Source of the DNA: a virus
Taxonomy: Duplodnaviria > Heunggongvirae > Uroviricota > Caudoviricetes
Virus record (IMG/VR): IMGVR_UViG_2529292885_000013
Length of the DNA stretch: 6,083 nucleotides
Direction: 5' to 3' (one strand)
The position numbers and the translations under genes were made by a program. This document shows, one piece after another, positions 1 through 6,083 of this stretch. Numbering within the stretch: position 1 is the first letter of the stretch; the number at the start of each line of letters is the position of its first letter. The notes under the pieces were generated by a model. That model did no database searches. It was given only the letters and a program-made list of their open reading frames with translations, and was not told the origin of the DNA.

Positions 1-538
1 ATTTCTTCCTGTGTTGCGGCTTCCCGGACTGGTAACGCAGCACCTGCTGGCTGAGGAAAGGCCTTACCATCATTTTTCGTTACCGGCGCGGCTTTCGGAT
101 CTGCTGGTAAATTACCCCCCGACATGCAGTAACGAAATTTACCGTTCTGATTAACGCGTGCCAGCCGCCCCGTTGCGGTTACCACCGCCAGCGTGGAAGC
201 AACCTTGCGAGTACTGACGCCGAACTTACCCGCCAGTTCCTCACACGTTTTAGCACCATCCTGACCGATAAACTCAACCATCATGTCTGCGGTAACTTTT
301 GGAGCGACCTCTTCGGTTACCACATCCGGCGCTTCAGGTTGTAGTGCCTGCCCTTCGGTTACCCCGGCTTCACCTTCGACAGCCAGAAACCAGGTGTGAC
401 CCGTTTTATCAACAACGCCATTTTTTTGAGTTCCCACAGTTCGTTAAGAACTTCTTCACGGCTGATATCAAGCCGCGCCGCCAGTTCAACAGAATTGGCT
501 TTTCCCATCGCTTTCAGTGCATGCAATACAGTTTCCAT
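1..538 (-). pseudogene. Frameshifted, 5'-complete but 3'-truncated-by-window gene for a prophage protein with tandem winged-helix-like domains (N-terminal 59-codon frame 538..359; continuation in the -1 frame from ~427 to position 1 and beyond)
   Basis: Minus-strand ATG at 538 with GAGGT 9 nt upstream, 25 nt after the DnaC-like stop. It translates [39 protein letters not shown], then stops at 359 in that frame. Re-reading one base at the A7 run (T7 on plus, 421-427) gives ...[20 protein letters not shown]..., which completes a winged-helix fold and stays open for >170 codons to the window edge. A second similar domain follows (MMVEFIGQDGAKTCEELAGKFGVSTRKVASTLAVVTATGRLARVNQNGKFRYCM). Absent from the ORF track because neither frame is a complete long ORF. 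Confidence 0.5.
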
Positions 539-563
539 CGAAAATTTACCTCGTCAAAAATTC

Positions 564-1304
564 TCACATACCCTGACGTCCAACGTTTGACCGCCAGCTC
601 TCCCAGTTAAAATTCACCCAACGACCACCATTCATGGTCATACGGTCCATCACCCGATCTCCGAGGAGTGTGCTCATCGCTGCGTGATTCAGGTTCGTCA
701 GCATTCCGACACTACGCATCGAAGCCGTTCTGCGGTCGACTATCTGGTTCAGCGTGACCTGCTCGTTGCGCGTATCCCGCTGCATGCCAATTTCATCAAG
801 GACCAGAAGGTCAACTCCACAAAGCTCCTGTAAAAATTTTTCCCCGGACTGGCCGTTGTCGTAGCCGTCATGCAACACGCTCATGACATCGGACACGGTG
901 ACGATAATCACGCTTCTCCCCTTCGCCATCAGCCGATTGCCAATCGCTGCTGCCAGGTGATTTTTACCGGTACCAGGTTTACCGCTGAACACGAAGTTTG
1001 TACATCCGGTCATCAATTCATCGGCAATGGATTTCGCCTGGCTCAGAGCATGGCGCTGACCGTCGTTCTGCACCCGGTAGTTCCCGAATGAGCACTTCCT
1101 GTGAAGCGGCTGGATGCCCGCACGGTTCAGGATTTTTTCAACCCGCACCTGATGATTCAGGCGGTTAATCTCCTCGCTGCGTTTTCGTCCTTCAGCAAGT
1201 TGCCATTCCCGCCACTCCTCCACCGTCCGGTACGGTGGAACCGCCCCCTGTGGTGCAAGTCTGCGAATACGTTCAAGAACCCCAACTGCCGCAATGTTTT
1301 TCAT
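564..1304 (-). CDS. DnaC-like replicative helicase loader (lambda P-equivalent, IstB/DnaC AAA+ ATPase)
   Basis: 246-aa ORF with Walker A (FSGKPGTGKNHLAAAIG) and Walker B (DLLVLDEIG) motifs. Start ATG lies 6 nt after the stop of the upstream O-like gene with a G-rich SD, an operon arrangement typical of lambdoid replication modules. Similar in size and position to Rac YdaV (from memory). Confidence 0.9.
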   Translation of the reverse strand: MKNIAAVGVLERIRRLAPQGAVPPYRTVEEWREWQLAEGRKRSEEINRLNHQVRVEKILNRAGIQPLHRKCSFGNYRVQNDGQRHALSQAKSIADELMTGCTNFVFSGKPGTGKNHLAAAIGNRLMAKGRSVIIVTVSDVMSVLHDGYDNGQSGEKFLQELCGVDLLVLDEIGMQRDTRNEQVTLNQIVDRRTASMRSVGMLTNLNHAAMSTLLGDRVMDRMTMNGGRWVNFNWESWRSNVGRQGM

Positions 1305-1310
1305 GACACG

Positions 1311-2288
1311 TCACCCCCTGAATCCCGGCGGTATTTCAGTGTCCGGTTCAGAAATGTGATTCACGCAACGCTGCGCGGGCGAACGCCCCAGGCGGATAAC
1401 CAGTTCATCCCATTTTTCCCGGAGTTTTGCCGGACTCATGATGTTTTTTACCCAGAACGAATCCCGCTGGAGACGCCCAAACATTTCACAAATTTGTCTG
1501 TGAGTTCTGCCATCCAGCATCCGCATTGTCCGCACGTCATTGGCCCATGCAGTCCAGTTGGGTTCTTTCGGTCTCGTGATCTCGCCATCATCGCTGGCCG
1601 CCTGCTCGTAAAGACTCACGATTCGTCCCCAGATCCACTGTGCGCACACCAAATCTTCCTGACTTCCCCACTGGCGTTTTTTCGCACTGAACACAACCGC
1701 GTCAGGGTGTCGGGTTAAAAAATTCTGTTCAGCCGTCTGCGGGTCCGGTTGCGAAGCGTCCGGACAAGAAGATCTTTTATCTGACGGATCAGGTTTTAAT
1801 ACTGACGGATCGGGGTCAATCATCGCCCCCCTAATCGGCAGTTTGTTATCAACAGTTGATCCATCAAAATTTGACGGGTCAACCGTTGAGGGGGCAATAT
1901 TTGACGGGTCAACTGTTAACGGGTCATTTTTTGCCGGGCTAATTTTTCTTTTCGGTTTATATGACTCACGCGCCGCCGCAGCAGCTGCTTCGAGTTTTTC
2001 CACATTAAGCCGATAGATATTGCTTACATTACGCCCACCGACCTTACGCTCTTCCTTCGTCAGCCAGCCCTCTTTCGCCAGTTCTGCAATAGCCGATTTC
2101 ACTGTGGATTCACTTCTTGCACCGATCTGACGCCGGATAGTTTCAATGGCAGGCCATGACACGCCCTCGTCATTGCTGTAGTCTGCAAGACGGGCCATAA
2201 CCGCCACCCTGGATAAGATCATGCCGGTGAAGGCGCACCCTTCCCAGACAAGACCATGAAGCTTGCTGCTCATAAAACCCCCGAACAC
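1311..2288 (-). CDS. Phage replication initiator (lambda O-like replisome organiser) with N-terminal HTH domain; start either GTG at 2288 or, more likely, ATG at 2273
   Basis: 325-aa ORF. N-terminal winged-HTH-like segment (LSRVAVMARLADYSNDEGVSWPAIETIRRQIGARSESTVKSAIAELAKEGWLTKEE), a central low-complexity linker (AAAAAARE...PLTVDPSNIAPSTVDPSNFDGSTVDN) encoded by iteron DNA, and a C-terminal domain. Sits immediately upstream of the DnaC-like gene. The ATG at 2273 is preceded by GGGGG; the GTG at 2288 has no SD. Confidence 0.85.
   Translation of the reverse strand: MFGGFMSSKLHGLVWEGCAFTGMILSRVAVMARLADYSNDEGVSWPAIETIRRQIGARSESTVKSAIAELAKEGWLTKEERKVGGRNVSNIYRLNVEKLEAAAAAARESYKPKRKISPAKNDPLTVDPSNIAPSTVDPSNFDGSTVDNKLPIRGAMIDPDPSVLKPDPSDKRSSCPDASQPDPQTAEQNFLTRHPDAVVFSAKKRQWGSQEDLVCAQWIWGRIVSLYEQAASDDGEITRPKEPNWTAWANDVRTMRMLDGRTHRQICEMFGRLQRDSFWVKNIMSPAKLREKWDELVIRLGRSPAQRCVNHISEPDTEIPPGFRG
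1781..1965. repeat. Putative prophage origin of replication: iteron cluster inside the O-like gene plus adjacent AT-rich stretch
   Basis: TTGACGGGTCAAC(C/T)GTT occurs at 1871-1887 and 1901-1917 (30-bp period). Related palindromic units ATCAACAGTTGAT (1848-1860), TCAACCGTTGA (1880-1890) and AACGGGTCA (1918-1926). CTGACGGATC is repeated at 1781-1790 and 1802-1811. AT-rich segment ~1925-1965 (cattttttgccgggctaatttttcttttcggtttatatgac). Lambda ori likewise lies in the middle of gene O. Confidence 0.6.
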
Positions 2289-2295
2289 CGTGCTT

Positions 2296-2721
2296 TTAGT
2301 GCATCACCACAGCATTCCCTGCCGGGCCGCCGCGATTCATCTGGTCATACAAAACAACCGCTGACGCAACAAAATCATCGACATCCTTCACCAGCCGATC
2401 CCTCCGTTCGACGATCTCACGGTAATATTCAGAACTGTGGCTGCGCATACGGGCCACCAGCAAAGGCGGCATCGCCTTTTCGATCGCCGGTAACAGAGCC
2501 TGCATTTTTTCAACAGCATCAGGGGTGTCTTTATCCAGCCAACGGAAAATTTTCTGGGTATTACGGGCCAGGGCTTCCGGATGGCTGTCGTCATACAGTT
2601 CCGGGAACGTCATTCCCAGCTCGAAATACGCTTTGGTAATTTTCGCAGCCGGTACTTTTTCGCCGTCCGGATGCGCCCAGACATTCATCGCCATGCGGAT
2701 GTGTTCATGCTTGATTTTCAT
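2296..2721 (-). CDS. ydaT: YdaT-like protein (occupies the cII position of the Rac-type immunity region)
   Basis: 141-aa ORF immediately downstream of, and overlapping by 4 bp (ATGA) with, the Cro-like gene; 7 nt upstream of the O-like gene. Size and position match Rac YdaT (~140 aa). Family assignment is from memory. Confidence 0.65.
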   Translation of the reverse strand: MKIKHEHIRMAMNVWAHPDGEKVPAAKITKAYFELGMTFPELYDDSHPEALARNTQKIFRWLDKDTPDAVEKMQALLPAIEKAMPPLLVARMRSHSSEYYREIVERRDRLVKDVDDFVASAVVLYDQMNRGGPAGNAVVMH

Positions 2722-3020
2722 GAATCAACTCCATCAGATAAGCATGCACTACAATCACCTTCAGCATGAACTACATGTGTTTGCCCCAAACGAATGCCGC
2801 TCGCATACTCAGGCCAAATAAGCTCCCAATCATGGGGTCGTAGCTCCGCCCTACTTACTTGGCCTTCCGTCGCAGATTCGATCATAAGGGCGCGGGTTGG
2901 AGATATAGCTGTTCGTCCAGACGCCATTTGCGATAAGTAAGATGGCGATACACCAAGTCTGGCCGCGAATTTCTTAGCATCACCAACCCTTAATGATTTA
3001 ATAAACTCTTTTAATGTCAT
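2718..3020 (-). CDS. ydaS: Cro-like HTH transcriptional regulator (YdaS family)
   Basis: 100-aa ORF with an HTH segment (AKKFAARLGVSPSYLSQMASGRTAISPTRALMIESAT) and an ELRPHDWELIWPE motif that I recall from YdaS/Cro-like prophage regulators. SD GAGGAAGG precedes the ATG. Divergent from the CI-like repressor gene across an operator-rich intergenic region. Confidence 0.75.
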   Translation of the reverse strand: MTLKEFIKSLRVGDAKKFAARLGVSPSYLSQMASGRTAISPTRALMIESATEGQVSRAELRPHDWELIWPEYASGIRLGQTHVVHAEGDCSACLSDGVDS

Positions 3021-3117
3021 ACCTTCCTCGGTTTAGTGTTTTTTTGCGAGTTTAGTGTTTAATAAACCATTAAGTCAAGTATTTGCTTGTTTAGTGATTA
3101 CTAAAGATAATTACCAC
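3021..3117. promoter_or_regulatory. Divergent immunity promoter/operator region (pR-like on minus strand, pRM-like on plus strand) with repeated TTTAGT/ACTAAA half-sites
   Basis: Plus strand: -35 TTGCTT (3083-3088), 17-bp spacer, -10 GATAAT (3106-3111), ATG at 3118. Minus strand: -35 TTGACT (3078..3073), 18-bp spacer, -10 TAAACT (3054..3049). Inverted repeat TTTAGT-GATT-ACTAAA at 3090-3105 fills the plus-promoter spacer; further TTTAGT copies at 3032-3037 and 3051-3056; GTTTA-A-TAAAC palindrome at 3056-3066. Confidence 0.6.
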
Positions 3118-3489
3118 ATGCAAAAAAAAGAAATTCGCCGTTTACGTCTCAAGGAGTGGTTTAAAGATAAAACTCTGCCACCCAAAGAGAAGAGCTACCT
3201 ATCTCAACTAATGAGTGGGAGAGCCTCGTTTGGAGAAAAGGCTGCCAGAAGAATAGAGCAAACATACGGGATGCCGGAAGGGTATCTGGATGCGGAATAC
3301 GCAGAACAACCGGGGGGTTCTCCACCACATGCAGGGTTAACGTCTAATCAACTGGAATTATTGCAGATTTTTTCAGCCTTCCCTGAGGATGAGCAACGCC
3401 AGATAATCAGCGAGTTAAAGCAGAAAAAAGAATCAATGGAAGATCTCATAGCGAGATGGATTGCGGCGCAAAAATGCCGCCGCGCCTGA
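3118..3489 (+). CDS. paaR: CI-like HTH (XRE-family) repressor; candidate PaaR-type regulator of the downstream ParE toxin-antitoxin pair and candidate prophage repressor
   Basis: 123 aa from the ATG at 3118 (MQKKEIRRLRLKEWF...). HTH segment SYLSQLMSGRASFGEKAARRIEQTYGMPEGYLD. Located exactly at the cI position, divergent from the cro-like gene. No SD upstream and a -10 hexamer 6 nt before the ATG suggest a leaderless mRNA. The in-frame upstream ATG at 3055 (144 aa) lies inside the operator region and lacks an SD. Confidence 0.7.
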   Translation: MQKKEIRRLRLKEWFKDKTLPPKEKSYLSQLMSGRASFGEKAARRIEQTYGMPEGYLDAEYAEQPGGSPPHAGLTSNQLELLQIFSAFPEDEQRQIISELKQKKESMEDLIARWIAAQKCRRA

Positions 3490-3509
3490 GTTATAAAACC
3501 GGAGGAAAC

Positions 3510-3701
3510 ATGAATAGAGCCCTTTCACCAATGGTTTCTGAATTTGAAACCATTGAACAAGAAAACAGTTACAACGAATGGCTGCGTGCGAAAGTAGCAA
3601 CGAGCCTTGCAGATCCGCGCCCAGCAATTCCCCATGACGAAGTTGAGCGCAGAATGGCAGAACGCTTTGCTAAGATGCGCAAGGAACGGAGCAAGCAGTA
3701 A
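3510..3701 (+). CDS. paaA: Small antitoxin of a ParE-family toxin-antitoxin pair (PaaA-like, ParE-associated antitoxin)
   Basis: 63-aa ORF from the ATG at 3510 with a GGAGG SD 5 nt upstream (MNRALSPMVSEFETIEQENSYNEWLRAKVATSLADPRPAIPHDEVERRMAERFAKMRKERSKQ). Its stop TAA (3699-3701) is 1 nt before the toxin ATG (3703), indicating translational coupling. Small, charged and helix-prone. Matches my recollection of the 63-aa PaaA2 antitoxin of E. coli O157:H7; paralogue number (1 vs 2) cannot be resolved here. Confidence 0.7.
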   Translation: MNRALSPMVSEFETIEQENSYNEWLRAKVATSLADPRPAIPHDEVERRMAERFAKMRKERSKQ

Positions 3702-3702
3702 A

Positions 3703-3981
3703 ATGTTACCCGTGTTATGGCTTGAAAGCGCAGATACCGACCTAGATGATATAACTAGTTATATTGCTCGTTTCGACATAGATGCGGCTGAACGCTTATG
3801 GCAGCGATTAAGGGGTTGTGTGCTGCCGTTATCCGAACATCCGTATTTATACCCACCAAGCGACAGAGTACCTGGCTTGCGTGAGATTGTAGCCCACCCT
3901 AACTATATAATTCTATACCGCGTAACAACATCAAGCGTTGAAGTAGTAAACGTGATCCACGCAAGACGCCAGTTTCCCTAA
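3703..3981 (+). CDS. parE: ParE/RelE-superfamily toxin (ParE-like)
   Basis: 92-aa ORF from the ATG at 3703 (MLPVLWLESADTDLDDITSYIARFDIDAAERLWQRLRGCVLPLSEHPYLYPPSDRVPGLREIVAHPNYIILYRVTTSSVEVVNVIHARRQFP). Shows the ParE hallmarks: N-terminal W...A..DL..I..YI, central P.LG...R...LRE, C-terminal Y.I.YRV......V.V..V.HARR. Tightly coupled to the upstream antitoxin gene. Confidence 0.85.
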   Translation: MLPVLWLESADTDLDDITSYIARFDIDAAERLWQRLRGCVLPLSEHPYLYPPSDRVPGLREIVAHPNYIILYRVTTSSVEVVNVIHARRQFP

Positions 3982-4006
3982 CTTTCACTACCAATAGAAA
4001 CATAAC

Positions 4007-4046
4007 AACCGCAACGACTTTATCAAAAGCGTTGTGTTTGTTATGT
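4007..4046 (+). terminator. Weak candidate intrinsic terminator downstream of the toxin gene
   Basis: Imperfect hairpin: AACCGCAACG (4007-4016), 13-nt loop, CGTTGTGTTTG (4030-4040; 5 perfect bp plus G-U and mismatch-interrupted pairs), followed by a T-rich tail (tttgttatgt). Confidence 0.25.
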
Positions 4047-4050
4047 CCCG

Positions 4051-4096
4051 CGGTTTAGTTTTTACTTGACTTAAGTTTAATGTTTATTAAACTAAA
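4051..4096 (+). promoter_or_regulatory. pL-like outward promoter with operator half-sites (oL-like), related in sequence to the pR-like element
   Basis: -35 TTGACT (4066-4071), 16-bp spacer, -10 TAAACT (4088-4093). The stretch ACTTGACTTAA...GTTTATTAAAC...CTAAA is shared with the minus-strand reading of the oR region (3050-3082). TTTAGT at 4054-4059 and ACTAAA at 4091-4096 match the oR half-sites. Confidence 0.4.
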
Positions 4097-4411
4097 AATA
4101 CCAACCCACCCCGCCCCACAGAACGCAGGGAAATACTTCGAGTTACCCGGCAGTGGTCAGGGGTTAAGTAGCCAGCCCGAGGCGTATGAACATGACGGCA
4201 GGGTTCAACTTTAATAACTATGCAGCAGTTTTTTGTTCCGCTACCCCGGCGTTAAGGGGAAACAGAGGGTTTCTCAGTGGGCGAAGTCAAACATCAGAAT
4301 GGAAGGCATCCCGGGATCGGCAAAGAAGCAGCAATGGCGCTTTATATTGACATCAGCGCCATTGCAGGACAGGTAAGAGTTATCAGAGCGGTAACTAAGC
4401 GGTATGCGCCT

Positions 4412-4612
4412 TTACTTCAGAAAGTCTCTGGTGAGTGCACCGAAGATATTGTCAACGATTTCGTCATCGAACTGCGAGGACTCATCTTCAGTTACAAGGT
4501 GACCACAATTTTTGCAGATGGCTCCCGCGAAACTGTCAGAGCCCTGCGGCTTAAAGGATGTGTCAAAGACTTCGCCACCACATTCTGGGCAAGAAAACTT
4601 GATTGTATTCAT
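4412..4612 (-). CDS. Small zinc-ribbon protein (CxxC...CxxC), hypothetical
   Basis: 66 aa from the ATG at 4612 (the ORF track starts 2 codons earlier at a TTG). SD AGGA 8 nt upstream. Two Cys pairs (CPEC and CKNC) about 20 residues apart. Codon usage is typical E. coli, whereas the overlapping plus-strand ORF 4277..4633 is rich in rare AGA/AGG/CGA codons. Confidence 0.55.
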   Translation of the reverse strand: MNTIKFSCPECGGEVFDTSFKPQGSDSFAGAICKNCGHLVTEDESSQFDDEIVDNIFGALTRDFLK

Positions 4613-4705
4613 AACCAATTTCCTCTCGAGTAACAGACCCCTCAGAGGATACCACCTCGCCTGACGTGGTTAAAAAGCAGGCAACGCTAACCACAAGGAG
4701 CCGAC

Positions 4706-4924
4706 ATGCAGAAACGAGACCCCGTCATCATCGCGCCAGACTATACCGATGATGAACTTTATGAGTGGATGCACCAGAAAATTAAGGCGGTGCAGGACCT
4801 GAAATGGGCCAATGAAGCCAGGGCTAAGCAGGCTGAAAATCTGTCCGCTCTGGAGCAGGATATCACCAATCTGGAAAAAGCAGCGGCATTAAGCATTGCC
4901 AGAATGATTACATACCCACGTTAA
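4706..4924 (+). CDS. Hypothetical 72-aa prophage protein with coiled-coil-like C-terminal half (occupies the position of a Rac early-left small gene such as kilR; homology unverified)
   Basis: ATG with AAGGAG SD 6-7 nt upstream. Sequence MQKRDPVIIAPDYTDDELYEWMHQKIKAVQDLKWANEARAKQAENLSALEQDITNLEKAAALSIARMITYPR. Followed 22 nt later by the next plus-strand gene. Confidence 0.6.
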   Translation: MQKRDPVIIAPDYTDDELYEWMHQKIKAVQDLKWANEARAKQAENLSALEQDITNLEKAAALSIARMITYPR

Positions 4925-4946
4925 TAGCTAACCAACGAGGCTAATA

Positions 4947-5354
4947 ATGGAATTTAAAGATTTACCAACGCCATTACAGGAAATGGCATCGAATATAGTT
5001 CGTTCACAACTGGCTACTCTTGACCTTAGTACCGCAGAAAAAGAAACCATCGATAATATGGTTCGTAATGTGCGCAATGCTTTTTCTGGGCTATATGGTT
5101 CTGATAATCAAAAGCAGGAAAGCGATGTTAATAAACGGGTAATTTCTGTTTGCGTGAATGGCCATGTTCTTTCATCAATCAAAACAGAAACGGCGACAGT
5201 CTTCGATTGCCTTTGCATTGTACAGAGCCTTGTTGATGCCCTGTTTCGTTCAGTGAATTTAGAAAATGATGCAAATCTGCGAGGGCGCATAATAGCACAT
5301 CCATATGCACATACTTTAGGCTCTGTGGATATCAAAGATCCCACAAATCTTTAA
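4947..5354 (+). CDS. Hypothetical 135-aa protein, AT-rich (moron-like) gene
   Basis: ATG at 4947 with GAGG SD 6 nt upstream. Long ORF in a locally AT-rich block (roughly 38-40% GC by eye versus over 50% in flanks). No family recognised. Confidence 0.6.
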   Translation: MEFKDLPTPLQEMASNIVRSQLATLDLSTAEKETIDNMVRNVRNAFSGLYGSDNQKQESDVNKRVISVCVNGHVLSSIKTETATVFDCLCIVQSLVDALFRSVNLENDANLRGRIIAHPYAHTLGSVDIKDPTNL

Positions 5355-5565
5355 TGAAATAGTTAACGCGAATTGTACTTGCTCTTTCGGTTGCTTTCAG
5401 AATACGCGTTGAAACTGCTGGCGGTAATTTGGTATTCCATTTATTAAAATCATGCCCGGGAAAGTACTCTTCGAAAATACTTTTAACTGCAGACTCGCCT
5501 ATTGAAATGCTGCTTACCATGCGATTTTGATAAAGGCATTTAGCAATAAGAGTTGATTTTAACAT
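5332..5565 (-). CDS. Hypothetical 77-aa protein, convergent with and overlapping the 3' end of the 135-aa gene by 23 bp
   Basis: ATG at 5565 with strong SD AGGAGG (rev-comp of 5570-5575) 4 nt upstream. AT-rich codons consistent with the neighbouring gene. No family recognised. Confidence 0.5.
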   Translation of the reverse strand: MLKSTLIAKCLYQNRMVSSISIGESAVKSIFEEYFPGHDFNKWNTKLPPAVSTRILKATERASTIRVNYFIKDLWDL

Positions 5566-6083
5566 TCACCCTCCTGAGGGTTGGTAATTAAGGAGTTCTC
5601 CACGGGTGAAGTGGAGTGCGTGCGCCGGACACGGGTGAACATCCGGCACTGACAGTTTACTGAAAGGATATTTCTCTGAAAAGTCAGAGCATAACGCGAA
5701 AGCGCACGGCGAGGTTGCTGGTTCATAGATAGCCTGTCGTTAAATTTTCGTCGACCGTGCGCTTCCGGTTGTGGCACTCCGCGAAATGGCGCAGCGGTAA
5801 GTATGGCGGGGTTATTCCTTCCCCGTTGAGGACACCGGGTTGTCAGGTTGACCATACGCTTAAGTGACAACCCCGCTGCAACGCCCTCTGTTATCAATTT
5901 TCTGGTGACGTTTGGCGGCATCTGTTTGCCCATGAACTGATGTCCGCCCTTTTTAAAGTGAATTTTGTGATGCAGTGAATGCGGCTAAGCGCACGCGGAA
6001 CAGTTAAAGCTAAAAACAGTGTTATGGGTGGATTCTCTGTATCCGGCGTTAATTGTTAACTGGTTAACGTCACCTGGAGGCAC

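Follow-up and report, generated by a model that had tools for sequence, protein, structure and literature searches.

A one-base deletion in an A8 tract very probably made a DUF1627/YdaW-family gene of prophage Sp12 a lineage-fixed pseudogene in typical Escherichia coli O157:H7

We found that the first 538 nucleotides of a 6,083-nucleotide stretch of viral DNA (IMG/VR record IMGVR_UViG_2529292885_000013; hereafter the window) carry, on the minus strand, a copy of the DUF1627/YdaW-family gene of the lambdoid prophage Sp12 of E. coli O157:H7. This copy is very likely a genuine, lineage-fixed pseudogene that arose by one slipped-strand deletion, from A8 to A7, in the ancestor of typical O157:H7. 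The frameshift is already public, as it is annotated in RefSeq, and the feature is otherwise ordinary.

The minus-strand ATG at 538-536 opens a 59-codon ORF (359..538) that ends at a TAA at 361-359. A GAGG Shine-Dalgarno-like element, read from the sequence, lies 10 nt upstream of this ATG (549..552, minus strand). The truncated ORF consists of 39 native codons, 20 out-of-frame codons and the stop codon, and the site of the 1-bp deletion is an A7 homopolymer at 421..427 (minus strand; T7 on the plus strand), located by a regular-expression scan of the window. A reading of this DNA made from the sequence alone had described an ORF from ATG 538 ending 20 codons after an A7 run at plus 421-427; the scan confirmed the run, and the translation confirmed the 20 out-of-frame codons after the second lysine. 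The rest of the family's coding sequence (1..420, minus strand) lies in the -1 frame relative to the ATG, and this frame, one base back from the run, is free of stops as far as window position 1. The sequence-only reading had also stated that the shifted frame stays open to the window edge for more than 170 codons; it is open to the edge, but its length from the run is 140 codons (179 from the ATG), corresponding to residues 40-179 of 256. The gene runs 232 nt, or 77 codons, beyond window position 1, as completed from EDL933. Inserting one A and adding these 232 nt from EDL933 yielded a 256-aa protein, in which the ancestral A8 tract encodes Lys-Lys-Asn (AAA AAA AAT; codons Lys38-Lys39-Asn40).

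Many complete E. coli O157:H7 chromosomes contain a locus that matches window positions 1-600 with 100% identity. The 538 nt of the gene that lie in the window are identical to Sakai Sp12, and positions 1..420 are identical to both Sakai and EDL933. The Sakai record places the region inside an annotated 'prophage Sp12, lambda-like phage', and in EDL933 a 770-nt 'DUF1627 domain-containing protein' gene is tagged by PGAP/RefSeq as a frameshifted pseudogene. The repaired translation matched all 155 profile positions of Pfam PF07789 (DUF1627) with 331.6 bits (cut-off 28.1), and it matched PHROG 630 with E = 1.6e-131 (residues 1-252 of the 253-position profile). Because the two halves jointly match DUF1627 and PHROG 630 end to end, the split-gene pattern exceeds what would be expected by chance. 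The repaired translation is 100% identical to intact IMG/VR prophage alleles (L003-L011) and 90% identical to the protein of phage PhiR5_2. Intact family members are single ORFs of ~253-256 aa with an N-terminal HTH domain and DUF1627, whereas the window copy as encoded departs from this layout by stopping after 59 codons; it is therefore a pseudogene member of the DUF1627/YdaW family.

The position of the gene is also that of the family. A gene for a DnaC-type helicase loader (ATP-binding protein; 564..1304, minus strand) adjoins it upstream, and this neighbour identifies its position as the ydaW slot of the Rac/Sp12-type replication module; Asadulghani et al. count Sp12 among the prophages with a DnaC-type loader (PMC2669165). 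The early-operon gene order of cro-like, YdaT-like, O-like, DnaC-like, DUF1627/YdaW and DUF977 genes is common to the window, EDL933, Sakai, DEC5B, PhiR5_2 and K-12 Rac, where the equivalent order is ydaS-ydaT-ydaU-ydaV-ydaW. The gene thus follows the replication genes directly in the lambdoid early-right operon, as other family members do. Intact members (WP_000450876.1 and the PhiR5_2 protein) occupy the same slot, after the helicase loader and before DUF977; unlike them, the window copy is one A short of the A8 tract and yields no full protein by standard decoding. The suggestion from the sequence alone that a gene downstream of the DnaC-like gene stands in the ydaW position proved right, as K-12 ydaW follows the DnaC-like ydaV. 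The same reading called K-12 ydaW a pseudogene; the gene is incomplete, but the RefSeq copy is annotated as a CDS and not as a pseudogene. K-12 Rac ydaW (b1361) holds the same position and is 58% identical over residues 1-154. In contrast to the window copy, it reads in frame through the tract, which is AAAAAG there. Its homology ends at residue 154 of a 186-aa CDS that adjoins the rzpR pseudogene and trkG, and we take its damage to be a deletion rather than a frameshift. A literature search for ECs2274 found nothing, and published mentions of DUF1627 were confined to its use as a synteny marker close to the PasA and PasC sRNAs. The only hint of function that we found for the family is that over-expressed K-12 ydaW scored in a screen as a blocker of the retron-Sen2 toxin RcaT (bioRxiv 10.1101/2020.06.22.160242).

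Comparison with intact copies identified the lesion. Phage PhiR5_2 carries the same sequence with A8, read as a single 256-aa ORF with the junction ...ELKKNGVVDK..., and the syntenic prophage in O55:H7 strain DEC5B and in PV15-279, a beta-glucuronidase-positive (GUD+) O157:H7 strain, contains an intact 771-nt gene (WP_000450876.1). The missing A is the only difference between the EDL933 gene and these two intact genes; thus, the lesion is an A8-to-A7 deletion. The earlier proposal that the run is one A short and that 8 A would restore the frame is borne out by the A8 at the exact position in PhiR5_2 and by the O55:H7 and GUD+ copies, which differ by that base. The one-base difference from the intact A8 genes of DEC5B and PV15-279, together with the PGAP label 'frameshifted', also favours the option of a true pseudogene that the proposal had listed. 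GUD+ strains form a cluster separate from typical O157:H7, which fits the stepwise evolution model (PMC6256406), and in the present sample the deletion would have arisen after typical O157:H7 split from the GUD+ lineage. A frameshift in uidA likewise separates typical O157:H7 from GUD+ O157:H7 and O55:H7 (PMC6256406), and among the strains compared the A8-to-A7 change is distributed in the same way.

We searched 5,426 complete E. coli genomes by exact match with 69- to 72-mers that differed only in run length. The A7 version (70-mer) was present in 287 genomes, A8 in 164, A9 in one (strain MBT-5) and A6 in none; none of the same 5,426 genomes had A7 on the other common flank variant (GGGAGCTC). 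All sampled A7 records that name a serotype are O157:H7. Many of the 287 records name none, and the assignment of A7 to one clade is based on the serotype-named subset and the identical flanks. The A8 genomes include O26, O121:H19, O55:H7 and GUD+ O157:H7 strains, among others. Homologues elsewhere are predominantly in frame: all 24 in the phage collection gave single uninterrupted tblastn matches, 77 of 80 IMG/VR loci are in frame (9 of them with 100% protein identity and A8) while the other 3 have A7, and the best 120 of 2,240 protein clusters are mostly 253-256 aa. The comparison of run length across homologous prophages, which the sequence-only reading had proposed as a check, therefore gave A8 in the in-frame syntenic copies and A7 on this allele only. 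That reading had also named homologues naturally ending after the first domain as an observation that would count against a frameshift; the norm is instead full length, ~253-256 aa. The sole exact A9 version of the allele lies at 2508603-2508674 of NZ_CP058682.2 (MBT-5), a chromosome that also carries an A8 copy at 2487596; the A9 may reflect either a true +1 slip or a fault in the assembly.

In an alignment of 24 homologues, the most conserved block is the nearly invariant N32-L52, which starts with NELWELK, and the frameshift splits this block after Lys39. Residues 2-57 can be read as a winged-helix unit from weak matches to HTH_11, MarR_2 and HTH_DeoR in Pfam and to MntR and Z-alpha in the PDB. 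HTH_11 scored 24.3 bits on the N-terminal domain, below its cut-off of 25, and the PDB profile matches to MntR and Z-alpha were weak (E = 0.04-0.6) and extended through the 'wing'; PF08279 is precomputed for many homologues. On this winged-helix reading, helix 3 lies at about residues 27-39 with the wing after it, and the 59-aa product would keep the three helices, lose the wing and gain 20 unrelated residues. The second domain (residues ~84-140) gave sub-threshold matches to HTH_PafC (25 bits, cut-off 32) and FeoC (20.5 bits, cut-off 21). A low-confidence AF2 model (pLDDT 48.9, pTM 0.23) shows two three-helix units and a long C-terminal helix at 197-255; the model is poor because the homologues in the 24-sequence alignment are all >83% identical. 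BLASTP found no alignment between the N-terminal and second units and hhalign gave E = 0.013 with a probability of 3%, so an internal duplication of the HTH unit is not demonstrated. The weak profile matches and the low-confidence model leave the description of the protein as a tandem winged helix, as first suggested from the sequence, plausible at most. The 59-position profile PHROG 16668 matches residues 1-53 of the truncated ORF, which indicates that fragments of the 59-aa type have been called as ORFs elsewhere. We rejected the 59-aa product as a functional mini-HTH protein, because the invariant wing block is missing from it and its last 20 residues are unrelated. Several models of the family span only one piece of the protein, and PF07789, with its 155 positions, covers residues 91-245; frameshifted or truncated copies may have supplied some of the ORF calls behind PF07789, PHROG 11856 and PHROG 16668.

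Homopolymers are a classic site of base-calling indels, and a sequencing or assembly error, in which one base of a true A8 tract was lost in base calling, had been one of the options raised from the sequence alone. It is almost certainly not the explanation. The isolated A9 in MBT-5 could be such an error, but the identical A7 70-mer recurs in 287 complete genomes, assembled independently by many laboratories on many platforms; the independent assemblies of EDL933, TW14359, EC4115 and Xuzhou21 and the Sakai record carry A7, and relatives outside typical O157:H7 consistently carry A8. Another reading is a phase-variable contingency locus, in which frequent switching among A7, A8 and A9 would turn the gene on and off within populations. 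Although A8 is long enough for a raised rate of replication slippage and two off-length states exist (A7 and the single A9), tract length follows lineage, with A7 stable in its 287 genomes and A8 in 164 as well as in A8 alleles on other flanks. A6 is absent and A9 occurs once, many alleles have no homopolymer at all, and typical O157:H7 strain TR01 has in another prophage an intact A8 paralogue that stayed A8; such switching is highly improbable. A natural layout of two genes, with a small HTH protein followed by an independently started DUF1627 protein, is more improbable still. The Sakai annotation fits that layout in calling only the downstream piece of the gene, ECs_2274, a 222-aa 'hypothetical protein' that starts at a -1-frame GTG (435..437, minus strand), as do profiles confined to the C-terminal part (PF07789, 155 positions; PHROG 11856, 160 positions) or the N-terminal part (PHROG 16668, 59 positions). 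However, the 25 nt upstream of the GTG at 437-435 (GCCGTGAAGAAGTTCTTAACGAACT) contain no Shine-Dalgarno sequence, and there is none at a usable distance before the other candidate start, the ATG-ATG at 284-279. Moreover, the break interrupts the most conserved block midway, a single-ORF allele matches the nucleotide sequence at every other position, and single ORFs of ~253-256 aa are the rule. The GTG at 437-435 is probably a device of the annotation, not a true start codon. No convincing start serves the remaining 217 codons, which most likely are not translated at a useful level.

Recoding is a further reading of the gene: the A7 run would act as a slippery site from which a useful fraction of full-length protein is made beside the 59-aa product. 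If tRNA-Lys slipped by -1 from the second AAA, or if the mRNA gained an extra A, the wild-type sequence ...LKKNGVV... would be restored exactly. A transcriptome-wide survey in E. coli showed that RNA polymerase inserts bases in A/T runs at a rate that rises exponentially with run length (PMC5574713), and genes broken by a frameshift can be rescued in part where they contain slippery runs (PMC1088944). The same survey, however, found no reading frame restored by a transcription error (PMC5574713), and in comparative analysis slippage is evident from about 9 A/T, sometimes 8 (PMC1088944), so that the A7 run falls short of the 8-9 discussed there. The slip motif, C-AAA-AAA-A (CTC AAA AAA ATG), would permit a single P-site slip but does not satisfy the X-XXY-YYZ tandem heptamer rule. 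The surrounding RNA folded no better than shuffled sequence (-25.9 versus a shuffle mean of -27.4 kcal/mol, z = +0.42, for the 111 nt at window 340-450, minus strand), with no hairpin in this segment beginning 5-9 nt from the A7 run, and an Rfam scan of the whole window returned no family at the gathering threshold. The conserved two-frame arrangement expected of a programmed frameshift gene is absent among homologues: 24 of 24 phage copies and 77 of 80 IMG/VR loci are in frame, full-length clusters dominate the best 120 of 2,240, and the frameshifted arrangement occurs on one allele, in one lineage where a serotype is named, one base away from an intact ancestor. The tract itself is interrupted in 45 of the 80 IMG/VR loci and in an E. 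albertii locus, which read AAAAGAAAT or AAAAGAAAA (Lys-Arg-Asn or Lys-Arg-Lys; the AAAAGAAAT allele encodes Lys-Arg-Asn), and Rac-type alleles read AAAAAGGCT. These interruptions in many alleles suggest that the homopolymer is a by-product of encoding Lys-Lys-Asn with AAA codons rather than a conserved element; a scan of genome contigs gave four loci, all in Escherichia, to which the tract comparison there is confined. Known slippage or -1 frameshift genes (Thermus dnaX with A9, Shigella mxiE, and insertion sequences with 9A/8A) likewise have an A-run at the junction of two frames, and one extra A in the mRNA would fuse the frames in these genes as in the window gene (PMC1088944). By contrast, the dnaX, mxiE and IS sites conserve both the two-frame layout and the run, which is 8-9 or longer, whereas the window gene has a run of 7 that is not conserved in the family and is a one-lineage derivative of an in-frame gene. 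Functional recoding is thus very unlikely, and the A7 tract is neither a conserved recoding site nor a fast-switching tract.

We therefore return to a lineage-fixed pseudogene as the best explanation. The intact Sp12 gene would encode one 256-aa protein whose N-terminal HTH/winged-helix-like domain is followed by a second HTH-like domain and then by a long C-terminal helix. Slipped-strand mispairing during replication would have removed one A from the A8 tract in the ancestor of typical (beta-glucuronidase-negative) O157:H7. Translation from the normal ATG would then leave the frame at codon 40 and end 20 codons on, yielding a 59-aa fragment broken between the predicted third (recognition-type) helix, which immediately precedes the break, and the conserved 'wing', and typical O157:H7 would have inherited the deletion clonally. 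The loss was probably neutral. Its tolerance would be explained by two circumstances: Sp12 is already decaying and cannot be excised, and other prophages of O157:H7 still carry intact paralogues. Asadulghani et al. called Sp12 defective, with its integrase and repressor disrupted and the prophage not excisable (PMC2669165), and the Sakai record shows an Sp12 integrase pseudogene. The copy of the prophage in O55:H7 DEC5B has independent internal stops in the loader, the Q antiterminator and TerB (L087 6156-6896, 11231-11920 and 12557-12985, respectively) but keeps the DUF1627/YdaW gene intact; different lineages broke different genes. In typical O157:H7, the stop at codon 60 may have a polar effect on the downstream DUF977 and DUF551 genes and lower their expression. 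The A7 copies that we saw are nearly identical, which leaves too little time for mutations in the downstream frame that would prove a loss of constraint. There is a slim chance that slippage restores a small but meaningful amount of full-length protein, or that the loss itself was selected during the emergence of typical O157:H7, for example as the removal of a prophage regulator or an anti-defence factor. If either were true, the deletion would amount to a lineage marker with a functional effect, not to neutral decay.

Elsewhere in the window, a 634-bp segment (4945-5578) is absent from the Sp12 prophages of EDL933, DEC5B and PV15-279. It holds two small ORFs, of 135 aa (4947-5354, plus strand) and 77 aa (5332-5565, minus strand), and matches with 100% identity the spacer between ydfC and dicB in another O157:H7 prophage, located beside ompW in strain ECP17-1298. 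The last 505 bases of the window (5579-6083) are only 95% identical to EDL933 Sp12. This segment and the divergent end indicate that the prophage in the window is a mosaic or recombinant Sp12 variant. The ompW-site prophage of ECP17-1298 also carries a DUF1627 paralogue (L091 4741-5421), annotated as 226 aa from a TTG start inside the first HTH (LAARLD...), which appears to be N-terminally truncated. A cI-like gene of 123 aa (3118-3489, plus strand) begins ATG-C-AAAAAAAA and contains a second 8-A tract at 3122-3129; the Sp12 repressor has been described as disrupted (Asadulghani et al., PMC2669165). Genes for a RelB-family antitoxin (3510-3701, plus strand) and a RelE/ParE-family toxin (3703-3981, plus strand), both annotated in EDL933, adjoin this repressor gene. 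A 68-aa Cys-rich ORF (4412-4618, minus strand) with the pattern CPECGG...CKNCG corresponds to the 'ECs_2282 family putative zinc-binding protein' of EDL933 and Sakai.

The finding matters little beyond bookkeeping. The split ORFs of older O157 annotation, such as Sakai ECs_2274, are pieces of one 256-aa gene, and the A7 gene provides a clean negative example for screens of homopolymer recoding sites. Its state separates O55:H7 and GUD+ O157:H7, which have the intact gene, from typical O157:H7, in which it is broken, and the gene could therefore serve as a simple lineage marker like uidA; uidA is a core gene with a known phenotype, whereas the window gene is a prophage gene of unknown function. 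For Sp12 itself, the A7 deletion is one more datable lesion in the decay of the prophage.

Follow-up and report, generated by a model that had tools for sequence, protein, structure and literature searches.

The window, the whole 6,083-bp stretch of DNA analysed here, carries a three-gene module on its plus strand, comprising paaR2 (3118..3489), paaA2 (3510..3701), and parE2 (3703..3981). PaaA2 is a 63-aa antitoxin without a DNA-binding domain; the sole domain found in it is Pfam PaaA2 (1e-19), and the protein is identical to PDB 3ZBE and 5CW7. ParE2, a 92-aa toxin of the ParE family, matches PDB 5CW7_B at 92/92 residues and Pfam ParE_toxin above the cut-off (1.9e-16). PaaR2, a repressor and CI analogue of 123 aa, combines an N-terminal HTH domain with a C-terminal oligomerisation domain and carries no S24 peptidase. 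Pfam returned no matches for PaaR2 at E <= 0.01, an S24 domain being likewise undetected, and the protein was placed by PHROGs and PDB sequence search instead. Residues 1-66 correspond to PDB 7NKV, 'Phage repressor protein CI', with all native residues compared being identical, the PHROG assignment is 5736 ('transcriptional regulator'), and over its full length the protein does not differ from the copy in O157:H7 NE92.

As the first gene of this same-strand cluster, paaR2 encodes a separate HTH regulator and lies 20 nt 5' of paaA2, whose ribosome-binding site GGAGG is at 3501-3505. The paaA2 stop and the parE2 start are only 1 nt apart (junction sequence CAGTAAAATG), which suggests translational coupling of the pair. 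A regulator start at GTG 3055, giving the longest open reading frame (144 aa), was dropped in favour of ATG 3118 because the resulting 123-aa product is PaaR2 and the N-terminus MQKKE has been determined experimentally (PMC8630535). The locus thus has the elements by which a PaaR-PaaA-ParE system is recognised: a ParE-family toxin, an adjoining PaaA antitoxin lacking a DNA-binding domain, and a separate leading HTH regulator. Judged by sequence identity, the module is PaaR2-PaaA2-ParE2 from prophage CP-933P of E. coli O157:H7; for identical sequences it has been published that ParE2 is toxic, PaaA2 neutralises it, and the operon is co-transcribed (Hallez 2010, summarised in PMC8630535). The likeness to the O157:H7 paaR-paaA-parE systems that the original prediction had proposed proves to be identity, both in the PDB searches and against the NE92 copy.

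The 97-bp spacer between paaR2 and ydaS (3021..3117) forms the OR region, recognised by its repeat family and by motif enrichment. Two 18-bp palindromes at 3050-3067 and 3089-3106 are accompanied by half-conserved copies at 3031-3048 and 3070-3087. The GTTTAGT word typical of these operators occurs four times in the 6083 bp (3031, 3050, 3089, and 4053), exclusively in OR and OL, with about 0.63 copies expected by chance and four copies reached in 0/200 shuffles. Beyond parE2, repeats, a promoter scan, and the same motif delineate the OL/PL933P region (4051..4096, plus strand), with operators GTTTAGTTTTTACTTGAC at 4053-4070 and the palindrome GTTTAATGTTTATTAAAC at 4075-4092. A 12-nt perfect inverted repeat (3070-3081 and 4063-4074) joins both operator regions.

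The promoter scan places PR933P on the minus strand at 3049..3078, with -35 TTGACT (3078-3073), an 18-nt spacer, and -10 TAAACT (3054-3049), and 5' RACE and reporter activity support it (PMC8630535). PL933P on the plus strand has identical hexamers, TTGACT at 4066-4071 and TAAACT at 4088-4093 with a 16-nt spacer, and the two promoters face outward. PRM933P (3083..3111, plus strand), its putative hexamers read from the sequence by eye, comprises -35 TTGCTT (3083-3088), a 17-nt spacer, and -10 GATAAT (3106-3111); the published start site is the A of ATG 3118, giving PaaR2, with its N-terminal MQKKE, a leaderless mRNA as for cI (PMC8630535). The arrangement is that of a CI-type immunity region, having a repressor divergent from a cro-like HTH gene, a multi-operator spacer, and face-to-face promoters, while a second operator and promoter of the same motif, OL/PL, lies distal to the repressor operon and is directed away from it. 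The cI-rex-like placement of the regulator, the 63-aa antitoxin, and the 92-aa ParE-like toxin between PR-like and PL-like promoters, with divergence from the cro-like gene across operators, is real and well above chance, as the original prediction had it.

Between parE2 and OL, an inverted repeat folds as RNA into a long hairpin (4000..4046, plus strand) of -24 kcal/mol (z = -4.8), with equal stability reached in 0/200 shuffles. This hairpin was dropped as a terminator since it has no U-tract, and scanning for terminators 3' of parE2 gave no canonical intrinsic one. It possibly marks the operon 3' end or acts as an RNA-stabilising element.

On the minus strand, ydaS (2718..3020) encodes a 100-aa HTH protein, the Cro analogue, identified through Pfam (YdaS_toxin 3.3e-12, HTH_3 6e-07) and through PDB 8C7K, 'antirepressor protein Cro', which residues 1-100 match (E 1.5e-63). 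The neighbouring ydaT (2296..2721, minus strand) encodes a CII-like activator of 141 aa, supported by Pfam YdaT_toxin (2.8e-10), a match of residues 2-141 to PDB 8BT1 (E 7e-93), and assignment to PHROG 163, 'CII-like transcriptional activator'. The YdaT operator OM, TTGATTTTCATGAATCAA (2711..2728), sits at the ydaS/ydaT junction and is the single match in the window to TTGATTN6AATCAA, the YdaT site defined via footprinting (PMC9986795), with 0.03 matches expected by chance. The published F-PRE and R-PRE primers map exactly to 2693..2812 (plus strand), the reporter fragment of PRE933P, an alternative promoter toward paaR2 that is activated by YdaT (PMC8630535). PRE hexamers were sought near the YdaT site and none was assigned; the two papers place the promoter differently relative to OM (PMC8630535, PMC9986795). 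Structures exist for all five proteins, covering only the N-terminal domain in the case of PaaR2. RefSeq labels lag, with PaaR2 listed as 'hypothetical protein', PaaA2 as 'RelB family antitoxin', and YdaT as 'toxin YdaT family protein'.

Positions 1-4228 of the window show 100% DNA identity to an O157:H7 prophage (CP-933P/Sp12-type) beside ynfA. In sequence, PaaR2, PaaA2, ParE2, the OR and OL regions, and ydaS-ydaT are identical to those of CP-933P in O157:H7 EDL933. To the right of 4228, the sequence diverges slightly from the NE92 copy, and a two-gene block of 615 bp (4964-5578) in the window is absent from NE92. Rfam at gathering thresholds gave no matches in the window, and a relaxed search gave sub-threshold DicF only, outside the module. 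In the O157:H7 prophage, an IS element has inserted and the integrase is frameshifted, and CP-933P is stated to be defective (PMC9986795). The late region of the O157:H7 prophage has a gene annotated with an antirepressor domain, a candidate antirepressor of PaaR2.

The experiments called for by the original prediction had already been performed on the same fragments by Jurenas et al., mBio 2021 (PMC8630535). By primer mapping, the fragment used in the published EMSA corresponds exactly to 3021-3117 of the window, and that of the PL reporter to 3982-4099, which encloses 4051-4096. PaaR2 binds the 97-bp spacer in EMSA and DNase I footprinting, and GFP reporters show repression of PR933P and PL933P by PaaR2, with PL933P repressed ~100-fold by either PaaR2 or YdaS (PMC8630535). 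PRM is activated at a low PaaR2 dose and repressed at a high dose, and YdaS binds OR and represses PRM, PR, and PL (PMC8630535). These EMSA, footprint, and reporter data on identical DNA bear out the claim that the HTH protein both autoregulates and holds the lytic genes off. PaaR2 and YdaS constitute a bistable switch, in which the majority of cells carrying the plasmid reporter are ydaST-on, not repressor-on, and a paaR2 stop mutant locks cells ydaST-on (PMC8630535). PaaR2 lacks the peptidase motif and is reported not to respond to mitomycin C, PaaA2 is unstable and degraded by ClpAP and ClpXP, and the locus stabilises a mini-F plasmid through post-segregational killing (PMC8630535). The 2023 paper describes paaA2-parE2 in place of rexA-rexB and PaaR2 in place of CI (PMC9986795).

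Taken with these data, the window is very probably the lysis-lysogeny switch (immunity) region of a CP-933P/Sp12-type lambdoid prophage, with PaaR2 as the phage repressor. In this mechanism, PaaR2 made from the leaderless PRM933P transcript binds the GTTTAGT-type operators in OR (3021-3117) and OL (4051-4096), silencing PR933P and thereby keeping ydaS-ydaT and the O/P-like replication genes off, and silencing PL933P and thereby keeping the ydfC-DicF-dicB side off. Its own promoter is boosted at low concentration and shut at high concentration, and a PaaR2 octamer may loop OR to OL. YdaS competes at the same operators in the fashion of Cro, giving two heritable states, and YdaT acts in a CII-like manner via its TTGATTN6AATCAA site and PRE. 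The repressor transcript carries paaA2-parE2 in the slot of lambda rexA-rexB and, because PaaA2 has no DNA-binding domain, transcription of the pair relies wholly on the phage switch. Since the O157:H7 prophage is defective, 'lysogeny maintenance' by PaaR2, in the sense of control over a productive lytic cycle, stays a prediction.

Comparison with known systems places the region in context. Gene order and orientation are as in the lambda immunity region, and the two share multi-site operators at both ends and a leaderless mRNA for a repressor that forms octamers and regulates its own gene according to dose. In both, this repressor meets competition of the Cro type, and a CII-like activator works through a promoter of its own. 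The OR-OL distance is about 2.3 kb in lambda, whereas it is about 1 kb in the window, and a toxin-antitoxin pair stands in place of RexAB. According to the published papers, lambda CI, Cro, and CII have no detectable sequence similarity to the window proteins. Unlike CI, PaaR2 has neither an S24 autocleavage domain nor an SOS/mitomycin C response; it functions like CI yet lies outside the S24 (LexA/CI) family. The DicA/DicC region of the K-12 Qin prophage has the same ynfA-side neighbourhood and the same cargo (ydfC, DicF-like RNA, and dicB), with PaaR2 in the dicA position; PaaR2 weakly resembles DicA proteins from phages (27% identity, E = 4e-4). Repressor and operator specificity differ from those of Qin DicA, and Qin is not known to carry a toxin-antitoxin pair after dicA. 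PaaA2-ParE2 resembles the canonical two-gene parDE in its ParE-fold toxin, small labile antitoxin, and post-segregational killing, but differs in that PaaA2 has no DNA-binding domain and the complex exerts no autoregulation, transcription being controlled instead by the phage repressor together with the analogues of Cro and CII.

Relatives of the module provide new, minor observations, the first three of which lend independent support to the reading of the region as a phage switch. Coliphage Evi, an isolated phage, carries the whole module intact. In Klebsiella phage 5 LV-2017, the gene for a full-length homologue of PaaR2 (45% identity) lies opposite one that is YdaS-like, and the toxin-antitoxin pair is missing. 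A Burkholderia phage protein has an N-terminus 65% identical to the PaaR2-type HTH over 58 aa, fused to a C-terminal Peptidase_S24 (2.2e-15), and its gene is divergent from a YdaS-family gene. In the heteroimmune E. coli P15-385, the repressor C-terminal domain and the toxin-antitoxin pair are kept. The idea that this domain requires the pair, drawn from their co-occurrence in P15-385, was rejected because the Klebsiella phage homologue has the domain without the pair.

The role of the pair can be read in several ways. It may serve mainly as an anti-phage abortive-infection or exclusion module, as RexAB does, a reading that is compatible with the switch and shares with rexAB both position and a repressor transcript expressed in lysogens, although it seems unlikely overall. 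The pair behaves as detachable cargo, missing in the Klebsiella relative and found behind a heteroimmune repressor in P15-385, and PaaA2 is an unstable antitoxin, the feature through which toxin-antitoxin systems that act by abortive infection are usually triggered. Against this, PADLOC matched no defence-system model to PaaR2, PaaA2, or ParE2, the likeness to rexAB being one of position only; phage-challenge data were not found in the literature, and Jurenas et al. favour addiction and genome stabilisation (PMC8630535).

A stronger coupling, in which loss of PaaR2 frees ParE2 and the pair enforces lysogeny by arresting or killing derepressed cells, is highly improbable. Since the unstable PaaA2 is encoded on the repressor transcript, shut-off of PRM could in principle release the toxin, and the post-segregational killing seen from the mini-F plasmid points the same way (PMC8630535). 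However, SOS-positive cells are equally frequent (~0.9%) whether the switch is ydaST-on or RAE2-on, with ParE2 activated in neither state, toxin-antitoxin transcription is measurable in both, and the paaR2 stop mutant merely locked cells ydaST-on (PMC8630535). The tie between lysogeny and toxin control in the original prediction consequently holds for transcription and fails for ParE2 activation.

The idea that PaaR2 is a dedicated toxin-antitoxin regulator, in effect the DNA-binding part split off from an antitoxin, with its lambda-like placement incidental and another protein acting as the prophage repressor, draws on the missing DNA-binding domain of PaaA2, on the original description of PaaR2 as a toxin-antitoxin third component, and on the absence of any other obvious function in RefSeq, but is already largely refuted and can be given almost no credence, as PaaR2 represses PR933P and PL933P, neither of which drives the toxin-antitoxin genes (PMC8630535), the same operator word recurs at OL past parE2, homologues are pair-less (Klebsiella phage) or S24-fused (Burkholderia phage), and the immunity region holds no other repressor-like gene, the kind of separate repressor that the original prediction had named as counter-evidence.

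With PaaR2 as the phage repressor, the best-supported role for the pair is addiction, in which post-segregational killing keeps the immunity region or the prophage stable, and not growth arrest when the switch flips. As ParE2 activity was seen in neither state, this role stays a proposal.

The interpretation is right but already known since 2021-2023, the coupling to the immunity switch having been correctly predicted here and already printed in 2021 (PMC8630535) and 2023 (PMC9986795), and re-finding the module itself adds no knowledge. More speculatively, and on the doubtful side, viable temperate phages such as Evi might possess a working SOS-blind PaaR2 switch, derived from S24-type repressors by a C-terminal swap, with the pair in the rex slot protecting the lysogen through abortive infection or by killing heteroimmune recombinants, and with the C-terminal domain and the pair being exchanged jointly by recombination behind HTH/operator modules that can be swapped. 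The region is a textbook case of a type II pair stripped of its own transcriptional control and wired into a lysis-lysogeny switch in the RexAB slot, and phage Evi offers a tractable system for studying the value of the pair to a live phage and the induction of an SOS-uncleavable repressor.

The module at 3021-3981, which the original prediction placed in the cI-rex position, comprises plus-strand genes for a repressor, an antitoxin, and a toxin, as established by PDB sequence searches. The first gene, paaR2 (3118-3489, +), encodes 123 aa and shows full identity over residues 1-66 to 7NKV_A, a chain deposited as 'Phage repressor protein CI'; Pfam assigned no family to this product. paaA2 (3510-3701, +), with a GGAGG ribosome-binding site ahead of it, encodes 63 aa (Pfam PaaA2, 1e-19) identical to PaaA2 in 3ZBE/5CW7. 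The parE2 ATG lies one base past the paaA2 stop codon, and the gene (3703-3981, +) encodes 92 aa (Pfam ParE_toxin, 1.9e-16) with 92/92 identity to 5CW7_B. The anticipated match to PaaR2/PaaA2/ParE2 of O157:H7 thus proved to be identity, and the locus is the type example of the PaaR-PaaA-ParE three-component family, beyond a mere member. On the minus strand, the ydaS product (2718-3020) matches 8C7K, deposited as 'antirepressor protein Cro', over residues 1-100 (E 1.5e-63), and ydaT (2296-2721) matches YdaT in 8BT1 and 3C4R. Left of ydaT lie an O-like initiator gene (1311-2288) and a DnaC/IstB-like ATPase gene (564-1304).

The initiator gene contains a repeat with a 15-bp period at 1849-1938, in five overlapping, partly palindromic copies of the TTGACGGGTCAAC type; lambdoid origin iterons usually lie inside the O-like initiator gene. 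At its left end (1-538, -), the window matches a gene with a DUF1627 domain; RefSeq treats this gene as a frameshifted pseudogene in the identical O157:H7 sequence, and in the window a 59-aa N-terminal ORF (359-538) is all that stays open. RefSeq names PaaR2 'hypothetical protein', PaaA2 'RelB family antitoxin', and YdaT 'toxin YdaT family protein', and Pfam still calls the YdaS and YdaT families toxins. Contrary to these names, published evidence identifies YdaS and YdaT as Cro-like and CII-like regulators.

The paaR2-ydaS spacer (3021-3117), which serves as OR, is exactly 97 bp long. The 6083-bp window contains four copies of the heptamer GTTTAGT, at 3031, 3050, and 3089 in the spacer and at 4053 just past parE2, against a chance expectation of 0.63, with four or more copies in 0/200 shuffles. 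Palindromes of 18 bp start at two of the spacer copies, GTTTAGTGTTTAATAAAC (3050-3067) and GTTTAGTGATTACTAAAG (3089-3106), and positions 4075-4092 form a third, GTTTAATGTTTATTAAAC. A promoter scan of the window found the hexamer pair TTGACT/TAAACT twice, at 3078-3049 (-) directed toward ydaS and at 4066-4093 (+) pointing away from parE2. From the sequence we infer TTGCTT-17-GATAAT (3083-3111) as the putative repressor promoter; it ends six bases upstream of the ATG at 3118, a gap compatible with a leaderless mRNA. The published YdaT site, TTGATTN6AATCAA, has one match in the window (2711-2728), at the ydaS/ydaT junction. Between parE2 and OL, the sequence can fold into a stable hairpin (4000-4046; -24 kcal/mol, z = -4.8), which has no U-tract and may mark the 3' end of the operon or stabilise the RNA. 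In gene identities, spacer, operators, and promoters, the predicted placement and regulatory anatomy were confirmed in every particular.

The proposal that the HTH protein is the phage repressor is supported by experiments on this very DNA, and the finding is already known, having been examined and published in 2021 by Jurenas et al. (mBio 2021, PMC8630535). The supplementary primers of that study map exactly to the window and delimit 3021-3117 as the EMSA fragment, the same one that was suggested for this assay; the PL reporter spans 3982-4099 in plus orientation and encloses the suggested 4051-4096 fragment, and the PRE reporter spans 2693-2812. Both PaaR2 and YdaS bind the 97-bp spacer in EMSA and DNase I footprinting, with footprints of ~78 bp and ~65 bp, respectively, and each represses both PR933P, directed toward ydaS-ydaT, and PRM933P, the paaR2 promoter; low PaaR2 raises PRM while repressing PR (PMC8630535). 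PL933P, with OL1-3, is repressed ~100-fold by PaaR2 or by YdaS, PRE933P is activated by YdaT, and the paaR2 transcript starts at its own ATG and is translated leaderless, as for cI (PMC8630535). The immunity locus is bistable with a heritable state, and stop mutations in paaR2 or ydaS each abolish one state (PMC8630535). Functionally, the locus is a counterpart of lambda's cI-rex immunity region. The text of PMC8630535 puts PL933P 'upstream' of paaR2-paaA2-parE2, while its primers and construct description put it directly beyond the 3' end of parE2, in the same orientation and reading outward as in lambda; this mismatch is a matter of wording only.

The coupling of lysogeny to toxin control, also predicted, holds at the transcriptional level but does not extend to ParE2 release on switching at steady state. 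SOS-positive cells were ~0.9% in both switch states, as in controls, and the toxin-antitoxin genes are transcribed in either state (PMC8630535), so a switch flip releases no ParE2 at steady state. What has been demonstrated for the pair is that it stabilises a mini-F plasmid post-segregationally, and the authors propose that it protects the immunity region from rearrangement or heteroimmune recombination (PMC8630535). PADLOC found no match for the module among catalogued defence systems. The feature that defines S24-type CI was looked for in PaaR2 and is lacking: Pfam finds no S24 peptidase domain, an absence also stated in PMC8630535, and PaaR2 is not a homologue in that sense. It is reported to be unresponsive to mitomycin C (PMC8630535), and it shows weak similarity to phage DicA proteins.

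Window positions 1-4228 are base-for-base identical to a prophage of E. coli O157:H7 strain NE92 that adjoins ynfA and carries lambdoid Q, lysis, and terminase genes together with an IS insertion and a frameshifted integrase. It is a CP-933P/Sp12-type defective prophage, and 'prophage induction' therefore cannot be scored there. Among 5426 complete E. coli genomes, 595 carry the module region (3021-4100) at ≥80% coverage, 573 of them at ≥99% identity. Escherichia phage Evi (LR597642), a coliphage isolate obtained from the faeces of infants (PMC10910852), carries the entire immunity region at 95.6% identity, with complete structural, lysis, and replication gene sets. PaaR2, PaaA2, and ParE2 are identical at 121/123, 62/63, and 92/92 positions, and OR differs by one base. 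This intact module in a viable phage indicates that the switch is not confined to a dead prophage. The Evi parE2 gene (L002 24917-25195), intact and 92/92 identical, is unannotated in the deposited record.

The locus stands where Qin-type prophages have dicA, and ydfC, a DicF-like RNA, and dicB follow downstream. The DicF-like small RNA (5900-5949, +) matches the full Rfam RF00039 model (43.5 bits, E = 2e-08); it is absent from the default Rfam scan because its score falls just below the gathering score of 48. It lies upstream of the place annotated as dicB in the O157:H7 copy, and PL, hence PaaR2, probably controls a cell-division inhibitor operon. A ~615-bp block (4964-5578) holds two convergent genes, at 4947-5354 (+) and 5332-5565 (-), encoding 135 aa (PHROG 1363) and 77 aa (PHROG 10348), neither with a PADLOC or Pfam match. 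The NE92 prophage, otherwise near-identical, lacks the block; Evi has it, as do 646 complete E. coli genomes at ≥80% coverage. In the PL operon it lies between ydfC and DicF and resembles a mosaic accessory cassette. Just downstream of PL, a small zinc-ribbon gene (4412-4618, -; CxxC...CxxC), named 'ECs_2282 family putative zinc-binding protein' in RefSeq, lies on the opposite strand and would be read in antisense by transcription from PL; a terminator-like site follows it (4125-4107, -). Klebsiella phage 5 LV-2017 has a homologue in the same position and strand (29% identity, E = 4e-11), and the Evi record instead annotates an overlapping plus-strand ORF.

In Klebsiella phage 5 LV-2017, a PaaR2 homologue of full length (45% identity) stands opposite a gene of the YdaS family, with no PaaA/ParE genes between this homologue and the next conserved gene. 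The toxin-antitoxin pair is detachable cargo, and this case supports the published idea that it was inserted into the immunity region. In Burkholderia phage vB_E177 (L004 3001-3663), a 220-aa ORF opposite a YdaS-family gene is 65% identical to PaaR2 over its first 58 residues and ends in a Peptidase_S24 domain (2.2e-15), which places the PaaR2 DNA-binding domain in a lineage with classical SOS-cleavable repressors and gives independent support to the repressor assignment. This fusion suggests that the SOS-blind form arose by a C-terminal domain swap. The deposited vB_E177 CDS covers the C-terminal 3268-3663 alone, mis-annotating the repressor as a short hypothetical protein. E. coli P15-385 (L005 3574-4481) carries a heteroimmune version, in which a 132-aa repressor in the paaR2 slot combines an HTH unrelated to that of PaaR2 with a C-terminal domain 53% identical to it over 55 aa. 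A PaaA/ParE pair follows in the same position (ParE 93% identical), and the operators and YdaS/YdaT-family genes on the flanks of this version are different ones. Immunity specificity is thus one recombining module, and the repressor C-terminal domain together with the toxin-antitoxin pair is another.

Follow-up and report, generated by a model that had tools for sequence, protein, structure and literature searches.

The genetic switch of the cryptic lambdoid prophage CP-933P of E. coli O157:H7 is already known from experiments published in 2021 (Jurenas et al., mBio 2021, PMC8630535). That study places the start sites of PR933P and PRM933P by 5' RACE, with the PR933P start reported as consistent with prediction and the PRM933P start located at the A of the paaR2 ATG (A3118 in our numbering), giving a leaderless mRNA. 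Binding of PaaR2 and YdaS to the 97-bp OR intergenic region is described there using a combination of EMSA and DNase I footprints, and OR is described as containing two overlapping types of repeats, IR1-4 and OR1-3. Fusions of PR, PRM and PL to gfp were also tested with PaaR2 or YdaS and repression was seen. For example, PL933P, which is named together with OL1-3, gives strong gfp expression when unrepressed and is repressed ~100-fold in vivo by plasmid-expressed PaaR2 or YdaS. The authors also give MQKKE as the N-terminal sequence of PaaR2 and report that the protein octamerises in solution; neither PaaR2 binding at OL by EMSA or footprinting nor a mapped PL start was found in the text examined. 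Additionally, an operator for YdaT, TTGATTN6AATCAA, has been published (PMC9986795). To this picture we add an inventory of operator sites, an assessment of their statistical significance and a phylogenetic footprint of the two-sided layout across the PaaR2 family.

The stretch of DNA that we have analyzed, 6,083 nucleotides and termed the window here, is the immunity region of CP-933P (Sp12). Its overall gene order is ydaT-ydaS, then PR/OR/PRM, then paaR2-paaA2-parE2, then OL/PL (Table 1). Positions 2700-4300 are 100% identical to O157:H7, there are zero differences from CP-933P/Sp12 within 2274-4276, and all 15 of the published primers of Jurenas et al. that we tested fall at exact positions in the window. 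To the right of ~4300 other STEC strains are 99.6% rather than 100% identical to the window, and strain TR01 departs from it between ydfC and dicB. The genes that follow PL and its leader include ydfC and a DicF-like RNA, as well as dicB in a sister strain; pseudogenes and an IS element are found in the prophage of a sister strain. An exact match to the YdaT operator occurs at 2711-2728. The repressor gene, a PaaA2-family antitoxin gene and a ParE-family toxin gene follow one another in a single operon, which is the composition of a paaR-paaA-parE three-component toxin-antitoxin (TA) module.

Residues 1-71 of PaaR2 match the entry "Phage repressor protein CI" (PDB 7NKV/8C3K, E 5e-41), while residues 72-119 give a weak, sub-threshold match to the C-terminus of DicA. 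A Pfam search returned no family for PaaR2 at E<=0.01 and no Peptidase_S24, and the lack of an S24 peptidase domain rules out membership in the lambda CI/LexA-type family. PaaR2, called a CI-like protein in the sequence-only reading of this locus, is therefore analogous to lambda CI in function but does not belong to its protein family.

Table 1. Features of the CP-933P immunity region; positions refer to the window.
Feature	Position	Strand	Basis
ydaT, CII analogue	2296..2721	-	Pfam YdaT_toxin, E 2.8e-10
ydaS, Cro analogue, first gene of the PR operon	2718..3020	-	Pfam YdaS_toxin and HTH_3; PMC8630535
Operator repeat IR4, GTTTAGTGTTTTTTTGCG, just 3' of the PR start	3031..3048		Repeat family D1
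PR933P: -35 TTGACT 3078-3073, 18-nt spacer, -10 TAAACT 3054-3049	3049..3078	-	Promoter scan
Operator palindrome GTTTAGTGTTTAATAAAC, overlaps PR spacer and -10	3050..3067		15/18; pattern match, 1 mismatch
PRM933P: -35 TTGCTT 3083-3088, 17-nt spacer, -10 GATAAT 3106-3111	3083..3118	+	Sequence reading
Operator palindrome GTTTAGTGATTACTAAAG, fills PRM spacer	3089..3106		16/18, best in the window; pattern match
paaR2, CI-like repressor, 123 aa	3118..3489	+	Primer F-1-PaaR2 falls at 3118
paaA2, antitoxin	3510..3701	+	Pfam PaaA2, E 1e-19, 70.7 bits (cut-off 27)
parE2, toxin	3703..3981	+	Pfam ParE_toxin, E 1.9e-16, 60.9 bits (cut-off 23)
Hairpin, 22-bp stem, between parE2 and OL	4000..4046	+	Inverted repeat I4
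OL operator GTTTAGTTTTTACTTGAC, overlaps PL -35	4053..4070		14/18; pattern match
PL933P: -35 TTGACT 4066-4071, 16-nt spacer, -10 TAAACT 4088-4093	4066..4093	+	Promoter scan
OL operator palindrome GTTTAATGTTTATTAAAC, overlaps PL spacer and -10	4075..4092		14/18; pattern match
Structured leader RNA	4104..4209	+	Covariance model match, 60.7 bits, E 4.5e-13

The sequence-only reading proposed that lambda-style OR/PR and OL/PL cassettes flank the repressor-TA operon, and this agrees both with Jurenas et al. and with our comparative data. The two strings that it quoted are present exactly, ACTTGACTTAATGGTTTATTAAACACTAAACT on the minus strand (3049-3080) and ACTTGACTTAAGTTTAATGTTTATTAAACTAAAAA on the plus strand (4064-4098), and a consensus scan recovers TTGACT and TAAACT in both cassettes, separated by 18 nt on the minus strand (3078 to 3049) and by 16 nt on the plus strand (4066 to 4093), with both promoters facing away from paaR2-paaA2-parE2. 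The 97 bp between paaR2 and ydaS contain divergent PR and PRM promoters with repeated operators (at 3050 and 3089), and on the far side of the repressor operon further operators (at 4053 and 4075) overlap the outward-facing PL. These elements occupy ~3031-3111 and 4053-4093, whereas the span 3031-4096 given in the sequence-only reading takes in the entire repressor/TA operon. The promoter activity expected of the downstream fragment is borne out by the published PL933P-gfp fusion, whose insert, as located by its primers, corresponds to 3982-4099 of the window and spans 4064-4098; this fusion is both active and repressible. The reading is thus supported and at the same time already known, as Jurenas et al. 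established the OR/OL logic for exactly this DNA.

Taken together, the CP-933P immunity region very probably functions as a bistable PR/PRM/PL switch governed by PaaR2 dimers on 18-bp palindromes at both OR and OL. PaaR2 dimers would bind palindromic operators (half-site approximately GTTTAGTAA) grouped into two clusters. At OR the sites overlap both the leftward PR promoter, which serves ydaS-ydaT-O-P, and the rightward leaderless PRM promoter, which serves paaR2-paaA2-parE2. Just 3' of parE2, two OL sites cover the PL -35 region and the PL spacer and -10 region. Occupancy of these operators would exclude RNA polymerase from PR and PL, and the early operons would consequently be silent. PRM would be stimulated by low levels of PaaR2, and the Cro-like YdaS protein would act on overlapping sites with the opposite order of preference, such that the opposition of PaaR2 and YdaS would generate bistability. 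PaaR2 presumably binds OL directly, transcription from PL is predicted to start near A4100, and PaaR2 octamers may loop OL to OR, which are separated by ~1 kb. A hairpin located between parE2 and OL (-24 kcal/mol, z -4.5, with 0 of 200 shuffles as stable) may terminate or stabilise the immunity transcript.

The two-sided layout and the palindrome GTTTAnTAATTACTAAAC are kept across the PaaR2 repressor family. Where repressors are near-identical, sites are present on both sides in 39 of 39 distinct loci and the promoter hexamers are likewise kept in 39 of 39. Homologues of 47-52% identity have the upstream sites in 13 of 13 cases and the downstream sites in 12 of 13, with no operator sites elsewhere in ~3.3 kb (shuffled rate 0.01 per kb), and the palindrome at 4075..4092 recurs in them at the equivalent place. 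For homologues of 71-74% identity the downstream cassette falls below the palindrome threshold; inspection reveals a diverged PL cassette, TTGACC/T followed by GTTTAGTTTATTTTTGTATAAACTAA and then the same leader, and the operator consensus is consequently not universal in the family. The homologues of 47-52% identity retain their operators but carry no TA genes in the interval from repressor gene to OL, and paaA2-parE2 constitutes an insert at this position. The location of this insert supports the view, expressed by Jurenas et al., that the TA pair is embedded in the immunity region and may stabilise it.

Conservation also bears on whether the downstream cassette serves chiefly as an accessory operator that aids PR and PRM by looping, with PL having no biological meaning as a promoter in a cryptic prophage whose downstream genes have decayed. 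The reported octamerisation of PaaR2 (PMC8630535), the ~1 kb between OL and OR, and the pseudogenes and IS element of the prophage in the sister strain would all fit such an arrangement. It is nevertheless very unlikely, as unrepressed PL gives strong gfp expression in the same study, the PL hexamers are kept not only in the 39 near-identical loci but also in distant homologues, and a conserved leader lies directly 3' of PL, followed by ydfC, the DicF-like RNA and, in the sister strain, dicB. Moreover, roles as an auxiliary operator and as a promoter are compatible and do not exclude one another.

Turning to the operator sequences themselves, the sequence-only reading had pointed to TTTAGT/ACTAAA half-sites shared by the two regions. 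This hexamer is indeed concentrated there: the window has 7 copies, where 2.8 +/- 1.6 are expected, and all but one of these 7 fall within the two patches. However, the operator unit, as judged from sequence, is an 18-bp palindrome with the half-site consensus GTTTAGTAA rather than the bare TTTAGT hexamer. When sites are ranked by their match to the palindrome GTTTAGTnnnnACTAAAC, the first four, which also have the top four palindrome scores of the window, occur only in the two patches, and a search of the whole window with the pattern GTTTAGTNNNNACTAAAC, allowing <=3 mismatches, returned matches only at 3050, 3089, 4053 and 4075 (0.18 expected; four or more in 0 of 200 shuffles). The palindrome at 3050..3067 lies inside the PaaR2 and YdaS footprints described by Jurenas et al. 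IR4 scores 10/18 as a palindrome, with 7/9 in its left half, and its conservation is limited to that left half-site. The -10 hexamer TAAACT doubles as the outer part of an operator half-site.

Alignment of the two regions also reveals a likeness that exceeds chance. Aligned locally in inverted orientation, the 97-bp intergenic region and 3982-4130 score 30, a value reached by 3 of 2000 dinucleotide and 0 of 500 mononucleotide shuffles, and the direct orientation aligns even better (3026-3067 with 4048-4092, score 37, 0 of 500 shuffles), indicating that the operators are collinear while the promoters are mirrored. It could still be argued that two AT-rich intergenic stretches resemble each other by coincidence and that 4064-4098 is not a promoter, given that we estimate about one 12-mer inverted match (as in I10) per 6-kb window by chance and that the hexamers agree with the sigma-70 consensus at only 9 of 12 positions. 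Such a coincidence is highly improbable in view of alignment scores above those of shuffled sequences, four palindromes where 0.18 are expected and a cassette that is retained in distant homologues, and it is refuted by the reporter data for the active and repressible PL-gfp fusion (PMC8630535). Finally, that the shared motif is an autoregulatory operator of the PaaA2-ParE2 complex instead of a prophage repressor operator would be in keeping with the usual binding of antitoxins at promoter-near palindromes of TA operons, but there is next to no chance of this, as the only Pfam match of the 63-aa PaaA2 is to the PaaA2 "stability determinant" family and not to any DNA-binding family, Jurenas et al. 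assign regulation to PaaR2 and YdaS by experiment, and homologues of 47-52% identity keep the operators without intervening TA genes.

Apart from the published switch, we observe that the PL transcript begins with a conserved structured RNA of ~106 nt that may be new. Its architecture consists of a closing helix, a three-tier hairpin and an invariant core. In a covariance-model alignment 92.7% of cells are paired and compensatory changes occur in 17 of 23 pairs; covariation extends over four helices, and hardly any variation is seen at unpaired nucleotides, a pattern which suggests recognition of a conserved host machine. RNAalifold applied to a plain MAFFT alignment of the leader copies recovered only an invariant GCC/GGC helix, because MAFFT misaligned helices of different length, a problem that the covariance-model alignment fixed. 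The leader is present in 3732 of 5426 complete E. coli genomes, and it follows PL not only in CP-933P and Rac but also in at least eight other immunity types, each of which has its own PL/operator cassette at the same position 5' of this common leader. More divergent versions were seen in Serratia, Pectobacterium, Symbiopectobacterium, Arsenophonus, Superficieibacter and an Actinobacillus phage. When the entire window was compared with Rfam 15 by cmscan (E<=1), there was no match at 4100-4270, and only DicF (5900-5949) and two weak chance matches were returned. No published description of the leader was found in a comparison that lay outside the put-like RNA list of King et al. 2011, and a literature search with leader sequence strings returned only an unrelated fish lncRNA paper. 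We tentatively propose, at somewhat less than even odds, that 4104-4209 is a previously undescribed, widespread structured RNA that could represent a new class of cis-acting early-operon regulator distinct from put and nut, and that could act on elongation, termination or mRNA fate. Being common in E. coli prophages, this leader is a more useful lead than the known switch.

Several described elements were considered as an identity for the leader. As with the put elements of HK022 and HK639, only a few nucleotides separate its 5' end from the point where PL transcription begins, and some prophages have an HK022-like PL cassette followed by this leader where HK022 has putL. However, put consists of two stems, a fold that the leader does not adopt, and a second copy 3' of PR, sought in the window with the covariance model, was not found, so that the window's single copy also differs from HK022/HK639 put. 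We reject homology to put, as there is no blastn link between them and our model (R1) has no match in either PL-putL region; the two elements share an AUGAAC...GGCA string that is not conserved at the positions critical in put. Unlike HK022/HK639 put, some leader carriers also have canonical boxA/boxB and an N-like gene. A role as a replacement for N/nut is weakened by the Arsenophonus copies, which precede a canonical boxA CGCTCTTTAAC and a lambda-like boxB CGCTGAAAAAGCG and have a downstream ORF with an arginine-rich motif. It is also unlikely to be the start of a leader peptide, as the first AUG of the core is unconserved and a few copies lack the second one; the reading frames 3' of these AUGs vary (9, 11, 20 and 54 codons). 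Nor is it trac of Rac, a published Rho-dependent terminator located within racR and transcribed from PRM.

The CP-933P switch shares with lambda a divergent PR/PRM pair with several operators, further operators that cover an outward-facing PL on the other side of the repressor operon, and accessory genes between the repressor gene and OL (rexAB in lambda, paaA2-parE2 in CP-933P). Both also have a leaderless repressor mRNA from PRM, a Cro-like protein that acts on shared operators and a repressor that octamerises. The operator sequences are unrelated, with four 18-bp repeats at roughly equal spacing in CP-933P versus three 17-bp sites in lambda. Unlike lambda CI, the 123-aa PaaR2 has no S24 autocleavage domain and RecA-mediated induction is therefore not expected. 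OL and OR are ~2.4 kb apart in lambda, and no gene resembling lambda N is evident further downstream in the window. Similarities also exist with Rac from E. coli K-12, which has a repressor, divergent ydaS-ydaT and O-like and DnaC-like genes, as well as a mirrored PL cassette that resembles its PR (score 45 against inverted PR, 0 of 500 shuffles) and the same conserved leader after PL. The two prophages differ in that Rac uses a repressor of the RacR family with a TTAGGCnnnGCCTA-like operator and its repressor gene and PL are not separated by a TA module.

The immunity module in this stretch is the paaR2-paaA2-parE2 / ydaS-ydaT region of the cryptic prophage CP-933P (Sp12), which was studied by Jurenas et al. 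(mBio 2021; PMC8630535). E. coli O157:H7 matches window 2700-4300 at 100% identity by megablast, and 15 of the 15 mapped oligonucleotides from that study match the window exactly. The sequence-only reading described a repressor-toxin-antitoxin operon flanked by two promoter-operator cassettes of lambda OR/OL type and proposed promoter-reporter fusions. According to the available text of Jurenas et al. (PMC8630535), 5' RACE located the PR933P and PRM933P starts, ~78 bp and ~65 bp of the intergenic region are protected by PaaR2 and YdaS, respectively, and four 18-bp inverted repeats and OR1-3 were defined. The same text reports ~100-fold repression of a PL-gfp fusion (insert, window 3982-4099) with PaaR2 or YdaS and draws the lambda analogy, including possible looping via octameric PaaR2; we found in it no footprint or EMSA on OL, mapped PL start or looping test. 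The lambda-like reading is thus supported by results established for the same DNA, and the observation, interpretation and reporter experiment are all already published. The two-cassette switch of CP-933P is already known, and the item deserving follow-up is not this switch but the leader RNA at the 5' end of the PL transcript.

Positions of genes, regulatory sites and published primers in the window
Feature	Position	Strand	Detail
DnaC/IstB-like ATPase	564-1304	-	ORF listing and Pfam
O-like replication protein	1311-2288	-	ORF listing and Pfam
YdaT	2296-2721	-	ORF listing and Pfam
YdaS	2718-3020	-	ORF listing and Pfam
PaaR2	3118-3489	+	123 aa, without Pfam family; ORF listing and Pfam
PaaA2 antitoxin	3510-3701	+	ORF listing and Pfam
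ParE toxin	3703-3981	+	ORF listing and Pfam
OR repeats	starts 3031, 3050, ~3070, 3089		spacing ~19-20 bp, roughly two helical turns
OR site	3050-3067		overlies PR spacer and -10
OR site	3089-3106		occupies the 17-nt PRM spacer
PRM	TTGCTT 3083-3088, GATAAT 3106-3111		predicted start A3118, the A of the paaR2 ATG; hexamers read from sequence
Hairpin	4000-4046		near-perfect 22-bp stem between parE2 stop and OL; -24 kcal/mol, z = -4.5
OL site	4053-4070		overlies PL -35
OL site	4075-4092		overlies PL spacer and -10
EMSA/footprint primers (Jurenas et al.)	around 2979-3167
Immunity-region primers (Jurenas et al.)	2274 and 4276
PL primers (Jurenas et al.)	3982-4002 and 4078-4099

Both quoted cassette sequences are present, at 3049-3080 on the minus strand and 4064-4098 on the plus strand. 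A promoter scan finds the TTGACT/TAAACT pair in each, with an 18-nt spacer on the minus strand (3078->3049) and a 16-nt spacer on the plus strand (4066->4093), and therefore both promoters face away from the repressor operon, as had been proposed. The suggested alignment of the two regions, with the 97-bp paaR2-ydaS intergenic region (OR) reverse-complemented against 3982-4130, gives a local score of 30, which is reached 3 times in 2000 dinucleotide shuffles and never in 500 mononucleotide shuffles. The direct orientation aligns better (3026-3067 vs 4048-4092; score 37, 0/500 shuffles). When each 18-mer of the 6083-bp window was scored as a palindrome of the half-site GTTTAGTAA, as given in the available text of PMC8630535, the top four were those at 3089 (16/18), 3050 (15/18), 4053 (14/18) and 4075 (14/18), with a runner-up of 12. 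These same four positions are the exclusive matches to GTTTAGTNNNNACTAAAC at up to three mismatches (0.18 expected; four in 0/200 shuffles). All four lie within the cassettes, which bears out the claim of a common operator motif. The paired operators of OR and OL are collinear while the promoters are mirrored, an arrangement that is possible because the sites are palindromic and TAAACT forms the outer part of the half-site. The predicted PRM start is consistent with the leaderless start in the available text of PMC8630535. A T-rich stretch starts 7 nt past the stem of the hairpin preceding OL. This hairpin may terminate or stabilise the paaR2-paaA2-parE2 mRNA and plausibly marks where the immunity transcript ends.

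A viral-contig scan for PaaR2 relatives returned 80 loci, in which operators were called at palindrome scores of at least 14/18 (shuffled background, 0.01 per kb). Where repressors are 97-100% identical (39 distinct loci), 39/39 have sites on each side of the start codon, the downstream ones at +929 to +957 nt; across all 39 loci combined, a single further site falls elsewhere than in OR and OL. Where identity is 47-52% (13 distinct loci), upstream sites occur in 13/13 and downstream sites in 12/13 at +408 to +690, directly 3' of the repressor gene without intervening toxin-antitoxin genes, and no other site of at least 14/18 was found across ~3.3 kb per locus. The distant sites (GTTTACTAATTACTAAAC, GTTTATCAATTACTAAAC, GTTTAGTAATGAGTAAAC and similar) yield a family consensus of ~GTTTAnTAATTACTAAAC. 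From these conserved sites on either side of the repressor we infer that the two-sided layout is ancestral to the PaaR2 family, and that in the lineage of CP-933P paaA2-parE2 is an insertion separating the repressor from OL. Loci at 71-74% identity carry an extra HTH gene plus PaaA/ParE and a diverged downstream cassette. In viral contigs L226, L231 and L234 (~1501-2900) a DicA-like HTH gene separates the PaaR-like repressor from PaaA/ParE, and the diverged PL cassette is followed by the same leader RNA as in the window. Rac PL and inverted Rac PR align with a score of 45 (0/500 shuffles), and 120 viral-contig loci include at least eight unrelated PL/operator cassettes at this position, each with its own repeat motif. 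The mirrored-cassette design is general within this prophage group.

The CP-933P locus has the architecture of a lambda switch and operates like one. We reject PaaR2 as a CI/LexA-family protein: a Pfam search finds neither an S24 domain nor any family, and residues 72-119 resemble the C-terminal part of the DicA subfamily only weakly and below threshold (NF007257 positions 83-130, E 1.4e-6), which hints at a possible shared oligomerisation domain. Solved structures of the N-terminal domain (7NKV, 8C3K, 8C3L) are deposited as 'Phage repressor protein CI'.

Additional features surround the switch. O157:H7 TR01 (L001) shares the immunity module at 100% identity and differs in the ydfC-to-dicB region, where a 135-aa ORF (4947-5354) and extra sequence are present in the window. 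The best matches to 4300-6083 come from other STEC strains, at 99.6% identity. This comparison shows mosaic exchange directly outside the immunity cassette. An ECs_2282-family CxxC zinc-binding gene (4412-4612, -) lies on the opposite strand within the PL-driven region, with a 118-aa ORF antisense to it. The O-like gene contains five 15-bp-spaced iteron-like repeats (1849-1938; TCAACnGTTGAnGGG / TTTGACGGGTCAAC) that resemble the lambda ori iterons inside gene O. At 2711-2728, TTGATTTTCATGAATCAA exactly matches the YdaT operator TTGATTN6AATCAA in the available text of PMC9986795, spanning the ydaS stop and ydaT start, where PRE933P was placed. At 5900-5949 (+) a DicF-like sRNA matches its Rfam model over the full length with 43.5 bits (E 3.2e-7), slightly short of the gathering score of 48. 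Its place downstream of PL recalls the Qin dicB operon; in related strains dicB falls beyond the window's extent.

Window ~4098-4262 alone (flanks to 4300 in some matches) is found by megablast in 3732 of 5426 complete E. coli genomes, unannotated throughout and downstream of many different immunity repressors. In four aligned prophages whose repressors differ (PaaR2, LexA-family CI, RacR and HK022-like HTH), homology begins at ~4102, directly 3' of the PL -10. Conservation reaches ~4270, past the structured element at 4104-4209. Rfam gave no match at the leader. When the invariant core TAAGTAGCCAGCCNGAGGC was used to scan species-representative genomes, divergent copies came up in Arsenophonus, Phlomobacter, Serratia, Pectobacterium, Symbiopectobacterium and Superficieibacter, and blastn of a phage collection added one in an Actinobacillus phage. 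Wherever flanks were inspected, an HTH repressor gene lies upstream and a sigma-70-like promoter with local repeats immediately precedes the leader.

A covariance model was built from nine Arsenophonus copies with a structure drawn by hand, in which a closing helix is joined by a stack of three helices, topped with loop CAAUACnnCGAGUUA, and by a small GCC/GGC helix that does not vary. The model matches full-length in every lineage, with the window copy (+) at 60.7 bits (E 4.5e-13). In an alignment of 42 distinct sequences, which was fitted to the model so that its figures are biased towards the structure, standard pairs fill 92.7% of cells vs 74.9 +/- 0.8% shuffled (0/500) and 26-43% with partners slid; two-sided changes affect 17 of 23 pairs, and double-change cells number 145 vs 41 +/- 8 shuffled and 16-29 slid. 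Four helices covary, and at one position this is visible in unaligned sequences (GGCAAA/UUUGCC, GGCAAU/AUUGCC, GGCAGAA/UUCUGCC, CGCAU/AUGCG, CCAC/GUGG). G-U pairs are found when the plus strand is taken as the RNA, which fits transcription from PL.

Control of elongation or termination, mRNA stability and translation of the early-left operon are candidate roles for the leader, which was left out of the published PL-gfp fusion since that insert ends at 4099. A second small module follows it in E. coli copies (window ~4236-4262, +; also loci L127, L135, L145, L148, L130, L140 and L244): CGTTCCGCYA precedes a short hairpin, and the hairpin stem shows covariation from lineage to lineage (CCCC/GGGG, GCCG/CGGC, GCC/GGC, GCCAG/CUGGC). 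Some PaaR2-homologue loci have this module without the large element. The second module could be nut-like; none of the window's genes was recognised as N-like. Identity of the leader with put, the antiterminator RNAs of HK022 and HK639, is rejected, as the covariance model has no match in their PL-putL regions; set beside put, the leader is present in the window as a single copy. Replacement of N/nut is argued against by Arsenophonus, where the site equivalent to the second module, downstream of the leader, holds a canonical boxA (CGCTCTTTAAC), a boxB of lambda type (CGCTGAAAAAGCG) and an ORF that is N-like and encodes an arginine-rich motif (NARRRRHERRKAKQ); the leader therefore coexists with N/nut.

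Follow-up and report, generated by a model that had tools for sequence, protein, structure and literature searches.

The window (the whole stretch of 6083 bp of DNA that was analysed) contains an AT-rich block at positions 4925-5580, in which the GC content is 39.5%, compared with 49.8% in the left flank (4100-4924) and 50.7% in the right flank (5581-6083). The lowest GC content of any 656-nt segment of the 6083 bp is found at this block (656-nt segments: minimum 0.389, mean 0.485, s.d. 0.042). Two genes were found in it: ORF135 (4947-5354, plus strand, 135 aa, ATG start; Sakai ECs_1763, WP_000394552.1), with GAGG 7 nt before its ATG, and ORF77 (5332-5565, minus strand, 77 aa, ATG start; Sakai ECs_1762, WP_000920491.1), with AGGAGG 5 nt before its ATG. 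They converge and overlap at their 3' ends by 23 bp (5332-5354), and the overlap forms a quasi-palindrome (AAAGAT-CCCACAA-ATCTTT). A preliminary description of this DNA had reported the lower GC content, the strong ribosome-binding sites, the positions of both ORFs and their convergent overlap; our analysis confirmed all of these, the coordinates exactly. A terminator in the overlap was considered and rejected, as the stem has only six A/T-rich pairs and a scan of the stretch found none.

The block had also been placed just outside the immunity region, in the sense of rexAB. This proved incorrect: it lies inside the early-left operon, between ydfC and the DicF sRNA and some 850 nt past the published PL933P promoter. 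The operon of ORF135 is driven by a PL933P-type early-left promoter with its operators, assigned to 4063-4095 (plus strand). A TTGACT...TAAACT promoter is visible there, as are operator-like repeats that are shared with the paaR2/cro intergenic region (3043-3105). PL933P is repressed about 100-fold by PaaR2 and YdaS (PMC8630535). The conserved left flank of the site is ydfC (4706-4924, plus strand; RefSeq 'protein YdfC', matching phrog_1744), DicF is a downstream element of the same PL transcript (5900-5949, plus strand; Rfam RF00039, 43.5 bits, E 3e-7, below the gathering score of 48), and dicB starts about 42 nt past the window end in identical genomes. The order of the dicBF operon, with ydfC, the DicF sRNA and dicB in one repressor-controlled transcript, was therefore found here, and the cassette is an optional insert in the 'long untranslated region' of that operon (PMC5069750). 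Toxic early genes are known around it (dicF, dicB and kil). The genuine type II toxin-antitoxin system of the window is paaA2-parE2 (3456-3981).

In dicBF-type prophages, the PL operon has a polymorphic cassette site between ydfC and the dicF precursor, and the block represents one of its alleles. When aligned with K-12 Qin and four further alleles, the AT-rich exchangeable cassette present here (type A, 4943-5577, GC 38.9%) proved to be an insertion relative to the empty ydfC-dicF site, with junctions after ...CAACGAGGCT and between CAT and TCACCCTCCTGAGGG; the ydfC-to-dicF interval is 975 nt here versus 341-342 nt at empty sites. K-12 Qin and Sakai Sp12 have nothing inserted at the site, which elsewhere is filled by at least five alternative alleles; this supports the view, already put forward in the preliminary description, that the cassette is accessory, and also that it has been horizontally exchanged. 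The convergent design recurs in three further non-homologous cassettes found at this site in E. coli, with overlaps of 23 or 41 bp. In alleles A, B, C and E, plus-strand proteins with a constant N-terminus and a variable C-terminus are paired with non-homologous small helical minus-strand proteins, and in alleles D and E plus-strand domains without a minus-strand partner are present. The minus-strand genes have a common ribosome-binding site and leader (5566-5600, minus strand; identified by alignment), which is also the right recombination junction: minus-strand AACCCTCAGGAGGGTGAA(A)TG is shared by alleles A, B, C and E and is absent from allele D and the empty site. Searches of Pfam, NCBIfam, PADLOC and PHROGs with all other cassette alleles returned only PHROGs of 'unknown function'. 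A 124-aa minus-strand ORF (5559-5933) was not accepted as a gene, on the grounds that it overlaps dicF, that many related loci have it in a broken or shortened form and that no PHROG matches it.

The antisense gene of the pair, ORF77, encodes a small protein that is identical to Sakai ECs_1762 (77 of 77 residues) and matches phrog_10348 over its full length (E 1e-47). Its family comprises 158 clusters at 50% identity, nearly all of 74-80 aa, and the AF2 model shows a five-helix domain (pLDDT 96.7). Identity between genera is 57-72%, with a pN/pS of 0.34 that indicates purifying selection (pS saturated). Most homologues outside E. coli are acidic (pI 4.9-6.8), versus a pI of 9.5 in E. coli. A tblastn search with ORF77 against 50,697 phage records gave matches in E. 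coli phages only. ECs1762 was enriched in the TRAPP RNA-crosslinked proteome of uninduced EHEC Sakai (Zammit et al. 2025, PMC7618764); it was also positive in a PNK RNA-crosslink assay and was reported as a novel EHEC RNA-binding protein without function, although TRAPP enriches DNA-binding proteins too (PMC7618764). By full identity, ORF77 is an ECs1762-type RNA-binding protein. The same screen yielded RhsFI, a pathogenicity-island RNA-binding protein that regulates sRNAs (PMC7618764). ECs1762 has been purified in tagged form after over-expression in Sakai from pBAD24 (PMC7618764); such tolerated over-expression argues against strong toxicity, but the Sakai host still carries ECs1763. The ORF77 protein has probably been detected in EDL933 as well (pTyr Y69, mass spectrometry). 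One source names it 'dGTP triphosphohydrolase', which we regard as spurious, as the protein is only 77 aa and the name has no support.

ORF135 is the sense gene of the pair in the PL operon and matches phrog_1363 over its full length (E 5e-47). Its AF2 model is poor (pLDDT 42), with two N-terminal helices, a disordered linker, a beta-hairpin plus helix and a low-confidence tail. The protein consists of two parts. The N-terminal module (MEFKDLP...KETID) and linker (4947-5129, plus strand) are common to all plus-strand cassette genes: the N-terminal 50-65 residues match phrog_6937, phrog_2151 and phrog_9419 in every allele, and plus-strand homologues of 106-212 aa have only this module in common with ORF135. 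The C-domain (5130-5351, plus strand) is the conserved cognate partner of ORF77 and is homologous to stand-alone partners of 69-80 aa in Dickeya, Serratia, Klebsiella, Salmonella, Proteus and others; in Yersinia, the partner is fused to a YdfC-like segment. A homologue search with the C-domain alone returned E. coli proteins only, owing to the word index. Across genera the C-domain has a pN/pS of 0.51 (pS saturated) and an identity of 30-42%. On inspection, its conserved residues fitted neither an HNH nor a Walker-A motif, and the partner was rejected as an N-like antiterminator for its lack of an arginine-rich motif.

That both genes are real, as the preliminary description had assumed, is borne out by the full-length PHROG matches and by purifying selection on each. 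In the survey of co-occurrence that it had proposed, the two genes overlap by 23 bp in each of the 90 intact loci, which come from at least eight genera, or by 26 bp in those with a 78-aa ORF77 homologue, and every intact ORF77 homologue converges on a C-domain partner, with 90 of the 90 partners matching the C-domain HMM. Within the overlap the ORF77 frame dominates (pN/pS 0.14 for ORF77 versus 1.16 for the partner). The pair is kept across several different immunity regions and out to relatives at E 1e-15, across different partner N-termini (the MEFKDLP module, a YdfC-like segment or none), and through an inversion relative to the flanks in a high-GC locus (L185). It is not adjacent to dicF in genera other than E. 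coli. At its 5' end the partner borders the left operators of the repressor: in three loci (L090, L093 and L096) no gene separates it from the OL operators, and in L185 it abuts OL. In the Salmonella locus L096, sieB is a separate gene that immediately precedes the ORF77 homologue and has the same orientation. A distant member of the ORF77 family (L187) has no convergent partner. Broken copies of either gene also occur, with ORF77 frameshifted and ORF135 intact in L178 and L180, and IS600 inserted in ORF135 with ORF77 intact in L005, and cryptic prophages thus do not strictly need either gene.

In the window, as in every enterobacterial locus examined, ORF77 runs antisense to the PL operon, and it appears always to lie outside PL control at its loci. 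The antisense cross-regulation suggested earlier is thus built into the geometry, as the PL transcript is antisense to ORF77 over the full length of the gene. The best sigma-70-like candidate promoter for ORF77 in the window (TTTTCA-17-TAAACT; 5654-5682, minus strand) was not significant: its PWM score of 9.8 is the same as the median of the best scores obtained with shuffled sequence, and a separate scan of the stretch found nothing. Upstream of ORF77 homologues in other genera, an extended -10 is found at a conserved position. The leader of ORF77 homologues also contains a conserved hairpin in which the ribosome-binding site is occluded. A structured RNA upstream of ORF77 was rejected, as RNAalifold gave only four pairs and no useful covariation. 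The block had been called a moron, and this holds for ORF77, which is moron-like in probably having its own transcription and in being made in the lysogen, and does not hold for ORF135, which is an ordinary PL-operon gene.

Neither ORF matched Pfam, NCBIfam or PADLOC; single-sequence and profile searches of PDB sequences with both proteins gave no match, and the only PHROGs matched by either are of 'unknown function'. The earlier statement that neither protein was recognisable therefore stands with regard to known families and falls with regard to ORF77, which is the published RNA-binding protein ECs1762 (PMC7618764). None of the grounds given in advance for abandoning the proposal materialised: we found no strong match to a well-characterised protein, neither ORF was a shadow, and the two genes co-occur. 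With regard to class membership, the proposed effector gene is on the strand opposite to the lytic operon and is located within it or abuts it, and its partner is placed beside it in that repressor-controlled operon, as in a 'noncontiguous operon'. No sequence or fold similarity of the pair to TerI, Tai, Tha, SieB or Nun was found, nor any report of anti-phage activity of the pair in the literature.

The closest parallels are provided by prophage systems of this design. [quoted passage not shown] The present pair is similar in having a very small protein (77 aa for ORF77, 65 aa for TerI) encoded on the opposite strand in the early lytic module and overlapping a sense gene, and ORF135, the proposed neutraliser here, is also an early lytic operon gene. 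On the other hand, sequence similarity is not detectable, the binding partner of TerI is the small terminase subunit rather than the RNA to which ORF77 crosslinks, and the overlap of ORF77 and ORF135 is a precise 3'-3' overlap of 23 bp that is conserved across genera. Moreover, defence and self-immunity have been demonstrated for TERi, whereas the roles of ORF77 and ORF135 are proposed by analogy. In phage phi80 and its relatives, Tai is constitutive in the lysogen and antisense inside a lytic operon, and Ati binds Tai (PMC11364771). The antisense gene in a lytic operon (a 'noncontiguous operon') and the adjacent small operon gene are common to both systems; however, Tai/Ati belongs to a late Q-dependent operon, with a divergent 5' overlap and tail assembly as the target, whereas ORF77 and ORF135 are convergent and belong to early PL. 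Tai is also larger (204 aa), and the sequences are unrelated. Tha and Ith of S. aureus phage 80alpha are small overlapping antisense defence and inhibitor genes, whose lysogeny and lysis states are exclusive through antisense transcription (PMC11087260). Small overlapping antisense genes are found here too, and exclusive expression states may be expected for ORF77 and ORF135. Tha, however, is a HEPN RNase in the cI operon with the inhibitor antisense, whereas here it is the proposed effector, ORF77, that is antisense, and no homology exists. The exception in arrangement is the inverted high-GC locus L185, in which ORF76 follows the repressor gene as Tha does.

HK022 Nun and the SieB-Esc systems of P22 and lambda are lysogen-expressed exclusion factors at the PL-proximal end of lambdoid prophages, and Nun acts through binding of phage RNA (nut boxB). 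Nun is not known to have a dedicated protein antidote. In Rac-type PL operons sieB is antisense, and in Sakai Sp10 it converges on a small PL gene. ORF77 differs from Nun and SieB: no arginine-rich motif, membrane segments or match to the SieB Pfam family (PF14163) was found in it, it is modelled as a soluble five-helix protein, and it has no known nut-like target; ORF135 likewise has no Pfam match. The pair also resembles type II toxin-antitoxin systems and antisense colicin immunity in comprising two small cognate proteins with mix-and-match shuffling of modules, and, as in type II systems, a structured part in one partner is combined with a C-terminal tail of low confidence that may be disordered (the ORF135 model). 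Nevertheless, the two genes are convergent rather than co-directional and autoregulated, no known toxin or antitoxin family was matched, and over-expression of ORF77 was tolerated.

On the basis of these comparisons, we tentatively propose, at a little short of even chances, that the pair is a defence and self-immunity module of the 'noncontiguous operon' type, consisting of a lysogen-expressed RNA-binding effector and an immediate-early cognate neutraliser; a defence role is suggested by architecture and analogy. In the lysogenic state PL would be repressed, so that ORF77 would be made and ORF135 would not. Upon derepression, strong PL transcription would run antisense through the whole ORF77 gene and would be expected to silence it by polymerase collision and dsRNA formation, and the same transcription would produce ORF135. 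Its conserved C-terminal tail (LE.EAN..G[KR]T..H...) might then bind and neutralise the pre-existing ORF77 protein, a step that is purely conjectural given the poor ORF135 model (pLDDT 42). As an effector, ORF77 would interfere with incoming phages and also with the lytic growth of its own prophage, and ORF135 would serve as the cognate immediate-early protein for self-immunity (counter-defence). Several observations speak against this proposal. The mostly acidic homologues outside E. coli are awkward for general RNA binding, and TRAPP is not specific for RNA-binders. There is no PADLOC match, no similarity to known exclusion proteins and no significant E. coli promoter for ORF77. The partnerless L187 and the single-gene copies in L178, L180 and L005 also do not fit well.

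The roles of the two proteins might also be reversed, which we consider unlikely. ORF135 would then be a host-directed early takeover or toxic protein (like Kil, DicB and DicF), composed of the constant N-module and a variable C-terminal effector, and ORF77 would be a constitutive antidote against leaky PL expression. Immunity genes in pore-forming colicin operons are reportedly antisense and constitutively expressed, and the reversed arrangement would resemble these or an unconventional toxin-antitoxin pair. The polymorphic-toxin-like pattern of plus-strand proteins in alleles A, B, C and E, the location among toxic early genes and the presence of ORF77 in uninduced cells would agree with it, as would the fact that intact ORF77 always accompanies a C-domain in the 90 loci, as expected for an antidote with no other role. 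However, the plus-strand domains without a partner in alleles D and E would be orphan toxins, which are unusual, and copies with ORF77 frameshifted and ORF135 intact persist. The C-domain is also less conserved than ORF77, although immunity proteins do not usually evolve more slowly than their toxins; no enzymatic or toxin motif was seen in the C-domain, and RNA crosslinking by ORF77 has no place in a pure antidote model. It is this crosslinking, from a screen that also found the sRNA-regulating RhsFI, that would fit a lysogenic-conversion regulator, with ORF77 acting on host or prophage transcripts (for example, sRNAs, the PL leader or the dicF precursor) and being inactivated by the PL partner at the lytic switch. 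The position of the E. coli cassette immediately upstream of the DicF precursor would agree with such a regulator, and the hairpin that occludes the ribosome-binding site in the leader of ORF77 homologues suggests post-transcriptional control. We regard this as quite improbable, since the pair is not adjacent to dicF in other genera, a host-directed regulator needs no strictly linked neutraliser, no RNA targets of ORF77 have been reported in the literature, and the swapping of the cassette with non-homologous pairs at one site fits conflict systems better.

Two further accounts were considered. Co-occurrence can come from linkage alone, and the distant ORF77-like gene in L187 has no partner; the two genes could then be functionally unrelated and their overlap a frozen accident, kept by linkage and by the difficulty of altering it harmlessly. 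Such an accident would have had to persist in at least eight genera, several immunity regions, the L185 inversion, partner fusions and relatives at E 1e-15, and the convergent 23- or 41-bp overlap is repeated by three other non-homologous E. coli cassettes, so we consider it very improbable. That one ORF is a non-coding shadow of the other might be supposed from their short length and from the AT-rich region, which favours long open frames, but this is almost certainly wrong: the overlap is only 23 bp, both the length and the sequence of each ORF are conserved between genera, with a pN/pS that lies well below 1 apart from the overlap, and detection of the protein by mass spectrometry refutes it for ORF77.

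Returning to the proposed effector and neutraliser, a broader hypothesis, which at present appears doubtful, is that ORF77/ECs1762 founds a family of prophage RNA-binding immunity proteins of about 75 aa, which would impose a Nun-like block at the RNA level with an unrelated fold and would each be disarmed on induction by a dedicated immediate-early partner; the ydfC-dicF hotspot would then shuffle at least four non-homologous effector/anti-effector pairs via the common N-module and the common ribosome-binding site and leader. The polymorphic cassette site itself had previously been undescribed in the well-studied dicBF operon. ECs1763 is already in use as an OI-57 typing marker in Shiga-toxin-producing E. 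coli. The cassette lengthens and changes the DicF precursor, and hence may affect the expression of DicF and DicB in pathogenic strains. If the effector-neutraliser model is true, ORF77 would represent a new and very compact family of RNA-binding effectors among the few prophage immune systems with cognate self-immunity, and the 'noncontiguous operon' design would also occur at the immediate-early end of lambdoid prophages in Enterobacterales. It would also provide a function for ECs1762, a published orphan RNA-binding protein of EHEC, and for ECs1763.

The AT-rich block at 4925-5580 was found to have a GC content of 39.5%, compared with 49.8% and 50.7% in its flanks, and is the lowest-GC stretch of 656 nt in the window. 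It contains two convergent genes, ORF135 on the plus strand (4947-5354, 135 aa) and ORF77 on the minus strand (5332-5565, 77 aa), which share 23 bp at their 3' ends and are each preceded by a good ribosome-binding site. These results agree with the preliminary description, which had reported the low GC content and the strong Shine-Dalgarno sequences and had given the coordinates, lengths, strands and overlap exactly. ORF77 is 100% identical to ECs_1762 of strain Sakai (prophage Sp9 at ompW), and ORF135 corresponds to ECs_1763.

A lambdoid prophage of the dicBF (Qin) type is represented in the window by its immunity and early-left region. Genes for DnaC-like, O-like, YdaT (CII-like) and YdaS (Cro-like) proteins are located on the minus strand. 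The plus strand carries the genes for the PaaR2 repressor (3055-3489), PaaA2 (3456-3701; Pfam E 2e-19) and ParE2 (3607-3981; ParE E 5e-16), the early-left genes ydfC (4706-4924) and dicB (just past the window end), and the DicF sRNA (5900-5949; Rfam 43.5 bits, E 3e-7). It should be noted that this DicF copy does not reach the Rfam gathering score of 48; it is identical to K-12 in the 5' seed region and differs in the terminator stem-loop (GGCGGCATCTGTTTGCCCATGAACTGATGTCCGCC versus GGCGGTATCAGTTTTACTCCGTGACTGCTCTGCCGCC). The paaR2-paaA2-parE2 region (3055-4046) is a published three-component module, and a terminator-like inverted repeat with 22-nt arms after its genes (4000-4046) would separate it from the early-left promoter, PL. 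For the PL promoter of this immunity type, PL933P, experiments have demonstrated a repression of about 100-fold by PaaR2 and YdaS, and the authors could assign no function to the ORFs downstream of it (PMC8630535). Its equivalent in the window lies at about 4063-4095, with operator-like repeats also present in the paaR2/cro intergenic region. Thus, ORF135 is a gene of the PL operon and the whole of ORF77 is antisense to the PL transcript. Just downstream of PL, two other ORFs on opposite strands overlap fully. The plus-strand ORF (4334-4633, 99 aa, phrog_21318) is annotated by PGAP in many genomes; the minus-strand ORF (4412-4612) is annotated in Sakai, has a good ribosome-binding site and encodes a 66-aa CxxC...CxxC zinc-ribbon protein matching NCBIfam NF047912 ('ECs_2282 family') above cut-off, and it may be a second antisense gene within the same operon.

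In K-12 Qin and Sakai Sp12, ydfC is directly followed by the dicF precursor region of about 340 nt. The ydfC-to-dicF interval in the window is 975 nt, and alignment with K-12 and four other variants placed the insertion at 4943-5577. On the basis of 80 IMG/VR loci retrieved with YdfC and annotated E. coli genomes, all cassette states were found at identical junctions. The empty state has no gene on either strand and no overlap. Allele A, that of this window, carries the 135-aa and 77-aa genes with the 23-bp 3' overlap; allele B has genes of 133 aa (plus) and 92 aa (minus) overlapping by 41 bp, and allele C genes of 106 aa and 91 aa overlapping by 23 bp. Allele D has a 124-aa plus-strand gene homologous to that of C, with no minus-strand gene and no overlap. 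In allele E, a 201-aa plus-strand protein follows the type-A protein to about residue 122 before a new C-terminus, and a different 63-aa minus-strand gene overlaps it by 23 bp. All plus-strand genes have an N-terminal module (MEFKDLP...KETID) in common, and all minus-strand genes one ribosome-binding site and leader. Since proteins of 106-212 aa have only the N-terminal module in common, their sequences suggest that further alleles exist. Of 5426 complete E. coli genomes, 646 contained at least 80% of the type-A block, as did the isolated phage Evi. The exact mosaic of the window (paaR2-type immunity with a type-A cassette) was found in no complete E. coli genome of the collection, the best match being 97.3% over 3000-6083; in O157:H7, the prophage that carries cassette A is the one at ompW, whose immunity region is a different one, and the site is empty in the paaR2 prophage (Sp12). 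In addition, ECs_1763 is a PCR-array target ('ecs1763', OI-57) in virulence typing of Shiga-toxin-producing and enteropathogenic E. coli; what this marker follows is therefore one allele of an exchangeable cassette in prophages and not a virulence gene.

A profile search of 1.84 billion representative proteins assigned 158 clusters to the ORF77 family (63 at E <= 1e-10), nearly all of whose members were stand-alone proteins of 74-80 aa. Full-length, indel-free homologues (77-78 aa, 55-72% identity) occurred in Klebsiella, Dickeya, Xenorhabdus, Salmonella, Morganella, Yersinia, Serratia and Proteus. The co-occurrence survey proposed in the preliminary description gave a uniform picture: a convergent overlapping ORF was found in 90 out of 90 loci with an intact ORF77 homologue (35 unique protein pairs), the overlap measured exactly 23 bp, or 26 bp with an ORF77 of 78 residues, and every partner contained a domain homologous to residues 62-135 of ORF135 (the C-domain). 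A distant pair (E 1e-15) had the same design with a 20-bp overlap, and no partner was found at one still more distant family member. The partner is a stand-alone protein of 69-80 aa in most genera, a fusion to the MEFKDLP module in E. coli and a fusion to a YdfC-like segment in Yersinia (35% identity to YdfC of the window, E 1e-10). The Yersinia fusions have 157-203 aa (locus L091 4212-4787, also L177, L179 and L171) and provide a Rosetta-stone hint, which suggests that YdfC and ORF135 might act together. By the Nei-Gojobori method, with synonymous sites saturated, pN/pS was 0.34 for ORF77 and 0.51 for the C-domain; inside the overlap the constrained frame was that of ORF77 (0.14 versus 1.16 for the partner). 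Both genes are real and the pair is ancient. Either gene could also be found disrupted alone: a 13-bp insertion frameshifts ORF77 with ORF135 intact in four loci (L035, L045, L178 and L180), and IS600 interrupts ORF135 with ORF77 intact in O26:H11 FWSEC0001 (L005 1017-2691).

Neither protein had been recognised in the preliminary description, and the profile and structure searches that it called for led to the same result. No Pfam, NCBIfam or PADLOC match was obtained for ORF77, ORF135 or the proteins of the other alleles, and all PHROG matches were of 'unknown function'. ORF77 was modelled as a compact five-helix domain (pLDDT 96.7) with no significant structural neighbour in PDB or BFVD and no sequence relative in PDB. 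The name 'dGTP triphosphohydrolase', given to it in one database source, appears spurious. The ORF135 model was poor (pLDDT 42): two helices at the N-terminus are followed by a disordered linker, a beta-hairpin, a further helix and a tail of low confidence. This tail, with the motif LE.EAN..G[KR]T..H, shows the strongest conservation within the C-domain across genera. In uninduced EHEC Sakai, significant enrichment of ECs1762 was seen among the RNA-associated proteins obtained by UV crosslinking (TRAPP), and crosslinking to RNA was confirmed by a PNK assay with tagged protein expressed from pBAD24; the authors detected no RNA-binding domains and assigned no function (Zammit et al., NAR 2025, PMC7618764). 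According to published proteomics, lysogens thus contain the ORF77 protein, and it can be crosslinked to RNA.

The pair is also constant in its relation to the repressor. The loci from Serratia, Klebsiella and Salmonella differ from one another in repressor specificity. In each, the gap between the cI 3' end and the partner 5' end contains the operator repeats that are also found between cI and cro; therefore, the PL operon begins with the partner gene, and ORF77 runs antisense to it. In a high-GC phage contig (L185 2080-3700, Logan SRR30809808) the pair is inverted relative to its flanks. Here a CI-like repressor, a 110-aa secreted protein and the ORF77 homologue follow one another on one strand, comparable to rexAB after cI in lambda, and the partner is the lone antisense gene, its 5' end abutting an OL gap in which the ATACCNNNNGGTAT operators of OR are found again. 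Either layout puts the partner, but not ORF77, under control of the repressor. Outside E. coli, the ORF77 homologues are preceded by an extended -10 element (TGnTATCTT or TATTCT) ending 30-34 nt ahead of the ATG; this element ranked first among the promoter candidates in 6 of 10 loci and, at the same position, second in a seventh. No significant ORF77 promoter was found in the E. coli sequence. The aligned leaders of ORF77 homologues (5566-5640 of the window, minus strand) contain a strongly conserved block before the ATG, consisting of CCAC-loop-GTGG and then TATCTTGG...CCAAGAAGG. Its TCTTGG/CCAAGA arms can pair and occlude the ribosome-binding site, and arms that differ stay complementary (TCTCT/AGGAGA in Dickeya; CTCCT/AGGAG or CCCTC/GGGTG in E. 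coli). Such pairing could regulate translation, or an RNA-binding protein could use it as an RNA site for autoregulation. In Salmonella, the gene immediately upstream of the ORF77 homologue, on the same strand, is sieB. A layout of the ORF77/ORF135 kind occurs in Sakai Sp10 (L097 7157-7920), where the sieB-like ECs_1937, antisense in a Rac-type PL operon, converges with an overlap of 4 bp on ECs_1939, a small PL gene. The annotation of phi80 also shows an antisense pair between N and kil, PHI80_43/44 (L182 1905-2170).

ORF77 and ORF135 exist as a conserved pair whose partner gene adjoins the operators of the repressor. They have the architectural features of the noncontiguous-operon class of prophage defence and self-immunity systems, and lysogenic expression of ORF77 is supported at the protein level by the proteomics. 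In TerI/anti-TerI of Listeria (bioRxiv 10.1101/2025.02.27.640495), a 65-aa protein is transcribed constitutively from the strand opposite the early lytic module and the antidotes lie within the early operon, as ORF135 does in the PL operon; Tai/Ati of phi80 (PMC11364771) and Tha/Ith of S. aureus 80alpha (PMC11087260) are demonstrated systems of analogous design. No homology to any known member of the class was found, and we regard the pair as probably working like this class, not as a member of any named family. The two proteins would be made in opposite prophage states: PL transcription would silence ORF77 through antisense interference, and the C-domain or tail of ORF135 would bind and neutralise pre-existing ORF77.

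By analogy, we tentatively favour a reading in which the lysogen expresses ORF77 as an effector and ORF135 provides self-immunity to it; we give this reading a chance somewhat short of even. Nun of HK022 acts on RNA, and the ORF77 effector probably does so as well. The main alternative reverses the roles, with an early toxic effector and a lysogen antidote, which we consider unlikely. Alleles D and E have plus-strand domains that lack their minus-strand gene, and among close relatives ORF77 is never without the C-domain; this asymmetry supports ORF77 as the defence and ORF135 as the counter-defence, since it would be expected of such a pair and not of a toxin and its antidote. Over-expression of ECs1762 was tolerated, which argues against a constitutively active toxin. 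That ORF77, an RNA-crosslinking protein, is an RNA regulator with no part in defence seems rather improbable. The AT-rich block is a real finding and more structured than was visible in the preliminary description: it comprises a conserved pair, for which we infer the functions of effector and partner, and a new polymorphic cassette site in the dicBF operon.

What the first reader, a model, noticed from the sequence alone, without database searches (positions are those of the whole stretch)
5566..6083. About 500 bp of GC-richer, highly structured sequence with no convincing gene
Between the 77-aa gene start and an SD at the window edge there are several structures. CACGGGTGAA is directly repeated at 5601-5610 and 5630-5639. 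A REP-like palindrome GCCGGA...TCCGGC lies at 5623-5646. An 8-bp inverted repeat GCGCACGG/CCGTGCGC lies at 5702-5709 and 5755-5762. A 9-bp-stem hairpin GGGTTGTCA/TGACAACCC lies at 5837-5873. A terminator-like hairpin GGCGGCAT...ATGtCCGCC followed by CTTTTT lies at 5914-5957. The only long ORF (minus, 124 codons) is Arg/Pro-rich and full of rare codons. The region may encode an sRNA or cis-regulatory RNA, or be a recombination scar or cargo boundary.
Basis: seen in the sequence. Interest (0 to 1): 0.45.

Follow-up and report, generated by a model that had tools for sequence, protein, structure and literature searches.

The report
Variant DicF small-RNA locus in prophage
This gene-less, highly folded stretch is the known untranslated part of the prophage dicBF operon that is cut up to make the DicF regulatory RNA; this copy has its ftsZ-pairing half replaced, and it follows a conserved folded leader whose role is still unknown.

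Summary
The region is not a mystery. Window 5579-6083 is the untranslated ydfC-to-dicB segment of a Qin/Sp9-type prophage dicBF operon. The "terminator-like hairpin" is the sRNA DicF (5899-5949 plus U-tract; Rfam RF00039, 43.5 bits, below the gathering score of 48). The 8-bp inverted repeat is the core of a long stem at 5690-5773, which is where published RNase III processing should create the 190-nt DicF precursor. The last ~145 nt are a cut-off STnc100-like leader of dicB, and the "SD" at the window edge is a hairpin loop. The left edge (5578/5579) is the junction of a 634-bp low-GC two-gene insertion. The 124-codon ORF is not a gene.

Two points go beyond routine annotation. First, this DicF copy (290 of 5,426 E. 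coli genomes, never annotated) keeps the 5' seed but has a replaced 3' half with no ftsZ complementarity. Second, 5764-5885 is a covarying structured module with no Rfam match. In at least 99 distinct phage and prophage versions it is always followed by a variable linker and a terminator. Its function is unknown.

The parts
4945..5578 (.). Context: a 634-bp low-GC (38-40%) insertion between ydfC and the conserved spacer. It carries a 135-aa gene (4947-5354, +) and a 77-aa gene (5332-5565, -). Its right junction forms the left edge of the finding.
   Evidence: It is absent from K-12 Qin and phage Tritos in alignment A1. GC profile. The two proteins match PHROG families of unknown function, phrog_1363 and phrog_10348.
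5595..5687 (+). Three leader hairpins. A is 5598-5603/5611-5616, with outer pairs 5595-5596/5618-5619. B is 5624-5629/5642-5647. C is 5649-5665/5671-5687. The loops of A and B share the motif CACGGGTG.
   Evidence: The fold of 5590-5695 gives -34.4 kcal/mol, z = -2.6. The stems are invariant in 33 unique homologues while the loops vary, so covariation cannot be measured. Other loci lack this part, with homology breakpoints near 5600, 5620 and 5690.
5690..5773 (+). A long imperfect stem (basal strands 5690-5712 and 5751-5773). It is the inferred RNase III substrate; a cut at about 5762-5767 would give the 5' end of the 190-nt DicF precursor.
   Evidence: Fold -34.8 kcal/mol, z = -3.0. 17 of 21 basal pairs never vary. 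The published 190-nt species is RNase III-dependent (PMC10448788 section 6). 190 minus 53 puts its 5' end 137 nt upstream of 5899, at about 5762. The position is inferred from fragment length and is not mapped in this copy.
5764..5885 (+). A conserved structured module. P1 is 5768-5775/5875-5882, P2 is 5779-5783/5790-5794, P3 is 5807-5811/5821-5825 and P4 is 5837-5845/5865-5873. A tentative pseudoknot pairs 5801-5806 with 5852-5857.
   Evidence: Covariance model R1 scores 145.8 bits here. On 68 unique sequences, 96.2% of cells pair and 12 pairs change on both sides against 3.4 +/- 1.2 in shuffles (0 of 500) and 0-5 in slid controls. Rfam has no match. The module occurs without the DicF seed in the P1/P7 ban leader, phage cdtI, Stx2c phages, Salmonella F1055, Citrobacter, Serratia, Erwinia and others.
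5883..5913 (+). A single-stranded linker that carries the RNase E processing site (5898/5899) and the DicF 5' seed UUUCUGGUGACGUUU.
   Evidence: It is 100% identical to K-12 and Tritos. The 5' end of the 53-nt DicF is RNase E-dependent (PMC5069750). The DicF start is placed by alignment to K-12 dicF b1574.
5899..5954 (+). The DicF sRNA in its variant form: body 5899-5949, terminator hairpin 5914-5948, U-tract 5950-5954.
   Evidence: Rfam RF00039 gives 43.5 bits, E = 3e-7, gathering score 48; K-12 DicF scores 76.7 bits. The hairpin segment 5914-5949 is only 61-64% identical to K-12 and Tritos while the flanks are 94-100%. The same sequence occurs in 290 of 5,426 complete genomes, including Sakai prophage Sp9, and is never annotated.
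5938..6083 (+). The 5' two-thirds of the STnc100-like structured leader of dicB, cut off by the window end. The 5' arm of its 17-bp basal stem is 5957-5973, and its partner lies at about 6091-6107, beyond the window. This stem is the inferred RNase III site that gives the 72-nt DicF 3' end, at about 5968.
   Evidence: In the identical locus L001, Rfam RF02076 gives 32.5 bits, E = 5e-5, gathering score 47; K-12 gives 34.4 bits. The fold is -58.5 kcal/mol, z = -4.0, 0 of 200 shuffles. The 72-nt species is reported in PMC5069750. The same leader precedes kil, kilR and terB in other phages.
6073..6083 (+). The 5' arm and loop of a CCUGG-AGGCA-CCAGG hairpin.
   Evidence: It is a paired element in the STnc100 model alignment and in the fold. 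The dicB ATG lies at window-equivalent position 6124.
5559..5933 (-). A spurious 124-codon ORF.
   Evidence: Variable sites by codon position are 29/35/34. In 18 of 41 unique homologues the longest open stretch is 88 codons or fewer, and 8 of 41 have in-frame stops. It has no Pfam or PHROG match, and PGAP does not annotate it.

Best explanation
Window 5579-6083 is the long untranslated segment between ydfC and dicB of a Qin/Sp9-type prophage dicBF operon, read on the + strand. It works as an sRNA production cassette inside a polycistronic early-left transcript. In step 1, transcription from the repressor-controlled early-left promoter runs through ydfC, and here also through a 634-bp insertion, into the leader. 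In step 2, the long stem at 5690-5773 is cut by RNase III at about 5762-5767, which releases a ~190-nt RNA made of the structured module (5764-5885) and DicF. In step 3, RNase E cuts the AU-rich single strand at 5898/5899 to give mature DicF. Its 3' end is set either by the intrinsic terminator (hairpin 5914-5948 plus U-tract) or, in read-through RNA, by a second RNase III cut at about 5968 in the basal stem of the STnc100-like dicB leader. In step 4, DicF acts with Hfq by base pairing. This copy has the K-12 5' seed, so it should keep the 5'-seed targets such as xylR and pykA. Its 3' half has been replaced, so it probably does not repress ftsZ in the way K-12 DicF does. What is shown here: the identity, synteny, folds and conservation, the covariation of the module, and the loss of ftsZ complementarity. 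What is taken from the K-12 literature: the RNases involved and the fragment sizes. What is inferred: the exact cut positions in this copy, the target repertoire of the variant, and any role for the module. My preferred reading of the module is a 5' domain that frames processing and stabilises the precursor.
For: Rfam matches DicF at 5900-5949. Synteny is ydfC, spacer, dicF, dicB, ydfD-like gene and exonuclease in the identical O157 locus, in phage Tritos (which annotates DicF at the aligned position) and in K-12 Qin. Outside the hairpin, identity to K-12 is 94-100%, and the seed and linker are 100% identical. The K-12 biogenesis has been shown by Northern blots and primer extension in rnc and rne mutants (PMC10448788), and the 53-nt and 72-nt 3' ends are reported in PMC5069750 and in a review (PMC9438474). 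The fragment lengths place both RNase III cuts inside strongly predicted stems. The STnc100 model shows the same basal stem. The K-12 DicF 3' part pairs with the ftsZ RBS at -27.9 kcal/mol, matched by 2% of shuffles, whereas the variant's 3' part gives -18.9, which equals the shuffle mean. The paper shows genetically that ftsZ pairing uses the 3' region and xylR pairing uses the 5' end. All 99 unique family members have the order module, linker, terminator.
Against: The DicF hit is below Rfam's gathering score. No transcript or processing data were available for this particular copy. The RNase III positions are deduced from gel sizes measured in K-12. The stems of the leader hairpins and of the long stem are too conserved to show covariation. 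The duplex calculation ignores intramolecular structure and Hfq, so the loss of ftsZ control is a prediction. In this prophage the operon is interrupted by an insertion with a convergent gene, which could reduce transcription reaching dicF. I could not read Melson & Kendall 2019, which may already describe this copy.
Confidence: 0.9

Rival explanations
1. The conserved module at 5764-5885 is not only precursor scaffolding. It is a cis-acting processive antiterminator RNA, analogous in function to HK022 put, that lets RNA polymerase read through the DicF-type terminator just downstream and through later terminators, so that dicB and the other early-left genes are expressed. The sRNA would be the product of polymerases that were not modified.
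For: In all 99 unique versions the module lies 10-56 nt upstream of an intrinsic terminator, with more genes in the same orientation beyond it. In P1 it starts about 25 nt after the C1-controlled Pban promoters, ahead of a terminator, tRNA genes and ban. In cdtI it lies about 280 nt after a near-consensus PL-like promoter, and no N-like gene follows. Non-DicF relatives have a boxA-like UGCUCU(C/U)UU motif 5-6 nt upstream. The module is more conserved than the sRNA body it precedes. Read-through to dicB does occur in K-12: a 1,608-nt transcript is seen, and dicB accounts for the toxicity of the induced operon.
Against: The module's covariance model finds nothing in the HK022 early region that holds putL and putR. 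Put RNA is about 70 nt with two stem-loops, whereas this module is about 115 nt with four helices. Each locus has only one copy. In the window the boxA-like motif is degenerate (GUGCGCUUCC) and is part of the RNase III stem. No experiment bears on this idea, and a leaky terminator would explain read-through equally well.
Confidence: 0.15
2. The module plus terminator is a ligand- or factor-sensing attenuator of the riboswitch type, which sets how much transcription continues into dicB.
For: The layout resembles a riboswitch: a conserved multi-helix domain with a possible pseudoknot, then a variable linker, then a terminator. GGCGG inside the module could in principle compete for the CCGCC arm of the terminator (read directly from the sequence).
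Against: The alternative GGCGG/CCGCC pairing is absent in P1 and P7, whose terminator is GCCCAUCUUCGGGUGGGC. The linker varies from about 10 to 56 nt, which fits poorly with a fixed expression platform. The pseudoknot is weakly supported. Rfam has no match.
Confidence: 0.05
3. The region encodes a protein: either the 124-codon minus-strand ORF or one of the short + strand ORFs (for example the 36 codons at 5757-5867).
For: An ATG-initiated 124-codon open frame exists. Some phage records annotate hypothetical proteins across this region.
Against: Substitutions show no codon periodicity (29/35/34). Frames are broken by 1-nt indels in 18 of 41 homologues, and 8 of 41 have in-frame stops. Its start codon lies in the variant-specific hairpin and is absent from K-12-type copies. 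It has no Pfam or PHROG match, while every neighbouring real gene has one. Module length varies by numbers of bases that are not multiples of 3 (121-127 nt), which excludes the + strand ORF. PGAP does not call it.
Confidence: 0.02
4. The structures are non-functional leftovers, such as REP-like palindromes or recombination scars, in a decaying prophage.
For: The region is mosaic. Segments 5768-5890 and 5971-6083 occur separately elsewhere, other loci have breakpoints near 5600, 5620 and 5690, and some copies carry deletions between the CGCGAAA repeats.
Against: The region is as conserved as, or more conserved than, the flanking coding sequence. Helices P1, P3 and P4 covary. The K-12 homologue yields defined, functional RNAs. 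The copy number per genome (median 2) is not REP-like. The module is also present in functional phages such as P1, P7 and cdtI.
Confidence: 0.05

Closest known systems
DicF sRNA of the E. coli K-12 Qin prophage dicBF operon (Rfam RF00039; Faubladier 1990; Balasubramanian 2016; Ragunathan 2023)
   Same: The position between ydfC and dicB is the same. The linker and the 5' 20 nt are identical. It has an intrinsic terminator. The upstream leader is 94-99% identical, including the stem where RNase III should cut, and the downstream dicB leader is the same.
   Different: The 36-nt hairpin segment is only about 62% identical and is 2 nt shorter, so the Rfam score is 43.5 bits against 76.7 and falls below the gathering score. 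The loop lacks the ACUCCG anti-RBS segment, and predicted ftsZ pairing is lost. A 634-bp two-gene insertion separates ydfC from the leader.
STnc100 (Rfam RF02076) and PasD prophage RNAs
   Same: The dicF-dicB spacer aligns to the full STnc100 model, including the long-range basal stem and the CCNGG-AGGCA-CCNGG hairpin. Like STnc100 copies elsewhere, it precedes small prophage genes (bioRxiv 10.64898/2026.05.13.724894).
   Different: The score (32.5-34.4 bits) is below the gathering score of 47. Only the first ~145 nt lie inside the window. Here it serves as the 5' leader of dicB and overlaps the 3' processing site of DicF, and there is no evidence that it is a free-standing sRNA.
HK022 put RNAs (cis-acting processive antiterminators)
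   Same: The resemblance is in position only. Both are structured RNAs placed after an early promoter and before terminators, in phages that have no obvious N gene at that position.
   Different: There is no sequence or structure match: model R1 finds nothing in HK022. Put is about 70 nt with two stem-loops, whereas this module is about 115 nt with four helices. Each locus has one copy, not an L/R pair. No functional data exist.
3'-UTR-derived and intra-operonic sRNAs whose processing is guided by upstream stem-loops (MicL, CpxQ, SroC; review PMC9438474)
   Same: The sRNA is the 3' end of a longer mRNA. It is released by RNase E at a single-stranded site flanked by stable structures, and it shares the mRNA's terminator.
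   Different: There is an additional RNase III step, a 190-nt intermediate and a 5' structured domain that is conserved across phages even where the seed differs.
'dicF-like region' annotated in the phage P1 ban-operon leader (GenBank AF234173)
   Same: It contains the same module (R1 gives 89.9 bits; P7 gives 84 bits), followed by a linker and an intrinsic terminator.
   Different: It lacks the DicF seed and has a different terminator hairpin. It sits directly after the promoter, so no RNase III stem is needed, and tRNA genes and ban lie downstream.

Membership tests
DicF (RF00039) | Score at or above Rfam's gathering threshold (48 bits) | tested here: not met
   The score is 43.5 bits with E = 3e-7 over the full model 1-52. 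K-12 scores 76.7 bits. The shortfall comes from the divergent hairpin.
DicF (RF00039) | 5' single-stranded seed UUUCUGGUGACGUUUGGCGG | tested here: met
   Window 5899-5918 is identical to K-12.
DicF (RF00039) | Location in the untranslated segment between ydfC and dicB of a lambdoid prophage early-left operon | tested here: met
   Annotation of the identical O157 locus, of Tritos and of K-12, and alignment A1.
DicF (RF00039) | Rho-independent terminator hairpin plus U-tract forming the 3' end | tested here: met
   Hairpin 5914-5948 folds at -17.3 kcal/mol and is followed by C and UUUUU.
DicF (RF00039) | 3' region complementary to the ftsZ ribosome-binding site (the division-inhibition function) | tested here: not met
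   The variant's 3' part gives -18.9 kcal/mol, equal to the shuffle mean, and does not lie over the RBS. K-12 gives -27.9 kcal/mol over positions -29 to 0. This is a prediction only.
DicF (RF00039) | Generated by RNase E (5' end) and RNase III (precursor 5' end and alternative 3' end) | not testable with these tools
   The cleavage contexts are conserved at 97-100% identity and fold as predicted. The enzymology is known only for K-12.
STnc100 (RF02076) | Score at or above the gathering threshold (47 bits) | tested here: not met
   The score is 32.5 bits with E = 5e-5 on the uncut identical locus. Nothing was reported for the cut-off window itself at E up to 1.
STnc100 (RF02076) | Long-range basal stem enclosing internal hairpins, including CCNGG-AGGCA-CCNGG | tested here: met
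   Model alignment and an independent fold at -58.5 kcal/mol, z = -4.0.
HK022-type put antiterminator RNA | Sequence and structure similarity to putL/putR (about 70 nt, two stem-loops) | tested here: not met
   Model R1 has no hit in HK022 23.7-34 kb at E up to 1. The architectures differ.
HK022-type put antiterminator RNA | Promotes terminator read-through in cis, dependent on the RNA polymerase beta' zinc-binding domain | not testable with these tools
   Only positional evidence is available.
REP / BIME extragenic palindromes | Hundreds of dispersed chromosomal copies sharing the REP consensus | tested here: not met
   The 505-nt region matches a median of 2 and at most 10 places per genome, and every context inspected was prophage, phage or plasmid-borne.
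Protein-coding gene (124-codon minus-strand ORF) | Reading frame kept open across homologues, with third-position bias in substitutions | tested here: not met
   Substitutions fall 29/35/34 by codon position. 18 of 41 homologues have an open stretch of 88 codons or fewer, and 8 of 41 have in-frame stops.
Conserved structured RNA (the module at 5764-5885) | Base pairs maintained by compensatory changes beyond the controls | tested here: met
   12 pairs change on both sides against 3.4 +/- 1.2 in shuffles (0 of 500) and 0-5 in slid controls, located in P1, P3 and P4. P2 shows none. The pseudoknot is inconclusive: one compensatory event, two wobble events and two or three disruptive events. Caveat: 29 positions were fixed by the retrieval pattern.

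The most novel reading that the evidence does not exclude
The 122-nt module just upstream of DicF (5764-5885) is an undescribed, autonomous structured-RNA family of temperate enterobacterial phages. It forms a constant 5' domain onto which different single-stranded 'seed' linkers and a terminator are attached, and DicF is only one of at least 10 seed classes. It may have an activity of its own, most interestingly as a put-like cis-acting antiterminator that decides between producing the sRNA by termination and expressing the early-left genes by read-through. A related point is that EHEC would carry functionally diverged DicF paralogues, with the Sp9 copy having lost ftsZ control while keeping the metabolic 5'-seed targets.
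Probability: 0.25. Interest if true: 0.6.

Novelty: already known. Interest (0 to 1): 0.3.

Why it matters
The main result is a clean explanation. For genome annotation, this DicF copy falls below Rfam's gathering score and is unannotated in all 290 complete genomes that carry it, including O157:H7 Sakai (Sp9). Counts of dicF copies based on annotation or Rfam may therefore miss it. For DicF biology, the copy keeps the 5' seed but has lost the predicted ftsZ-pairing half. If that is confirmed, the multiple EHEC dicF copies are not redundant. For RNA biology, the leader module is conserved and covarying, has no Rfam match, and is shared with the P1/P7 ban leader and many other phages, always ahead of a terminator. 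That makes it a defined, testable candidate for a new phage RNA element.

Tried and rejected
1. Rfam at permissive thresholds on the window, the uncut O157 locus and K-12 found only DicF and STnc100. Nothing matched 5579-5898. The mir-4703, speF, snoRNA and tsr32 hits have E values of 0.1-4 and are chance.
2. ARAGORN found no tRNA or tmRNA.
3. The module's covariance model found no hit in HK022, so homology to put is rejected. It also found none in Rac-SA53 or Shigella phage 75/02 Stx.
4. The pseudoknot looked good in the first alignment, but my search pattern had fixed those columns. A second scan that left them free found uncompensated changes, so I downgraded it to tentative.
5. Covariation in hairpins A to C and in the long stem cannot be measured because the stems are nearly invariant. 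A stems-versus-other variability test gave p = 0.0006 only after I excluded the apical helix post hoc, and p = 0.38 without that exclusion, so I do not rely on it.
It also found no minus-strand promoter for the 77-aa gene.
7. Exact RNase III site data were not available. The colour mark in the supplementary figure of PMC10448788 is lost in the text copy, no supplement is held for PMC6212723, and PMC5371410 only cites the 1990 paper.
8. Melson & Kendall 2019 (PMC6628830) and the P1 genome paper (PMC523184) are not held. The EDL933 record NC_002655.2 is not in the collection. I therefore could not determine whether the Sp9 copy is one of the 'four dicF copies' of EHEC.
9. Pas sRNAs were considered as a possible identity for the module family and rejected, because they lie in late regions near Q, RusA, TerB and the lysis genes.
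10. An N-type antiterminator after the module in cdtI was rejected: the next protein is acidic and has no Arg-rich motif or Pfam match.
11. Three technical slips were corrected: a script looked for a file that did not exist, a query ended inside the variant hairpin, and a pattern had the wrong gap length.
Full report
**What is in the sequence.** CACGGGTGAA occurs at 5601-5610 and 5630-5639, against 0.02 copies expected and with 0 of 200 shuffles reaching two. GCCGGA/TCCGGC lies at 5624-5629/5642-5647, one base to the right of the stated coordinates. GCGCACGG/CCGTGCGC lies at 5702-5709/5755-5762 and extends to 13 nt. GGGTTGTCA/TGACAACCC lies at 5837-5845/5865-5873. A hairpin at 5914-5948 is followed by C and TTTTT. 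As RNA, 5579-5960 folds better than every one of 100 dinucleotide shuffles on either strand (z = -2.8 and -3.6). The region is "GC-richer" (53%) only by contrast with the 38-40% GC stretch just upstream.

**Identification.** The window is the immunity and early-left region of a lambdoid prophage of E. coli. Positions 5300-6083 are 100% identical to many O157:H7 and O121 chromosomes. An Rfam scan gives one meaningful match, DicF (RF00039), at 5900-5949 on the + strand (43.5 bits, E = 3e-7, gathering score 48).

In the identical O157 locus the flanking genes are ydfC, two hypothetical genes, then dicB, a DUF1482 gene, an exonuclease, xis and int. Phage Tritos annotates "DicF antisense sRNA" at the aligned position. 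K-12 Qin has ydfC, a 340-bp stretch with no annotated gene, dicF, a 174-bp gap and then dicB.

A three-way alignment shows the following:
- Window 4706-4924 is ydfC.
- 4945-5578 is a 634-bp insertion absent from K-12 and Tritos. It carries a 135-aa gene on the + strand and a 77-aa gene on the - strand, which match phrog_1363 and phrog_10348, both of unknown function.
- 5579-6083 is the conserved ydfC-dicF-dicB untranslated segment.

The left edge of the finding is therefore an insertion junction, and the rest is what the literature calls the "long untranslated region containing dicF" (PMC5069750).

**How it works, from the K-12 literature mapped onto the window.** DicF is processed from the polycistronic transcript that starts at the DicA-repressed promoter dicBp. 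RNase III is required for a 190-nt species and RNase E for the 5' end of the 53-nt form, and no internal promoter was found (PMC10448788). The 3' end is either the Rho-independent terminator or, in read-through RNA, an RNase III cut that gives a 72-nt form (PMC5069750; review PMC9438474).

By alignment, the DicF 5' end is window 5899. A 190-nt species then begins at about 5762-5767. The 72-nt end falls at about 5968. That is inside the 5' arm (5957-5973) of a 17-bp stem whose partner lies just beyond the window, at about 6091-6107. The whole dicF-dicB spacer of the identical locus folds at -58.5 kcal/mol (z = -4.0, 0 of 200 shuffles).

That spacer aligns end to end with Rfam STnc100, with the same basal stem, though below the gathering score (32.5 bits, E = 5e-5, gathering score 47; K-12 34.4 bits). 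GGAGG at 6076-6080 is the loop of a CCUGG/CCAGG hairpin in that structure. The dicB ATG is 44 nt further on and has its own GAGG. The cut positions are inferences from published fragment sizes, and I could not obtain nucleotide-resolution data.

**The ORF.** The 124-codon minus-strand ORF is not a gene:
- Across 41 unique homologues, variable sites fall 29/35/34 on codon positions 1/2/3.
- In 18 of 41 the longest stop-free stretch is 88 codons or fewer, mainly because of 1-nt indels.
- 8 of 41 have in-frame stops.
- Its ATG lies in the variant-specific hairpin.
- It matches nothing in Pfam or PHROGs, whereas the neighbouring small genes do.
- PGAP does not call it.

**This DicF copy is a variant.** Identity to K-12 and Tritos is 94-100% in every segment, and 100% for the linker and seed at 5886-5913. 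The exception is the hairpin at 5914-5949, which is 61-64% identical and 2 nt shorter. It still forms a good terminator hairpin (-17.3 kcal/mol against -15.9 for K-12). This explains the low Rfam score (43.5 bits against 76.7).

Genetic work showed that the 3' region of DicF pairs with the ftsZ RBS and the 5' end pairs with xylR and pykA (PMC5069750). In RNAduplex calculations, K-12 nt 21-53 pair with ftsZ positions -29 to 0 at -27.9 kcal/mol, which only 2% of shuffles match. The variant's 3' part gives -18.9 kcal/mol, which equals the shuffle mean, and it does not lie over the RBS. I therefore predict that this copy retains the 5'-seed targets and has lost K-12-style ftsZ repression.

The exact variant occurs once per genome in 290 of 5,426 complete E. 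coli genomes, mostly O157:H7 and O55:H7. In Sakai it lies in prophage Sp9. No record annotates it. EHEC is known to carry several dicF copies (PMC7873438; PMC5331693). I could not determine whether this copy is among those counted.

**The leader is mosaic, and one part is a conserved structured module.** A distant blastn search shows that window 5768-5890 occurs on its own in many phages: cdtI, Ayreon, Stx2c phages, 2H10 and Salmonella F1055. In P1 it is annotated as a "dicF-like region" and lies about 25-40 nt after the C1-controlled Pban promoters. Window 5971-6083 occurs on its own upstream of terB/tciA in P1, P7 and D6, and upstream of kil or kilR in Shigella phage 75/02 Stx and in Rac.

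A two-block pattern retrieved at least 120 viral contigs and 16 genomic loci, including E. albertii, E. ruysiae, Shigella, Citrobacter, Serratia symbiotica, Trabulsiella, Erwinia tracheiphila and Izhakiella. On 68 unique sequences I tested a four-helix fold:
- P1: 5768-5775/5875-5882
- P2: 5779-5783/5790-5794
- P3: 5807-5811/5821-5825

In this fold 96.2% of cells pair. Twelve pairs change on both sides, against 3.4 +/- 1.2 in shuffles (0 of 500) and 0-5 in slid controls. The covariation lies in P1, P3 and P4, and P2 shows none.

A loop-junction pseudoknot (5801-5806 with 5852-5857) has one true compensatory event (P7 U-A against P1 C-G) and two wobble intermediates. A second scan that left those columns free found five sequences with uncompensated changes, so the pseudoknot is tentative. 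One caveat applies to the whole test: 29 positions of the module were fixed by the retrieval pattern.

A covariance model of the module scores 145.8 bits in the window and 84-152 bits in all relatives, including P7 and F1055, which the pattern did not select. It finds nothing in HK022, Rac or the Shigella phage. Rfam has no match for the module.

**Architecture of the family.** In all 99 unique versions with full flanks, a hairpin plus T-run follows the module. The linker is 10-56 nt long, with 28 distinct sequences in at least 10 unrelated classes, and DicF is one of them. The module is more conserved than the sRNA body. The 5' arm of P1 (GUUGUGG) is also the end of the long RNase III stem, so the two structures are alternatives until the RNase III cut removes the upstream strand.

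**What the module does is not known.** I prefer the conservative reading. It is the structured 5' domain of the DicF-family precursor, which frames the RNase III and RNase E cuts and stabilises the 190-nt species that accumulates in stationary phase. This is analogous to the stem-loop-guided processing of other 3'-UTR-derived sRNAs.

A more novel reading is that it acts in cis on transcription, like put. Several observations leave that possible:
- It always precedes an intrinsic terminator inside an operon.
- It sits right after Pban in P1.
- In cdtI it lies about 280 nt after a near-consensus PL-like promoter, and no N-like gene follows.
- Non-DicF relatives have a boxA-like motif upstream.

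Against it, there is no homology to put and there are no functional data.

**Upstream hairpins A to C (5595-5687).** They are conserved in Qin/Sp9-type loci, with invariant stems and variable loops. They are missing from many other loci, and covariation cannot be assessed. They are not REP elements, because the region occurs at a median of 2 places per genome. Their role is unknown.

**Verdict.** The object is a known system, the DicF/dicBF untranslated region. The specific copy is a divergent DicF variant that falls below the Rfam threshold and is unannotated. The leader module is a real, covarying element with no Rfam match, and its function deserves an experiment.

Noticed in passing
window 4945-5578: A 634-bp low-GC insertion with convergent, overlapping genes of 135 aa (+) and 77 aa (-), matching phrog_1363 and phrog_10348 (both of unknown function). 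The 77-aa gene has a good SD, but its ATG is only 13 nt from the insertion junction. Its promoter would therefore have to lie antisense within the DicF leader, and the sigma-70 scan found none.
   Followed up: partly
window 3055-3981: A cI-like HTH regulator gene (3055-3489) is followed by an antitoxin with a PaaA2 domain (3456-3701) and a ParE-family toxin (3607-3981). This looks like the PaaR2-PaaA2-ParE2-type three-gene toxin-antitoxin module described in O157:H7 prophages; that name is from my own knowledge.
   Followed up: partly
window 1-6083: No complete E. coli genome in the collection holds the whole window. The best full-length match is 95.2% identical. Many O157:H7 genomes match about 90% of it at 99.4-99.8% in two pieces, apparently lacking the 634-bp insertion, at one prophage. 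Positions 5300-6083 are 100% identical to a different prophage (Sp9 type). The window is a recombinant mosaic of known prophage segments.
   Followed up: partly
window 5699-5707, 5756-5764 and 5987-5995: AAGCGCACG occurs twice, once upstream and once downstream of DicF, and both copies are complementary to CGTGCGCTT at 5756-5764. In read-through RNA the 3' strand of the RNase III stem could therefore pair across DicF instead. This was not tested.
   Followed up: no
L005 2486-2497, L142, L143 and L140, just upstream of the module; window 5757-5766: Non-DicF relatives carry a motif that resembles boxA (my recollection of the consensus), UGCUCU(C/U)UU or UGCUCUUUCC, 5-6 nt before the P1 arm of the module. 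In the window the equivalent sequence is GUGCGCUUCC, which is part of the long stem.
   Followed up: partly
L132 (Serratia symbiotica), L140 (Trabulsiella), L142 (Erwinia), L143 (Izhakiella), L147 (Salmonella phage F1055), downstream of the module: In these relatives the terminator hairpin is long and encloses an AGGAG-type SD and an ATG (for example GGAGGAGCGAAGATAATGTTCTGCCG). A downstream ORF would therefore start inside the terminator, which suggests coupled control of transcription and translation.
   Followed up: no
L015 1634-1755, L054 5223-5344, L134 1456-1577: These copies lack the long stem and the 5' arm of P1. The junction lies at the CGCGAAA direct repeat (window 5695 and 5780), which points to repeat-mediated deletions of about 85 bp.
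   Followed up: no
L005 39-227 and L006 40-228 (minus strand): The Stx2c-phage and cdtI loci carry a C4 antisense RNA (RF01695, 68-80 bits) next to isrK (RF01394, 60 bits), close to the antirepressor gene. This is a P1 immI-like module in lambdoid phages.
   Followed up: no
L148 3001-3227, L149 3001-3170, L007 2501-2616: The STnc100-like structured leader precedes small host-directed genes of different families: dicB, kil or kilR, and terB/tciA. It appears to be a portable 5' leader.
   Followed up: partly
window 4277-4633 (+) and 4412-4618 (-): A 118-codon + ORF fully overlaps a 68-aa minus-strand ORF that has weak zinc-ribbon matches, all below the Pfam cut-offs. At most one of the two is likely to be real.
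   Followed up: no
L103 70-193 and the sequence downstream of it: One viral contig combines a different linker with a terminator stem almost identical to the window's variant (GGCGGCAUCAG...CUGAUGUCCGCC). This suggests that linkers and hairpins are exchanged by recombination at the shared UUUGGCGG junction.
   Followed up: no
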